64,000 nucleotides of DNA. It comes from Escherichia phage vB_EcoM-ZQ1. The stretch is taken from sequence record MW650886.1. The stretch is one strand, 5' to 3'. Positions 1 to 64,000 of the stretch are shown here, one piece after another. Position 1 is the stretch's first letter; the number at the start of each line of letters is the position of its first letter. The notes beneath the pieces are model-generated. The model was not told the origin of the DNA. It saw nothing but the letters and a program-made list of their open reading frames with translations, and ran no database searches. A program made the position numbers and the translations under genes.

Positions 1-13
1 TGGGGATTAGTTT

Positions 14-1909
14 TTAATCAGAGAATACTAATCCGATTCGCTCCAGAATAAGGTAGTCAGAGGTGGTGGACGATACAACCTTTATAGCCACTGTAGTAAC
101 TAAATGTGGTGGGTTCGATAAATCTGTAAAAAACCACTCAACATCGCCGCCGCCTACTTTTGTGACAGTAGTATCATACACCCTACCAGATGCGATAGTT
201 GGGTTGAAAGTGAGGGACAGGGTGGCGCTGTTACTTGAACCGTTGTTGTCGGTGAAGGCTGCTATAATCGCCTCCAGACGTACTGGTCGCCCAAAGTTTA
301 TGGTGAATTGCTCCCCTGTCTTAATTCGGATAACTCCTGCTGGGTCATTCCATGTAGCAGTTGATGCAGGGTTTAGCCAGAACACATCCCCTGCGACAAT
401 AGGCTTTGTCTGGTATTTATAGCAGTTAGCGGGCAGGGCGTTAGCCTTTCGGAATAGTGTACGTATCAACTTACAGTCTTTTATTTTACTCTTGCGGATG
501 GCAAGACTTTGTTTCACGAGATTATATATCTGGTCATCGTTTTCCAGAAAGTGCCCATTTTTATCAGCATAGAAAGCCCACATGCCAATCTTAGAAAAGT
601 TTTTACAGATGAAGTTATTAACCGCTGTAATCTGTGCGGATTTTAAAGTTGGGGCCTCGTTCTCATACCAATACGCTGTTAGTAACGGGATGATACGTCC
701 TGCCCTCATCCCCTCCTCCTCCATAGCCGACCACATAGAGGCAGCATATCGACGGATACCAACTGCATCTATGAAATGCGCGTACTGGGATGTAAATACA
801 AAATCAATATCCATATGGAGCGGTAGAGAATCCCAGTTAACTTCTGCGTTACTAGCGGCGTACAGCGGTAGGTTACTAAGTGTTTTCACTTTAGCAATAA
901 TCTCCCCCTGGCGAGTAAGAGGGTATGTAGACAAATTCGGCTCGTCGAATAGGTATAGCCCTACTACAGCGTCATGGTCAAATAAAGAAGACAGCTTAGC
1001 GAAATCTGCATCCAGGTCAGATGAATATGCACCATTTGGCACTGCCTGAAGTATGACGTCGAAACCATACAACTCAGCTAAGTCCAGAAACGCACGGTAT
1101 GTATCAACACCTGCAGTCCAGGTGTAGAACATGAATGTCCCTATCCCTAAGTTACTGGCTTTTTCAAACAGAGTAGGGTCCAAGTCCAACTTAGTCCAAA
1201 CTTCTGAAAAAGCAACAATCCCATCAGAGTTTTTCTGTCGTTTAGGTTCGGAAATAGTGAATCCTTTGCCTGTAGCATCATAAAAAGTGTGTGCATTACC
1301 ACTTCCAGGAGACCCTGTGGTGCCAGTGGCACGATAACTAACCGTTCCATATTTGAACCGCAGGAGGACGCTATTTGTTTTTATCTGCGAGACTTTAGCT
1401 GTGGCAATATTTATAGCTTCGTTGACTGGTTCTCCACCCAATTTTGAACGCAAATCGGGGTCAATTTGAAGCTTCCAGTCACCATTACCCACCGGGTTAG
1501 TCTCTGACGTAATAGTTACAGGTAGAGTTCCTAAGTAGGTGTAACCTATGCCATTATGAAACAGTAACTCATTTCGAGTATTCACCACCAAACCAGTAGC
1601 AAACGAATCAGACAGGCTTACGAACTCTCTACGTGTAGCAGCCAGTTCACCCAAATCAACTGTACCTGCTGAATGTACCAGGATTGCATGTTCGTTCAGA
1701 CTTATCGCAGTCGTTCCTGAAACAATACCTGAAGGAAGAGAATAAGCCCGTTGGGTAGACTCATCATAAATTACTTTAAATCCACTGAGGTCAATACCGA
1801 CAGTGAAATAAACGACTTCGTCTTCTTTGACACCGAAATTTCGAGCGATAGATTGTTTGTTAACTTCTATGGAAGTGGAGCCGCGTGGTTGATTGAATTG
1901 AGAAATCAT
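14..1909 (-). CDS. Tailspike / tail fibre protein with C-terminal putative glycosidase (depolymerase) domain
   Basis: 631-aa ORF; N-terminal ~95 aa module (VKEDEVVYFTVGIDLSGFKVIYDESTQRAY...) is near-identical to an internal module of the adjacent 1050-aa ORF; C-terminal half has TIM-barrel glycoside-hydrolase-like motif (LYLFDEPN); late-promoter-like motif and SD upstream. Confidence 0.55.
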   Translation of the reverse strand: MISQFNQPRGSTSIEVNKQSIARNFGVKEDEVVYFTVGIDLSGFKVIYDESTQRAYSLPSGIVSGTTAISLNEHAILVHSAGTVDLGELAATRREFVSLSDSFATGLVVNTRNELLFHNGIGYTYLGTLPVTITSETNPVGNGDWKLQIDPDLRSKLGGEPVNEAINIATAKVSQIKTNSVLLRFKYGTVSYRATGTTGSPGSGNAHTFYDATGKGFTISEPKRQKNSDGIVAFSEVWTKLDLDPTLFEKASNLGIGTFMFYTWTAGVDTYRAFLDLAELYGFDVILQAVPNGAYSSDLDADFAKLSSLFDHDAVVGLYLFDEPNLSTYPLTRQGEIIAKVKTLSNLPLYAASNAEVNWDSLPLHMDIDFVFTSQYAHFIDAVGIRRYAASMWSAMEEEGMRAGRIIPLLTAYWYENEAPTLKSAQITAVNNFICKNFSKIGMWAFYADKNGHFLENDDQIYNLVKQSLAIRKSKIKDCKLIRTLFRKANALPANCYKYQTKPIVAGDVFWLNPASTATWNDPAGVIRIKTGEQFTINFGRPVRLEAIIAAFTDNNGSSNSATLSLTFNPTIASGRVYDTTVTKVGGGDVEWFFTDLSNPPHLVTTVAIKVVSSTTSDYLILERIGLVFSD

Positions 1910-1938
1910 GATAATACCCCATAAAGGATGACCAATAT

Positions 1939-1949
1939 GGGGTATTTAG
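1939..1949 (-). promoter_or_regulatory. Late-promoter-like motif CTAAATACCCC (minus strand) about 30 nt upstream of tailspike start
   Basis: Minus-strand sequence CTAAATACCCCATATTGGTCATCCTTTATGGGGTATTATCATG; resembles T4-type late promoter TATAAATA; same motif recurs upstream of other late genes. Confidence 0.4.
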
Positions 1950-1987
1950 GCTGAACTAATAAATTTATGAACAAAGGTATAACAAGA

Positions 1988-2012
1988 ACCCCGCCGAAGC
2001 GGGGGTTTTTAT
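1988..2012. terminator. GC-rich hairpin (ACCCCGC-CGAA-GCGGGGGT) with flanking T/A runs, intrinsic terminator between the two tailspike genes
   Basis: Perfect stem-loop followed by TTTTTAT on the plus strand; on the minus strand it immediately follows the stop codon of ORF 2009..5161. Confidence 0.5.
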
Positions 2013-5000
2013 AACTTACCTAGTGCGATAGCGACGTACGGCGACGTTGTATTCCCGACAACGTTATACAGCCCAATCGGCGTTCGGTCTAATGATGGTA
2101 GCCTTGCCCCTGCAACACCACCAACACAGCCCAAAGGTAATGGGGTACTAAAGTTTAAATTAAGACGCTCAAAGATGGAGAAAGCCAGCGTTGGCACTAC
2201 CGGCACCAGTTCAATTATTTGAGGTCTTGTGCTAGCCGGAATGGAAACATTGTAAAACGATGCGAATGTTGTCCCGTCAGCCCTTTTCAATAACGGAGTC
2301 ACCGTCATGCCTGACTCCACTGGACCAATCATCAGGAACAGCCTGGTGATACCTGACAATTCAGTATTAACGCTGAAATACATATTACTGCTACTGGAGG
2401 TAGAGTTCACTCCAGAGAGCGAACCGAAACACGGAGTATCTTTTATGATACTTTGCAACCAATTAGCTTTAAAATTAGTTACCCTTTGTGTTCTGTTTTC
2501 CTGGGAGATAAAGAAATTCTGCCGGTGGATGCTGGTTACAACGTTCTCACCACTTCCGGAGTCTGGGACCTCATCAAACGATATTAACTCGTACACCCCA
2601 TCGGACACTTTCTTAGCCGACGCGTAGCAGCTGAAATAATCACCTTGATACACTATCTGTGATGTACTGAATGTGCTTAGATCGTAGGTAATGGTCAAGC
2701 TTACATTGCTGCGGTACATCGGAGTCACAGGACGTGAAGTAGTACCGGTAATTACCAGTGGGTCATCGAAGTCAGTGTACGCCTCAATTCGCGGGCCAGC
2801 GTACACATAATTGCTAACCAGTATTGACCAGCCGTTCGCCCCGGTTAGGTCATTTGTTTTACAAATAGCGATACCACCTGCGGAGCTACCAGTATTTGCT
2901 CTGATTACAGCAATCATTTGCCCGCGATAGTATCCAAGACAGGTTTCATTAATCAGGCTCCGCCCTGGAAAATCACTTATCTGAAAACTTTTAGTAACTG
3001 ACCATGTAGTACTTGCATTCAGAAGTACATCTGATGAAGTTACAAGCTGAACTTCTGTACCTGTTATACTGTAACGAGAAATAATAAGTTTGCCATCCGG
3101 TGTTGTTAATACGTTACCCCACTGATAATAATCATCCGTTGTTACGATGTCAGATTTGCTTGTAAATGCACCAGAGTTATTGAGATCTACGTACCCTACA
3201 ATAGTTTTTTTATAGGTATCTGCGGCGACGTCATGCAGCGTAAAGGCGATAATTAACTGATTACCTGGGTTGCTAACCGAAATGCTTGGCTCTTTTGCCG
3301 CTATACCCGCAGGTGGCACATATTCCCATATAACAGAAGCACTCCCGTCCTTGAGAATTTCTGCGATGCAGGCACTGTGCTTACCTGTTGCCTGATCGAT
3401 GTGTGCTGGCGATCGACGGAAACATAAAAGATTACGACCATTCCAGAATACGGTGTTACCAAATCCGTCATACTGTACCGTGGTATCTGTGTCTTTTAAT
3501 GACGTGAGGGTTGAAACGGCGGTTTTTAATGATGACATTGATTCTTTGGAAGTCACATCAACTGATGAATCCAATATAGATATTTCGTTATATATTGTAT
3601 CGATATTCTCCTGCACAGTTTTCCCATTACTGGAACCTGTAATCTGGGCACCATTATCTGATAATAAATCACTTCTTAAAGAAGCATCACCAACGCTAAC
3701 CCACGCACCAAGACCAGTACCACCAGATGCTTCAGGGGTTGAGCCAGATGGGACAGTTTTTGGAAACTCCCCTTCCCAGCGGTATTTACCTGTTGTATGG
3801 GTAAGTAATTCATTTTTAACATTAAGTGTAGCACCAGAATCAAATGTCCCGGACAATGTGACGTACTCTTCACGAGATACAGCCAATTCCCCAAGATCTA
3901 CAGAACCCGCTGAATGCACCAGTATAGCGGAAGAACTAAGACTGACAGCAGTAGTACCAGGGACAATATCAGCAGGCAAGGGATAAGCCCTTTGCGTCTC
4001 CTTGTCATAAATAACTTTATACCCACTTAACGCAGCACCAACACTAAAATAAACGACCTCTGTATCTTTAACATTGGCTACACGAGCCACTTCCCGCAAA
4101 GTATAATCAATTTGATTATAGATGTTTGGTGTTCCATTGATAATTACAACAACTTCATCCTCTGGTTCCAGTTCTTGCGCCAGAGTGATTTTACTGGTTA
4201 ATGGATCGAATGTGAATCCCAGATTTTTATACTGGCGACTTCCGTTTATATCAATGGCCGGAACATCATCAACAACGACGTCCAACGTGATTTCGGTTTC
4301 ACCACCAATCGCTGAACCCCCATTATAGACCCAAGTAATCGTAGAAGAACTAGAACCACCGCCATTACCCAATTGAATAGGAGTATATTCAATCACCTGA
4401 AGTTCTGTGTTGGCTGGCAAAGAAGGACTGAAAGTGATTACATTCCCATCTAGTGAATATTTGGATTCCGCAAGACGTTTCCCATCAGCATACACGTCCA
4501 CGATTGTTGGTGGAGTATTGAGAGCGACAGAACTTGTTTCAGACGCCAAAATTTTTGTAAAGATTTCACGACTGTAGACACGACCTTGGCCAAGACCGAC
4601 GCCGGATGTGATAACCCAACCTTGTTCAGGTCCAGACCAAGTGAACGTTGCTGATACGTTATCAGTTGTTATAGCCATGTCTTCAGTGGAGCCATACAAA
4701 TTATTTCCAGAAGGAGACACGGTCAATGGGTAAGTGGCAAATTTCCCATAAGCATCACAAATAGTAACGGAATCCCCAATACGCGTAGGGGAAGGGAGAA
4801 CCACTGTAGATGCCCCTGTGGTATTATTAATGAGATAGCCTCGCCCTTCAGTGAGCGTTGCCGTAGAGGCATGCGGAAGGACTTCCCAGCGGATACCACC
4901 GCCACCCAGCGGCAACCATCCACCATTTTCATAGAAGCCCTCAAATTCGTCGGAGTCGGCATTGTAGCGAACGGAAGACGGGAGTCCTGTGCTGGCATTA

Positions 5001-5161
5001 CCCTCGGGTAAAGTCAGGACAGCATCTGGTCCATGCTCAATCGTACCCGTGTTGAGGAGACCAGCCAAAGTAGACTGCTCTTCAGCCGCCAGACCGAGAG
5101 GGAAAACAGGCTGTGTTGGTTTATTAGCCATTTCAAATACCCCTAAATGTGTTCGTTTCAT
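2009..5161 (-). CDS. Large tailspike protein (about 1040-1050 aa); start probably the second ATG at 5131
   Basis: Long ORF with Gly/Ser/Thr-rich beta-rich composition; shares the ~95-aa module with ORF 14..1909 (residues around 350); first ATG lies inside an inverted repeat and the promoter-like motif, second ATG has SD AGGGG. Confidence 0.55.
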   Translation of the reverse strand: MKRTHLGVFEMANKPTQPVFPLGLAAEEQSTLAGLLNTGTIEHGPDAVLTLPEGNASTGLPSSVRYNADSDEFEGFYENGGWLPLGGGGIRWEVLPHASTATLTEGRGYLINNTTGASTVVLPSPTRIGDSVTICDAYGKFATYPLTVSPSGNNLYGSTEDMAITTDNVSATFTWSGPEQGWVITSGVGLGQGRVYSREIFTKILASETSSVALNTPPTIVDVYADGKRLAESKYSLDGNVITFSPSLPANTELQVIEYTPIQLGNGGGSSSSTITWVYNGGSAIGGETEITLDVVVDDVPAIDINGSRQYKNLGFTFDPLTSKITLAQELEPEDEVVVIINGTPNIYNQIDYTLREVARVANVKDTEVVYFSVGAALSGYKVIYDKETQRAYPLPADIVPGTTAVSLSSSAILVHSAGSVDLGELAVSREEYVTLSGTFDSGATLNVKNELLTHTTGKYRWEGEFPKTVPSGSTPEASGGTGLGAWVSVGDASLRSDLLSDNGAQITGSSNGKTVQENIDTIYNEISILDSSVDVTSKESMSSLKTAVSTLTSLKDTDTTVQYDGFGNTVFWNGRNLLCFRRSPAHIDQATGKHSACIAEILKDGSASVIWEYVPPAGIAAKEPSISVSNPGNQLIIAFTLHDVAADTYKKTIVGYVDLNNSGAFTSKSDIVTTDDYYQWGNVLTTPDGKLIISRYSITGTEVQLVTSSDVLLNASTTWSVTKSFQISDFPGRSLINETCLGYYRGQMIAVIRANTGSSAGGIAICKTNDLTGANGWSILVSNYVYAGPRIEAYTDFDDPLVITGTTSRPVTPMYRSNVSLTITYDLSTFSTSQIVYQGDYFSCYASAKKVSDGVYELISFDEVPDSGSGENVVTSIHRQNFFISQENRTQRVTNFKANWLQSIIKDTPCFGSLSGVNSTSSSSNMYFSVNTELSGITRLFLMIGPVESGMTVTPLLKRADGTTFASFYNVSIPASTRPQIIELVPVVPTLAFSIFERLNLNFSTPLPLGCVGGVAGARLPSLDRTPIGLYNVVGNTTSPYVAIALGKL

Positions 5162-5164
5162 CTA

Positions 5165-5175
5165 GGGGTATTTAG
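5165..5175 (-). promoter_or_regulatory. Late-promoter-like motif CTAAATACCCC (minus strand) at the start of the large tailspike gene
   Basis: Minus strand reads AAATACCCCTAGATGAAACGAACACATTTAGGGGTATTTGAAATG; motif is half of an 11-bp inverted repeat. Confidence 0.4.
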
Positions 5176-5183
5176 TTTTCACT

Positions 5184-6395
5184 TTAGAAAGAAGCGACTA
5201 GATTGTAGTCAACGGAGCACGCAGTCGTCGTGTTCGCATTTGTTATCGTCAAACGAAGTTTTGAAGACACTACAGAACCCGCGAATGTCACCGTACCGGA
5301 AGTGGACTTCTGTACCAACAGCTCAGACTTGATAGTCCCGTCACGGGTGATCGTCACGCGGTACGTATCCACGACGTTGCCTGTACCCCATTGTGCACTG
5401 ATCAACACCTGGCAAAGGTTCACCAAATCGAAGTCGGGTAACGCAGAGTTCCCAGAAGCAGAGACAGTGATACCGCTTGGGTTGGTCTTCCCGATCTTCA
5501 CACGGGCAGCAATGTCGGCGTCCAGGCTTGTCATTTTGGCGTTGTAGGTCGATGTGTTGACCTTTCCAGACAACGTGGTATTGATCGTGCCGATATCACT
5601 CTGAATGCCGCTGATGGAACCGTCCAACGCCGCCATCTTCGTGTTATACGTACTGACGTTCACTTTGTTGTTCGTCAGATCCAGTATACTGGTGTCCAGG
5701 CTAGACATCTTGGAGTTGTAAGTCGACGTGTTGACCTTCGCAGCCAGAGTGGTGTTGACAGTGTTGAACTGAGACTGGATATCCAACATATCGGCATCAT
5801 AATCAACAACCTTCAGATAAGCGTTGAAACGCGTATCATTGAAGATAGAAGCCACAAACGCAGATGTGTCGTACTTGACAGTGTCGGTTCCACTCACCAG
5901 TAACATGGTAGTTGGCACACCAGTACCAGAGTAATTGGCCAGATTTGTGCCATCGAAAGTGAGTTTGTTGTAGCCGCCAGGTAACAACTCGATTTTCAGA
6001 CCAGAGTTAACCCCGGCAGTGTCTTCACTCACGCCGTGCTTGCGCAGCATAGACAGATTGACGCCATCAGTGGAATCAACTGGCTCATCTGCGATGGTAA
6101 GTTTCTTCCCCGTAGGGATACTGACACCAGCATTGGCTCGGATTTCTGCGGCAAAAGTCTTCCGCCCGTTGATAGTTTGTTCACCACCGTCGGTACGGAT
6201 CACTTTGTTTTCCAGTGTGTCGTAGATATTATCCACAGAACGCTTCAGCTCATACGTCAAATGAGCTGAAGGAGGAAACAACGAATCATCAACAGCGAAA
6301 TCGTTGACAACATCAGTCTTGCTTATTTTATCGTCAACAGAAGAAAGGATTGCATCAATCTGCTGACCTGTGTATCGACTCAGAAAATCGGCCAT
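5184..6395 (-). CDS. Tail fibre protein with internal sequence repeats
   Basis: 403-aa ORF; repeated units VNTSTYNSKM / VNVSTYNTKM / VNTSTYNAKM typical of fibre shafts; strong SD AAGGAG upstream; located between baseplate-like and tailspike genes. Confidence 0.5.
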   Translation of the reverse strand: MADFLSRYTGQQIDAILSSVDDKISKTDVVNDFAVDDSLFPPSAHLTYELKRSVDNIYDTLENKVIRTDGGEQTINGRKTFAAEIRANAGVSIPTGKKLTIADEPVDSTDGVNLSMLRKHGVSEDTAGVNSGLKIELLPGGYNKLTFDGTNLANYSGTGVPTTMLLVSGTDTVKYDTSAFVASIFNDTRFNAYLKVVDYDADMLDIQSQFNTVNTTLAAKVNTSTYNSKMSSLDTSILDLTNNKVNVSTYNTKMAALDGSISGIQSDIGTINTTLSGKVNTSTYNAKMTSLDADIAARVKIGKTNPSGITVSASGNSALPDFDLVNLCQVLISAQWGTGNVVDTYRVTITRDGTIKSELLVQKSTSGTVTFAGSVVSSKLRLTITNANTTTACSVDYNLVASF

Positions 6396-6397
6396 TT

Positions 6398-7252
6398 TTA
6401 ACTCCTTGAACTTTCTAGGAATACAGTAAACCCAGCAGGATGGAAATGCTGACGGAAGACGCGATCAAACACACCTTCAAAATCAGATACGTTGCCAGGA
6501 ACTCTTATCACATACGTGAATTCATCATAGTAGTAATCGTCACGCATTCCTGTCGCGCCGTCACATTCAAAGTTGTCGTCCAGGCCACCAATTGCTTCCT
6601 TGGGATAATACACACTCACTGGGCAACCAAAGTAAATCCAGAAGAACAATTCAATCGCTTTCTTCGTCCCGCGAATGCGATAAATGTGTTTAAGTAACTT
6701 CAACCAGCGTACATGGTCCAGTGTCCGGCGTTCAGTTCCCTCGACATACACAGAGAGTGTGTCTCCGTCTGAAGTCACCAAACTGTCCGAACCAACTGGC
6801 ACAAACTTCCCGAACTCTAGGAAGGACTTATCAACCGTTCTCTGGAATCCAAAATCAGCATACCAATCGTCGATGCGTTCGTTCTTGTCTTCCATTGAGA
6901 TTAATGGCCGACCGTCCACGTCCAGCAAATCTTCGAAGTCTAGCGCCATCATGTTCTCAAACGTGCGCGTCAGGAACTTGTCTTCCAAGAAGTCTTTGGC
7001 CTCAGTACCTGGTGTCTTGCGCTTCTTGATGTCAATCAACTGCTCAATAGGAGACTGATCCGTATTTGGGTTCACCCAACCACCAGTGTCTGCCAGATAC
7101 GCCAAGATCTCCTCTTCGGTGAATCCCTGCTGTCGATACAACCAGTTGAAGAACGTATCCATAAACTCGATGAATACTGGGAATTCATTCTGGTAAAACA
7201 ATGGGGTTTCATATTTCACCCCATTGTGTCCGTTATTAAGATCTTTGGACAT
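6398..7252 (-). CDS. Hypothetical structural protein (baseplate or fibre-associated by context)
   Basis: 284-aa ORF overlapping the end of the upstream baseplate-like gene by 17 nt (translational coupling); no recognisable motif. Confidence 0.4.
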   Translation of the reverse strand: MSKDLNNGHNGVKYETPLFYQNEFPVFIEFMDTFFNWLYRQQGFTEEEILAYLADTGGWVNPNTDQSPIEQLIDIKKRKTPGTEAKDFLEDKFLTRTFENMMALDFEDLLDVDGRPLISMEDKNERIDDWYADFGFQRTVDKSFLEFGKFVPVGSDSLVTSDGDTLSVYVEGTERRTLDHVRWLKLLKHIYRIRGTKKAIELFFWIYFGCPVSVYYPKEAIGGLDDNFECDGATGMRDDYYYDEFTYVIRVPGNVSDFEGVFDRVFRQHFHPAGFTVFLESSRS

Positions 7253-9014
7253 AACGCACCTCCGGCTCCACAGTTACAGCACCGATGCGGAGCACCTGAT
7301 TCTGTGTGGCCTGAATGTTCTGGTCAAGACCGTCTGGAGACACAATTATTGTCACACCCTCAGTGTTGTAGTTAGATACTATGATACGCTGGAGTTCAAC
7401 AACGCCAGTCGCATAATCAACCGTTCCAACAGCTTGTACCAGATATTCCTTGGTTGTGTCTGTTGTACTCACCTTGTACATATTCAGGACACCACTGACG
7501 TCGCGTATGTAGTAAGTGAATTCGACCTCGGCCGGAAGCGGCTTAAACCCACTGATACGCACAGAACCAGACGCAATCGAGCGCCCATAATCGAATGTGA
7601 AGCTGTCCAGTACCCCATAGTCTGGCTTGAAATGGCGCTTATACTTCACAGAAGTGATGTTTGACACTATCGATCTGTCCATGTCGGTGATGGCCGACTG
7701 TAACTGCTCTTTATCGAACAGTTCGTCGAATCCTTCTAGATTCCCCAAACCCCAGTTAACAACACCGTTCTTCACGACTGTCTTCAACTGCTCTTCGGTA
7801 TAGGACGTGGAAGTCGGATCCCAGAACACGCGGGTGGTGACATCAACATAAGTCAGTTCAGCGTCGACAATCTTGGGTGTGATCGTGCCCACATTGTACT
7901 TGTCTAACGTCGCCACGATATCTGCCTTCTCAGCGTCCGAGAGCGCCTCACCAACAGAAGGTATCACAGCAATGTAAACGTATCCGGAGTCAGGCGGAGA
8001 GAGCGTGTCGCCGCCATATGCTTTGGCGCGGGAGACGTTGGAGAACAGACGCTCGGTCAACACAGCATAATCGACTTCGGCTACCGCCGCACCCTCAGCC
8101 TGATAAGCCAGCGGAGCAAGGCGCTTGATGTCCTCAATGCTCTCTGGGTCCGCACCGCCGGAAGAACGTTCTGACACCAGCTCAACATCTACAAGGTTGA
8201 ATCCCCCGATGGAAGACGCGGAGGACAAGGCAGTGATGTCATTGCCGTCTGCACCAGCTGTCTCCAGATACTGGAGGTACACGACGTTCCCGTCTTCTAC
8301 TCGCTTACAGATATACCCATCACCGAATTCGAACGTGTACATCCCGTCCAACCCCAGCTCAACGAAGTAGAGTTGCGCATACTGGCTCAAATCGAACGGG
8401 CTGACATATCGTGAGAAGGTAGACCGCACGTCAGATGTCTCAGATTCCTGCACCTGCACCACCATATGGTCGATGTCCACGGAAGAAGATGGGATCACAT
8501 AGGTAGAGATCGCGCTGCCTTCCACATCATAGGACTTGTACAGCCAGTTACCCTGTATGAGTTTGATGTTCTCGAACTTGTAAGAGCCGTCTACAAGAGA
8601 GGCACTCACAGGTTGGTCAACCGTGAAGTTATAGGATTTGCCATCCTTCACCCCAATGAACATCGCGCGGCGATCCATTACAATCGTTTCTGGAGCCGTG
8701 CTGGCGTCATATGGAGTGACTGTGACGTTTGCGTACAGGTACGCTGCCTGGTAGTTGTGAGGGGTGTAAGACAAGAACCCAGCCGCAAGACCGACATTAG
8801 AACGCTGTTGAGCAGAGTGAAGATGGCTTTCGCCATTCAGCATGTTCTGCATGAACCCGATAGAGTTGGCATCCGAGGCCAAGATACGCACGATTGCACT
8901 GAGACCAGAACCTTCAAAGTCATAATCCTTGAAAGTTGGATCAGCTTTCATGCGCTTCTTGATAAGATACTCGAAAGCCCTGACATCGAGTGAAGGGACT
9001 GTTTGCGTGGCCAT
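7236..9014 (-). CDS. Baseplate wedge protein (gp6 / baseplate J-like), assignment by size and context
   Basis: About 590-aa ORF; track start is a TTG at 9065, more likely ATG at 9014 (MATQTVPSL...); CTAAATA motif upstream; first gene of the minus-strand structural operon. Confidence 0.4.
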   Translation of the reverse strand: MATQTVPSLDVRAFEYLIKKRMKADPTFKDYDFEGSGLSAIVRILASDANSIGFMQNMLNGESHLHSAQQRSNVGLAAGFLSYTPHNYQAAYLYANVTVTPYDASTAPETIVMDRRAMFIGVKDGKSYNFTVDQPVSASLVDGSYKFENIKLIQGNWLYKSYDVEGSAISTYVIPSSSVDIDHMVVQVQESETSDVRSTFSRYVSPFDLSQYAQLYFVELGLDGMYTFEFGDGYICKRVEDGNVVYLQYLETAGADGNDITALSSASSIGGFNLVDVELVSERSSGGADPESIEDIKRLAPLAYQAEGAAVAEVDYAVLTERLFSNVSRAKAYGGDTLSPPDSGYVYIAVIPSVGEALSDAEKADIVATLDKYNVGTITPKIVDAELTYVDVTTRVFWDPTSTSYTEEQLKTVVKNGVVNWGLGNLEGFDELFDKEQLQSAITDMDRSIVSNITSVKYKRHFKPDYGVLDSFTFDYGRSIASGSVRISGFKPLPAEVEFTYYIRDVSGVLNMYKVSTTDTTKEYLVQAVGTVDYATGVVELQRIIVSNYNTEGVTIIVSPDGLDQNIQATQNQVLRIGAVTVEPEVRYVQRS

Positions 9015-9054
9015 GATAATCTCCATCACCTGAGTTTGAATATGGTGTTGAAGA

Positions 9055-9061
9055 TATTTAG
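9055..9061 (-). promoter_or_regulatory. Late-promoter-like CTAAATA motif upstream of baseplate gene
   Basis: Minus strand reads GGCTAAATATCTTCAACACC about 40 nt upstream of ATG 9014. Confidence 0.35.
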
Positions 9062-9368
9062 CCAACGGGAATCAAAACGCTCGCGCGCGTTTAATTTATT
9101 CGAATATAACTCGCGAGGGGGCTGACGCCCTCGCTCGTAACACCGCCCTGTGCGGGCAGCACCATTCCACAGCCATGGAGGCTGCTTCTCGTTGTTCGTT
9201 GACACTCACAACTCGAAGGGCACTGCGTTAGGATACAGTTTCTTGATGTTGTAGAAAAGTAGTTTTTACCTATTAATAAACCGAACTCCTATTTTGTTGG
9301 TCTTTAATTCAATAACACTTGCACGAATATAATAGCCCGGACAATCAACCGTTATCAAGGAACCTCTC

Positions 9369-9941
9369 ATGCATATCAACACTGCTGTATTAAAACACAT
9401 CATCCCTTTGTTAGAAAAATATGAAGGGAAAGTAATGTCTGAAGTGCCATTTGAGAAAATTCGCACCGAAATAAAGCACCTGACAAATAAAGATGTCAAT
9501 TACCGTCGTATCCTTTCTTCTGGGCTAGAACTTGCAAAGTCTGACTTCAAAACATCTTCGACATTCTCTTTTAATATCGATGCCACTACGACACTAATAG
9601 ATGAATTAACGCAGTCATCGCAATCTCGCCGCGACCGCTTTCGTCATTTGTGTGTTTCCAATGATTTCCCCAGCACCCGCGTTGGGATCAAATTGGAGGC
9701 GATTCGTTCTGACATTTGCTTCACGATAAATTATATTGTCGAGCCAGGCTCCCAACACATTTATTTTGCCGCAGTGATCGGTTTCTATGGCACTTCTATC
9801 AATGGGTGGGCTGAGCGCGTTGAATTAAAAGAGACACTGAACAAACACAGCACTCCTTCCACTCATTATATGTCACAGGCCGCTGCTCGTGAATATGTGT
9901 ATCTGATCGAGCGCGATGTGAAGTTAAAAGTGGTAAAATAA
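9369..9941 (+). CDS. Hypothetical protein
   Basis: 190-aa ORF with SD AAGGAACC; diverges from the minus-strand structural operon; no recognisable motif. Confidence 0.45.
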   Translation: MHINTAVLKHIIPLLEKYEGKVMSEVPFEKIRTEIKHLTNKDVNYRRILSSGLELAKSDFKTSSTFSFNIDATTTLIDELTQSSQSRRDRFRHLCVSNDFPSTRVGIKLEAIRSDICFTINYIVEPGSQHIYFAAVIGFYGTSINGWAERVELKETLNKHSTPSTHYMSQAAAREYVYLIERDVKLKVVK

Positions 9942-9998
9942 CGCTTTATTCAATAAAGAATTGCAGTAAAGTTAGTTGCATGGAAGGGAGGGAACACT

Positions 9999-10145
9999 AT
10001 GTTTTACATGATGTTACTCCTCATCCTTCTGATCGGGATTACCTTTACTCTCCTGGGTCTACCCGATCAGTCCGGTAAACAGTCGCCCACTTCGGCGCAT
10101 CCGGTTTTGTGCGAAGGTTCGTCCGCACTGCTGTGGGCAGTGTAG
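9999..10145 (+). CDS. Small hydrophobic peptide (47 aa, one predicted TM helix)
   Basis: ATG preceded by SD GGAGGG at 7 nt; MFYMMLLLILLIGITFTLLGLP...; below the 60-aa cutoff of the ORF track. Confidence 0.3.
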   Translation: MFYMMLLLILLIGITFTLLGLPDQSGKQSPTSAHPVLCEGSSALLWAV

Positions 10146-11923
10146 CTCAAAGAGGAGAGGACTTTTCAAATTAGCTGGGCTGCAGTAAAGTATTAAGCGT
10201 GAGGCGAACAACGCATCGAGTTAGGCATCTAAAGCCGACCTCGCTAATCCCAGTCTCAGGGGCATGCGTGAATAGAGGCGTGATATCCACCTTGCATGGT
10301 GTCAGTGGACGCACTTGACCGTCGGAGAACGAAACTCCCTGTTGTAGCGTGATTAGCTCAGAATCAGAGAGCACCCTGTTGGCAAGTCGACACCAACATA
10401 TAAGGGGAGGTCGGGGGCGCTAATCTCCATCACGCCGGCAACATTATGAGTCTTCCACAGAGGGTTCATAATGTTGCGTCAAAGGGCAACAAGGTTCCTG
10501 TTGGTTGAATTAACTTGATTCATAGTTCCTACTGATCTTCCCGGATTCGAAGGAGCACCAACAGGCGAGGCCGGATGCGTAAGTTCCGGTAAATCGATGG
10601 TGATACCCTCGCCAACAAAAATAAAAGGTTTTATCAATAACGGGTTACAAAGTATAGTTAACCCACTGAAGCGAAAAGCTGTTTGGGCATTAGACAAACA
10701 CTTCGATGTGAACCCAGGACATGGCGTCTTGTGCTCAAACAGGTTTTCGTTTTCGTTGTGAGTGACTTTGCGGGTTTTTAGAAACTGACCAAGCAAATAA
10801 CTGCTAATGATTCCGAAGTTCTGATGGCGGCGTAACAGCCTATAAGTCAGTGAGGTCTTCCGATTCCTCATCACCAAATTCGGCGCACTAAAATAGACGG
10901 GAGGGTGTGATTAATAATCTCCCGTCGACAATGCCGTTATATCTGACTGTCCAAAGGGGATAAGCTCCTGAGTAAGCAGAGGTGGGTTGCCTAAGTCAGA
11001 TGGGATGTAAGGTCAGCGCTGGCCAAGCATTTGGGTTCGACTCCTAAAAACGGCTCCACATCTTTGAGGATATTCTCACGAGTATCTTGAAAGATGTGAG
11101 CGAAGTCTTGCCATCAGCCCTGATCCCTGGCAGGTGAAGGGCACACAAATCGAAGTGCCTTGACAATTTATCTTAAACCCAAAGGTTGATCTACAAATTG
11201 GACGGCCAATCCGGTGGACGATAACAGCATATTGGGCTATACTGTTGAGTCAGGGCACTTCGATTTGTGAACTTGAGAGAGCGTTGGGTGAAATAGACCA
11301 TGCCTTGCAGATTGCGATGCCTACACATTCCGGACACTGGTGGGCACCAAGAAGAACTCAGTAGCAGACGAGCCATCAGGGTTAGCTACCCGGCGCGGCG
11401 AGGACTGGGAGGCCGAACTAAGGGGAAACCCGAGACAGGCGTAGTATTCTCAAGTTCACAAAATGAAGAGCATTTAAAGAGTTCGATTCTCTTTCAGGCC
11501 ATTCGTGGTGTGATGTGAGTCATGAATGTTCTTCATCTTTGGGTGATTCTATGTTGCCGGGCTATCAACCCATGCTTGCTAGAGCAACCAGCCAGCCTCG
11601 TTTGGTCCGAGCGTTAGAGGACAAGTTGCTTCTACATGGAAGCTGCGAGTTGCGACATTGGTTGCAACTTTGATGGCTCTGGATTTTATAAACCATGTCT
11701 ATGGGTGACGCGGGATCTTTAGTACCAGAGCTATCAAAGTTGTGTCCAACCCGATCTTACAAGCCCGTATCCCGGTCTGGTTAAGACTTGTAAGTGGAAA
11801 GCCCTGGAAAAATAAACGCCTGTGGCGAGGCTATGGTGCAAGCCAAAGACCCACAGAAGCGCATGCCGTGAGGCAGCACAAACAGGCATGCATGAACTGA
11901 TCATGTACAAACGGGATAAAGGG

Positions 11924-11952
11924 TTGACAGTCCTTGGTTGGTACACAATAAT
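11924..11952 (+). promoter_or_regulatory. Possible sigma70-type promoter upstream of tRNA-Met (TTGACA ... AATAAT)
   Basis: Consensus -35 TTGACA at 11924..11929; AT-rich -10-like element follows, but spacing to the tRNA 5' end is tight. Confidence 0.25.
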
Positions 11953-11954
11953 TT

Positions 11955-12031
11955 GGTCCTGTAGCTCAGTCGGTTAGAGCAGTGAACTCATAATTCATTG
12001 GTAGTTGGTTCAAATCCAACCAGGATCACCA
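11955..12031 (+). tRNA. tRNA-Met (anticodon CAT; could also be Ile-lysidine type)
   Basis: Hand-folded cloverleaf: acceptor GGTCCTG/CAGGATC, D-stem GCTC/GAGC, anticodon loop CTCATAA, T-arm GTTGG-TTCAAAT-CCAAC, encoded CCA. Confidence 0.85.
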
Positions 12032-12283
12032 TATTAAGGGGTGTGAAACATGACACTCCGACAAACACAGTAAGCGTTGCAGCCAGCTGTGTATAAAATG
12101 GGATGACTCCACATCGGAAACGATGCCCCAACTTCCAGAAATGGTCGGGCGCAAAGCCTGTAAAGTTCCAGGAGATCGAACCAGAAGGCACTGGTCGCCA
12201 GTTAACCAATCGGCGCTGAGAAGCGCGGGGAGTTGGGCTACGGCAGATCAAATGCTCAATCGGGTGTGAAGCCCGTCCAAATT

Positions 12284-12372
12284 GGAAGGTTGCCCGAGAG
12301 GTTTAAGGGACTCGACTGCTAATCGAGTGGGGCTTTTAGCCCCCGAAGGTTCGAATCCTTCACCTTCCGCCA
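12284..12372 (+). tRNA. tRNA-Ser (anticodon GCT), type II with long variable arm
   Basis: Acceptor GGAAGGT/ACCTTCC, D-stem CCC/GGG, anticodon loop CTGCTAA, variable arm TGGGGCTTTTAGCCCCC, T-arm GAAGG-TTCGAAT-CCTTC, encoded CCA. Confidence 0.85.
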
Positions 12373-12588
12373 AATTACGGTCGTGACTTCCTGAAGAGTT
12401 AGAAGATGTGCATGTCGACTCTCTCGTAATCGGGTGTTTAGGAAGTTAAGAAAATCGCGGCGAGGATAGTGAAATGCAAATAGCTTTCTCTACGTCGACG
12501 ACTTCAGGTTCGACTCCTGACGCGCTCTCCCATAGGGTAGTACCAGTGCAAGCGTGTAGTCTTTCAACCCATCCCATCGATGTGGTGT

Positions 12589-12620
12589 AGCCGGATATCC
12601 TATCCGGCTTTCTTTTTATC
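12589..12620 (+). terminator. Intrinsic terminator downstream of the tRNA cluster
   Basis: Stem AGCCGGATA / TATCCGGCT with loop TCC followed by TTCTTTTTATC. Confidence 0.6.
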
Positions 12621-12741
12621 CCTGTCTTATTATCTTCTTATCGACCCAAGCATGTCCTCCTTTATCGTAGTTTGTTCAATGATACAAAGGGGGTTTAAAA
12701 TTTAACCGTTAACCCCCTATCATAGATTTGAGGATACACTA

Positions 12742-13398
12742 ATGCGTAATGTTTCTATCTGGGAATTGAACGAAGTGATTTCCCATGACACCCCTCCAAT
12801 TGTCAGACTCTTCCGATACAAGGGTGTCAAGCGCACTCTGAATGAGTTCCTGTCGCCTGTTTACGTCTACCGTGATGGCGGGTTCTTCTGCCGCGATAAA
12901 AACATCCCGAACCTTGGTATGACGTTTGATTTGAGTATCAAAGGCCAGGTTGTATTGATGGGTTATGGTAGCCTGGAACAATCTGAGAAAGGCCAGGGCG
13001 CTCCACTTATGGTCTTCGGTTCGTTTGAACAAGCCGTGCACTGGCTGATCAGAAACGGATATGATTTCTATGGCGAAGAAAGCGCCAATTGGCGTCGTCG
13101 CAAGGTCAAGTCTGTTGATCTGGTGGATTTGAATCTGATGTACCAGGCCATGGCTCGCGAGTACGAAAAGAATCTCGTCAAGCCTGTCGCTCAGGAGAAC
13201 AATGTTGTTAACGACGCAACTGAGTCTTCTCATCATGACGTGAACATCGTTCCAGCCTGTGAAACGAAAGCGCCGACACCACCTACTCCTCCGACCAGTC
13301 GTGTTCTGAATGATCAGGGCGCTCCGGTAAAACAAAAGGTCAAGAAGCCGACTTTCATGGAAAACATGATGAAGTTCCTTCGTCTGTTCAAGAAGTAA
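12742..13398 (+). CDS. Hypothetical protein
   Basis: 218-aa ORF with SD GAGGAT; the overlapping antisense ORF 12739..13335 is judged a shadow. Confidence 0.45.
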   Translation: MRNVSIWELNEVISHDTPPIVRLFRYKGVKRTLNEFLSPVYVYRDGGFFCRDKNIPNLGMTFDLSIKGQVVLMGYGSLEQSEKGQGAPLMVFGSFEQAVHWLIRNGYDFYGEESANWRRRKVKSVDLVDLNLMYQAMAREYEKNLVKPVAQENNVVNDATESSHHDVNIVPACETKAPTPPTPPTSRVLNDQGAPVKQKVKKPTFMENMMKFLRLFKK

Positions 13399-13468
13399 TC
13401 CGAGATTCTCCTTTTCTATACTCCTGTAGATACACTATGATAAGCCAATGTCTACAGGAGAAAATAGA

Positions 13469-14662
13469 ATGAACAAGACCATCTTCGATATCCTTTCCCT
13501 CGACCGCAACCTGGTCCATTGGGAAGATTATCTCTACAAGCACACCCCGTGCGAACTTGTCGTCAACCACGAAACCAACCAGCAGGTCTGGTTCAAGCGT
13601 GAAGATTATTTTGCGCCGCTGTCCAATTATGCAAATGGCCAGCAGGGCATCAACGGCAGCAAACTCCGCCAGGCCATCTGGTTGATGGTTGAGCACCTCA
13701 AGGCCGGAGGCTCCCCTGACATCATCCATGGTACTGTCGTTGGTAGTCCGCAGTCCCCTATGGCGACGGCAGTCTCTCGGCACTTCGGCGGCAAGACAAC
13801 CACTGTACTCGGAGCGACCAAACCCACCACCTGTATGAACCATGAAATGGTGAAAATGAGCGCCTGGTTCGGTAGTGAGTTCAACTTCGTCGGCTCGGGT
13901 TACAACAGCACGATCCAGCCGCGCTGTAAGAAGTTGATCGAACAACAGAATCCAAAGGCGTATTATCTGGAGTATGGTATCACCCTCGACCATACAACCC
14001 ACTCCCCTGAGCGCATTGCTGGGTTCCATATGCTGGGTGGCGAGCAGGTTGCCAACATTCCTGATCACATTACTGACCTGATCATCCCAGCCGGATCGTG
14101 CAACTCTTGCACAAGCATCCTGACCGGGCTGGCAATGCATCCGAAGCCTAATCTGAAGCGTGTGTATCTGATTGGCATCGGTCCGAACCGCCTGGACTTC
14201 ATTGAGAGCCGTCTGCGCATCATCGGCAAACATGCCAATCTGCCGCACATTGTCGACTTCACCCGTCGTTATCACGACAACCCAGACTATGTACACGGCA
14301 AGAAGGAGCTTCAGCATGCCTCTAAGAGCGTTTCGCTGGCTGGCCTCCTAAGTGGTATCAGGCAGAAGGAAGAGCCAGAGGTCGTGCTTCCTCGCTTTGA
14401 GGTACACCATTGGGATCTTCATACCACTAATTGGGTTCGTTATAATGACCTGATGGAATATCAGTGGGGTGATATTGAGTTGCATCCTCGCTATGAAGGC
14501 AAGGTCATGACCTGGGTTCAGCAACACAAGCCCGAGTTGCTCAACGAGAACACTCTGTTCTGGATTGTGGGCAGCAAGCCGTACATTGAGCCAATGAAGG
14601 CTGCATGTCCTGAACTGGCTATCCCCGAAGCAGTACCTGTGAACGGATTCACCCCTTCCTGA
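13469..14662 (+). CDS. PLP-dependent enzyme, fold type II (ACC deaminase / D-cysteine desulfhydrase / tryptophan synthase beta-like)
   Basis: Motif GINGSKLRQAIWLM...GTVVGSPQSPMATAVSRHFGGKTTTV resembles the GGNKxRKL...QSNHxRxxAAxA signature of the family; start moved to the ATG with SD AGGAGA. Confidence 0.55.
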   Translation: MNKTIFDILSLDRNLVHWEDYLYKHTPCELVVNHETNQQVWFKREDYFAPLSNYANGQQGINGSKLRQAIWLMVEHLKAGGSPDIIHGTVVGSPQSPMATAVSRHFGGKTTTVLGATKPTTCMNHEMVKMSAWFGSEFNFVGSGYNSTIQPRCKKLIEQQNPKAYYLEYGITLDHTTHSPERIAGFHMLGGEQVANIPDHITDLIIPAGSCNSCTSILTGLAMHPKPNLKRVYLIGIGPNRLDFIESRLRIIGKHANLPHIVDFTRRYHDNPDYVHGKKELQHASKSVSLAGLLSGIRQKEEPEVVLPRFEVHHWDLHTTNWVRYNDLMEYQWGDIELHPRYEGKVMTWVQQHKPELLNENTLFWIVGSKPYIEPMKAACPELAIPEAVPVNGFTPS

Positions 14663-14768
14663 CCCTCCTGAATACCCCATACAATCCGTGTGGGGTATCT
14701 ATGAAAACCTTCCTCCAATATTTCCGGAGAGTCGTCCTGTACAAACCAGACCTCGCCAAGCGGGAAGC

Positions 14769-14779
14769 CTAAATACCCC
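14769..14779 (+). promoter_or_regulatory. Late-promoter-like motif CTAAATACCCC upstream of ORF 14809
   Basis: GCCTAAATACCCCCATATGG about 30 nt upstream of SD GAGGAA and ATG 14809. Confidence 0.4.
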
Positions 14780-14808
14780 CATATGGCTAACCCACTGAGG
14801 AACCTAAC

Positions 14809-15267
14809 ATGCCAACCTCCAAATTGTTTGAATCAGAATACACCAATGACATCCCTGTATGGACTGGTGTTCAAGACGGTATCACGATTGAGCTGTTTGA
14901 TCGTGAAGAGACAGGCGCGGAAGAGATCTATGCAGGCGTTGAAGGCACTGATGTTGTCCGCGCCGCCGTAGCACTTGCTACCTTCCTGGAAGATGCGCCG
15001 ATTGATGGCGTGCCGTTCGAGGCGCACGTAGATCCCAAGGATCCGACCTCTATCATCATTACAGTGAATGGGGTGCCATACACTTCGTACAGTATCGAGA
15101 CGGACGAAGAGGGCAGCGGAGCGCTGTATATTGCCACTGACCTGCAGCTGGAAGACGATGAGATGGATTATCTGATTCAGAACGGGGTGCTGCCACCGTT
15201 TACCGATGAAGAACTGGACACGGAACTGGCCGCCGTCGGGGACGACGAAGACTTCTGGGAAGAATAA
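14809..15267 (+). CDS. Acidic hypothetical protein
   Basis: 152-aa ORF, very acidic C-terminus (DEDFWEE); SD GAGGAA. Confidence 0.5.
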   Translation: MPTSKLFESEYTNDIPVWTGVQDGITIELFDREETGAEEIYAGVEGTDVVRAAVALATFLEDAPIDGVPFEAHVDPKDPTSIIITVNGVPYTSYSIETDEEGSGALYIATDLQLEDDEMDYLIQNGVLPPFTDEELDTELAAVGDDEDFWEE

Positions 15268-15271
15268 GAAA

Positions 15272-15297
15272 AGGGGCTTAACGCCCCTTTCTTTATT
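15272..15297. terminator. Bidirectional intrinsic terminator between convergent genes
   Basis: Hairpin AGGGGC-TTAAC-GCCCCT flanked by A-run upstream and TTTCTTTATTT downstream. Confidence 0.6.
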
Positions 15298-15898
15298 TCA
15301 CCTTGCGAGTTGGATATTGGTTAAAGAGTTTGCCTAGCTTAGACACGTTGATGATCGTTTGGGTCTTCCAGCGCTGGATCCCTTCCGGGGTAGTCACGGT
15401 CAGGATTGAATGCCCCCAAATGTGGGAACCGTCCAGCACCGCCGCGCTGTGGCTACCAATCTTATCTTCCAGTTTGCAAATGAAAGATTCATACTGATGG
15501 GCAGCGTTGCAACGGGCTTCCTTGATGAACAGACGCTGGCGCTCTGGATCGGCCTTGACGATGTTAGGCGCACCCACTTGATAAGAGCGGTTCGGCGGGT
15601 TATTGTCGGCGGTCAGGCTCATATACAAAGACTGCTTTGCCTTCATGCGTTGGTAATCGTGGTGACCCATTCTGATGCCAACAGTTGATGGCCAAGGAGC
15701 GCACTTCTGAAGATCCCAGCCGTTGGCGGCTAGATCGTCCATCACGTTCTTGATGATTTTGTTCGCGTACTGCTCGGCAGCTTCTTCGGCCTGCGACAAT
15801 AGAGGCTCAACAGCGATACGGACAGCAGTTTTTGGTATTGTCATGATATAGCCCTTCAGTTCAAAGTAAGCCCCCGGAGGGGCTTTGTAATTAGACAA
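15293..15898 (-). CDS. Hypothetical protein
   Basis: 201-aa ORF in a minus-strand island between plus-strand blocks. Confidence 0.45.
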   Translation of the reverse strand: MSNYKAPPGAYFELKGYIMTIPKTAVRIAVEPLLSQAEEAAEQYANKIIKNVMDDLAANGWDLQKCAPWPSTVGIRMGHHDYQRMKAKQSLYMSLTADNNPPNRSYQVGAPNIVKADPERQRLFIKEARCNAAHQYESFICKLEDKIGSHSAAVLDGSHIWGHSILTVTTPEGIQRWKTQTIINVSKLGKLFNQYPTRKVK

Positions 15899-16199
15899 AG
15901 ATGAATTTAGAATCTTTGAATGTCAAGCGGGAGCAAACTTCTTCAACCGCGTCAACCACCATAAAATCGTTGAATGCTTTGTGTAGGGCTTTCAGGAAGG
16001 AAGCCGGAACCAGCCCACACGCTGGGTTGTCAAACAAAGCCGAAGAGACGACAGAGTTGAAAGTTGAGTCTGGAGTACAAGACTGGGCAATCATAAGCGC
16101 TTCTGCGTTTCTCACTGCGTGGAACTTAAAGGTAGCAACAACGGTTTCTTTGTTATATTTAGCCAGTTGTGCTTCAAATTGTTCTTTTGTGATTGCCAT
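15891..16199 (-). CDS. Hypothetical protein (start placed at MAITKEQ with SD AAGGAAAT)
   Basis: Track ORF extends to 16286, but the internal ATG at 16199 has a good SD and the extension covers an AT-rich intergenic motif region. Confidence 0.4.
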   Translation of the reverse strand: MAITKEQFEAQLAKYNKETVVATFKFHAVRNAEALMIAQSCTPDSTFNSVVSSALFDNPACGLVPASFLKALHKAFNDFMVVDAVEEVCSRLTFKDSKFIFV

Positions 16200-16294
16200 G
16201 ATGTATTTCCTTCTCTTCAGATTGTTGTTTGTTCGTACTACAATTAGAAGTATACGCCAGTTATTGAAGAAGTAAACTTTATTCAATAAATATT

Positions 16295-16507
16295 TTAATA
16301 AATTTTGAACTCTGCTCCTTTATACACAGCCGACCCTCGTTCTATGAGACCGTCTGGGACAATCACCTTTGTTGGCCAACCACCATCGGGAGCCTTAACA
16401 GTCAGGCGTGTCTTGTGATCACCCAGCTGTGTTTGTTCATAGATCCTTCCGCGTACTATCGTCGCCCCGCCTTGGGTGACGAGCAATCTCTTGTTTACCA
16501 CATTCAT
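16295..16507 (-). CDS. Hypothetical small protein
   Basis: 70-aa ORF. Confidence 0.35.
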   Translation of the reverse strand: MNVVNKRLLVTQGGATIVRGRIYEQTQLGDHKTRLTVKAPDGGWPTKVIVPDGLIERGSAVYKGAEFKIY

Positions 16508-16549
16508 TCCCTAAACACCAAAAGAAAGGGGAGTTTCCTCCCCTTGAAC

Positions 16550-17140
16550 TTATTTCTTCAGATCAGGCCACGCACCAGAGGTCGCAGTAGACCCAGCTGG
16601 GGGAGCAGACTCAAGATCGGGAGAACCCGACTGAGTAACAACAGTGGGATCTTTCTGTACGACCCGAACCCCAAATTGCTTGAGAGCATCCATAGCTTGG
16701 GCTTTTCGCCTGTTGCTTTTGTAGTGGTTGTAGCCTTTGATACCGAATGATGCACTAATTGCTGTCAATAACGAATAGGTATACCATTCAGGTGCGGTAT
16801 CTAGTGCCTGAAGGCCACCGATTACTGCTTTGATGAAATCCCCTTTATGATACTCACCAGGGAACAGAATCAGTTCCACAACCGGAGCAGTCATGACGAG
16901 GATGGCGGGTATGGCCAACACGATAGTCCAGAATTCGTCTTTCCAAGACCCGCCGACTTCGGTAATCTTAGACAGCTCCCAATCTGAGGAGGACTTGATG
17001 GCCTCCAGCTTGACGTCGTGTTTGGCCTGTACAACTTCCCGCTTATATTGGATCAAATCAGTCCCGAGGTTCCAGAGTTGCTTGAGCACCCCTGGGATCA
17101 TACCAACGAGGGGGATTGCCATAATAAACTCCTTGGTCAA
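16550..17140 (-). CDS. Membrane protein (hypothetical)
   Basis: 196-aa ORF with hydrophobic segments (IPLVGMIPGV; WTIVLAIPAILVMTAPVV); minus-strand terminator hairpin AAGGGGAGGAAACTCCCCTT downstream at about 16531..16550. Confidence 0.45.
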   Translation of the reverse strand: MTKEFIMAIPLVGMIPGVLKQLWNLGTDLIQYKREVVQAKHDVKLEAIKSSSDWELSKITEVGGSWKDEFWTIVLAIPAILVMTAPVVELILFPGEYHKGDFIKAVIGGLQALDTAPEWYTYSLLTAISASFGIKGYNHYKSNRRKAQAMDALKQFGVRVVQKDPTVVTQSGSPDLESAPPAGSTATSGAWPDLKK

Positions 17141-17201
17141 TGAATGGCTCTATGGTTAAATATGCCCACGTGCTAACGGCACGGATAACCTGGAGAATTA
17201 C

Positions 17202-18619
17202 ATGACCGTTTTCTATACGAACGTTGCCCGCAGGGGTAATGACCTGTTGATTCGAATTGCAGATGACATGGGTAATCGCCGTCTGTTGAAAAAGAAATTC
17301 GAACCTACTCTCTATTTACCCACGGCTGACTATTCAAATGTTGAAAAGGTCGGTCTTCTCAATGAACCCCTGGTAGCCAAGCAGTTCCCTTCCATGCGTG
17401 ACGCTGACAACTATCTTGAAGAGTACAAGGAAGTCCAGGGTGCTGCCATTTACGGGCAGACCGATTATGCATACCAGTTCATCGCCCATAGCTTTCCTGG
17501 AAAGATTGAGCCGGATTATTCCAACATCCATATTGCTAACCTCGATATCGAAGTGTTCTCCGCCGGGTGGAAAGATGGAAAGATGACCAAAGGTCCATTC
17601 CCTCACCCAACCATTGAGCAGCAGACGTTCAAAGGGAATGAGGCGCGCATTCGCCGCTTCCATCAGCAGGTACTGGCCAACCATGACTTCATCCGTGAGC
17701 ACTTTCCCAGTTCCTTTATCAGCAACAACGTCACTGATCAGTTCCCTATCATTGACAGCAACGGCAAGATCACCCAAGACATGAATGCGGCGTTCCCCAT
17801 TACCCTGATCCAGCTTCAGGATATGGCGACCAATAAGTTCATGGTCTGGGGTATGCCCTGTGCCAAAGACCGCAATAAGTTCGCATACGACACCGAAGAC
17901 AAAGAGATCGGCGGCCTTGAGGTTGTTTATCAGGAGTTCACCACAGAACAAGATCTGCTGCGCTCGTTCCTAGACTTCTGGTCGGAGCGTCAGTTTGATG
18001 GCTGGACTGGCTGGAACATTGAGACGTTTGATAGCCCTTATCTTGTTGAGCGCATGAATCAGGTTCTGGGTGAGGCTGAAACGTCGCGCCTCAGTCCTTG
18101 GGGTATCATTAAGAAGCGTATCATTCGCGATAAGAAGGGCGATATCACGACGTATCAGTTCGTGGGTTGCCCTATGCTCGATTATATGCAGATCTACAAG
18201 AAACACACGTACACCACCCGTGAACGCTACTCTCTTGACTGGATTGCGTATTGTGAGCTGGGTGAGAAGAAGATGGACTACAGTGAGAGCAAGTCGCTCT
18301 TTGATCTGTACTTCAACGACTACTGCAAACACACCCGATATGGTATCAAAGACGTTAAGCTGGTATGGCGACTTGAACAGAAGCTGCGCCTGCTCCAACT
18401 GATGTTCGTCCTGGCCTACCGCACCAAGTCCAACTATGAAGACGGTCTGGGCACTGTGGCTCCGTGGCTGGCCATGTGCTACTATCGCCTGTACGAGAAG
18501 GGGATAGTGCCTAAGATCCAGCGTGTATACGATGGTCCGACCGACTTTGAGGGTGCATACGTCATGGATGTGACACCAGGAATCTACTTCTGGGTCTTCT
18601 CGGAAGATTTGAACTCCCT
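17202..18619 (+). CDS. DNA polymerase, family B (T4 gp43-like), exon 1 (N-terminal exonuclease half)
   Basis: Exo I motif NLDIEV; ORF terminates 5 codons after the sequence DLNSL, which is the first half of polymerase motif A. Confidence 0.75.
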
Positions 18620-19802
18620 TAAGTTAGCAGCATAGGGGCTTTGGTTGGCGACAACCATCGAATAACTCTCTTAATTGCTGGGAAGTCTCTTTAGAGATAA
18701 TCAGCAGCCAAGGTCGGCCACGAAGACCTAAATACTCTGTAACCACGGTGAAGGAGTAAGGTCATGAAGGAAATCAAGAGTCTGTTCTATCGAAATGATT
18801 TGGTAATTGAAGAATCTAAGATAGAAGAATATTTGAAGTTCTGTAAGGAACACAGTTATGATGGTGATGGATACAGTGAACGCCATCATGTACTGCCTCA
18901 GGCACATTATCCTGAGTTCTCTAAAGAAGAATGGAACATCGTAAACCTGTTGTACAAAGATCATGTGGAGGCTCATCGCCTATTGCATGAAGCATTACCA
19001 GAAGATAAATCAGCGTTCTTCGCCTACTTCATGATGAAATCCCATAACGGGGAACTAAGTGAGGAATTGAGAAGAAAGAATGTTGAAATGTTGACGGGAG
19101 AAGGGAATCCTTCGAAGAGGGAAGATGTCAGAAGAAAGATATCCAAATCTAAGAAGGGTGTTAAAAGGGCAGATATGAAGGGTAAGGCTTATTTCGGCGC
19201 TGATAAAGAAACAGCTGAAAGAATTAAAGCCAATTCCAGTCTTGTTCACAAAGGCACTGTCCCCGTAAGACTCCTGGATGGTAGTGTTATCAAAGTTTCA
19301 ACGCAAGACCCGAGATATTTGAGTGGTGAGTTGAAATGTATAATAGGTGCAAAGAAAGGTCAGGTGGGACCAAACACCGACCCAAAAGCGAAGAAGAAAT
19401 TTAAAGATTCTTTAGAGAAAAGGAAGGAAATGTTTGCCAGAATGAGTGGGGAAGAAATAACCACTCATTGCTTGACACAACAGGATTTAGGTAAGAAGAC
19501 TGTAGAGTGGGGCAAGTTGGCAAGAAACTTCAAACGACTCTTTGGTTACGCTGGGTTAAACCCAGATGATTTCCTTGAAGTAGTGGGCGACAAGGTTCAA
19601 CGACTATCGAAAGCAAGACCGACGACTAAGCGTCTGATCTGAAGCGAGTAGAGTAGGGGCAAGCGCCTCGAAATGGAGAGAATCTCTAGACAGTTCTGGA
19701 GATTGTGATATAGTCTGGCCTGTATGGTGACATACAGCAGTGTTCGGTAAACTGAATGACGAACACGGGGGATGAAATAGCGAGCATCCCTGAACACAAG
19801 CG
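18620..19802 (+). mobile_element. Putative group I intron carrying an HNH homing endonuclease, inserted in the DNA polymerase gene
   Basis: Splicing 18619 to 19803 restores the frame and yields DLNSLYPHII (motif A); exon 1 ends in U, intervening sequence ends in G; internal ORF has an HNH motif. Confidence 0.6.
18764..19642 (+). CDS. HNH homing endonuclease (intron-encoded)
   Basis: HNH motif ERHHVLPQAHYPEF...NIVNLLYKDHVEAH; NUMOD-like repeats GEGNPSKREDVRRKISKSKKG; SD AAGGAG. Confidence 0.7.
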   Translation: MKEIKSLFYRNDLVIEESKIEEYLKFCKEHSYDGDGYSERHHVLPQAHYPEFSKEEWNIVNLLYKDHVEAHRLLHEALPEDKSAFFAYFMMKSHNGELSEELRRKNVEMLTGEGNPSKREDVRRKISKSKKGVKRADMKGKAYFGADKETAERIKANSSLVHKGTVPVRLLDGSVIKVSTQDPRYLSGELKCIIGAKKGQVGPNTDPKAKKKFKDSLEKRKEMFARMSGEEITTHCLTQQDLGKKTVEWGKLARNFKRLFGYAGLNPDDFLEVVGDKVQRLSKARPTTKRLI

Positions 19803-21150
19803 ATATCCACACATCATTCAGCAGTACAACCTCGGTCCTGAGACTATCGTTGGCGACAAACACCAGCGCCGCGAGATTATTGAGGCTATGTGTGAAGAGC
19901 TGGCTGCTCAGATGAATAACATGGCAACGCCGATGCACAAACGTCGGTTGATGAAAGCCCTTCACGACAAGCTGTTGCGTGCGGTTGACGAACGCCTGCA
20001 GGTTGTTGATGAGTTGGTTGCCCTGGGTGAGTTCCACTTTGAAACCCTGCGCCGCTACAACGTGTCGTTCACGCCGAACGTTCAATTCTTCAGCAACGAG
20101 AAGATGTCGTTCCTGTCTGAAATCATGCGTGGTATCTACAGCGACCGTAAAGTAGAGAAGGCCAAGGGTCTGAAGTATGAGCAGTGGGCTGGCTGGTGTA
20201 AAGAGATGTCGAAGGGCGACTTCCATCTTGAGTCTGCCATAAAGTCTCGCTACTATGACCCAGAGTGGTATGAAGAGCACAAGAACATTGATCTTGATGC
20301 CCTGACCGAAGTGATGAAGAAGTGGGAAGATCTGGGTGTTGCTCAAGATACCCTACAGCAAGGTCTGAAGATCTTGATGAACGCAGGTTATGGCGCTATC
20401 TCGAACGTCTGGTTCAAAGAGTACTTCAACCTCAACATTGCCGAAGCCATCACCACATCCGGTCAGCTGATCAATAAGTGGAACAAGCGTTACACTGATG
20501 ACTATCTGAACAAGCTGTGTGGTACAACAGGCCAGGACTTCGTCATTGCAGGGGATACCGACTCCAACTACATCTGTATTGAGCGTCTTGTCAAGCAGTT
20601 GTGGCCTGATGTTACTGACCATCATGCTATGGTTGATAATATCGACCAATGGATCAAAGACAACTACCAGCCGAAGACCAATGAGTGGGCACAGCTTCTG
20701 TGTAACACCATGAACGGATTTGAACAGCGCATGGTGTGGGAGCGTGAGGTCATTGCGTCAGCCGCTGTCTGGCGAGCCAAGAAGATGTATGCCATGGCCG
20801 TGTACGACAGTGAGGGTATCAAGTACGAGAAGCCGAAGATCAAGTTCAAAGGTCTGGAAGCCCGCAAGTCCACCACGCCGGAATGGTGTCGTGAGCGTCT
20901 TGTTAAGTGCTATGAGAAGATCCTACTCGGCACCGAAGAGGAAGTACAGACGCTCATCTCCCAGTACAAAGAGGAGTACATGAAGCTCTCTGTAGACGAT
21001 ATCGCCAAGGCATCCGGTGTGTCCGACATAGAGAAGTGTGTGGCCGCCGACGGCTCGTTCATCTCTGGTGCTCACTATGCTGCCAAGGCTTGTGTGGGTT
21101 ACAACCGTCTGGTTGAGAAGAACGAAGACCTCGGGCCTGCCGATGATTGA
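19803..21150 (+). CDS. DNA polymerase, family B, exon 2 (polymerase half)
   Basis: Begins YPHIIQQYNLGPETIV (motif A continuation); motif B KILMNAGYGA; motif C VIAGDTDSNYI. Confidence 0.75.
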
Positions 21151-21446
21151 GTCGGGTGATAAGGTCAACATGGTACTGCTGAAGAATGGCAACCCGTTTG
21201 GCCAGAATTACTTCGCATACCTGAGTTCTTCCCCGAGGAGCTTGGTCTGGGCAAATGGGTGGATTATCAGGCGGCCTTTGAGAAGTCCTTCATTGATCCG
21301 ATTCAGTCTATCCTCGACGTGGTCGGCTGGTCACACAAGCGCCGTGTGAACCTTCTTGCCATGATGCAAAAGAAGAAAGGTTGATTCAATAAACCAAAGG
21401 GGGATATAATTCCCCCTGTTAACCCTTTGACAAACAGGTGATTGAA

Positions 21447-21788
21447 ATGAAACTCAATAAGATTCTTCTGGTGTGTGCTCTGGCTTTCTCTACCACTGCG
21501 TGTTCCACCCTTCTGGACGTTGCATCTACTGTAGACCTTGACGCGCCGACGTTCACCAATGAGCAGGCCGTGTCTAAGATGGAAGACACCATCAAAGCAC
21601 ATGCAGCACTGGACAACACTACCCCAGGTCCGCTCCAAACTGTCTGCAACTATGACGATTCCATCCAGGAAGACGAAACTTACCACTGCATCACCTACGT
21701 GAAGCAGGCCTCCGTCGTTCTGTATGCAGATTGTACCGAAGAACAGTGTGTTGCTACAGGCTACGATAAAGTTGAGGAAGACAAATGA
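21447..21788 (+). CDS. Putative lipoprotein
   Basis: Signal peptide MKLNKILLVCALAFSTTAC with Cys at the lipobox position; SD AGGTGA; track start 21438 is a GTG. Confidence 0.45.
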   Translation: MKLNKILLVCALAFSTTACSTLLDVASTVDLDAPTFTNEQAVSKMEDTIKAHAALDNTTPGPLQTVCNYDDSIQEDETYHCITYVKQASVVLYADCTEEQCVATGYDKVEEDK

Positions 21789-22561
21789 ACAACCTGGTTT
21801 GTATCTATGATATGAAATCAAAGGTCGGTGGCCTGTATCGCGTCCTCGTGGATGTTGACCTGACTTTGGTCGACAGCCTCTCCCCTTGGGTGCAGTGGTT
21901 CAACGAAGAGAATCTCAGCTTATCCAAGCATTATGACGGTCATGGACCAGCGCCGTTCCAGCCGATCACTAAAGAGTGTTATATGTCCCATGCTGGCGAC
22001 CTGGCTATTCTGATGCGTGAACGTGCGCATCCGGCGTGGCTATACCATGAAGTCCAATTGGGGCTGCACAAACAACGTGTGCCAAGCGGTAACGATCCTA
22101 TGGACTGGTGGCGTCGCCCTGACCTGTACGCCAAGATGAACCCACTTCCAGGCGCTTACGAGTTCCTGGTGAATCTGAAGAAGATTCTACTCGAAGACTT
22201 TGACAATGTTGAATTCATCGCAGTGTCCAAGTGTGAGCCGGAACACGAGCGCAGCAAGCGTCAGTTTGTCTATGACAAGTTCCCTGGTATCTTCAACGGG
22301 TTTGTCAGCACCGACGAAAAGCATCTGCTGGCTGGCGATGTCCTGATTGATGACAATCCGAAGTATGTCGAGCCATGCGGCCTGAACAACATCTTTGTCA
22401 TCTTTGTTCCTCAGGGCAATTATGAAAAACTGGATCTTTCGAATTCGGAAGACATGCTTTATATTAAACCAGTAGAAGGCCAGAATCACTTCGACTTCCT
22501 GAACCGCAATATTGTCGAAGTGGTGAACCGCCTGATTAGTCATTATCAATACGTCCGATAG
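21785..22561 (+). CDS. HAD-superfamily phosphatase (5'-deoxyribonucleotidase-like)
   Basis: HAD motif I VLVDVDLTLVDS (DxDxT) and C-terminal DD motif (VLIDDNPKY). Confidence 0.55.
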   Translation: MNNLVCIYDMKSKVGGLYRVLVDVDLTLVDSLSPWVQWFNEENLSLSKHYDGHGPAPFQPITKECYMSHAGDLAILMRERAHPAWLYHEVQLGLHKQRVPSGNDPMDWWRRPDLYAKMNPLPGAYEFLVNLKKILLEDFDNVEFIAVSKCEPEHERSKRQFVYDKFPGIFNGFVSTDEKHLLAGDVLIDDNPKYVEPCGLNNIFVIFVPQGNYEKLDLSNSEDMLYIKPVEGQNHFDFLNRNIVEVVNRLISHYQYVR

Positions 22562-22570
22562 GAGGACATC

Positions 22571-22876
22571 GTGCAAGAACAATCCAAGTTTGGGGAAACC
22601 CCAGACAAGCGTTCCGGTGATAGCGACATGGATAGCGTGATTAACCATGTGAACAACTTCATTCGTCAGCAGGAGACTCCAACTCCTATCGGTGCAGCCA
22701 AGGCTCTTCATGATATACTGGTGAAGATCGGCCAGCGCTCTGAAGCAGATGAAATCTTCTATAACTTCGACGACCAGTATAAAGTGAAGTTTGAAGAGAA
22801 TGGCCACCCACAGGTTGCTGTGTTCTGGGCACCTTGGCTGGGTGGCGTGAGCTGGCGTATTGAGGATGCTGTGTAA
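22571..22876 (+). CDS. Hypothetical protein
   Basis: 101-aa ORF. Confidence 0.4.
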   Translation: MQEQSKFGETPDKRSGDSDMDSVINHVNNFIRQQETPTPIGAAKALHDILVKIGQRSEADEIFYNFDDQYKVKFEENGHPQVAVFWAPWLGGVSWRIEDAV

Positions 22877-24474
22877 TGGCTCGCTACCATTACACATATA
22901 GGATAACTCATGTCCCAACTGGGAGATTCTACGTCGGGATTCGGTCTTGTTCATGCACCCCCGAACAAGACCCCTATATGGGTTCTGGTGTTATCATCAA
23001 AAGGTTGTTGGAATCTCACCCCGCTTCTGAATTCTTAAAGACGATAATAGAAAAGTTTGAAACCAGGTTGGAGGCGTCCGACCTGGAGTCTATTATTGTT
23101 ACGGAAGAGTTACTGTTGGACCCATTATGCCTGAACCTGAAATTGGGAGGAGACAATTCTATCATACCAAACCAATTTAAGGCGGCGTTGGCCAGGACTG
23201 GCAAGAAATACAAATCTGGTATAAATCCTTGGGATGATCCAGAATACCGGGAACGTGTAATAAAATCAATAAAGGAGAACAGGGGTAATTCTCCCTACCC
23301 ATTCATGGTTTCAAATGGTTATTGGTGGGTTTGGAAGGACGCCCGTAGGATCTATGATAGATGGGTGAACAACGGCGGTACTGTGAATCCTACCTGTATG
23401 CCAAAACGAGGATGTGGTTACAAATCTATCGGATTGTGGTATTCTAAACTACTGGACACAGAGTATCGTAATCTAAAGGGCGATGAGAGCGTCTTTCGTA
23501 ATATGATCGCCATGTTTAAAGATGGTTGGATTCCCAAAGAGGACAAACGTTTTATGACTATGATAAATTCTAGCGTGACGCCGGGTATTGTCGTTATTCG
23601 CGGGACAAGTGGAACGGGAAAGGGGACTCGTGTCGTTCAATTCCTTGAGTGGTTGAGAACCAAATATGAGCCAGAACTCATAGAATACGAATTCGACAAG
23701 AAGATGATCCAGGTTGGGTTTTGGTTCAAGGAAATCAATCTGGTGTTCATCGGCAAGTATACAGTGTCCAACAAATCAGGTCTAGCATCATGGACTTCTA
23801 TGGATTTCATACACTCCACTCTCAAGTCTTCTGAGATGGCCAATTCGTTGTTGAAGTATCTCAAAATAAAGTTCAAAGATGCAACTATCATCTTGGAGGG
23901 GGAACCTATGATGCAGAGCCATCGATGGCGTCCCGAGTTCGTACACCAGGACTTGGGGTTCAACAACATGGCATTCATCTCCTTTATTTACCAAGCGCGG
24001 GAAGATTACGACAAACGTATCATCGGTCGTTCTGGTAAGGCGGCGAAGGACACTGGCTGGGGAAGAAATGAACAATACACCAAGGATCACGTCAAGATCA
24101 TGGGTGAGTACGCTTCCATCGGATACGAACTTGAACCAGACTCTCAGAATGAGTTGTTCATTGCAAAGGCAGCGAATGAAAATGGTGTAAAGGCAGTTGG
24201 TTGGAATATACTGAAATTCTTCGATGCCCCTCTCCACTTTATTGGTAGTTTTATTATAGATTTTGTTGGATTGAGAGGGTTGTCCAAAGAAGAGTTTCAA
24301 AAATATTGCGACACCACACCAATGTTGCGCAAGATTAAGGGTAGCAACCCTTTGGCGCACAGAGTCCCTGAGAAGCCGCAGAAGGCATCCAAAACTAAAA
24401 CCAAGGCGAGCGCCCAGCCAGAAGCAACGAAGGCAGCGTCGCGCTCTCTCCTTGACCTGATGAAGAAGGGGTGA
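22876..24474 (+). CDS. P-loop kinase with GIY-YIG-like N-terminal extension (candidate 5-hydroxymethyl-dU DNA kinase-type enzyme)
   Basis: N-terminus YHYTYRITHVPTGRFYVGIRS resembles a GIY-YIG nuclease motif; Walker A GIVVIRGTSGTGKGT at about residue 235, preceded by an internal ATG. Confidence 0.5.
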   Translation: MARYHYTYRITHVPTGRFYVGIRSCSCTPEQDPYMGSGVIIKRLLESHPASEFLKTIIEKFETRLEASDLESIIVTEELLLDPLCLNLKLGGDNSIIPNQFKAALARTGKKYKSGINPWDDPEYRERVIKSIKENRGNSPYPFMVSNGYWWVWKDARRIYDRWVNNGGTVNPTCMPKRGCGYKSIGLWYSKLLDTEYRNLKGDESVFRNMIAMFKDGWIPKEDKRFMTMINSSVTPGIVVIRGTSGTGKGTRVVQFLEWLRTKYEPELIEYEFDKKMIQVGFWFKEINLVFIGKYTVSNKSGLASWTSMDFIHSTLKSSEMANSLLKYLKIKFKDATIILEGEPMMQSHRWRPEFVHQDLGFNNMAFISFIYQAREDYDKRIIGRSGKAAKDTGWGRNEQYTKDHVKIMGEYASIGYELEPDSQNELFIAKAANENGVKAVGWNILKFFDAPLHFIGSFIIDFVGLRGLSKEEFQKYCDTTPMLRKIKGSNPLAHRVPEKPQKASKTKTKASAQPEATKAASRSLLDLMKKG

Positions 24475-24476
24475 TC

Positions 24477-24674
24477 ATGAAACGGTTGTCTAATTATCTG
24501 TTGTTCATTGGTCTGGTTATGGCAGCCGTTTCAATGTGTACTGCCCTAGCCTATCATTTCACCCCTCTGGACTTAACAACCTCAGAGAAGTTAAACGTGA
24601 CTGTGATGTACTGTATTGGCGCGGTGATGTCTATCGGCGCTGCTGGTTACAAAATATTCAAGGAACCAAAATGA
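24477..24674 (+). CDS. Small membrane protein
   Basis: 65 aa, two hydrophobic helices; SD GAAGGGG; track start 24471 is a GTG. Confidence 0.4.
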   Translation: MKRLSNYLLFIGLVMAAVSMCTALAYHFTPLDLTTSEKLNVTVMYCIGAVMSIGAAGYKIFKEPK

Positions 24675-25048
24675 AAATTCAAATTCCTCGCGATGCTGTG
24701 GCTGTTGCGATCGACTACACCGGAAACGCCAAGCACATTACTGCCGTGCGCCTGATTCCTGAAAAGAACTGCGTCATCCCTCAGTTCCAACTGAATGCCA
24801 ATCCGTCATCCAAAGACTTTGGCAAGTGGTTGCAGGCTGCTCCGTTCCGTACCCAGACGAACGCTCAGATGTTCATCTCGAGTAAGACCCACACCGCAGC
24901 CCGTCTGTGGTTCGTGACCGCTGACCGTCGCTTTGTCGATATGTGGGAACGTCCGATGGGGTTCGTGAAGCCGGAAGATATTCAGCTGGCTCCTGAGCCT
25001 GAAGCTGTGGCTCCTGAAGAGGAAGCGAAAGATGCATCATTTATCTAA
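24671..25048 (+). CDS. Hypothetical protein
   Basis: 125 aa; ATG overlaps the upstream stop (ATGA); the track ORF 24536..25048 has an unlikely upstream start. Confidence 0.45.
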   Translation: MKIQIPRDAVAVAIDYTGNAKHITAVRLIPEKNCVIPQFQLNANPSSKDFGKWLQAAPFRTQTNAQMFISSKTHTAARLWFVTADRRFVDMWERPMGFVKPEDIQLAPEPEAVAPEEEAKDASFI

Positions 25049-26267
25049 AATGCCGACGGGCTATACGCCTCCGGCTGAATGGAAGTACCCGATTGACCTG
25101 GCTGTTGATTATCGCAAGCCTGAGAATCGCATGTACCTGCTCAAGGCTTGGGTGGAGGCGCTGTCCTACACAGAAGAGCACAACCAGCAGATGCGTCTGA
25201 TGGACTATGCGATCGAAGTCACTGAAGGCATCAGCCTCGAACAGAAAGTCGAGCGCAAGATCTGGATGGCATTCCTGTGGGGTTGTTGCTATAACGCCGT
25301 CGGGCCGTGGACGATCTACAGTGAGTTCCCTGTGCCGCCTCAGTCTAAGGAAGATATGCAGCGCTTCTCTGATTGGTACAACCTGAACTTTGATCGCATG
25401 CGATTCGATACCGACTGTCGCTACCGCAAGTCCAAGATGATTCCGTGTGTTCAGTCCTATATTGACTGGCTGGCTGGCCGTACTCAATATGACGCTTTCC
25501 GTGGGATGTTGGTGTGCATCGATAAGACAGAACAATTCACCCAGCTGTGGGACACGGCGATGTCCTGGAAATACTTCGGTCGCCTGAGCGCCTGGAACTT
25601 CCTGGAAGCCCTGAACATGGTATTCGGAAACGAATACACCATTGACGTCCCTGGCTTCATGTTGCGTGATCGTGATGGAAGCGAGTCCAACCGTAATGGC
25701 GCGGCGTTCTTGTCCAACCGTGACGATTGGGTGACTAAACACGGGAAGAAAAAGATCAACGGTTGTCCTATCATGGATGAAGAGTGTGACATCCTTGAGG
25801 CCGACCTTGAGCAGGCGTTCCAGGATTGTGTGGCTGAGTTCGGGCACCTGACGTTCATCAACCGCCTGAACTTTGAAACCTCCGGCGCTTGTTGGCTGAA
25901 GAAATTCTTCCGACTGAAGAATACCCGTTACATCGGGTGGGACGCAGAGCGTACTTGGGATGAGATAGACTACATGGAACGCGTCTGGCCTGAATACTCC
26001 TGCGCAGCGCTCTGGGAAGCCCGTTCGCTCTGGCTGCCAGATACCCTGTTGTGCGAAAAGGCTCCTGTAGGGCACGTTCCAGGCGTCCAGAAGTGGAAGA
26101 TGCCTGTATTCTTTGAGACTGGTGTTCCTCTGCATATCTGGCACCTGCAAAAGGGTACGCGCTGGGAACCATCCGAGGTATGTACGAACCTGAAGATGCC
26201 TGTGCGCAAGGTTGAGGACAAGTCGAAGTCCAGCAGCGTCAACCTCATGGCACTCTTGAAACGCTGA
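25032..26267 (+). CDS. Hypothetical protein (candidate DNA base-modification enzyme by context)
   Basis: 411-aa ORF directly downstream of the kinase; SD GAGGAAG; the antisense 369-aa ORF 25041..26150 is judged a shadow. Confidence 0.45.
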   Translation: MHHLSKMPTGYTPPAEWKYPIDLAVDYRKPENRMYLLKAWVEALSYTEEHNQQMRLMDYAIEVTEGISLEQKVERKIWMAFLWGCCYNAVGPWTIYSEFPVPPQSKEDMQRFSDWYNLNFDRMRFDTDCRYRKSKMIPCVQSYIDWLAGRTQYDAFRGMLVCIDKTEQFTQLWDTAMSWKYFGRLSAWNFLEALNMVFGNEYTIDVPGFMLRDRDGSESNRNGAAFLSNRDDWVTKHGKKKINGCPIMDEECDILEADLEQAFQDCVAEFGHLTFINRLNFETSGACWLKKFFRLKNTRYIGWDAERTWDEIDYMERVWPEYSCAALWEARSLWLPDTLLCEKAPVGHVPGVQKWKMPVFFETGVPLHIWHLQKGTRWEPSEVCTNLKMPVRKVEDKSKSSSVNLMALLKR

Positions 26268-26301
26268 TATAAATATCCTCGCCTATAAAGCGAGGATATT
26301 A

Positions 26302-26472
26302 TCATGTTACAAGATCTGTTGGTTTATGCGCTTCCTGGCGCGGTTGTCGGCTTCATCGCTGGTGCTCTGGTCTTCCGTAAACACGCGCAAGATGGTGAAG
26401 TGATTGTTCAGAAGGGTAAGGACATCCTGGAACAAATCGAAGCCAAGCTGGAAGAGCTGAAGAAAAAGTAAT
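26302..26472 (+). CDS. Small single-TM protein (56 aa)
   Basis: MLQDLLVYALPGAVVGFIAGALVFRK... followed by a charged tail; preceded by a hairpin containing TATAAATA. Confidence 0.35.
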
Positions 26473-26497
26473 CTGACTGGGTTGCTTCCTTCAATAA

Positions 26498-26536
26498 AGG
26501 GGAATGGGTTATTATTAGCCCGTTCCCCTTTCTTTT
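26498..26536 (+). terminator. Intrinsic terminator
   Basis: Stem GGGGAATGGG / CCCGTTCCCC followed by TTTCTTTTT; preceded by TTCAATAAA. Confidence 0.6.
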
Positions 26537-26638
26537 TGCAAGAATATACATCATGGCAATGCAACGAATTGAAGATATGTCTCTACTCAACATGGAAGCG
26601 ACTTTTGGCGCTTCCGTTATCGTCATGGGAGAATCCAA

Positions 26639-26857
26639 ATGATCAAGAATACCCGAACAATGAAGCGCGCAATCGCTCACTGTGTCCATTCAGTGGCAAC
26701 TATTATGTTCCGCCACCACATCACATTTGATGAAGCACTGGACCCACAGTACCATGAAGAGCGTTGGGATTTGTTGTTAAAGAACGGCGCCAATCCTGAG
26801 CATAAAGATCAACTCCTTGGGATGACCAAGGCGCAGCTCGTCGGTGAATCCAAATGA
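26639..26857 (+). CDS. Hypothetical small protein
   Basis: 72-aa ORF whose stop overlaps the next start. Confidence 0.4.
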   Translation: MIKNTRTMKRAIAHCVHSVATIMFRHHITFDEALDPQYHEERWDLLLKNGANPEHKDQLLGMTKAQLVGESK

Positions 26858-27966
26858 TCTACCTCCTGTTTGGTGTGCCATTGGTACTGGCTATCCTGTT
26901 TGTGACCTACCACCGCAAGACCCATGAGCCGAAAGAGACTCTGATAGCGACCGCGATTGTAGTGGTGCTATCCTGTCTGATTCAGGCGGGGACTTATGCT
27001 GCGTTCTCCCTTGGCAGTTCAGGGGATATTGAGATCCTGAACGGGTACGTCACTGCAAAGGAGCGGAATGAGGTGAGCTGTGAGCATTCATATGAATGCA
27101 ACTGTTACTACACCACATCTTGTACAGGTTCAGGAAATAACCGATCTTGTACACAAACGCGTCATTGCAGCACATGCTATGAGCACTCTTATGACGTGGA
27201 CTGGGATGTGTTGACGACTGTCGGTAATTTGACGATTGACCGCATTGATCGTCGCGGCCTTGGTCAGCCCCCGCGCTGGGCGCAAGTTCAGATCGGCGAA
27301 CCCGCAGCCCGTGAGCATTCCTACATGAACTATGTGCTGGGTAACAAGGACTCTCTGTTCTCTCGCTCGGACCAGCAGTTTGCTGAGCGCTTCAAAGACA
27401 AGATTCCGAAGTACCCTGAGGTCTATGACTACTATCGCGTCACTCGTGTACTGAATGTGTCAGGGATGGACATTCCTGTTGATTACTGGAATGACTATCT
27501 GAACAATACTCTGAAAACATTAGGTGCTTCACGCCAGGTCAATATCGTCTGGGTTGTGACATCCGGTCAGCCAGTTGAATACTTCCAGGGCTTGGTCTAT
27601 GCTTGGGATGGTGGTAAAAAGAACGACGTTATCGTCGTGACCGACATCAGCAAAGATCTGAAGATCAACTGGGGCAAGAGCACTTCGTTCGCTGATGGTA
27701 TGCACAACCGTGAACTCCATTCTCGCAATGGCATGGCTCTCACAGGCCACGACATGGGCGTCGGTGTCATGGCTGATGTTGTCGCTAACATCACCAAAGG
27801 CTACAACCGCGTTGAGATGAAGGAAATGGAGTACCTGAAGTGGCGGGAACTCAAGACCTGGGAAGTTGTGGTTGTTGTTCTGCTGGGCTGCTTACCATTC
27901 ACCGCAATTTTCATATTGCAGCGAATGGAGTACAATGGTGGCCGTCGTTATCCGTTTAATTTTTAA
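26854..27966 (+). CDS. Cys-rich membrane protein (N- and C-terminal TM helices, large extracytoplasmic domain)
   Basis: TM helices at both ends; Cys cluster CEHSYECNCYYTTSCTGSGNNRSCTQTRHCSTCYEHSY; immediately upstream of the LemA-family gene. Confidence 0.5.
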   Translation: MIYLLFGVPLVLAILFVTYHRKTHEPKETLIATAIVVVLSCLIQAGTYAAFSLGSSGDIEILNGYVTAKERNEVSCEHSYECNCYYTTSCTGSGNNRSCTQTRHCSTCYEHSYDVDWDVLTTVGNLTIDRIDRRGLGQPPRWAQVQIGEPAAREHSYMNYVLGNKDSLFSRSDQQFAERFKDKIPKYPEVYDYYRVTRVLNVSGMDIPVDYWNDYLNNTLKTLGASRQVNIVWVVTSGQPVEYFQGLVYAWDGGKKNDVIVVTDISKDLKINWGKSTSFADGMHNRELHSRNGMALTGHDMGVGVMADVVANITKGYNRVEMKEMEYLKWRELKTWEVVVVVLLGCLPFTAIFILQRMEYNGGRRYPFNF

Positions 27967-27984
27967 TCAAAAGAGGAAGTAAGA

Positions 27985-28554
27985 ATGTCTCAATCTAAGG
28001 GTATTGCAACAGGTTGGATAATTGGTTTGGCTTTGCTGGGTGTAGTGATTCTCGGCATCGGTACAGTCATCAGCTACTTCAACGACTTCAACCGCACTGA
28101 GCAGCAGGTCAAGAAGTTCAACAAAGACTCCGAGAACTACCTGAGCAACTACACGCTCAAAGTTCAGGAGACGGCGCAGATTCCTGACATGTATAAAGAC
28201 GGCCTGAAGGAAGTGATCAAAGGCACGTTCGAAGGGCGTTATGGCGCTGATGGTTCCAAGGCCGTCATGCAGTGGATCCAGGAGCAGAATATTCAGTTCG
28301 ATTCCAGCCTGTACAAAGAGATCCAGGTGGTGATCAGTTCTGGGCGTGATGAATTCCGCATCAGCCAGACCAAGAAGCTGGATATCTGCACAATATACGA
28401 AACCAAGCTGGCTCAGTTCCCTGGTTCGTTGATTGCTGGCATGTTTGGCTACCCGCGTATCGACCTTGACAAGACCTGCCAGGTGGTGAGTGATACCCGT
28501 ACCCAGGCCGCGTTCGACGCTGGTATTCAGAAACCGATTAACTTCAAAGGCTGA
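27985..28554 (+). CDS. LemA-family membrane protein
   Basis: N-terminal TM helix, then LemA-like sequence ending in the characteristic motif KLAQFPGSLIAGMFGY. Confidence 0.6.
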   Translation: MSQSKGIATGWIIGLALLGVVILGIGTVISYFNDFNRTEQQVKKFNKDSENYLSNYTLKVQETAQIPDMYKDGLKEVIKGTFEGRYGADGSKAVMQWIQEQNIQFDSSLYKEIQVVISSGRDEFRISQTKKLDICTIYETKLAQFPGSLIAGMFGYPRIDLDKTCQVVSDTRTQAAFDAGIQKPINFKG

Positions 28555-28558
28555 TGTC

Positions 28559-28972
28559 ATGAGCGTGAAACTCACTGAATCCCTGACACTGGACCAACAG
28601 CAGGCTCTGTTGGATGAAGTAGTGATCTCTGCTATCAAGCAAGGGATCATCAAAGACGACATGTTGATTGACCGCCCCGAGATGATCCATCATCTGGTGG
28701 TGTGCCTGGGTGAGGCCAGCAACCCTCGCAAGAAGATCGTGCTGTTTACTGATGGTGTGATCCTTCCGAGCGGGAAATGTGCGTTCTTGGATGTGGTTGA
28801 ACATCCGAACACGAAAGGCAAAGAGGTCAAGACTTCTGTTCCGGTGACTCCATACACCGAGGGTGTTGACCAGCTGTCTTGGTTTGAGACAATCAACACC
28901 ATTTATGTGATGACACCGGACGGTAAACCAGTTCGGGATCTACGAGGCGGCAAAGTAGAATCTGAAGACTAA
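28559..28972 (+). CDS. Hypothetical protein
   Basis: 137 aa from the ATG just after the LemA stop; the track ORF starts earlier at 28490 overlapping LemA. Confidence 0.4.
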   Translation: MSVKLTESLTLDQQQALLDEVVISAIKQGIIKDDMLIDRPEMIHHLVVCLGEASNPRKKIVLFTDGVILPSGKCAFLDVVEHPNTKGKEVKTSVPVTPYTEGVDQLSWFETINTIYVMTPDGKPVRDLRGGKVESED

Positions 28973-28988
28973 TCGTTCTTCAATAAAA

Positions 28989-29021
28989 GGGGATAGGGTA
29001 TTATTGCTCTATCCCTTTTTC
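28989..29021 (+). terminator. Intrinsic terminator
   Basis: Hairpin GGGATAGGG...CTCTATCCC followed by TTTTTCG; preceded by TTCAATAAA. Confidence 0.5.
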
Positions 29022-29034
29022 GTGGACAGGAAAC

Positions 29035-29385
29035 ATGACAGACAAGCCAAGAAAGATCGTGATTGTTGGAGCCGGACTGGGTTCTCGGTTGATCAAAGTT
29101 CTACTGGAAGAGAAGCTGCCGGGAGTTGAGGTTGTGCACATCACCCCCGATGATATCCCGAAGCGTCGGAATGAGCCTGGTGAGCGCATGATCATCTGTG
29201 ACGAGTTAGAACAGATGCCGGACACCAAGGCTCTGATTGCCAAACTTAAACAACGAGACACTGAATGTGATATGCGGGAGTTCTATGCCGACCGCCGCTA
29301 TCAAGAACCCACACGCCTGCGTGGAGCCGCTTCTCACAAACGTCAGGCCAAGAAGATGAAGAACAAACGCCGGAGCAAACGCTGA
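29035..29385 (+). CDS. Hypothetical protein with basic C-terminus
   Basis: 116 aa; N-terminus KIVIVGAGLGS is GxGxxG-like; SD GGAAAC is weak. Confidence 0.4.
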   Translation: MTDKPRKIVIVGAGLGSRLIKVLLEEKLPGVEVVHITPDDIPKRRNEPGERMIICDELEQMPDTKALIAKLKQRDTECDMREFYADRRYQEPTRLRGAASHKRQAKKMKNKRRSKR

Positions 29386-29840
29386 TGACTACCAAACCAA
29401 CTTATGAAGAACTGGCGCAGACAGTTCTGACCTTTGACAGCACCCTGAAGAATCTTTACAAGGTGCTGGGAAATAACCCGACTTCAGAGTCAGGAGAAAC
29501 AGTTAATCTTCTGTTACTGATGAACCCTCTGTGGGATATTGATACCACTGTTGCTGCCCTGAAAGATCCTGGGGCAAAGGAGCCGGAGCCAGCCCCTGTA
29601 TCCACTGGGATTCAGAAATACCTGGAGAACTTTGATGAGTACTCCTTCACCGATCTGCTCCTGCGTGATATGATCAACACAGAACGCCGTCGCCAGGGGA
29701 AGAACTGTTCTGTGGTCCAGTCTGATGAAGAAATCGAGCAGAGTGTTCGAGAAGATCTGAACAGCACCTACTCGCCGATCGATCTGGCTGTAATGATTGT
29801 TCAGGCGCTGTCCTACGCCGCCAAAGGAGAAACGAAATGA
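29385..29840 (+). CDS. Hypothetical protein
   Basis: 151 aa; start overlaps the upstream stop (ATGA). Confidence 0.45.
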   Translation: MTTKPTYEELAQTVLTFDSTLKNLYKVLGNNPTSESGETVNLLLLMNPLWDIDTTVAALKDPGAKEPEPAPVSTGIQKYLENFDEYSFTDLLLRDMINTERRRQGKNCSVVQSDEEIEQSVREDLNSTYSPIDLAVMIVQALSYAAKGETK

Positions 29841-30037
29841 AGAAATCATCTGCGGCTGTTGCTGCTATGCTAGCGCTGTCAGAAATGGAAATCGTCGCCG
29901 CGCATCGTGGTGATGATATGTGGGGGCGTCGTTACACTCAGGGTGGCACACCCGGCGAACCGGGACATGGTCGCCCGTCTGTAACCCGCAAGAAGAAGGC
30001 GAAGACTCATGGAAAGAACAAGCGCAAACGTAAGTGA
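29837..30037 (+). CDS. Small highly basic protein
   Basis: 66 aa ending RKKKAKTHGKNKRKRK. Confidence 0.35.
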   Translation: MKKSSAAVAAMLALSEMEIVAAHRGDDMWGRRYTQGGTPGEPGHGRPSVTRKKKAKTHGKNKRKRK

Positions 30038-30178
30038 GGAGTGCCTGCAGAAAGATCCTTCAGGCACTCCAAAGTTGGCTAGACCATGGGTGATGTTTGA
30101 TGACCGACGAGATAATCTTCCTTCGAGCAGAGGTCGCTCGATTAAGTAAAACCGAACCCAAAAAGTAGAGGATATGTT

Positions 30179-30526
30179 ATGAGTTCTATTGAACAGCTGA
30201 TCACCCCACAGTATGTGTACTCCAACATTGTTGAGCACCTGCGCTCACAGTTGAACGTGGGAACCCTGAACAGCACTGACCTGAAAGATCTACAAATCGT
30301 TAAAGTCGAAGTGGCGGCCTTTGGTTCTCGCTATCACTTCAATGTGGAATATACGCGTGTAGAAGAGCAGCAGTCCTCTATCATCGCGCTGGCTACTCCA
30401 GTCAACCCACGCAAAGAGCCTGTGTCGGTCACCCGCACCATCATCGGCTATCTGGAAGAGAAGTTGGAACCTGGTGCCCAGCGCCCAATATTCGACTTCC
30501 AGGCGCGATTTGCCACCGAAGATTGA
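30179..30526 (+). CDS. Hypothetical protein
   Basis: 115 aa; SD GAGGATA. Confidence 0.45.
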   Translation: MSSIEQLITPQYVYSNIVEHLRSQLNVGTLNSTDLKDLQIVKVEVAAFGSRYHFNVEYTRVEEQQSSIIALATPVNPRKEPVSVTRTIIGYLEEKLEPGAQRPIFDFQARFATED

Positions 30527-30631
30527 TCTGAACAAAGCCCTCAGCCGAGGGCTTTTCAATTGAAGACACCCACCGTATTATACCCACTCAACCAATATGT
30601 TCCCCTTTGACATTGATAGGATTTCTATACT

Positions 30632-33388
30632 ATGAAAATGCGCAAGTCCGAGCACTTTATCCGCTCGTCGTCTTCCATTCAGGGGCAGGCGTTCAACGTG
30701 AAGATGAACGATAAGATGTTTGAGACTCTGTTCTCATCATTGTATCGTTACAAAGAGGCTGCAGCCCTGCGCGAAACCGTCTGTAACGCCATCGACTCTC
30801 ATGGCATGCGTGATCGTATGCACCGTATGATAGCATCCCACTACGTGCCTCTCACTCCGCCTCCTGCCCGCCATAGCAAATACCTTGCACCGAAGGGTAA
30901 GCAGGTTGTTGTGCATCTACCTGATGACTTTGAGCCATGGCTGGAAATCCGTGATTACGGTATCGGTCTGCCACTTGAGAAGATCATTGGTGAGCCTATC
31001 CCAGCACAGGAAGATGAGGTGCTGCTGGAAGGCAATATGGTCGTGAAGGAAGACGAGATCCCTGACTCAGCTGAGGTCATCGGTGTGCCTGCGTTCTATA
31101 ATGGTGGTCTAGTGTTCCGTCGCGAAGATGGTGAAATCATTCGTACGCCTGGGTTGTATACCACTCTCTTCCACAGTACGAAGGAAGAAGATGATGATCA
31201 GATTGGGGCATTCGGTCTTGGCTCCAAATCACCATTTGCGGTATCGGATTCGTTCACTGTGGAAAGCCGCATGGACGGTAAACTCCATCGCTTCCTGATG
31301 TACCTGAATGCCAAGCGCATCCCGACTGTTGATCTGATCACCAAAGATCTTGAAACCCGTGATCCTAAGCCGGAAGACACCGATGAGTTCAACGGCATGA
31401 CGGTGAAGATCCCGGTGAAGAACGCTCGCTTCTCCGCATTCTCTGATGAGCTGGTTCGCCTTGGTCGTGTTATGCGCCCTGAACAACGTCCAATTGTTGA
31501 GAACGCTTCATACCGCTTCAGCTGGGAAGATATCAGTTATGATTTTAAGGTCAACAACACGTACATCCAGCCGAAAGGCCAGGGGAACACCCATTATGCT
31601 GTAATGGGTGGCGTGTCGTACCCGATTGACCTGAATCAGCTCGACCCAGACACTTCCTCTATCATGAGTAAGTTTCCATCGTCCTACACGTTCTTCGAAC
31701 TTGGCTCGCTGAACGTACCACCGTCGCGTGAAGACCTTTCATATGACGAATTCACGCGTGAGACGCTCTCTGAGGAGTTTAAAGAGACCGCCAATGCAAT
31801 CTTGAAAGAAAAGATGCGTGACCTGGAGCTGGCGTGTAAGCGCGGTCCTCTTGCCCTGTATATGGAGAAGGTAAAACTGAGTGAAATGTTCGGCAGTGGG
31901 TTCCGCAAGATGGTTGAAAAGGAATACCCGGCAGACAAGCGCTTTCATGATTCATATTACCGTTACCCGCTGCCTGTTGAGATTGATCGCGATTATGACC
32001 ATACCGCGCCGTTCAATGAATTGTCATCGCCGTTCTCTATGGAGATCTTCTATGACTGGGGTGAGTCCAGTAATTTGACCATTTCAGAAATCCAGAAGTG
32101 GATTGATCGCGGCCAGCATGTTACTGTGGTGATCGAAGATAGTGTTCGTGCTCGTAACCTGAAGATCAAGCAGCTGAAAGATACAGGGACGATAGTCATC
32201 GTGGCCAAGCCGAACACATCCTATGTCACCAAGCGCAACCAATCTAAGGACAACCCTGCGTTCAAGAATTCTCAGGCTCTCTATGATTTCTTTGAAACTT
32301 GGATTGGTAAAGAAGAAACGACGGTTGATTATCTGTGCTTCGCTGACAAGTTCGTCGATTGGCTGAGTGCGGTGCTGGAGCCTGCCGAAGTCAAGTTCAT
32401 GAACGAACTGACGTATGTCACACCCCCGGTCACCAAAGACCCTGGCCTATTTCCGTTCACGCGCAGCAACTTCGACATATACCAGTCTGAAGAACTGACG
32501 GGCGACCAGATCTCAGATATCATCAACAAGGGCGAGCGCATCGTCTATATTGAGGTGTCTGGTTATGAGTGTATCCATCAGGTGATGGGCAGAACGTTGA
32601 CCGCAGCTGCGGCGCGAGGCATCCGCGAGTCTCTCTACAAACATGCCGTTCACGCGGATGAAGATGGCAAGCCGGTGTATATCAGCGATATGTTGAACGT
32701 TCACAACCGAATCTTCTTGGCTCGCCGTAAATCCGTGCCAATGATGAAGAAGTTCCCAGAGGTCTTCATACCGATTGATGAGATTCTGAAGATTATGTTG
32801 GAGAATGCCAGGCCGATGCTGGAACGCCACAACGCGATACGGTTGCTGAAATCTCATCAGAGGCTTCACCTTGGTTCTAATCGCCTGAAATACGGGTGTC
32901 ATCTGGTAAAACAGGCGTTCGGTGAAGGGGAAGACGGGCGTTATAATCAGCTGGTTAATCGGTATAACCAAATGCTGGATTATGTTGACGATATCTTGGA
33001 CGAACAAACTATCCGCCATTATCAGGCGATGTCGAAGCGTAATGTTTCTCTTCATGAGGTTCGCCGCTTCAAACATTTCCAGGATACGATCAGCACTCTG
33101 AATCTGAATCTGTATACCAATGAGCGGGATGAAAGGGTGTTCCGCGCAGAACAACGCATGTTGCAAATCTTCAGTCACGCATCGGAAGTTCTGAGGATTC
33201 ATGGATTCGTGCCGTTTGATTTACTGAAGACGCCAACACGGAACGCGAAAAAGGCGAACCGCATGACCGTAGAACGTCATCGTGTTGTCCGGTTCTTGAA
33301 AGAGAATTACAAACCAAGCGCCCTGAACCCGATTGAAAATTCTTCGGATTACTTGGACGTTATTTCAAATTCCATCATCAGGGCATAA
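30632..33388 (+). CDS. rIIA: rIIA protein (GHKL-type ATPase domain)
   Basis: N-terminal motifs SLYRYKEAAALRETVCNAIDSH and IGAFGLGSKSPFAVSDSFTV match the rIIA / GHKL ATPase signature. Confidence 0.75.
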   Translation: MKMRKSEHFIRSSSSIQGQAFNVKMNDKMFETLFSSLYRYKEAAALRETVCNAIDSHGMRDRMHRMIASHYVPLTPPPARHSKYLAPKGKQVVVHLPDDFEPWLEIRDYGIGLPLEKIIGEPIPAQEDEVLLEGNMVVKEDEIPDSAEVIGVPAFYNGGLVFRREDGEIIRTPGLYTTLFHSTKEEDDDQIGAFGLGSKSPFAVSDSFTVESRMDGKLHRFLMYLNAKRIPTVDLITKDLETRDPKPEDTDEFNGMTVKIPVKNARFSAFSDELVRLGRVMRPEQRPIVENASYRFSWEDISYDFKVNNTYIQPKGQGNTHYAVMGGVSYPIDLNQLDPDTSSIMSKFPSSYTFFELGSLNVPPSREDLSYDEFTRETLSEEFKETANAILKEKMRDLELACKRGPLALYMEKVKLSEMFGSGFRKMVEKEYPADKRFHDSYYRYPLPVEIDRDYDHTAPFNELSSPFSMEIFYDWGESSNLTISEIQKWIDRGQHVTVVIEDSVRARNLKIKQLKDTGTIVIVAKPNTSYVTKRNQSKDNPAFKNSQALYDFFETWIGKEETTVDYLCFADKFVDWLSAVLEPAEVKFMNELTYVTPPVTKDPGLFPFTRSNFDIYQSEELTGDQISDIINKGERIVYIEVSGYECIHQVMGRTLTAAAARGIRESLYKHAVHADEDGKPVYISDMLNVHNRIFLARRKSVPMMKKFPEVFIPIDEILKIMLENARPMLERHNAIRLLKSHQRLHLGSNRLKYGCHLVKQAFGEGEDGRYNQLVNRYNQMLDYVDDILDEQTIRHYQAMSKRNVSLHEVRRFKHFQDTISTLNLNLYTNERDERVFRAEQRMLQIFSHASEVLRIHGFVPFDLLKTPTRNAKKANRMTVERHRVVRFLKENYKPSALNPIENSSDYLDVISNSIIRA

Positions 33389-33419
33389 TAGTCCTGTTAA
33401 CCAACGTGGGAACTACAAG

Positions 33420-34985
33420 ATGAACAAGATTGACGAAAAGATCCTGAAGCATTTGAAGGAAGGCAAAAGCCAGAGCGCAATTGCTACTCTGTTGGGCATA
33501 CCCCGCTCGACTGTACAACGTGTTTCCGACAAGGAAATCGGTGTTGACCCTACTTCGCTGAAATCTCTGACAACAGATCAGATCGCCAATATCCAAAGGG
33601 ATTCGGCGGCAGGTAATGTCAGCAATGCATTCTTGGCCAAGGTGTACGGTGTGTCCGCCAAGACCATTGCTCGCGCTCTGTTGGTCCGCATTACCGAGGA
33701 GGAAAACAAGGTAACTGTGATCTCTCCTATCAAGCCGGAAGAGCAGGAAGTATTCGAGGTCCAACCGGGCGGCACGGCCAAAGACAAAGATGGCACAGAA
33801 TGGTATGTTGGGGCATATCTGCCGAACCACAACAAGTATCTGTGTCTCACTAACGACGACAATTTCAAAGGGGCTTTCTTTGAAAAGTCTGAATTGACTC
33901 CTGTGGAAGGTGATAGTCGTGCTTTCGATGTTGAAGATATCGGCAAGATGGCAGAAATTTCTGTGGCGCTGTCAGAAGGTGCGGACAAAGTCCCGGGCAA
34001 CGTTGAAATCAGCGTTGTGGTTGACGGGGAAACCTATCCTATCCGTGGATCCTTGGATGCCCGTCGCCGTGTTGGTTACTTTGATGGCATCCTCGGTCGC
34101 ACCCTGCGCCTGGCTCTGTCTTCTGTAGAATTCGCCGTCGCTGTCAAAGACGTTGAAGAAGTGGCTGATGATAAGAAGACCAAGCAGGACTTCGGCGCGA
34201 AAGACCTGGACGTGTTCCTGAACGAACACCAGATCCTGATTCTTCCTGACAGCGTTGTTATCGCGATTGACGGCAAGCCGGAAACGATCACCACTTCACA
34301 CCCGGCCTATGACCGCATCGTACAGGCGATCAAAGACAAAGACGTGAAACTGGCATACTCGCTGATGCGCCCCCGTGAAGCCATCGCGAAGTACGCTGCT
34401 GGTCTAGTAGACGTGTCTGACAACCGTGTCCGCTGGTCCGGTCATGACATCACAGGCACATCCATCGCCAAGCGTGTACTGGCGCTGATGCTGAAGGGTG
34501 ACTTCCACAACCTGGACCGCATGGCGAAGTTTATGGACAAAATGTTCCAGAACCCGTCAGCTTCTCTGGTTCAGTCTGGGCGCATCTATGAGTTCATGGC
34601 GTACTCTGACATCGAAATTGACGACGACGGTGACATCATCCTCTACAAATCGGTGCGCGGCAACTACATGGACAAGCACAGCAACACGATCAGCAACGCC
34701 CCAGGCACTATCGTGCGGATGGCTCGCTCATTCGTGAACGACAACAACTCTGAACTGTGTTCATACGGTTTGCACGTTTGCTCCCTGGCCTATCTGAAAC
34801 AGTGCTTCGGTTCTGTTGGCCAGCGTGTCGTTCGCTGTAAGCTGAACCCGCGTGACATCGTGTCGGTCACCGATGATTTTGGTTCAAGCAAAATCCGCTG
34901 CTGTGAATACCTGGTGTTGGATGACTACACCGCTGAGTACAACCGCCAGCACAAGTCTATTGACGTGACAGGTCTGTACAAGTAA
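33420..34985 (+). CDS. rIIB: rIIB protein
   Basis: C-terminal region YKSVRGNYMDKHSNTISNAPG...CSYGLHVCSLAYLKQCFGSVGQRVVRCKLNPRDIVSV closely matches the conserved rIIB C-terminus; N-terminal HTH-like segment. Confidence 0.75.
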   Translation: MNKIDEKILKHLKEGKSQSAIATLLGIPRSTVQRVSDKEIGVDPTSLKSLTTDQIANIQRDSAAGNVSNAFLAKVYGVSAKTIARALLVRITEEENKVTVISPIKPEEQEVFEVQPGGTAKDKDGTEWYVGAYLPNHNKYLCLTNDDNFKGAFFEKSELTPVEGDSRAFDVEDIGKMAEISVALSEGADKVPGNVEISVVVDGETYPIRGSLDARRRVGYFDGILGRTLRLALSSVEFAVAVKDVEEVADDKKTKQDFGAKDLDVFLNEHQILILPDSVVIAIDGKPETITTSHPAYDRIVQAIKDKDVKLAYSLMRPREAIAKYAAGLVDVSDNRVRWSGHDITGTSIAKRVLALMLKGDFHNLDRMAKFMDKMFQNPSASLVQSGRIYEFMAYSDIEIDDDGDIILYKSVRGNYMDKHSNTISNAPGTIVRMARSFVNDNNSELCSYGLHVCSLAYLKQCFGSVGQRVVRCKLNPRDIVSVTDDFGSSKIRCCEYLVLDDYTAEYNRQHKSIDVTGLYK

Positions 34986-35209
34986 CCAAACCCCATCCAC
35001 CAAGGAGGCTTCGGCCTCCTTTCAGTTCGAAGGCGAGACCAGGGAATACTCCCACAAGAACTTTCCTCCCCGTGATGTTCATGACCAACAGTTCGTGAAA
35101 TTGTTCTGTCGCTGTGGTGGTTGCGACTTCACAGACGAAGGATACGCGATGCACGTATACTGCTGCAATTGCTGTGGTAAATACGTAACAGTCTATAGGA
35201 GAACCAAAC

Positions 35210-35635
35210 ATGGCGAAGAAACCTGAAGTCAAGAAAGTTGAAATTAAAACCGAAGCCCCAGTCGATGACATCCAGGCGAAGGAGGAAGGTGTGTTGCCTA
35301 CCTACCTACAACGCGCCATCGATAACATCCCTCCAGGGGGAGACGGAGGCGTCGTCTACGCTGGCGGGTACGGTTGGGTGTGCGAATACCAAGACGGCAC
35401 GAAGGAACTCCTCCAGGAGCTTCCAGGGCTGGCTGCGACCCTCAAGCGTTATGGTCGCGACAAGTTCGGCAAGCCGTTTGAAACCGGGGCTGTGATTGAA
35501 ACCAACATCACAGTCGAGACTCTGAACCTGCTGGGTGAAGATGATCTCAAGTTGTTGGCTGCGCCGCTGGGTATCACAGAAGAAGATCGCATTCAGCTGA
35601 TTGCGAAGCTGATCGAAAAATTGCAGATTAAATAA
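35210..35635 (+). CDS. Hypothetical protein
   Basis: 141 aa; SD AGGAGAA. Confidence 0.45.
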   Translation: MAKKPEVKKVEIKTEAPVDDIQAKEEGVLPTYLQRAIDNIPPGGDGGVVYAGGYGWVCEYQDGTKELLQELPGLAATLKRYGRDKFGKPFETGAVIETNITVETLNLLGEDDLKLLAAPLGITEEDRIQLIAKLIEKLQIK

Positions 35636-35665
35636 GCCGGTGTACAACAGCTGAACTTATTCAAT

Positions 35666-36058
35666 ATGCCTATCGTTGACGAAAGCAACTTGATGGATTA
35701 TGCACTGAGGCATTATATTGTAGATTCTGTCTCGTGGGATGAACTGCTGGTAGACATTCAGCGGATTTCGCTAATTAATCAATCATTGAAGAGATTTGTC
35801 CCTGGTAAGAGTCCTCGGTTGATTCTCAATCAATTGATTACTGTCTTCAATACGTTCGAAACAGAGGCTGCTTGTCGCATGCTCGTTTTGAAGGTGGATA
35901 AGCCCCAGTTGCCACGCCTCAAGGCTGCTTTGTTGACATTAGGCGTATGGCGCGATGATTTATGTTCCGGTTCATACGAACCAGATAATGAGCTGATGAT
36001 GGCTCTGAACAACGATTTGGATGAGTGGAGGAAACCATGCCAACGATCACTGTATTAG
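35666..36058 (+). CDS. Hypothetical protein
   Basis: 130-aa ORF. Confidence 0.4.
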   Translation: MPIVDESNLMDYALRHYIVDSVSWDELLVDIQRISLINQSLKRFVPGKSPRLILNQLITVFNTFETEAACRMLVLKVDKPQLPRLKAALLTLGVWRDDLCSGSYEPDNELMMALNNDLDEWRKPCQRSLY

Positions 36059-36846
36059 TAGCACCGGAAGTTGTTCGCAACAAACCGGAAACTGAGCGTC
36101 TTCACACTGTAACAGGTACTGCTCGGGGTTGGGAAAAGACCAGTCTTAACCAAGACCCAGACGAGATCCTGACTGAGTGTAAAGGTCTGGATGCACTGCT
36201 GACCAAGAGCAATTTGCAGGCCGATGGCGTCACCAAAGTGGATCCAACCAAGCCCGTTGGCTTCCAGCTGTCTTATGAAATCCACGACCCAAGCGCTGTG
36301 CTGACCACTGGCCTGACCATCACCCCTGAAACTGCTAATGGTGAAGTCGGTCAGGTTGTTGAACTGAAGGCGGTCGTCGCTCCGGAGAACGCGACCTACC
36401 AGGGTGTCAACTGGTACTCTGGCGATCTGACCAAAGCTGTGCATATCGGTGGTGGTAAATTCAAGCTGCTGGCGCCGGGTTCAGTGACTGTTTACGGTGT
36501 AACCATCGAAGGTGACCACACTGACTCTACCGTCATCACAGTGGCTGGCGCTCTGTCTCTGTCTACCGATCTGGCTGCTTCTCAGGATGTAACAACAGGT
36601 GAATCCGCAACCTTCACCATCGCTGCTACAGGCGGCACTACCCCATACACACATACTTGGTACTTCTCTGATGTCCCTGGTGGTGAAGGTGAGGTGATCG
36701 ATGCTGGCACTAACCCCACTGCTGCAACTGCGAGCCTGGTTATCACCACAGTTGCTGCCGAAAACGAGGGTGAGTACTGGTGTGTTGTTGAAGACGCTGA
36801 CGGCCACTCTGTGACCTCTACTCGTTGCGAAATGGCTGCGGTCTAA
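36037..36846 (+). CDS. Ig-like domain protein (Big_2 / I-set-like; possible virion decoration protein)
   Basis: Big_2-like segment (ITPETANGEVGQVVELKAVVAPENATYQGVNWYS) and Ig-like segment ending GEYWCVVEDADG; start at ATG with SD GGAGGA. Confidence 0.5.
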   Translation: MPTITVLVAPEVVRNKPETERLHTVTGTARGWEKTSLNQDPDEILTECKGLDALLTKSNLQADGVTKVDPTKPVGFQLSYEIHDPSAVLTTGLTITPETANGEVGQVVELKAVVAPENATYQGVNWYSGDLTKAVHIGGGKFKLLAPGSVTVYGVTIEGDHTDSTVITVAGALSLSTDLAASQDVTTGESATFTIAATGGTTPYTHTWYFSDVPGGEGEVIDAGTNPTAATASLVITTVAAENEGEYWCVVEDADGHSVTSTRCEMAAV

Positions 36847-36848
36847 TC

Positions 36849-37082
36849 ATGAAAGGCTTCCAGGACTTCCTTGAAGACTCGGCAGCCCCCGGAACCACGA
36901 CCGCCGATGTGGGGAAACCCGAAGGCGGTATGGTGAAAGAGCCTGTCAAGAAGCCCAAGGATCTTGAGGAAGAACAAGAGCAGACCTCCTTCCAAAAGAT
37001 CTTTGGAAACATCTTCAAAGACCTCGACCTGAAGAATGCGCGAAAGTGGAACTTCAGGACAGGCAAATATGAAGAGGAATGA
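36849..37082 (+). CDS. Hypothetical small protein
   Basis: 77 aa from ATG 36849. Confidence 0.35.
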   Translation: MKGFQDFLEDSAAPGTTTADVGKPEGGMVKEPVKKPKDLEEEQEQTSFQKIFGNIFKDLDLKNARKWNFRTGKYEEE

Positions 37083-37111
37083 GCCATGAACGCGATGATC
37101 ATGGGTTAACA

Positions 37112-37136
37112 AAAGAGGCTCCGGCCTCTTTTTCAT
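37112..37136 (+). terminator. Intrinsic terminator
   Basis: Hairpin AGAGGC-TCCG-GCCTCT followed by TTTTTCATTT. Confidence 0.6.
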
Positions 37137-37200
37137 TTCCAGCATTTAGTGTATAATGGACCCGTTCCCCATGAGCGGAACCTAACTGAGGATACACCAA

Positions 37201-37701
37201 ATGAAATCCATGGTCAAACGTAAAGTTGAAATCTCCCTGACTGCCCATATTGAAATGGTCCAACAACTTATCCTGGATGCGTATGAAATCCAGAAAGATC
37301 GCCAATCGAGGGGAGGTGTGACGGACCCCACCTGTCCTGGAAACATACTGTACTATCGCATGCTGCGCCAGACTGGGCACACCGCCGCGCTGAAGAAGAT
37401 TCTGTCCTATGATTTCCAGACAGAGAACAACCTCAACATCATGGGCGTCTTCCATAGCGTTAGTGAACGCGATTCTTTCTTCCGCTCCCGAGCAGGCGCG
37501 GATGTATCATTGCCCGATGTAGACAAGAAACAGCACACGACAACCATCTCCCATTACATGGGCACGGATATCGATAAAGCAAACATCATCGTGTTCTCTG
37601 ATACGTTGCATGACCCCAAGCGCCTTGCATCTGCGCATGAAATGCTGCGGGAAGGTCGCAGCACCCTCACTAATTTGACTTTAGTAGTGTTTCTGGGCTA
37701 G
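37201..37701 (+). CDS. Hypothetical protein
   Basis: 166-aa ORF. Confidence 0.45.
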   Translation: MKSMVKRKVEISLTAHIEMVQQLILDAYEIQKDRQSRGGVTDPTCPGNILYYRMLRQTGHTAALKKILSYDFQTENNLNIMGVFHSVSERDSFFRSRAGADVSLPDVDKKQHTTTISHYMGTDIDKANIIVFSDTLHDPKRLASAHEMLREGRSTLTNLTLVVFLG

Positions 37702-37746
37702 ATAGTTACAGGGGAGGAAACTCCCCGCTTCAACCAGGAGGCGCAT

Positions 37747-37944
37747 ATGTTCAGGTTCAAGATCTACAAAGAACGAAACTCGTTCAAATTCGGTGTCGTC
37801 GCTGGGGTGTGTTTCTTCCTGACGATCGAAAACGTGATCGGGCTGCTCACAATACCACAAATGCAGATAACCCGATTTGTCCTTGCTATCGTATTCGCCG
37901 CTATCGGCTTGGCCTGTAGTTATATGGGCTGCATGAAGAAGTAA
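37747..37944 (+). CDS. Small membrane protein
   Basis: 65 aa with two hydrophobic helices; SD AGGAGG. Confidence 0.45.
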   Translation: MFRFKIYKERNSFKFGVVAGVCFFLTIENVIGLLTIPQMQITRFVLAIVFAAIGLACSYMGCMKK

Positions 37945-37986
37945 TTTCACTACACACAGCAATACTTTGATTTGAGAAACTACATC

Positions 37987-38475
37987 ATGATGCTGTTAAT
38001 GAGCGTTCCACAGAACAAGATGACCCCTGCAACAGAGGGCAAGAATCACTTCAACATCTACAGCCGGAGCCAGACGGAACTCGGGCGCTTCCTCTCGCAT
38101 TTTACCCATCATCCAATGACTACCCATGAACATGGTGTGTTTAACTCCATGGAGGGGTACTGGTATTGGCTGAAGTATAGGGATGACAACCTGCGCCTGC
38201 TCGACGGTTATGAGGCCAAGCAATATGGACAGGGATTGGCGGCTTCCCGCGTCATTGTCCTGGACCCGTCTACCGAAGAATTCAAGCGCGATATCCTATT
38301 TGCAACTAGCATGAAACTCCAGACAATGCCTGAACGTCTGAAGATCAGATTGGCGTACAGTCGCCTACCCCTGATCCATGCATATGTTCAGAACGGGAAA
38401 TACAGTTTTCAAAACTCTATGGACTATATCATTGCCCACATTAATCGTCTCCGCATACAAGGAACTTTGAAATGA
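37987..38475 (+). CDS. Hypothetical protein
   Basis: Track start 37972 is a TTG; first ATG is at 37987. Confidence 0.4.
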   Translation: MMLLMSVPQNKMTPATEGKNHFNIYSRSQTELGRFLSHFTHHPMTTHEHGVFNSMEGYWYWLKYRDDNLRLLDGYEAKQYGQGLAASRVIVLDPSTEEFKRDILFATSMKLQTMPERLKIRLAYSRLPLIHAYVQNGKYSFQNSMDYIIAHINRLRIQGTLK

Positions 38476-39053
38476 AATTTCTACACACTATCGTCGACAC
38501 TTCTTATGACTGCACTGCTCATACCCCAGACCGTTCGCCTGTGTTTGTTCTGAACAAACTAGGTGAAGAGATCTGTGAACTGTCTGATGTGTTTCATGGC
38601 ATAGTATCTTCCGAGCCGTTGAATGGCGAAGTTGCTGATGTCATTATCTCTGCTATTGACCTTCTGTACGTCATGGATTATGACGACGTCCAATTGCGCG
38701 GCTCTCTGAACAAGGCCGAAATGATCGACTCTGTCATCAACCACATGGCGACAGTGAACGATATTTCTTCTAATCTGTTGGAAGAAGACTGGTTCCGTCT
38801 GATTGATCGTGATCCTCAAAAGCATCTGAATCTTATCCATCATTATCATGGCCGGATTATCCGATTGTGCAACCAGCCTTATCGCAGTCAAGACAGATTG
38901 GATCAACTCGTCAATGACCTAATCAAGCATGTTGCGCGCATGGGGTGTGGGGAAGGGGCGATACGTGGATCCTCTTTGATGGCCACTCGCATTAAAGTGG
39001 AGCACGCTATTGAACACAAGGTTGAAAAGTGGCGTACTGAATTTGGCTTATGA
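38472..39053 (+). CDS. MazG-like nucleotide pyrophosphohydrolase (putative)
   Basis: All-alpha NTP-PPase-like motifs LGEEICELSDVF and EVADVIISAIDLLYV. Confidence 0.4.
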   Translation: MKFLHTIVDTSYDCTAHTPDRSPVFVLNKLGEEICELSDVFHGIVSSEPLNGEVADVIISAIDLLYVMDYDDVQLRGSLNKAEMIDSVINHMATVNDISSNLLEEDWFRLIDRDPQKHLNLIHHYHGRIIRLCNQPYRSQDRLDQLVNDLIKHVARMGCGEGAIRGSSLMATRIKVEHAIEHKVEKWRTEFGL

Positions 39054-39319
39054 ATAACATACAACCTTGGGAACACCCGACTGTCGTAAAGACGGGTAAA
39101 TCCCGACAATGGCTCTTGGCTGGTGAATTCTTTGAATGGTGGTATAGTAACGGTGAAGACAAAGTGAAGAACCGTTATTGTTTAATGTTGAAAGAAACCG
39201 GGTTAAGCTCTGTGTGTTCTAAGGCCACAGCACAAACTTGTATATCTAAATTTCAGAAAGGTTGGATACCAAAAGAAGATTCCGCCTGGTTGAAATTTTA
39301 CGGAGATAATAATGGTTGA
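39050..39319 (+). CDS. Hypothetical protein
   Basis: 89-aa ORF. Confidence 0.4.
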   Translation: MNNIQPWEHPTVVKTGKSRQWLLAGEFFEWWYSNGEDKVKNRYCLMLKETGLSSVCSKATAQTCISKFQKGWIPKEDSAWLKFYGDNNG

Positions 39320-41210
39320 TGTAAACAGAAAATACAAAAAGCTCTCACACATCGAGCATATACTCCTTCGCCCAGAGCGCCATCTAGGGAGTATCCGTTC
39401 TTCTGTCGGGATGGCTTGGGTATATGATCTCAGCAAAGACAAAGTTGTGTTTAAAGACAATTTTGAATATAACCCCGCTCTTATCAAACAGTTTGATGAA
39501 ATCATCACCAACTGTGTTGACCACAGCAAGACCCCTGAGGGCAAATCCCTGACGGAAATCACCGTCACAGTTTCCCCGATGAACGGTCAAATCATCGTTG
39601 CTGACAACGGGGGTATCCCTGTGGTCAAGCATGAATCTGGTATGTGGTTGCCAGAAATGTTATTTTCAGAATTGTTTGCTGGATCGAACTTCAACGACGA
39701 AGACGAAGAGTACAACAACCAGAAGTCCGGTGGTCAGAATGGCGAAGGGGCGTCCCTCGTCAACGTGTTCTCCAAATGGTTCCGCGTCACGACTAATGAC
39801 GGCAAGAAGTCTTATACTCAGACGTTTGAAGACAACATGAGCAAGAAATCTAACCCAGTCATCAGCAACGTGAACAGTCCTGGCACATCCATCGCCTGGA
39901 TCCCTGACTATGCTCGTCTGGGCGTCAAAGGACTTGACCAGAACAACCTGCTGATGATCTATCGCCGCGCGTTTGAAGTGGCTGCGTGTAACCCGCGCCT
40001 GAAGATTGTTCTCAACGGGAAGCAAATCCGGATTGACCGCTTTGGCCATTTCGTTGATTACTTCCATGCTGGCTCGGCTGTTGACGAAACCGGGGATTGG
40101 TCTGTTGCTGTAGCCCCTTCATCCGGTACGTTCATGCACGCATCATACGTGAACTCTATTGCCACCCACATCGGTGGTCCTCACGTTGATTATGTTGCCG
40201 ACCAGATCGTGGCAGCGATTCGTCCCCAGCTGGTGAAGAAGTTCAAGACCGAGCTGAAGCCAGCAATGATCAAGAACCACATGTCCTTGTTCATCGCTGC
40301 CGACATCAACAACCCGCGCTTTGACAGCCAGACCAAGGAGCGCATGACCACTCCTGTCAGCCAGTTCGGTACGTCGTACAAGCCCAGCGATAAACTGATC
40401 CGCAAGGCGCTTGAGTTCGTTACGGCTGGTCTGAGCAAAGAACTGGCTTCCCTACGCAATGAGCAGGATGATGCTGAGTTTGAAAAGGCCAAGAAGGATA
40501 TCAGCAAGCGGGATTATCGTGAGATTGAGAAGTATTACCCGGCGACCGCCCGTGGTGACCGCAGCGGATGCTCCTTGCTGCTGACCGAGGGTGATAGTGC
40601 ATCCAACCCTATCCTGAACGCCCGTGACACCAAGAAGATCGGGTTGTTCCCGCTTCGTGGTAAGTTCATCAACTGCCTGAACGCCCCGCGCTCAAAGGTG
40701 ATGAACAATGAAGAGTTCAAGAACCTGTGTACGATCCACGGCGGCGCAGTGCCAGGCCAGCCCCTTGATATCACCCGTTACCCACAGACTGTTGTGGCTA
40801 CCGATGCGGACGATGACGGCATCCACATCCGTGGGTTGTTGATCACCCTGTATTGCACCTACTGGCCGGAGTACGTCCGTCAGGGCAGGCTGAAGCTCCT
40901 GCGCACCCCTTACATGCGTGTGTGGTGTGGTAAGGTGATGCATGAGTTCATGAACAACGCCGAGTATGAGGAGTTCCTGAAGACTCCCGATGCCAAGAAG
41001 ATCACGAAGAAGAAATATCTGAAAGGTCTGGGTGGTAACAGCACTGAAGACTTCAAACGTATTCTAAACAACCTGGATGCGTATACTACGACAGTCACGC
41101 TGGACGATGGCTACCAACAGTCACTGAAGAATGGCTTCGGTGATGAGGCCGCCGATTACCGCAAAACCTGGTTTAGCGATGTTTGTCTATTTGAGACTGA
41201 GGATGAATAA
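39312..41210 (+). CDS. DNA topoisomerase II large subunit (GyrB-like; T4 gp39/gp60 equivalent)
   Basis: GHKL ATPase region plus Toprim motifs LLLTEGDSASNP and DADDDGIHIRGLLITL. Confidence 0.8.
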   Translation: MVDVNRKYKKLSHIEHILLRPERHLGSIRSSVGMAWVYDLSKDKVVFKDNFEYNPALIKQFDEIITNCVDHSKTPEGKSLTEITVTVSPMNGQIIVADNGGIPVVKHESGMWLPEMLFSELFAGSNFNDEDEEYNNQKSGGQNGEGASLVNVFSKWFRVTTNDGKKSYTQTFEDNMSKKSNPVISNVNSPGTSIAWIPDYARLGVKGLDQNNLLMIYRRAFEVAACNPRLKIVLNGKQIRIDRFGHFVDYFHAGSAVDETGDWSVAVAPSSGTFMHASYVNSIATHIGGPHVDYVADQIVAAIRPQLVKKFKTELKPAMIKNHMSLFIAADINNPRFDSQTKERMTTPVSQFGTSYKPSDKLIRKALEFVTAGLSKELASLRNEQDDAEFEKAKKDISKRDYREIEKYYPATARGDRSGCSLLLTEGDSASNPILNARDTKKIGLFPLRGKFINCLNAPRSKVMNNEEFKNLCTIHGGAVPGQPLDITRYPQTVVATDADDDGIHIRGLLITLYCTYWPEYVRQGRLKLLRTPYMRVWCGKVMHEFMNNAEYEEFLKTPDAKKITKKKYLKGLGGNSTEDFKRILNNLDAYTTTVTLDDGYQQSLKNGFGDEAADYRKTWFSDVCLFETEDE

Positions 41211-41211
41211 T

Positions 41212-42543
41212 ATGGTTGCCAAGAGCATTACTGTAACGGACTTTGTCAACACTGACCATAAACAGTTTTCTGTGGTCAACAGCATCCGTCAAATCCCTCA
41301 GCTGATTGACAGTCTCAAGCCAAGCCAGCGCAAGATCCTTTTCGCTGCTCTTGAGTACAACAAGGAGGAGATTGTTGACCGCCTTGGTATGTTCGCCGCC
41401 GCTCGGACCAACTACAAGTCTGGTGGGGAGAACATGAGCGGCACTATCGTGAACATGGCCCAGGGGTTCCCAGGTACGAACAACATCCCGTACTTTGACC
41501 GCGATGGCCAGTTTGGTTCTATCATGGGGCGTGATGCTTCATCTGCCCGATACATATCCGTCGCTGTATCTGACGTTATCCGCAAGATCTTCCGCAAGGA
41601 GGATGAGGGTATCTTGGAATACAACTACCTTGGTGAAGAAAGGCTGGAGCCGAAGTTCTTTCTACCCATCCTGCCCATGTTCCTGGTGAATGGGATCAAT
41701 GGTATCGGCACCGGATATTCCACCGACACCCCGTGTCATTGCGTTAAGTCCGTGCTGAATGCCCTGAGAGCGCTTCTCCGTGGCGAAGACCCGAAAGACT
41801 TAAAACCGTACTGGAACGGCTTCAAAGGAGAGACAGGCTATACTGAGGAAGGAAGAGCATACAGTCGCGGCATCTTCCGTCGCGTCAATGCCACCACCCT
41901 GCATATCACCGAAGTCCCAGTGGGCTGGTTTGCCAAAACCTATGAGACCAAGGTGTTGCTGCCTCTGTACAAGGCAGGTATCCTCACCGAGTACGCCAAC
42001 GACACGACGGAAGATGGCTGGGATATCACGGTTGTGTTTAAGCGCGGCGAACTCTCTAAGCTGAGTGACGAGCAGGTTGAGCAGATGTTCAAACTGTATT
42101 CAGCTACCAAGCCTGTGTGGACAGCATGGGATGAAGACGGTGTTATTCATCGTTATTCTGGTTGGCGGGACATGTTGCTACCGTTCTTCAATTATCGCCT
42201 ATCACGGTACGAAGACCGTCGCCAGTATCTGTTGAAGGACATGGCAGACAGGATCCGCAAGCTGGGTGACCGGGCGGTGTTCATTGAATGGGCGACGCGT
42301 GTTGATCTCCGCCAAAAGATTGACGTGCTGAAGTCTCTGTTCATGCAGGACTACCCGGACTTTGGTGGTGATCTTGACGAGTTGTTCAAGATGCCTCTGT
42401 CGTCTATTACTCTGGACGCCCGTGAGCGCCTACTCAAGCAGATTGAGAACCTTGAAGCACAACATAAGGAATTAAGTAAGAAAGAGGACATCGATCTTTA
42501 CACTGAAGACCTTGATGACCTTGAAAAGGCTCTTGGCCTATAA
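41212..42543 (+). CDS. DNA topoisomerase II medium subunit (GyrA-like; T4 gp52 equivalent)
   Basis: Directly follows the large subunit; GyrA/ParC-like N-terminal breakage-reunion region; start placed at the ATG after the upstream stop. Confidence 0.7.
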   Translation: MVAKSITVTDFVNTDHKQFSVVNSIRQIPQLIDSLKPSQRKILFAALEYNKEEIVDRLGMFAAARTNYKSGGENMSGTIVNMAQGFPGTNNIPYFDRDGQFGSIMGRDASSARYISVAVSDVIRKIFRKEDEGILEYNYLGEERLEPKFFLPILPMFLVNGINGIGTGYSTDTPCHCVKSVLNALRALLRGEDPKDLKPYWNGFKGETGYTEEGRAYSRGIFRRVNATTLHITEVPVGWFAKTYETKVLLPLYKAGILTEYANDTTEDGWDITVVFKRGELSKLSDEQVEQMFKLYSATKPVWTAWDEDGVIHRYSGWRDMLLPFFNYRLSRYEDRRQYLLKDMADRIRKLGDRAVFIEWATRVDLRQKIDVLKSLFMQDYPDFGGDLDELFKMPLSSITLDARERLLKQIENLEAQHKELSKKEDIDLYTEDLDDLEKALGL

Positions 42544-42584
42544 CATCGGAGGGGTTCGCCCCTCCTCACCCGGAGGGTTGCGCT

Positions 42585-42872
42585 ATGTTCTATCTCCGTT
42601 CTGCAGCACCTGTGGTATTCATCATTTCCCTATTTGATTTCTTGGTTCCTCGCTTTATCAAAGAAGAGGTAGCGTTTGGTCTCTATGGTGAGACGGAAGA
42701 CCCAGAGGTCGATGAATATTACCCAATGTGCGCCCTGAAAGATATCGAGGAAGGGGAAGATGTTGCAATGGTCGGCACCATGCGTTCTTTCAATCTGTTT
42801 GGGCTTGCACTCTTTCCGAAACTGGTTGGTGAACTGCGCCCCTACGATCCTGAAGCCACTGTAGATGGTTAA
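42585..42872 (+). CDS. Hypothetical protein
   Basis: 95-aa ORF. Confidence 0.4.
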   Translation: MFYLRSAAPVVFIISLFDFLVPRFIKEEVAFGLYGETEDPEVDEYYPMCALKDIEEGEDVAMVGTMRSFNLFGLALFPKLVGELRPYDPEATVDG

Positions 42873-42919
42873 TCATAACATAGCTTCTGAGCCCTAAACT
42901 TCTGTCTACGGATGATTCC

Positions 42920-43129
42920 TTGTATTTTCATTGTCCTGGGTGTGGTATACTTCATCTATATCGCATTAAGGGCGAAACCCAAGGTCCGATGTGGATGTGG
43001 AACAACAATGTTATTGAGCCTACGTTCACACCGAGCCTGCTGGTGAATGCAACTGATCCAGCATTATTTTGCCATCTGTTCCTGACCGACGGCAAATACA
43101 ATTCCTCGGAGACTGTTTCCATGATCTGA
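42920..43129 (+). CDS. Small zinc-ribbon-like protein
   Basis: 69 aa with N-terminal CPGCG motif. Confidence 0.35.
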   Translation: MYFHCPGCGILHLYRIKGETQGPMWMWNNNVIEPTFTPSLLVNATDPALFCHLFLTDGKYNSSETVSMI

Positions 43130-43188
43130 AGAACCAGACAGTGGATATGGTCGACATCTCTGAACCTGAAATTTGGATTGAATAGATT

Positions 43189-43599
43189 ATGAAATTACTG
43201 GGATATTTTCGTGAACTCCCAACGGGAACTGAAGGCAAGTTGTTCTCACAGGTGAAGGGGGATGACATTGGTGATACGATGATTCCCCTGTACACTCGTG
43301 AACTTCCTGTCGAAGGTGCCTGGGAGCGCCGTGTGGTCGCTGCCGCCAACAAATATGGTGATGTAATCGTCGTTGCTGACCGTCACCACAGCCGATTCAT
43401 GAACAGCCAGCTCAAGATCCTGAAAGAAGCAGGCGTCATTAAATCCACCCATACCCGCGAACAGGGCTTCATCGACAACCAGGGCAACTTCCTCACTCGT
43501 GAAGAGGCGTGCATCGTAGCCCGTGAAGCTGGACAGATCAATCAGGTGCGCCTGAAGACAACCCCTTTCCGCGAACTCTTTTCCGAAGACCTCTATTGA
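43189..43599 (+). CDS. Hypothetical protein
   Basis: 136-aa ORF. Confidence 0.45.
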   Translation: MKLLGYFRELPTGTEGKLFSQVKGDDIGDTMIPLYTRELPVEGAWERRVVAAANKYGDVIVVADRHHSRFMNSQLKILKEAGVIKSTHTREQGFIDNQGNFLTREEACIVAREAGQINQVRLKTTPFRELFSEDLY

Positions 43600-43649
43600 A
43601 GAAAAAGGCGGTATTATTACCGCCTCGACCCCTTGTTTGGTAACATCAA

Positions 43650-43892
43650 ATGAGCCCAGAATTTGAAAATCTGTTCGAGCGATGCTTCGAACCAGGTTCT
43701 GTGTCCGGTTACATGGACCGCCTTTGCACTGCCATTGTAATACGCCTTGCTGCCAAGGGTATCGTTGTCAACACCATTATCAACAATGGGAACAACTTTA
43801 TCATGCAGATGACTGATTATCACCACCGCACAGGCATCATCCAGGTGTCATGTGTTGACAACAGCATTATTGAATGGAGACAGTACGCATGA
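43650..43892 (+). CDS. Hypothetical small protein
   Basis: 80-aa ORF. Confidence 0.4.
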   Translation: MSPEFENLFERCFEPGSVSGYMDRLCTAIVIRLAAKGIVVNTIINNGNNFIMQMTDYHHRTGIIQVSCVDNSIIEWRQYA

Positions 43893-44488
43893 CAACTTAT
43901 GTAATCAATGGTGGTGATCTACTGAAAGCCGCCTGTAGCTTCAATCTGATCGACATCTTTGCCCACGGTGCCAACTGTTGGTCTACCATGGGCGCGGGCA
44001 TTGCTCTGCACATCGGTAACAACTTCCCAGCCCTGCGTGAAGTCGATGCGAACGACCCTCGTGGTCCAGAGCAACGCCTGGGTGGCATGTCCTATGCATT
44101 TGACCACAGCACTGGTGTCTGGGGCGCGAACCTCTACACTCAGTTTTATCCAGGTCCGAACGCTCGCATGCCGTCTGTCATCAGTTCTGTTCAGATGTTG
44201 TTTGAGCAGGTTCACGAAATTGTGGAAGCAACTAAAGACGAAACCGTCTATGTCGGCCTGCCTGCTATCGGTTGTGGTATTGGTGGTCTGAACCTCTACA
44301 GTGTAGTGCGCCATATCAATCGAATCTCTGAAAGCGTGTATGAAGAGACCCGCCGTCGTGTCGTCCCAGTCTTCTATATCAGGGAAGGAGACGGATTCGA
44401 TGATGATCTGATGGAACTTTCTCATCTGGACACAGAAGGTATCATGATTGTCGAAGATGAGCAAGAAATCATCGACGAGGAGGCGTAA
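43874..44488 (+). CDS. Macro-domain protein (ADP-ribose binding / hydrolase fold)
   Basis: Macro-domain signature IFAHGANCWSTMGAGIA and second glycine-rich loop GLPAIGCGIGGL. Confidence 0.6.
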   Translation: METVRMTTYVINGGDLLKAACSFNLIDIFAHGANCWSTMGAGIALHIGNNFPALREVDANDPRGPEQRLGGMSYAFDHSTGVWGANLYTQFYPGPNARMPSVISSVQMLFEQVHEIVEATKDETVYVGLPAIGCGIGGLNLYSVVRHINRISESVYEETRRRVVPVFYIREGDGFDDDLMELSHLDTEGIMIVEDEQEIIDEEA

Positions 44489-45121
44489 ATGTACAAGTCT
44501 AATTTCCTTGCAGTTGCCGACAGCGAAACCCTGGGGCGCTGGGATGATGCAGTCATGCTGTCTTGGGCACACACCATCGCCGACCTGACCAAGCGTTATA
44601 CTCTTCAGCAGCTGGTTGAGGAGCGCACGACGTTCATTAAGCTGAATGTCAAAGAGCAGATCGAACTCGGTCGCGTGAAGGACCAGGGGACGGTAGAATG
44701 GTGGTTGGGGACGGGTAAACGTAACCCGTGTGATGCGGCTCGCGCCGTCAGTCTGTACCCCAAGGAAGATGACATCTCTATCTTCCAGCTGGCCGATGAA
44801 ATCCGCAAGGGTTGTCATCGTCTTGGGGTAGACCCGCGCTCGGTTGACTGGTGTGATCGCAACCTGTTTGATCTGCGCAAGGCTCAGCACATCATTGAGG
44901 TGACATGTAAGCAGGACTCCAACGAGCCTTGGGATTACCACCACACCTTCGACATCGTGAGCTGGCTGAAGGGTGTTGGGCAGCAGGATCGGTATGCTGG
45001 CATCAAGGCATGGGAACTGGAAGGTATGGTCTATCATGACCCTCGTTATGACGCTGCGCTTGACTGGCTGCGTATTCAGAAGACCATGGAAGATCTGATG
45101 GGTCTGGAGGTTGTGGGATGA
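44489..45121 (+). CDS. Putative DEDDh-type 3'-5' exonuclease (DexA-like)
   Basis: N-terminal FLAVADSETLG (DxE) and later YHHTFDIVSW (H-x4-D) resemble DnaQ-like exonuclease motifs. Confidence 0.4.
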   Translation: MYKSNFLAVADSETLGRWDDAVMLSWAHTIADLTKRYTLQQLVEERTTFIKLNVKEQIELGRVKDQGTVEWWLGTGKRNPCDAARAVSLYPKEDDISIFQLADEIRKGCHRLGVDPRSVDWCDRNLFDLRKAQHIIEVTCKQDSNEPWDYHHTFDIVSWLKGVGQQDRYAGIKAWELEGMVYHDPRYDAALDWLRIQKTMEDLMGLEVVG

Positions 45122-45420
45122 TTGTATTCACTGTCATCGGTGTGATCGTAACAGCTGGGGTGTTCACAGCCATATTGGGCTACCTGTACTTCATGTTCCT
45201 TCATCCGTTATTTCAGGCGTTCAGTCTCACGAATTGGTACTTGGCCTGCCTAAAGGCCGACGGCGGCGTGAACATGGCCTCTCTTCCTTACTGGCGGCTG
45301 GTAGCGCATTACTACTCGGTCGGTGGCTGGCCTGGGGAAAGGACATGGAACTCTATCGGTGAGTGGTATGGAATAGGTCGATGGCGTATATTCCCTGATG
45401 AAGACGATCAAGCCCCGTGA
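45118..45420 (+). CDS. Small membrane protein
   Basis: 100 aa with N-terminal TM helix; terminator hairpin overlaps its stop. Confidence 0.4.
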   Translation: MIVFTVIGVIVTAGVFTAILGYLYFMFLHPLFQAFSLTNWYLACLKADGGVNMASLPYWRLVAHYYSVGGWPGERTWNSIGEWYGIGRWRIFPDEDDQAP

Positions 45421-45431
45421 GGGGCTTTTCT
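45411..45431 (+). terminator. Intrinsic terminator
   Basis: Hairpin AGCCCC-GTGA-GGGGCT followed by TTTC. Confidence 0.5.
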
Positions 45432-45484
45432 ATATCCTGGATAGAGTATCATTGGTTCACCAACGAATCCTCGGGAGAGGTGAT

Positions 45485-45826
45485 ATGAAACGTTCGGTTG
45501 TTGTAAATGACATCACGAGATTGATAAACCTTGTCAAAGATGTGTTTCCACAACAGGTGGATGTCGAGTACGTGGGGAAGAACGGGAAGTGCTATCAGGT
45601 TGCTCTACTTCTGAAGCACGTGTATCCCCAAGCAGAGATACATTACAGTCAGACCGAAGGTCATGTGTATACTCTGATTGATGGGCATTACTACGACATC
45701 GACGGCATCCACTTCAGTGTCCCACCGGATACGTGTTTGCTCGAACACAACAGAGGCCATAAACCCCATCGCTGGCATAAAGGGTTTGTGAACGTACCGA
45801 TTTTAGAATGGTTGAGGAGACCATAA
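45485..45826 (+). CDS. Hypothetical protein
   Basis: Start moved to the ATG with SD GGGAGAGGTGA, downstream of the terminator hairpin; track start 45398 lies inside the hairpin. Confidence 0.4.
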
Positions 45827-46386
45827 TGGCAGGAATTGTGAAGTATCTGGGAGACACCCACCTTGGGCACAAGAAGATCTTCAAGCCCCGTGGGTTCGAT
45901 ACCCAAGAGGCGCATGATGCTGCAGTTATCGACAGTATCTTTCAGGGGCTGAAGTCTCGAGACGTCCTTGAACTTGCAGGCGACATCTGCTTCATCGGGG
46001 CTGAGGGGTTCATTCGCCTGATGCGCGAGGGTGCCAAGCGGAATATTGATGAGTTCAAGCGCCGCCCGGTTCCCGATGACTGGCGACCGAACTTTATCAT
46101 CAGGGTGGCGCAAGGCAACCATGACAGATTCAAGATGTTGATGCAGCTGTATCAAGAGGGATGGATTAGCTCCTTTGGTGCGATGTATGAGCGTGATACC
46201 CCGGTTGGTTGTGTGCTGACCACTCACGTTCCTTATCAATTAGGCCGCTGGGCTTATAATATCCATGGTCATCTTCACAGTAAAATGCGTGAAGAACGTG
46301 AATACCTGAACTGCAGCTGGGAACAATTCAAGCGCCCTGTGACATTGGCCGAGCTGCTCTACACCAATCTGGGGATTGAAATATGA
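45826..46386 (+). CDS. Calcineurin-like metallophosphoesterase (Ser/Thr phosphatase-like)
   Basis: Motifs GDTHLGH, GNHD and HGHLH; start at the ATG overlapping the upstream stop (TAATG) with SD GAGGAG. Confidence 0.6.
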
Positions 46387-46700
46387 AAATTTATTTTCCT
46401 GGCCAAAAGGTGCCTTCTGAAGTGCAGAAGGTCACAATCACAGGCTACCGGAAAGGGGATCCATATCTGCGCTTCTCCTCTCCATGTATCGTGAAGCAAA
46501 CTAAAACGGGTTATTATATCAGGCCGATTGTGTTGATGGGCTGTGTAATGACATTCAGAGCTTCCTGTGAACACGTTCTTATACAAGGAAGTCCGAACAT
46601 CGAAGGTGGAGAAACCCACATGAACTGCAAGCCGATTATCCCGACATGGTTGATTATTGGTGTGCTTTCCGTTTTAGCTCTGAAAGGAGTATTGTCATGA
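46383..46700 (+). CDS. Hypothetical protein with C-terminal TM helix
   Basis: 105-aa ORF. Confidence 0.4.
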
Positions 46701-47035
46701 AAAAGCCGCGTATTACAGGACACCAACTCTTGGTTCTCTACGGGATGGAGAACTTTGAGAAAGGTCATTGCCGTTATGGTGAATGGTACTTGCATCCCAA
46801 ATCCTGGACCAATGACAAGGGCAACACCGTCTGGACGTTCCAGGTATGCCCGAACACTGGTGGTTTCACCTCCGTCAAAGGCGACCCATGGGACACCCGC
46901 ACAGGGGCTTCCCTGCTAGCCAAGGGGTTGATCGAACCAGCTGGCTCAATGGTTCATGACGGTTCTTACGTGAACTGGCCGAACACTGAGGTGACGTTCT
47001 ATCGCCTGACTGAACTCGGTAAATCTTATCTCTGA
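46698..47035 (+). CDS. Hypothetical protein
   Basis: 112 aa from ATG 46698 with SD GGAG. Confidence 0.4.
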
Positions 47036-47057
47036 ATAAAGATTCAGCGGTTATTGA

Positions 47058-47090
47058 AGAAGGGGGAGTATATACTTCCCCTTAGTTTAT
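47058..47090 (+). terminator. Intrinsic terminator
   Basis: Hairpin AAGGGGGAGTA-TATA-TACTTCCCCTT followed by AGTTTATT. Confidence 0.5.
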
Positions 47091-47105
47091 TAAGAGGAAC
47101 CGGAA

Positions 47106-47420
47106 ATGACCCCATTAAAAGAAATGTATGAGCGTCTGGCTGAACTACAGGCGAAGGAAAAGCGCTTCTCAGAAGAAGAGTCTGAAATCGCCGAGCTGAA
47201 CAACCTGATTGCCACTCGTGAGAAGTACCTGCATCGCTACATTAATCACCCGCCGCGCATGGTAGACCGCGTCAGCACTATCATGGACCTGGATGAAGTT
47301 ACTCCTGGCAAAGAAATCATTGTCAGGGAAGTCCACCAGATGGTCGCCATGGGTCAGATCTTTGGTCGTGCAGACCAAGACGACATGATCTTCCTCCTTG
47401 AAAAGAAACTGGTGATGTGA
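47106..47420 (+). CDS. Hypothetical protein
   Basis: 104 aa; SD GAGGAA. Confidence 0.45.
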   Translation: MTPLKEMYERLAELQAKEKRFSEEESEIAELNNLIATREKYLHRYINHPPRMVDRVSTIMDLDEVTPGKEIIVREVHQMVAMGQIFGRADQDDMIFLLEKKLVM

Positions 47421-47926
47421 TGGCTATCAAACCCCGTATGTTATTTGCGCATATGCGCTCGGCTCATGCATACGCTCTGTCCAGCTATGCCCAGCGCCTG
47501 AAGGTCGGCTGTGTTATCGTTGACCCGCGTGTTGACCAGCCCCTGTCTATCGGTTGGAACGGGACTGCTCCTGGCGCTCCTAATGTCTGTGAGAAGGAAG
47601 TAGACGGTCAACTGGTATCGGTGGGTGTTATCCACGCCGAGGAGAATGCTCTGAGCAAACTCCCCCAGCACACTGAAGACTGTTGTGGCCTGGTGATGTT
47701 TGTCACTCATAGTCCATGCCCAGAGTGCACCCGTCGTATTATCGGCAGTGGCAAGATCGCTAAAGTATTCTATGACCGACCATATCGTATCATAGACGGC
47801 ATTATTGAAATGCTGGCTGCTGGGATTGAAGTGTATCGCATGGTCGATCAGATTGTTGTAGTCCAGCATTCTGTGAAGAACGGCGAACTGGTATCCACCC
47901 CTGTTTTAGTGAACCCTGACAAATAA
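47417..47926 (+). CDS. dCMP (deoxycytidylate) deaminase
   Basis: Zinc-binding deaminase motifs HAEENAL and PCPECTRRI. Confidence 0.7.
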   Translation: MMAIKPRMLFAHMRSAHAYALSSYAQRLKVGCVIVDPRVDQPLSIGWNGTAPGAPNVCEKEVDGQLVSVGVIHAEENALSKLPQHTEDCCGLVMFVTHSPCPECTRRIIGSGKIAKVFYDRPYRIIDGIIEMLAAGIEVYRMVDQIVVVQHSVKNGELVSTPVLVNPDK

Positions 47927-47936
47927 GGAATTTATC

Positions 47937-48344
47937 ATGCGTTATGTAGATCGTATGCTCGGCAAAGACGAGCACGTTATTGCCTTCACCCGCCCGACTT
48001 GGTGGAGCGGTTTTTGGATTTACGTTCTGGTTATTTTAACGTTTATCCCAACATTTGGATTCAGCTTGTTATTTCTGATACCAACAATTTTAAATGTATT
48101 GACAACTGAATTCGCTGTGACTAACAAGCGTGTCATCGTCAAACGTGGTTTCATCCGTCGTGATGCTGATGAGTTGCGCATCGGTAAGGTGGAGACAGTG
48201 AAGGTTGATCAGTCCATCACAGGCCGCATCTTGGGCTTCTCAACAATCAGCGTGATCGGTACGGGCGGCACCCGCCTGCTGGCCAAGGGTTGTGCTGGTG
48301 GTAATGCGTTCCGTCAGAAGATCTACGATCACCTAGAAGACTGA
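47937..48344 (+). CDS. Membrane protein with bacterial PH-like (YdbT-type) domain
   Basis: Two TM helices followed by a soluble domain (EFAVTNKRVIVKRGFIRRDADELRIGKV). Confidence 0.45.
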   Translation: MRYVDRMLGKDEHVIAFTRPTWWSGFWIYVLVILTFIPTFGFSLLFLIPTILNVLTTEFAVTNKRVIVKRGFIRRDADELRIGKVETVKVDQSITGRILGFSTISVIGTGGTRLLAKGCAGGNAFRQKIYDHLED

Positions 48345-48346
48345 TT

Positions 48347-48559
48347 ATGATCACTTCAGGTTACACCATCGATCTTTATTGTGAATGCTCAGATTGCAAG
48401 GCATGCAGTTGGGCTTGGGAAGAGCATCACACCAAGCGCGGGTTCAAACAATACACTGGTGAGACTTGGGGTGATTGTGTCAGGCAGGCTCGGGCTGATG
48501 GTTGGCAAATCGGGCGCGACAGACATACCTGTTACGCCCCTGGTCACAAGAGAAGTTAA
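48347..48559 (+). CDS. Hypothetical small Cys-containing protein
   Basis: 70-aa ORF. Confidence 0.4.
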   Translation: MITSGYTIDLYCECSDCKACSWAWEEHHTKRGFKQYTGETWGDCVRQARADGWQIGRDRHTCYAPGHKRS

Positions 48560-49170
48560 GGTAAGAGCAGTCCATCATCCCGCTCCGTTGGGGCGGGTTT
48601 AATCTCCTTCCGCATCTGTTCCTTCAGCACCCTGACACGCTCAGCATGGCGACGGTCTTGCATCTCCATATCCCGTTTCTTTTTCGACTTCAGCTCAAAC
48701 TGTTTACGAACATCCGGATCTTCACCCGGAACAAGATGCTCTTCGGTCCATATAATGAACTTCCAGTTCTTCTTGGCACACAGTTCGCGGGTGGCCTCCC
48801 ACTTGGCAGAGTTGACCAACCAGGTTCGCATCGCATTGTTGAATGTCGACTCCTTCATGTTCGGAGTCTTCTTCGGCTGCTTGATCTGGTCTTTGGGCTT
48901 GATCTCAATGAGGGTGACCTGTAGTTCCTCTTGCCCTTCACGGCGCGTCCAGACCTTGAGGTCCATGAAGTAACGATGGGTGCGCCCGTCGACTGGGGAA
49001 ATGTAAGGGATTACGGTCTCCTCACTAGACCACTTTACTATCGCGGAGTTCATATCACAGAACTTGAAAGCCACCAACTCCAGCGAAGAGCGGAAGATGA
49101 TGTTATTCACATTCCCCTGATACTTCTTGGGATTAACTGGGGTGTACTTCCCCTGAAGATAGTTGCTCAT
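48556..49170 (-). CDS. Head completion protein-like (T4 gp4-like), tentative
   Basis: N-terminus MSNYLQGKYTPVNPKKYQGNVNNIIFRSSLELVAFKF resembles the head-completion family as recalled; divergent from the downstream structural block as in T4. Confidence 0.4.
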   Translation of the reverse strand: MSNYLQGKYTPVNPKKYQGNVNNIIFRSSLELVAFKFCDMNSAIVKWSSEETVIPYISPVDGRTHRYFMDLKVWTRREGQEELQVTLIEIKPKDQIKQPKKTPNMKESTFNNAMRTWLVNSAKWEATRELCAKKNWKFIIWTEEHLVPGEDPDVRKQFELKSKKKRDMEMQDRRHAERVRVLKEQMRKEIKPAPTERDDGLLLP

Positions 49171-49179
49171 AATCTAGTC

Positions 49180-49186
49180 CTAAATA
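49180..49186 (+). promoter_or_regulatory. Late-promoter-like CTAAATA motif upstream of structural gene 49221
   Basis: TCCTAAATAGCTATAAC about 35 nt upstream of the ATG. Confidence 0.35.
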
Positions 49187-49220
49187 GCTATAACACTCTA
49201 TCTATTTAAGGGCTGAGACC

Positions 49221-50189
49221 ATGGCCGACTTCAAGAAGACAATCGATAAGATCAAGGTTCTGAACACGAAGGGATTGTCCCAGGCTCAGAAGCAATTGTC
49301 TTATCCCCTAGACGTTACTGGGGGTAAGACCTTGGGACACTATGTCCTATTCAACATCAACCGTATCTCCGGTTCATCTTATGGCAACACGGCTACTCAG
49401 ACTATCGAGAACCCAATACAGAACCCTCTGGGGAATACTCCTGTGGTCTATGGGTCCAAGTCTGGTTCCATCACCAAATATGCATGGGCGCGTCACGTTC
49501 GTTCAAACGAGTCTATCGTACTTTGTATGCCTGAGTCCATTACAACCAACTATGGTGTTGGCTGGAACGGTAGCGAGCTGGGGCTGGCTGGTATGGGGGC
49601 ACAGTTCCTTTCCCGCGCCGCCCAAGACATGACTCAGTTTAAACTGGGTGATGCGCTCAACGTCGGGAAGGAGATGGGGCGATTCGCTGCCACCAAGGCT
49701 ATCCAATCTGCGTCGGAGGCTATTCCATTCCTGCCGAGCATTAACGCTCATGACACCCTTGAGTTGTTCACAGGCACCATGACCAACCCATATGTGGAGA
49801 TGATCTTCCAGGGTGTTCGCAACCGTGAGATTCCATTTACATTCAAATTCACGCCGCGATCTCAGAAGGAAGCCAAGATGGTCCGTGAGATCATCCGCAT
49901 GTTCAAGATGCACATGTACCCAGAGTACAAGTACAACAAGAATTCCAGCGCGTTTTACTTGCATCCTTCAACATTCGACATTACGTTCATGGTCAATGGG
50001 GAGCGTAACCAGTGGCTGCACCGCATCTCCACTTGTGTGCTTTCCAACATGTTCGTCAACGAGACGCCGGACAGTTCATACGCGGTTCACAAAGATGATG
50101 GTATCGTGTCCACGCAGGTTGACATGACCTTCATCGAACTGGAGCCTCTGCATAAAGGGCGCTTTGAAACCGAAGGCGATAGCTTCTAA
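49221..50189 (+). CDS. Putative baseplate / tail-tube-initiator-like structural protein
   Basis: 322-aa ORF, first gene of a plus-strand late block; assignment by context and size only. Confidence 0.35.
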   Translation: MADFKKTIDKIKVLNTKGLSQAQKQLSYPLDVTGGKTLGHYVLFNINRISGSSYGNTATQTIENPIQNPLGNTPVVYGSKSGSITKYAWARHVRSNESIVLCMPESITTNYGVGWNGSELGLAGMGAQFLSRAAQDMTQFKLGDALNVGKEMGRFAATKAIQSASEAIPFLPSINAHDTLELFTGTMTNPYVEMIFQGVRNREIPFTFKFTPRSQKEAKMVREIIRMFKMHMYPEYKYNKNSSAFYLHPSTFDITFMVNGERNQWLHRISTCVLSNMFVNETPDSSYAVHKDDGIVSTQVDMTFIELEPLHKGRFETEGDSF

Positions 50190-50200
50190 GAGAGGATGCC

Positions 50201-50755
50201 ATGAAATATTTTGAGAAGTTTCCACTTGTTTGGCATCAATTGCAAGATGTCCAAGAGAATGATCAGGTGCTGTTACAGAACTTAACGCGCCGGGTGATGA
50301 TCTTACAGAAAATTAAGGACATCGAAGGGCTTCTCCTGCCGTATACGATCCAAGATGGGGAAACCCCAAGGTCTTTCGCAGAACGCGTTTACGGATCCTT
50401 CGAGTTGTTTTGGATACCTTGTCTGATAAACGGCATCATGGACATCAATAAGGACTGGCCGAAACCGGAACGCCGTATTGTTGAAGAACTGACTGCAGAT
50501 TATGGCATCGATGGTATGTGGGATACAGCCTATTATGTCGACCAGTTCAACAATGTGACCGACGCCCGTGCTATCAAATTTGCATATAACCTAGACCTGG
50601 ATGAGCCGTCCATAATTGCTAACTATGGTCTGACGGCAGTTTCATACCATGATGATGCAATCAGTAAGAATGAAGCCAAACGGAACATCCAAGTACTCGA
50701 CCCAGATTATGTGTCTTCGTTTGTCAATCAGCTGGAGCAGGAGTTGGCGAAATGA
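50201..50755 (+). CDS. Hypothetical structural protein
   Basis: 184-aa ORF within the late block. Confidence 0.35.
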   Translation: MKYFEKFPLVWHQLQDVQENDQVLLQNLTRRVMILQKIKDIEGLLLPYTIQDGETPRSFAERVYGSFELFWIPCLINGIMDINKDWPKPERRIVEELTADYGIDGMWDTAYYVDQFNNVTDARAIKFAYNLDLDEPSIIANYGLTAVSYHDDAISKNEAKRNIQVLDPDYVSSFVNQLEQELAK

Positions 50756-52140
50756 TCGAAAACAGAGAGACCCAAGACGGTATTGTAACACCGTCAACAA
50801 CATTTGACCTGAAGTATATGGCGATACTCCCTCATACACCCCAGGGCGGATCACCAACGCCATATGACCTGACGGCGTTGTTTGAGGAGTTCAACGTCTT
50901 CCAGGATCTGGGTCTTGAAGGGAAGTCATCTCCATCACTTACAGCCAATGTCTTGATAAAAGAGGGGTGGGACATTCTTGACACAATGCCTATCTTGGGT
51001 GGTGAAGAAGTTGTGGTGTCATTCAAGAGTCCGGCGGCCTCGGAATACACCACTCTCTCCCTGCGCGTAGCGCGTGTTGGGCGCGTAGCTGATGAGTCCA
51101 ACAGCTCGTCCAAGAAAGCATTCTGGTTGCACATGGTGACCACCGATGCCTATAAGGACAGCATGATCCGATGCTCCCTCGGTCTTGACGGTTCGTATTC
51201 TGACATGGCGAAGACAATCTTCAATCAGCTGGAGTCGCGCACCAAGTTCGAAGACATCGACCCGTCATATGGAATTCAAGAGCGGTTCGCCACCCCGCTC
51301 TGGCCTGTGCTGCGATCTATTGATTATATGGCGAGCCGTTCTTATGACGAATTGTTCATGCCATTCGTGTTCTATGAAGACTTCAATGGCTATCACTTCA
51401 AGAGCCTGACGACGTTGTTCAACCAGGGTAGCCAGTCATTGACAGCAGAAGAGAAGCAGGAACTAGCTCAGCAGAACAAGTTGTTCCGTGATCCTCAGGA
51501 CGCGCCGCTCATGCAGGATAACAACTTCAACTCTGAGCGCTTTATGCGCACGATCATCAAGGCAGAGAAGAAGCTGGCGCGTGACCAGTTCATGGCAAAC
51601 TACCGCGATGTCCTGGCAGTGAACGAGCGCGTCTACGACTTTGAGACCAAGACAGTCACCCCAACACAGCGCATCTATACTGAGTGGTTTGCAGAGACGG
51701 CTCACCTTGATCCGTTCCCGATGTTCTCAGATGAATTCAATCGTCAGAACGTCCGTTACATTGAAGCCCAGCCGGATGGAGCGGAGCAGATTGATTATGC
51801 TCGTCGTGTTATCAACTTCAGTCTTGCCAGCACTGTGATGCGCGTGTTGCTCGTTGGTGATAACCGCCTGAACGTCGGTCAGGTGTTCTACGTCGAAGAC
51901 CAGTCCAACCGTCCTAAGAAGAACGAAAACCTGGCAGAGTTAAGTAAGCTATCGACAGGCCACTATATCGTGACCAAAGTGCGTCACAAGATTTCCCGCC
52001 TGACCAAAGATTATCAGTGCATCGCTGAGATTGCCAAGGACAGTTTGCTGGAGCAGGTGCTTCCACCTCAGACCAATCAGACAACTGCTTCCACCACTAC
52101 TCCTCAGGCGATTGAGAAAGGCCAAGCACAGAAGGTTTAA
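50752..52140 (+). CDS. Putative baseplate hub protein (gp27 / gpD-like), tentative
   Basis: 462-aa ORF immediately upstream of the tape-measure-like gene. Confidence 0.3.
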   Translation: MIENRETQDGIVTPSTTFDLKYMAILPHTPQGGSPTPYDLTALFEEFNVFQDLGLEGKSSPSLTANVLIKEGWDILDTMPILGGEEVVVSFKSPAASEYTTLSLRVARVGRVADESNSSSKKAFWLHMVTTDAYKDSMIRCSLGLDGSYSDMAKTIFNQLESRTKFEDIDPSYGIQERFATPLWPVLRSIDYMASRSYDELFMPFVFYEDFNGYHFKSLTTLFNQGSQSLTAEEKQELAQQNKLFRDPQDAPLMQDNNFNSERFMRTIIKAEKKLARDQFMANYRDVLAVNERVYDFETKTVTPTQRIYTEWFAETAHLDPFPMFSDEFNRQNVRYIEAQPDGAEQIDYARRVINFSLASTVMRVLLVGDNRLNVGQVFYVEDQSNRPKKNENLAELSKLSTGHYIVTKVRHKISRLTKDYQCIAEIAKDSLLEQVLPPQTNQTTASTTTPQAIEKGQAQKV

Positions 52141-52151
52141 CGAGGTGACCC

Positions 52152-54098
52152 ATGGCACAGGAAGCAACGAACAATGATGTTGTCAAAGTTCTAGACAAGA
52201 TCAAGGCGGAGATGATGCAGCGCAAACAACTCCGCGCTCAGAATGAAACCAACAAACAGCTTGACCGGATGAACAAGAATCTGGCCAAGCTGGAATCTGC
52301 CACTAAACAGGGCACCAAGGCCGAGTCCAAGCCATTTGAAATCCGTATCCCGACAGTCAATGAGATCGTCATGGGATTCGCTCGCATGTCTCCGATCTTC
52401 ACCCGCGACTTCAGCGTATGGATGAAGGATACTGTCGATGTGGGTAACGAAGGCAATCGGGAACTGGAGAATATTGCAGGCAAGATTGACCGCCTCGGTG
52501 AGATCACCCGCATGCCAACAGATGACACGTCCCTGGAGTATCTTAACCTGATCTCAGACCAGCTGAAGTCTGCCAATGATGACACCCTCAAGCGCATGGA
52601 CGAGCAGAGTGTGTCTCTGGTCCGCGTGGGATCATTCTTGAACATGATCGACGGAGTGATGATCGAGGTTCGTGACGATGTTGCTGAACTGAAAAAGAAC
52701 TCCGATGACACCCTTACTCGATTGTCTAGCATTGAAAACAAGATTGGGCGCACGGGCGGTCATATCGTTGGAGTGCTGACACGCATCTTTGATGAAGACC
52801 AGAAGTGGCGTGAGAAGGACGAGATGCGCCGTGGGGAAACCGACAAAGAAACGGGTGGTCATCCTCAGGCGGGTTCTGTTATACCCAAAGACGATGACCA
52901 GAAAGACGATTCCTCCGGTATCGGGGCTGCTGTGGCGGCCATGCTTGGCCTGAATGCACTGAAGGGCTTCTTGCTCAAGCCGTTCAAGATCATCGGTGGT
53001 GTTGTCGGGACTTTCCTCGGCATGTTCTCCAAGCTGGGAGAAGGTATCACCAAACTTCTGGGTCCATTTGGGAAGGTGTTTAAGTTCCTGAAAGTCGGCC
53101 CACTGGCTCTCCTGTCTATGATCTGGGACTTCGGTAAAGGCTTCATTGATGCGAAGGAGATCCTGGGTAAAGGTGCTGTCACGATAGTTGACCGAGTACG
53201 GGCGGGGATATCAGAACTGGTTGGTGGATTTGGTGATCTATTTGACTGGGTGTCCAAGATCTTTGGCTTCGATACCAAGGCGGGAGAAACCCTGCGCAAA
53301 TACACCCTCATGATCACTGAGGCTCCCGCTCGTTGGCTGAATGGTATTATCGACTGGATTAGCAACGACTTGTTTGCAGGGATCGGGAGAGACACGTCTC
53401 TTACGGATATCCCTGGCAAGTTAGCAGACAACCTACAGTCCGAGTTGATGAAGCTGGTAGACTGGATCACAGGGGGTATCAGTAGTGTGATCGACGAGGG
53501 CATGGGTGTGGCCAACAAGGTCATTGACGATATCAAGAAGGGATTTGCCGAAAATGTGAAGAAACCTTTCTTCAACATGCTGAACACAATCACCAATGCG
53601 ATGTTCGATATCGTTGACAAGTTCGTCAGCATCATCCCTGACGCTCTGGGTGGACAGGCTGCGAAGCAGAAGATGGATGAGGCTCGCCAGTCTATGCTGA
53701 TTGACACTGATGAGAATCCATCTCCTAATGTGACAGAGACCCAGCAGCCACAGACGCCAGCACAACCGAACATCGATCCACAAACGCTGACTCCAATACC
53801 TTCTGGTGCGTCTTCGGATGACAAGAATATGACTAATGACCGCACCTCTCAGCTGAAAGCTGCGTATGGTTCTATCGGGGGTGGTACTCTGGGCGGGGCC
53901 ATGCCATCACAAGGGAGGGCGCTGTCTAATATTGAGCAAGTACAAGGCGGCTATTCACCGCCTCCAGCCAGCGTCGTGATGCCAGTACAGCAGAATGTGG
54001 ATGCTTCTAAGAGGATCAACACGACCAATAACTTCAACAGCTCATATCTTGAGCCTGAGAACAAAACAGATAATTCCCGCATCCTGTGGGAATGGTAA
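52152..54098 (+). CDS. Putative tail tape measure / hub protein
   Basis: 648 aa; N-terminal coiled-coil-like region and central Gly-rich hydrophobic region (GIGAAVAAMLGLNALKGFLL). Confidence 0.4.
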   Translation: MAQEATNNDVVKVLDKIKAEMMQRKQLRAQNETNKQLDRMNKNLAKLESATKQGTKAESKPFEIRIPTVNEIVMGFARMSPIFTRDFSVWMKDTVDVGNEGNRELENIAGKIDRLGEITRMPTDDTSLEYLNLISDQLKSANDDTLKRMDEQSVSLVRVGSFLNMIDGVMIEVRDDVAELKKNSDDTLTRLSSIENKIGRTGGHIVGVLTRIFDEDQKWREKDEMRRGETDKETGGHPQAGSVIPKDDDQKDDSSGIGAAVAAMLGLNALKGFLLKPFKIIGGVVGTFLGMFSKLGEGITKLLGPFGKVFKFLKVGPLALLSMIWDFGKGFIDAKEILGKGAVTIVDRVRAGISELVGGFGDLFDWVSKIFGFDTKAGETLRKYTLMITEAPARWLNGIIDWISNDLFAGIGRDTSLTDIPGKLADNLQSELMKLVDWITGGISSVIDEGMGVANKVIDDIKKGFAENVKKPFFNMLNTITNAMFDIVDKFVSIIPDALGGQAAKQKMDEARQSMLIDTDENPSPNVTETQQPQTPAQPNIDPQTLTPIPSGASSDDKNMTNDRTSQLKAAYGSIGGGTLGGAMPSQGRALSNIEQVQGGYSPPPASVVMPVQQNVDASKRINTTNNFNSSYLEPENKTDNSRILWEW

Positions 54099-54758
54099 TC
54101 AGACTCCGTGGGCTTGTATTAGCTCACGGAGTCTCTGTTTTGAATATGTGGTATCCTCATCCGGAACCACAGCATTCGTCTTCCTGAGCAAGAACGCCTC
54201 TGAGTTCCAGTAGATGTCATCACGCAGAATCGTATCGTATAGATGAATGAAACCAACGATCTTGTTCAGACCGACAAGGAACCAAATCGGGAACTTCTTG
54301 ATGATGATGTCTGTCAGCAACGGTGGATGACCTGTACCCGTCCCCTTGATGTACTCAATGAAGGTGCAGTTGCGCTCCCTTATGGCAGGGATCATCTCCC
54401 GCTCGAACTCCTCAAGGAAGTTATATGTAAAGTTCTCGTACAGCTTACGGTATTCATCATAATTGGCCTGAGCCTGGCGTGTAAGCAATGTCGTCACCCA
54501 GGTCTTGGGTGATTTGATGAAGTTGGCAATGATGTAGTTCTCTACCACTTCACCCTGTGATGACTCGAACCGACGGGCAAGGCGAGCAAACTGTTTGCAC
54601 ACGGCCTCCTTCGCCAAGAACGTCTCGAACTTGTAATTCATCGGTCCATACAAGCTGTAATCGAAGTCCTTAGTGGTGAAGTGCAGCTTGATCGCCATGA
54701 AGACACAGTAAACGTTGAACGCCCGCTCGAACTCCATCTTCTGCCACTCTGTTAGCAT
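54099..54758 (-). CDS. Hypothetical protein
   Basis: 219-aa ORF. Confidence 0.45.
   Translation of the reverse strand: MLTEWQKMEFERAFNVYCVFMAIKLHFTTKDFDYSLYGPMNYKFETFLAKEAVCKQFARLARRFESSQGEVVENYIIANFIKSPKTWVTTLLTRQAQANYDEYRKLYENFTYNFLEEFEREMIPAIRERNCTFIEYIKGTGTGHPPLLTDIIIKKFPIWFLVGLNKIVGFIHLYDTILRDDIYWNSEAFLLRKTNAVVPDEDTTYSKQRLRELIQAHGV
54101..54141 (+). terminator. Intrinsic terminator after the late block
   Basis: 10-bp stem AGACTCCGTG / CACGGAGTCT followed by CTGTTTTG; overlaps the 3' end of the convergent minus-strand ORF. Confidence 0.55.
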
Positions 54759-55006
54759 TTGCGTTCCTCTTCTTTAATAAATTGCAATAACTCTTCCATC
54801 AGCCCTTTCTTCTTGATGAACTGTAACACCAGGATGAAGCGACGGAAGGAGCGGGGGACAACACGATAACCCTTCGCCCAGTAGTTCACAACATTAGAAC
54901 AATCCAATAAACGAGCCAGCCCAGATTGTGACACCCCGAGGCTCAGCAGAACCTTGTACATGTACTTCTTGTCATTTACCGGAAGCTCTTTCATTCTTAA
55001 ACTCAT
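54752..55006 (-). CDS. Small HTH (XRE-like) DNA-binding protein, putative
   Basis: Segment LGVSQSGLARLLDCSNVVNYWAKG resembles a helix-turn-helix. Confidence 0.4.
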   Translation of the reverse strand: MSLRMKELPVNDKKYMYKVLLSLGVSQSGLARLLDCSNVVNYWAKGYRVVPRSFRRFILVLQFIKKKGLMEELLQFIKEEERKC

Positions 55007-55229
55007 GATATTTGTCCGCTAATGTCTTATAATATTTGTTAGGATTATACTCCTGTTTGGAATAGTGAAGAGTAAGGGAAGCACTCAGACCTAGGATAAT
55101 CACGACAACGAGCGCCTTGTGGTTATTGATCTCGGGAATAGCTATCCACACCAGCAACAACACAAGCGAGCTGATAATCAAGGACAGCAAGAACGTTAAT
55201 GCAATCACCAATGCGAATAGCTCGTCCAT
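54972..55229 (-). CDS. Small membrane protein
   Basis: 85 aa with two TM helices. Confidence 0.35.
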   Translation of the reverse strand: MDELFALVIALTFLLSLIISSLVLLLVWIAIPEINNHKALVVVIILGLSASLTLHYSKQEYNPNKYYKTLADKYHEFKNERASGK

Positions 55230-55459
55230 CAGATCACACCTCTTTGTGATTCTTCATCTTGCGGACAGTGCCCACAAACCCAAGATCCTTCCCGCAATGG
55301 GTGCAGATAGCATGGCAAGCATGGTTCTCACGATAGGTGCTGTGTTTGCAGCGCCATTGCTTGAACGCCGAACGGGCAACTGGGATCAAGGCGATCAAGA
55401 AGACGATGCCGGACATCTGAAGTTCAACCAAGAACTTCGCCCACCAGAAACTCATATAC

Positions 55460-56890
55460 TCACCCATTACCCTTCTCCAACAGGAATGCGATGTTTTCAA
55501 TGTACGCTTTCTGTATCGCATAGACTTCATCCAGTGTGTTGGCCACTTTCTTGTCAATGCGGACTTCTACAAGGCGAGGTAGGAACAAAGACTTCATCGC
55601 ATCATCTGTCTTATCCTGTACGCCATTGGAGAGCACTGCGGCGATTTTGCCAATGTAGTCGCCCTGGTTCTCCCACATATGGCGTCTCAGCTCATCTGAG
55701 ATCCCTGATACGCCAACAACAAGCAGGCTGTCGGAAGTTTTACAAATCAGTGAGCCAAAAGTCTTGGCGTGTTTGCCTTTCTTGTCGGCCTCGTTGAATC
55801 CCACGATTTCAAGGTCACACTCAACCTCCATCTTCAGCTTCAGACCTTCAGAAGAAGTACCATCTTCCCACGGCATGTCTGCGGCCTTACATATCGTGCC
55901 TTCTTCTTTGCGAGCCAGCGCGTCTTTGAAGTGGTCGACGGCTTCGGCAAATGAGTGAACAACACGAGTTTCTTGAACCTGAACCAGACCGTCGTCTTCA
56001 TCAAACAGTTGCTGGATGATATCGAAGCGGCGCTCATACGGGGTATCCACGCGTTGGGCGTTGAACCATTGTTCATACGGCACAACATCCCACACCCGGT
56101 AGATCACCCGATAACGATCTTCTAGGGGTTCTCCTGTCTGAATCACGCTGTTGAGTTTACCGTTACCGACAGCACGAGGCAGGATGGTATTCGACTTGAG
56201 GTCAACAACGAGAAGTTCACCATGGAACACACTCTCACCAATCCCCGTATCGTAGATCAGGTCTTTGAACACCAGTGAAAGGTTATCAACAGAACCACCT
56301 GCGATAAGGGAACCGGAGCGAGAGCGAATCTCAGGCTCTTTATTGTACCGACATATGATGTTGGCGAACATACCGTCTGACTTCAGCTGGCTGTAGACGC
56401 CACGCTTGAAGTCCATCTTCTTCAGCAGGTCAATTGTCATGTTGTCATAACGATGATACGGAAGAATGTTGATCAGGCGTCCAGTGCCTCCGGCGGCGTT
56501 GAATGCAGCGTTGATACCCTTCTCAGCGATACCCGCCTTGATATCACGGTCTAGGATCATCTGAATGAGTTCGTGGTATTGGGGATCCATCTTCAGGGCG
56601 ACAGAGGCCAACAGGGCATCAGCCTTTTGGCCACTGACAAGGCGCTGTGCCATCTGGTCGAGGACGTCATAGACTTCGCTGATGTCATCAGTCTTCTCAC
56701 GGACGAGCATGCGAGGGTACGCGCTGAGCTTCAACTCAGTCCGATAGAACGACGTCATTGGGTCATAGACATACTGCAGGAAGTCTGCCAAGTCTGGGTT
56801 GTTCTTGAATGCTTCGGTCAGCACGGCTTTCTTCGCATTGCTGCCTTTGGTTTCGCGAAGTCGGTGGACTGTTTCAAGGATAGGGATCAT
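55460..56890 (-). CDS. ATP-dependent DNA ligase (T4 gp30-like)
   Basis: Adenylation motif KSDGMFA (KxDG) and ligase-like C-terminal region; 476 aa. Confidence 0.75.
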   Translation of the reverse strand: MIPILETVHRLRETKGSNAKKAVLTEAFKNNPDLADFLQYVYDPMTSFYRTELKLSAYPRMLVREKTDDISEVYDVLDQMAQRLVSGQKADALLASVALKMDPQYHELIQMILDRDIKAGIAEKGINAAFNAAGGTGRLINILPYHRYDNMTIDLLKKMDFKRGVYSQLKSDGMFANIICRYNKEPEIRSRSGSLIAGGSVDNLSLVFKDLIYDTGIGESVFHGELLVVDLKSNTILPRAVGNGKLNSVIQTGEPLEDRYRVIYRVWDVVPYEQWFNAQRVDTPYERRFDIIQQLFDEDDGLVQVQETRVVHSFAEAVDHFKDALARKEEGTICKAADMPWEDGTSSEGLKLKMEVECDLEIVGFNEADKKGKHAKTFGSLICKTSDSLLVVGVSGISDELRRHMWENQGDYIGKIAAVLSNGVQDKTDDAMKSLFLPRLVEVRIDKKVANTLDEVYAIQKAYIENIAFLLEKGNG

Positions 56891-57004
56891 GTGGTGTCTC
56901 CAGGGTTATATGTGCTGCTATTATAACCCTGGGGACTTCAATAGATTATTGGTGGGTGTGGGATCTTGCTTAGCCGATAATGACCGCAAATGTTTCTGTA
57001 TCCA

Positions 57005-57565
57005 TCATGAACCCTCCGCCCAGACAAAGCCGTATTTGTTCAGTAGATCCACGGTTTCACCACGAGCGCGAGCCACGATAGATTCTACTGATTCTTCCAC
57101 CTCGAGTGGTGGGCAACCAGCCTTTTCGTACGTGTTAAGCAAGAGAGCAAGTTCTTTTACGAACTCTTCTTGTTCCTCTCCTCCAAAGAACCACATCCGC
57201 AGATCGTCGCGTTCCCCGTGCTTGTTCAGAGAAGCCATATTCACGTACACGTAATCGTTTTTCTGAACAACGTCATTTATCTCCGGCCAATGCAACCCAG
57301 TCATCGCATAATTGAAGAATTCCGAAGGGGTGACTTCATCCGACAAATAATACAAACGGAAGTCACCGCTGGGGCCATGTTTGCAAGTTCTATCCAGCAT
57401 TATTTTGTGGATGTCAACACGGTCTCGCTTCAAGACTTCCCGTTTCTTCAGTCGACCTCTCAGCCAGGCACTGCCAATACACAAAAGAACGAAAGCAGTA
57501 GCACCAGTGAGTATGTTGAAAGAATCAATAATGTTCATAAGATCCCCGAAGTGATAAAGGGGCAT
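57005..57565 (-). CDS. Membrane-anchored hypothetical protein
   Basis: 186 aa with N-terminal TM helix (ILTGATAFVLLCIGSAWL). Confidence 0.45.
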   Translation of the reverse strand: MPLYHFGDLMNIIDSFNILTGATAFVLLCIGSAWLRGRLKKREVLKRDRVDIHKIMLDRTCKHGPSGDFRLYYLSDEVTPSEFFNYAMTGLHWPEINDVVQKNDYVYVNMASLNKHGERDDLRMWFFGGEEQEEFVKELALLLNTYEKAGCPPLEVEESVESIVARARGETVDLLNKYGFVWAEGS

Positions 57566-57579
57566 AAGCCCCTCCGATG

Positions 57580-58188
57580 TTATTTGCTCAGGCTGGCGAG
57601 GTAGTTGTCGGCTTCGATAGACGACGGGCTGTTGGCGGAGTAGCTCGAATCAGCGATTTCGGTTTCGCGCAGGATGGCATCGATATCGATGGTGGTCATA
57701 CCAGCGGCATAATCGATATCTTCAGGGAGCACCAGACCCAGGTCGTTCGTCTCTTTCTGAACACGAACCAGCTCGAGATTGGACTTGACTTCGTCCAGTT
57801 TGTCACCCAGCTGGATGATCGCACCGTTCAGTTTGTCGCTGCTTGCTTCGATGTCCTTCACCTGAGCCAACAGGGCTTCACCGATACGGCGGCGATGCAG
57901 AATAATCAGGGCGTCGGCGCGGGTTGGTGTGACACCACGAGCGATGGCGTCCTTCAGAACTTCTTCGCGCTTGGCGGCTTCACTCAGGTTCTGTTCTGCG
58001 GTCTTCTTCAGTTTGACGCCGTTGCGGACGTTGGTGACACGGGCTTCCTCCAGGCGACGGATTTCGTCAGACAGCTTGCGAGCAGCCAGGTTCAGGCGCT
58101 TTTCGGTGTCGGTCAGTTTATCCAGACCTGCGGTGACGTTGGCTTCAACAGTGGTGAAGATGCGTTTCAGTAAGTTTTTCAGTGACAT
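57580..58188 (-). CDS. PspA / IM30-family (ESCRT-III-like) coiled-coil protein
   Basis: N-terminus LKRIFTTVEANVTAGLDKLTDTEKRLNLAARKLSDEI parallels the PspA N-terminal helix; heptad-rich throughout; 202 aa. Confidence 0.5.
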   Translation of the reverse strand: MSLKNLLKRIFTTVEANVTAGLDKLTDTEKRLNLAARKLSDEIRRLEEARVTNVRNGVKLKKTAEQNLSEAAKREEVLKDAIARGVTPTRADALIILHRRRIGEALLAQVKDIEASSDKLNGAIIQLGDKLDEVKSNLELVRVQKETNDLGLVLPEDIDYAAGMTTIDIDAILRETEIADSSYSANSPSSIEADNYLASLSK

Positions 58189-58205
58189 CAGTGTGTAGTC
58201 CTCAG

Positions 58206-58547
58206 TTATTTCTTCGGGGGTTCAATTGAGGTGAAAGAATCCTTCCAACTCTTGAATTTTTCAACTAGGGCTTCTTCACCCAGCTCGTCATTTGACACGC
58301 TGTGAATATAGGCGAATGCTCCATAGCCGGATCCTGGCATAGCCTTGCAGATGCGCAGACTGACCAAAGAATCTCCTACGGAAACAAGATAGTGGTCACG
58401 ACGATTGTTCAGGGCATAGTGGTTGTCATGAAACTTGTCGATAACAACACAGTTCTGAGGTTCGACGTCAATCGGTAGCCCGTTGGCTTCGGATCCACCG
58501 CGCCCAAGCACGCAGCCTGGGAATAATGTTTCTACGAGTGTGGTCAT
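58206..58547 (-). CDS. Hypothetical protein
   Basis: 113-aa ORF. Confidence 0.45.
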   Translation of the reverse strand: MTTLVETLFPGCVLGRGGSEANGLPIDVEPQNCVVIDKFHDNHYALNNRRDHYLVSVGDSLVSLRICKAMPGSGYGAFAYIHSVSNDELGEEALVEKFKSWKDSFTSIEPPKK

Positions 58548-58776
58548 GGTCTGTTCCTTCTGTAAGTTCCCATGTATTATATGGGTGAATCGTTTAATGA
58601 ATTATTTGTTATGGAAACCCAGAGCCTTGTAGACTTCTTCACGATTTTAATTTCGGCCTGAGCCTCTGTGTGATTAATCCGGCGCTTGTGTTGTCGGGCG
58701 TCAATGGCATCGATTAGACAACGGATCTCAGCGCATCAGGGGCTTACCCAACAGCCAGTTGAAATACTCGCGCATG

Positions 58777-58989
58777 TCACTTCCTCATCAGTGAGAGCAG
58801 ATTGACCGTAGCCGGGCGCGCATCAGGGGCGTAGAAGACGTCCTGAGAGTGCCTCTTACAGCACGGGCAATCCTTCGTGGCGATTACACAGGGAGCCTTG
58901 CTTACGGCAAATCCGGCGGCTTCGGCTTCCTTCACAGTGGTGAATGGCATGTAAGCACTTGTGCCCTGCCCTCCGCATGAACATTCCAT
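58777..58989 (-). CDS. Small Cys-rich protein
   Basis: 70 aa with CSCGG and CPCC motifs. Confidence 0.35.
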   Translation of the reverse strand: MECSCGGQGTSAYMPFTTVKEAEAAGFAVSKAPCVIATKDCPCCKRHSQDVFYAPDARPATVNLLSLMRK

Positions 58990-59101
58990 CAGCGTTTCCT
59001 CTTAAAGGGGATGACCAGGGCTATGATGAGAAGCATAGCTGTAATCATCCCACATGCTATCAGACCAAAGGCGAACGACTTCAGAACAAACTCAATCAAA
59101 T

Positions 59102-60328
59102 TCATAACTTCCTCAATTTGGCTCTGGTGACCTGAGTTTGTTTAACGCCGTTGTACTCAGTCAGTTCTTTGACACGACCACGGATGATCATATCGCCCTG
59201 CAAGAACTCTGTATCCATATAAGAGGTCTTCCAGGTAATTGTATTGCCTTCTGCTGTTTTGAAAGTAAACAGGTAGCTATCACCATATTCATTGGAGAAG
59301 AGGAAGGTGCGCTTGTCGAACCTGACTTGCACTTCCAGCATTTCACCGACTTCTCCCACCCATTTGTTCTCCGCCTTGCGGTCAGTACGAGGACGATGGA
59401 TGTAATCGTAATACTTCTTGGCACCCCAGCGGACTGTGTTGTTATCCTTGATGAGGTGATAGCCGGGTTCACACATGCGTTTCAGGCGAACATTGAACTC
59501 ATTAGATTCGGACAGCGCACTGATGAAGAGCTTCATATGGTACATTTCCGACTCGGCGTCTTCACGGTATTCGTGTGCCTTGTTTACGAAATACTCTTCA
59601 TCGGAACCTGCTTTTGGTTTCTGGTGAGACCGGACATAGCCCAGTACTTTGTCAAACAGTTCAGACTTGATATCCACGCCTGCCAGCATCACCTGGAAGC
59701 ATGCGCGCAGGTAACTGTGGGTGTCGGTGAAGCGCTCATTTTGGACGCGATATATACCCTCTGGGTCGTCCTCGTCTGGCATGAAGAACTCTTGGATTTC
59801 CAGATAGTAAGACATAATCGCGTCAAGGGACTTCTGATGAGGCACATAATGATGCATACAGGTGCTACCAATCAGCATCTGGGTATGCGTTTCCTCATTT
59901 TCAATCACATACGTGTTCTTGCGACGGATGGCTAGATTGCAATGCTGACACCAAGAGACGTTCTCTGTCTCGAAGCGACGGATGAAGTCAGGATTGATGT
60001 TGTCGGACAGGCGGTTAAGAATAACCTTTGGATATTCGTGATTGAACTGACCGATGATCTTCCAGCCACCATAAGAGATGGGGCGGTCAATGCCTTCGCC
60101 TTCGAGAGTGACAGGTTTCCACCAGTGAGTAAGGATCTCACCAGTGAAGTCGCGGGTGTGGGTTTTGAAGGGTTCACCATAAGTCACAGTCGGAAACGGA
60201 ACACCCAACCTTTCGGCAGTGCGCTCGAGCTTCTTCAGTCGCTCAACTACCAACCCTTCATTGTCGATCGGAATATTGAATGTTTTGACGTTCATTTCCA
60301 GCCTCATGATGTAGTTGTAACTCTTCAA
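59102..60328 (-). CDS. Hypothetical protein (in the gene-order position of a T4-type primase, but no Toprim motif seen)
   Basis: 408 aa; CQHC...CMHH zinc-binding-like cluster. Confidence 0.45.
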   Translation of the reverse strand: MKSYNYIMRLEMNVKTFNIPIDNEGLVVERLKKLERTAERLGVPFPTVTYGEPFKTHTRDFTGEILTHWWKPVTLEGEGIDRPISYGGWKIIGQFNHEYPKVILNRLSDNINPDFIRRFETENVSWCQHCNLAIRRKNTYVIENEETHTQMLIGSTCMHHYVPHQKSLDAIMSYYLEIQEFFMPDEDDPEGIYRVQNERFTDTHSYLRACFQVMLAGVDIKSELFDKVLGYVRSHQKPKAGSDEEYFVNKAHEYREDAESEMYHMKLFISALSESNEFNVRLKRMCEPGYHLIKDNNTVRWGAKKYYDYIHRPRTDRKAENKWVGEVGEMLEVQVRFDKRTFLFSNEYGDSYLFTFKTAEGNTITWKTSYMDTEFLQGDMIIRGRVKELTEYNGVKQTQVTRAKLRKL

Positions 60329-60374
60329 TACAGATTAAATATTAGGCGATTATTTCTTGAAAGTAAAGTTATTG

Positions 60375-60404
60375 AAGTAAAAAGCCCAGTACTTGACTGG
60401 GCTT
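60375..60404 (-). terminator. Intrinsic terminator (minus strand)
   Basis: 9-bp stem AAGCCCAGT / ACTGGGCTT with 5-nt loop, followed on the minus strand by TTTTTAC. Confidence 0.55.
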
Positions 60405-60421
60405 CTTGGTGTTCGATTGGC

Positions 60422-60736
60422 TTATTCGCCACTGACATTCGGATCTCGATCGGGCTTGGCGTTCGGGAACAGGGACTCGTAGAGATCCTGATACTTCTCG
60501 CTCGTTTCGATCGTCTTATGGTAAGTTCCATTGGCGCGGTCGGATACAACCTTGCGCAAGTCGCTGGCCTTGATACCCGTATCTTTCGCCAGCTCGGCCA
60601 GAGTCTCAGTAATGAAAGTCTGTTCCGACTTGATGCGGACCTGGGCGGCACGACAGTTTTCAATCGCACCTATCAGCTTGCGACGGGATTCAGGATCAGA
60701 TGGTAGTACATAAAAGCCGATTTGTTCTACAGACAT
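60422..60736 (-). CDS. Hypothetical protein
   Basis: 104-aa ORF. Confidence 0.45.
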   Translation of the reverse strand: MSVEQIGFYVLPSDPESRRKLIGAIENCRAAQVRIKSEQTFITETLAELAKDTGIKASDLRKVVSDRANGTYHKTIETSEKYQDLYESLFPNAKPDRDPNVSGE

Positions 60737-60751
60737 TTGGTGTTCCTCTTG

Positions 60752-61087
60752 TTAAGATCTCATACCTTGTGGGATCAGATTAGTCCCGCAACGGCGTAAA
60801 AAGAAGTTTACGATTGAGTGATACTGGAACTTCGGGATGATCTCTACACCATCTTCCGTCGTATACCATTCCACTGTGTTGGTGCGCACTGGAAGGGGGA
60901 ATGACGGCAGATCCAGCTGTACGAGTTCACCCTCTTGGCATATCATACCAATTCCATATTCCTCCCAGATTTTACGATTGCTGAAGAACTCCAGAGTCTG
61001 CTCCGGACTCAGCTCAATCGCTTGTTTGGTGTGGCACACCTGTTTGGCGGCCTGCACCAGGCCAGCCATAAAATCATTGTGTGACAT
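60752..61087 (-). CDS. Hypothetical protein
   Basis: 111-aa ORF. Confidence 0.45.
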   Translation of the reverse strand: MSHNDFMAGLVQAAKQVCHTKQAIELSPEQTLEFFSNRKIWEEYGIGMICQEGELVQLDLPSFPLPVRTNTVEWYTTEDGVEIIPKFQYHSIVNFFLRRCGTNLIPQGMRS

Positions 61088-61151
61088 GATGTGCTCCTGG
61101 TTTATATTCAGATCATAAAATTATACCCTATGACCCGCTTTATTGAATTAC

Positions 61152-62576
61152 CTAGAATTTCCAATTATTGACTGTTTGGGCTTTCTGCTCATCGCTGGCA
61201 GCAGCTCCGGACTTGTTGAGGTCATGTTTGATGTGTACGTTTTCGACATATTTGGCCTCAGCCTCAGTCAGGTCCTTCTTAACTTCATTCCAGTCCAGGT
61301 CAAACAGGATCTGTTTGTCTTGGTCCATACCAAACAGGAATGATTTCAGCTTCTGCTTGTTGGCATAACGGTTCTTGAGTATTGAGGCTCGGGCTTTCTT
61401 GACCGCCGCCAGTTCGTCGGGAGCATAGAATGCCATGATGAAGTCGGCCACCTTCGGAATACCGATAGCATCTGCCAAATCACTGATTCCACCATCAGTG
61501 CTATTCTGATTCTCACGATTGAACTGCATACCAGTCCATACAGGGACATCAAACTCAAATCCCAGCGCACGAAACTCACGAGCCACAGACGTGTAATAGA
61601 CGTTCGTGTTCTGCATCAGGTGGGCAGGCAGGCGCGAGGAAGCAGCTTCGCCAAGATAGTCAATAACGATAACATCAGGAGCACGACCAGTTGCCTGGAT
61701 GTACTCAAGGATATCGCGGCGGAATAAACCCGTGTGTCCAGCACCGGAAGGATATTCCTTGATGACGATATCACCCTTGGGCGCACCATCTTGGCGACTG
61801 CGGAGCTTCTCTATCGTTGCAATATACTCGTGCCTTGTGAGTTTCTCTAAAGACTCAAAGTCGCGACGCATGATACGGGCATCAAGACGGTGTCGCCAGA
61901 CGTTCTCGGCCACTTCAAGGGTGAAGACAAAGACGTTCAGCCCCTGCTCCGAGTACCCTGCGGTCAGGTCAATCAGCGTTGTGGTCTTACCTGCGTTGAT
62001 CGCGCCTGTTACGATGTTCAGTGTCTTCTTACCAACGCCACCACGTGTCGCCTTATTGAATATCTCAACTGCGAACGGGATCTTGGCCTCGTTGGAGTTC
62101 ATGTGGTCATACTGCTCTGCCGCCATCTCCCAATAGATGTGACCGAGGTATGAATCAAACCGGATCGCCAGGGCTTCCTGCAACATGGTCGGGATGTTGT
62201 TCATCTCGTCCTTGCGCTTCTCGTCACCGTAGATGTTGACGGCAGTCTTGATTGCGTTGTGTACGGCCTTTTGCCGCGCCCAAGCCTCGGTTTCCTTCGC
62301 CAGCCACTCTTCATTGAAGGTGTTGTCGTTGATGTTCTCCAGGGCAGATACCGCCTGGTCAAACACATATTCGTTCAGCTTTGTCCGTTCAAGAATTATA
62401 GATAGTGCTTCGACAGACGGGCGGGCATTGTACTCTGAGGTATAACTGTCAATCAGACCAAAGATGACCTTTTCGCCTTCGTTGTCAAAATAATCGGCTT
62501 TCAGGTACGGCAGGATCTTTCTTTGGTAATCTTCATTGTAAATCAACTGTGAAAGCACGACAGATTCGAGTAACAT
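61152..62576 (-). CDS. Replicative DNA helicase (DnaB-like; T4 gp41 equivalent)
   Basis: Walker A TGAINAGKTT; DnaB-type N-terminal domain; 474 aa. Confidence 0.8.
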   Translation of the reverse strand: MLLESVVLSQLIYNEDYQRKILPYLKADYFDNEGEKVIFGLIDSYTSEYNARPSVEALSIILERTKLNEYVFDQAVSALENINDNTFNEEWLAKETEAWARQKAVHNAIKTAVNIYGDEKRKDEMNNIPTMLQEALAIRFDSYLGHIYWEMAAEQYDHMNSNEAKIPFAVEIFNKATRGGVGKKTLNIVTGAINAGKTTTLIDLTAGYSEQGLNVFVFTLEVAENVWRHRLDARIMRRDFESLEKLTRHEYIATIEKLRSRQDGAPKGDIVIKEYPSGAGHTGLFRRDILEYIQATGRAPDVIVIDYLGEAASSRLPAHLMQNTNVYYTSVAREFRALGFEFDVPVWTGMQFNRENQNSTDGGISDLADAIGIPKVADFIMAFYAPDELAAVKKARASILKNRYANKQKLKSFLFGMDQDKQILFDLDWNEVKKDLTEAEAKYVENVHIKHDLNKSGAAASDEQKAQTVNNWKF

Positions 62577-62582
62577 TGGCCA

Positions 62583-62912
62583 CTACCCCACCAAAAATTT
62601 ATTATATTCCTGAGCATTACGCTGCATGAGGTCTACAAGGATATCCCCTGACACCTCAGTGAACAAGTCATTTTCTTTCAAATTCACAAACATCAGACGC
62701 AATGGTTTCTTCAATATATCAGTCACGAAAGACAGGCGGGGTTCGCCGTCCACTTCGTTGATGGCCACCTTGCCGAACCTGAATTGAACACCACGGAATT
62801 TGCCAGAAGTGATCTTGATGATCGCCAGCTGATCAGCACCAGGGTCGATGATTGTGTAGTTATTGGGGGAGTCTCCTCCCCCTCCACTGTTATTCGCTTG
62901 TGTTAATAACAT
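62583..62912 (-). CDS. Hypothetical protein (in the position of T4 gene 40 between uvsX and the helicase gene)
   Basis: 109 aa from the internal ATG; track ORF extends into uvsX. Confidence 0.35.
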   Translation of the reverse strand: MLLTQANNSGGGGDSPNNYTIIDPGADQLAIIKITSGKFRGVQFRFGKVAINEVDGEPRLSFVTDILKKPLRLMFVNLKENDLFTEVSGDILVDLMQRNAQEYNKFLVG

Positions 62913-63975
62913 GGTCCATTTGCTCCAGCATGTTAGCAGGCATAACAGTACCGTTAGAAACACCGAACATTTTCTTCACGTCATCGGCGAAGTTGACATT
63001 CTCCAGCAGCGGATACCAGAAATCATCATCCATCTGACGCTTCTGATATTTCTTTTCCTTCTCAGGATCGAAACCACCCTTGGTTGTACGCACATACCAA
63101 CCGGAAGACGGCATATCAACATAACCCAGAGCACGAGCGATCTCAAGCAGGCCGCTCCAGCGATCAATACCGCCGTTGTACAGTACCGTCACAGGGAGCT
63201 TGGCTTTCTCTTTGACATGGCGACCTTTCATGATGCTTATGTTGAAGTTCCAGCCCAGCAGATCTTTGTCTTCCTTCACCTGAGAACGGGTGATAAACCA
63301 GATCAAGTTGGAGGATAAGAAGCCCTGCTTGCCGCCTTTGATGTTAGGCTCGGCATATTGGTTGCCGATCTCATCGTAATAGGAGTTGATCCAAACACAC
63401 ACGAGATTTTTGCTATTGATTTCAGGAGTCATGACACGCCAGAAGCTGTTGAGGGCACGGGCGCGGGTCATGTCTTGAGTGTCGTTCCCTTTGATCGCAT
63501 CTTCAACTTCCTTGGTGGAGGGAAGTTGGCTGATAGAGTCGATGAAGATTATAACATGGTCGCCTTTCTTGACTTCCTGTAGGATCTGCAGCAAGCGGAT
63601 CTTGGTCTGTTCAACGTTGTCGATCGGTACGTACAGGACGCGGTCCATGTCAATGCCCATAGAGGTCCAGTAATCAGCGTTGGCACCCTTTTCCGAGTCA
63701 GCAAATACACAGATAGCATCAGGGAACTTGTCCATATAAGCCTTGACATCGACCAGGCCGAACATCGTTTTGAAGGTACGGGAATCACCCACCATCATCT
63801 TGATACCGGAGATCAGGCCGCCGTCAATACGCCCAGACCATGCGATATCGATCAGGGGAATACCAGTAGAACAGATGATAGACGGTTCCAGAGCGTCGGA
63901 TTTGGACAGCACTGAAGCCTGGTCATCGTGTTTCTTAGCAACCTTCAGCATGCGATCCATTAATGAACTGGCCAT
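62890..63975 (-). CDS. uvsX: UvsX recombinase (RecA-like)
   Basis: RecA-fold P-loop region MMVGDSRTFKTMFGL and conserved blocks HVIIFIDSISQL, DMTRARALNSFWRVMTP, GGIDRWSGLLEIARALGYV matching T4 UvsX. Confidence 0.8.
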   Translation of the reverse strand: MASSLMDRMLKVAKKHDDQASVLSKSDALEPSIICSTGIPLIDIAWSGRIDGGLISGIKMMVGDSRTFKTMFGLVDVKAYMDKFPDAICVFADSEKGANADYWTSMGIDMDRVLYVPIDNVEQTKIRLLQILQEVKKGDHVIIFIDSISQLPSTKEVEDAIKGNDTQDMTRARALNSFWRVMTPEINSKNLVCVWINSYYDEIGNQYAEPNIKGGKQGFLSSNLIWFITRSQVKEDKDLLGWNFNISIMKGRHVKEKAKLPVTVLYNGGIDRWSGLLEIARALGYVDMPSSGWYVRTTKGGFDPEKEKKYQKRQMDDDFWYPLLENVNFADDVKKMFGVSNGTVMPANMLEQMDHVINTSE

Positions 63976-64000
63976 TTCACTTCCTCTTTGTTGTTAATCG

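Follow-up and report, generated by a model that had tools for sequence, protein, structure and literature searches.

The window analysed here is a 64,000-nt stretch of DNA from Escherichia phage vB_EcoM-ZQ1, a member of the Ackermannviridae (genus Agtrevirus) with ~94% nucleotide identity to the Shigella phages Ag3 and Gloob and the Salmonella phage SKML-39. On its minus strand, positions 57580..58188 hold an ORF with an ATG start that encodes a PspA/IM30-like protein of 202 aa, matched by exact-sequence look-up (100% identity) to QVW27109.1 of this phage and assigned to phrog_1203, the family of T4 e.6. A Shine-Dalgarno motif (GAGGA; 58199..58203, minus strand), evident from direct reading of the sequence, is located 10 nt 5′ of the ATG. 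The gene has a dN/dS of 0.065-0.072 in comparison to Ag3 and Gloob and, in comparison to Vi01, a pN of 0.10 with synonymous sites at saturation (pS 0.83); these low values and the presence of the gene in 233 phage records (see below) exclude a chance ORF and establish a genuine gene under strong purifying selection. Amongst the 66 genes delimited in the window, it has the lowest Nc (33.7; median, 50.2) and ranks second by Fop, with the other top codon-bias genes encoding a Hoc-like Ig-domain structural protein, RIIB, and UvsX. This suggests that the gene is highly expressed, with codon bias serving only as an indirect proxy. A 198-aa antisense ORF on the plus strand (57577..58173) lies opposite the gene and was rejected as a gene in its own right, as the strong codon bias of the PspA-like gene accounts for it as a shadow ORF.

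The PspA-like gene is part of a string of minus-strand genes for replication and recombination that includes UvsX (62890-63975), a gp41-type helicase (61152-62576), a phrog_2319 protein (59102-60328), and small ORFs, and that continues beyond it with a membrane protein, an ATP-dependent ligase (55460-56890), small membrane proteins, and a helicase loader (54099-54758). The upstream gene (58206..58547, minus strand; phrog_5022, 113 aa) is separated from the PspA-like start by 17 nt and is syntenic in Ag3, Gloob, and Vi01. A scan for sigma-70 promoters and terminators gave no useful result for the minus strand around the PspA-like gene, with counts equal to the shuffle expectation. The earlier note had described the gene as surrounded by membrane-associated ORFs (57005..57565 and 58990..59104), and both have TM-like segments, the former a bitopic protein (Kyte-Doolittle 19-mer, 1.88) and the latter a single-TM peptide of 38 aa in the same gene string (58989..59105, minus strand; phrog_6569; Kyte-Doolittle, 2.74).

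The bitopic membrane protein (57005..57565, minus strand) is encoded 14 nt 3′ of the PspA-like gene with its own GGAGG and belongs to phrog_11433 (E 1.9e-77), a family labelled ‘membrane protein’. It has one TM-like segment near the N-terminus, and because there are no lysines or arginines before the segment and eight after it, the topology is predicted to be N-out/C-in with a cytoplasmic domain of ~150 aa. The start of the gene is ambiguous between position 57565 (GGAGG 5 nt upstream) and M10 at 57538 (GGGGA upstream). Both the phrog_11433 alignment and the Vi01 ortholog begin at M10, and Ag3 and Gloob are annotated with shorter proteins of 180 and 177 aa, respectively; the true start may be M10. 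In the Agtrevirus, the Kuttervirus, and the Klebsiella Taipeivirus group, the phrog_11433 gene, present in 85 records, is always directly adjacent to the PspA-like gene, and its product evolves much faster, with 33-35% identity between genera compared to 81-84% for the PspA-like protein.

Several other features of the surrounding sequence are worth recording. The interval 58548-58776 contains the remnant of a gene present in Ag3 (orf00051) and Gloob (gp43; 116 aa) and is a probable pseudogene: 174 bp are deleted internally, there are indels of 1 bp and 2 bp, and no minus-strand ORF of ≥30 aa remains. The gap between the ligase and the membrane protein (56891-57004) holds three small single-TM ORFs in Ag3 (locus L001, 3047-3545), one ORF in Gloob (locus L002, 3047-3253), and none in the window, and looks like a hot spot for the gain and loss of tiny genes, several of them for membrane proteins, near the PspA-like gene. 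A Cys-rich protein of 70 aa (58777-58989, minus strand; phrog_4789) also matches the first 67 positions of phrog_114 (E 0.004), the long-form phage ATP-dependent DNA ligase family. The ligase ORF itself (minus strand) covers phrog_114 positions 88-527 and the small ORF is called ‘putative DNA ligase’ in Gloob, such that the Cys-rich protein may correspond to the zinc-finger domain from the N-terminus of the ligase, split off and encoded ~1.9 kb away. The phrog_2319 protein (minus strand; 408 aa) is found upstream of the PspA-like gene across the Ackermannviridae, has 33-37% identity to the proteins of Bue1 and 2050H1, and was noted by the Ag3 annotators for its similarity to Vibrio phage KVP40.0369; it possesses a C-x2-C ... 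C-x-H-H cluster and a weak PADLOC match to PtuB (residues 119-177, E 0.005).

The PspA-like protein can be divided into three parts. The N-terminal helix alpha0 (residues 3-24; 58117..58182, minus strand) is amphipathic, with a hydrophobic moment of 0.47, a net charge of +2, and a hydrophobic face formed by L3, L6, L7, I10, F11, V14, and V18. It aligns to residues 3-24 of Vipp1 and cellular PspA in both the profile-PDB and the hhalign comparisons, bearing out the PspA-like N-terminal helix proposed in the earlier note for the 202-aa ORF. The amphipathic and cationic character of alpha0 is conserved across the phage family, and the helix is presumed to be the membrane-binding element. The ESCRT-III-type core (residues 25-149; 57742..58116, minus strand) is a helical hairpin of alpha1 (25-83) and alpha2/3 (90-149), as delimited by the AlphaFold2 (AF2) model and the Pfam, PDB, and hhalign alignments. 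The remainder is an acidic tail (residues 150-202; 57583..57741, minus strand; net charge, -8) recognized from conservation, charge, and hhalign, with an LGxxLPED hinge, short helices, and a C-terminal helix (190-201).

The AF2 model of the protein (mean pLDDT, 77) has helices at 3-83 and 90-149 that form the long hairpin (block-mean pLDDT 75-97 over both, >85 across most of the hairpin), followed by the short helices and the helix at 190-201. Beyond the hairpin the pLDDT falls to 42-69, and the Pfam and PDB alignments end near residue 147. The independent AlphaFold model of T4 e.6 displays the textbook arrangement, with a break between alpha0 (3-22) and alpha1 (25-80), then alpha2/3 (86-145), short helices, and a C-terminal helix (186-196). 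Over 52 distinct family members, the near-invariant positions are I43, L127, G151 in the hinge after alpha3, and Y196 in the C-terminal helix, with L200 also conserved in the tail. By hhalign, the tail falls on columns 150-222 of cellular PspA with a deletion of ~16 columns in the alpha4 region, which is ~16-20 residues shorter than that of PspA. Due to the short alpha4 and the low model confidence over the C-terminal 50 residues, the geometry of any polymer may differ from that of PspA or be lost.

Several lines of comparison converge on the PspA/IM30/Vipp1 proteins, to which the phage protein has ~20% identity. In a Pfam search, residues 5-147 match positions 1-144 of the 220 in PF04012 (43.1 bits, E 4.9e-11), above the curated gathering cutoff of 33.9 bits, and most of the close homologs carry precomputed matches to the same model. 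A single-sequence phmmer search of the PDB with the window protein produced nothing significant (E. coli PspA, 4WHE, at E 8.1), and a family profile was therefore needed. The best eight matches of such a profile, built from 17 homologs of the Ackermannviridae and Straboviridae, to all PDB sequences were all Vipp1/PspA chains (8QBR, 6ZVR, 7O3W, and others), with a best E of 2.6e-5 (residues 6-144 on chain residues 3-142, in register) and the next, unrelated match at E 0.09. An exhaustive search of 1.84 billion representative proteins with this profile recovered a tight family of ~50 clusters (193-209 aa) and, after it, cellular proteins with full-length PF04012 (E 5.6e-4 to 8.4e-4). As the cellular homologs are reached only at E ~1e-3, the phage proteins constitute a distinct, tight subfamily. 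An hhalign comparison of the family with four cellular PspA proteins was full length (98.0% probability, E 1.7e-13, 201 columns) and paired the C-terminal helices (phage ...YLASL with cellular ...ELEELR). Structurally, ranks 1-7 of a Foldseek search of the PDB using 3Di and amino acids were all Vipp1 cryo-EM structures (prob 1.00, E 6e-3 to 3e-2, TM ~0.5); comparison by geometry alone was non-specific, as long helical hairpins are structurally promiscuous.

As coiled coils are prone to compositional false positives, reversed and shuffled controls were included. With a cellular PspA HMM, the score of the window protein was 45.3 bits, compared to -0.7 bits for its reverse and 10.2 bits for the highest-scoring of 312 reversed or shuffled sequences from the family; reciprocally, the family HMM scored cellular PspA at 34-43 bits and the controls at ≤15.2 bits. 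Based on these results, the product of 57580..58188 very probably belongs to the PspA/IM30/Vipp1 branch of the ESCRT-III superfamily, as a divergent and phage-specific member. The phage-encoded PspA/IM30 (ESCRT-III-like) protein proposed in the earlier note is thus upheld by the agreement of the PF04012, profile-PDB, hhalign, and Foldseek results, and the generic coiled coil that it set against this proposal is at odds with the difference between the controls and the real protein.

Within the superfamily, the phage protein shares with PspA/IM30/Vipp1 (PF04012; 6ZVR, 7O3W, 8QBR) the amphipathic N-terminal helix, a hairpin of two ~60-residue helices, a predicted C-terminal helix, an alignment in register from the first residues, a basic N-terminal half with an acidic tail, and a similar size (202 aa compared to 216-257 aa for the four cellular PspA proteins). 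It differs in its low identity, its shortened alpha4, the lack of a Vipp1-type extension, the near-invariant D-P hinge after alpha0 of the cellular PspA set, which is not conserved in the phage family, and its location in a phage genome without pspBC, pspF, or lia neighbors. A captured host pspA was considered and rejected: the protein shares the superfamily and the overall helix order with E. coli PspA sensu stricto and B. subtilis LiaH, but scores 13.2 bits against the proteobacterial PspA equivalog (TIGR02977; cutoff 242.95) and 13.5 bits against that of LiaH (NF045984; cutoff 380), far too low for a recent capture. E. coli PspA (4WHE) matches less well than cyanobacterial Vipp1 and is missing from the list of profile matches, and searches of the neighboring genes with Pfam, NCBIfam, and PHROG identified no pspF/pspBC or liaIFSR partners. 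Assignment to Vipp1/IM30 proper was also rejected, as the protein lacks the C-terminal extension helix and ends at residue 202, just past the helix matching the C-terminal helix of PspA; the best Vipp1 chains (up to 277 aa) align only over their residues 3-142. The window protein had no match at E ≤ 1 to Snf7 (PF03357), the eukaryotic and archaeal ESCRT-III family, for which the cellular PspA controls P0098 and P0101 gave weak matches, and CdvB2 appeared in Foldseek only at E 0.19. PADLOC returned no meaningful defense-system match.

The phage family itself is broad. The window protein matches phrog_1203 over nearly its full length (E 1.3e-66; residues 4-201 on positions 1-199 of 200), and a tblastn search with it recovered the 233 phage records, which span all of the major Ackermannviridae lineages (Agtrevirus, Kuttervirus, the Klebsiella Taipeivirus group, Miltonvirus, and Nezavisimistyvirus) and include T4-like Straboviridae at 24-30% identity, with the family retained down to ~23% identity. 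Kuttervirus orthologs are 81-84% identical to the window protein. T4 e.6 (NP_049742.1/P39224; 197 aa) aligns to it by BLASTP over the full length (196 residues, 23% identity, E 7e-13), and the ortholog in Ag3 is annotated as ‘e.6’. A tblastn search with the RB18 homolog, 99% identical to T4 e.6, recovered 1,107 phage records, and the hosts listed for the family include Escherichia, Klebsiella, Salmonella, Shigella, Serratia, Aeromonas, and others. Beyond the BLASTP alignment and the shared PHROG, T4 e.6 resembles the window protein in its C-terminal LGxxxxED...Y..L motif and predicted helix layout; it differs in genomic position, as the helicase-ligase position is kept through the Ackermannviridae and even in a very divergent Ackermannviridae-like contig, whereas the T4-like genes are located in the e-tRNA region or near nrdD/G.

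Individually, the T4-like members are too divergent to reach PF04012, and a profile of Straboviridae members only had non-significant matches to Vipp1 amongst the PDB sequences (E 3-9). Their link to PspA is visible only by profile-profile comparison, in which the Straboviridae profile matches cellular PspA with 96.8% probability (E 3.1e-10, columns 2-149 on 1-150). As HMM-versus-sequence searches miss this similarity, it is the Ackermannviridae proteins that act as the bridge exposing T4 e.6 as a PspA relative, and sequence comparison indicates that the two groups form one phage-only family related to PspA. No cellular, non-phage context was found for family members, with even the most divergent on phage contigs: one is located between a DnaB-type helicase and a ligase, near UvsX and a gene with an HMUDK_HMUD1 domain (PF18748), in an Ackermannviridae-like order, and a second is beside nrdD and a radical-SAM gene, at the place of nrdG in T4-like phages. 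Two cellular PspA proteins had no tblastn match in the phage collection. Separately, a search of the BFVD returned a 229-aa ‘PspA/IM30 family protein’ of Acinetobacter phage vB_AbaM_ME3 (A0A172Q0S7; Foldseek E 9e-3), an unrelated large phage, that may represent a more canonical PspA acquired independently by a phage.

The PspA identity of the family had already been recognized bioinformatically, in databases and in one paper. Members of the same 90%-identity cluster are named ‘phage shock protein A’ in IMG/UniRef, NCBI names close relatives ‘PspA/IM30 family protein’, and Gp_125 of Kuttervirus SeF3a has been put forward as an ‘anti-Abi’ protein derived from PspA (Int J Mol Sci 2022, PMC9409062). 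That protein is a sister-genus ortholog that shares the PHROG, and the hypothesis is essentially that of the earlier note, but in the 2022 paper the gene sets apart one of the Kuttervirus isolates (with 4 of 15 Kuttervirus genomes in PHROGs), while here it was found throughout the Ackermannviridae and Straboviridae. No statement of the link between T4 e.6 and PspA was found in the literature searched, including the major PSP and ESCRT surveys, and the large surveys do not discuss phage members. Added here are the controlled homology evidence, the non-orthology to host PspA, the breadth of the family, the T4 e.6 link, and the syntenic membrane-protein neighbor. Labels across the family are inconsistent, including ‘putative ABC-type phosphate transport system’ (Gloob), ‘tail completion protein’ (Klebsiella phages UPM 2146 and XDRKpn-1), ‘host specificity protein’ (T4-like members in UniRef and GenBank), ‘e.6’, ‘PspA/IM30 family protein’, ‘phage shock protein A’, and ‘hypothetical protein’, with the e.6 and e.7 labels in RB18 swapped relative to T4, and the annotations should be harmonized.

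In an all-versus-all BLASTP of neighboring genes, no partner was conserved between the Ackermannviridae and the Straboviridae; synteny is limited to the phrog_2319 protein, throughout the Ackermannviridae, and the phrog_11433 membrane protein, in three genera. As cellular PspA homologs are usually paired with a membrane anchor (PspB/C, LiaI, and others; PMC11237479), the protein encoded at 57005..57565 is, by analogy, a reasonable candidate for the membrane partner of the PspA-like protein.

Literature searches turned up no experiments on phage PspA, T4 e.6, or any other family member. Time-resolved omics data (PMC9697503, supplementary files 4 and 6) classify the RNA of T4 e.6 as early and its protein as middle, and the latter class implies that the protein was detected during infection. 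Taken as a whole, we lean towards 57580..58188 encoding a PspA-family, membrane-stabilizing protein of the T4 e.6 family; the membrane-stabilizing function as such, argued from analogy with the cellular proteins, is plausible and is held with slightly more doubt than belief. Under this model, the protein would be non-structural and made abundantly ahead of late gene expression and, extrapolating from its homologs, alpha0 would attach it to the inner membrane of the host on the cytoplasmic face and the hairpin and C-terminal helix would mediate self-assembly in the manner of PspA and Vipp1. By limiting proton leak, such an assembly could allow the infected cell to retain its proton-motive force (PMF) and ATP until programmed lysis. 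The stresses that might be buffered include DNA injection or superinfection, holin accumulation or lysis inhibition, and membrane-depolarizing abortive-infection (Abi) effectors. In the Agtrevirus, Kuttervirus, and Taipeivirus, the co-transcribed protein from 57005..57565 may recruit or anchor the PspA-like protein, similar to PspB/C or LiaI. In its most specific form, a virus-encoded ESCRT-III-superfamily membrane protector or anti-Abi factor that is abundant in the early/middle period, polymerizes on the inner membrane, is recruited in the Ackermannviridae by its neighbor, and blocks depolarizing Abi and/or premature holin triggering, the proposal is tentative and rather doubtful. Its setting would be a family kept in phages ranging from T4 to those like Vi01. 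Elsewhere in the window, a RIIB homolog with high codon bias is encoded on the plus strand (33333-34985; phrog_3803, E ~1e-280), and both this phage and T4 possess rII and e.6/PspA-like genes. The rII proteins are the classic counter to the PMF-collapsing Rex system, and the co-occurrence is circumstantially in keeping with a theme of membrane-energetics defense.

Of the alternatives, a modulator of the Psp response would use PspA mimicry to bind PspF or PspB/C, or to co-polymerize with host PspA, and thereby silence or hijack the envelope-stress response. PspF is a sigma-54 activator repressed by PspA, and the PspA-homologous residues 1-149 correspond to the PspA 1-144 fragment crystallized as 4WHE, which we take to carry the PspF-binding determinants; likewise, it is in the gamma-proteobacteria, to which the recorded hosts of the family belong, that the PspF-ABC system is best known. 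Such a mimic is nevertheless unlikely, as enterobacterial PspA is not a close match (TIGR02977, 13.2 compared to 243 bits; 4WHE at E 8.1 by single sequence and absent from the profile matches), codon bias as strong as this suggests that the protein is abundant and stoichiometric and not a regulator, and the conserved alpha0 and C-terminal helix are indicative of binding to the membrane and of assembly. A coiled-coil scaffold repurposed without a membrane role, for example in replication and recombination complexes or in virion assembly, would accord with the placement of the gene amongst replication and recombination genes, the structural promiscuity of long helical hairpins, the truncated alpha4 region, and the labels ‘tail completion protein’ (Klebsiella phage records) and ‘Host specificity protein’ (T4-like members in UniRef). 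These labels contradict each other and the ‘ABC-type phosphate transport system’ label and are not backed by a family model, the gene lies outside the structural module, and T4 e.6 RNA is early; together with the family-wide conservation of alpha0 as an amphipathic, cationic helix, the element that is specific to membrane binding, this leaves a scaffold quite improbable. That a generic coiled coil has produced the PspA similarity through its composition is very improbable and largely refuted by the controls (≤10.2 bits, compared to 45.3 for the real protein), the passing of the PF04012 gathering cutoff, alignments that are all in register from residue 3-6 of both proteins, top PDB profile matches that are exclusively Vipp1/PspA, and the match of the Straboviridae subfamily alone to cellular PspA.

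PspA (‘phage shock protein A’) is a host membrane-repair protein, and a PspA relative carried by phages represents an inversion of that role. The gene may be dispensable under laboratory conditions, and since the family includes T4 e.6, its function is directly testable by genetics in the best-developed phage model. If the membrane-stabilizing protein does protect the PMF of the infected cell, it would constitute a new class of phage counter-measure against defenses that kill by membrane depolarization and a new factor in lysis timing.
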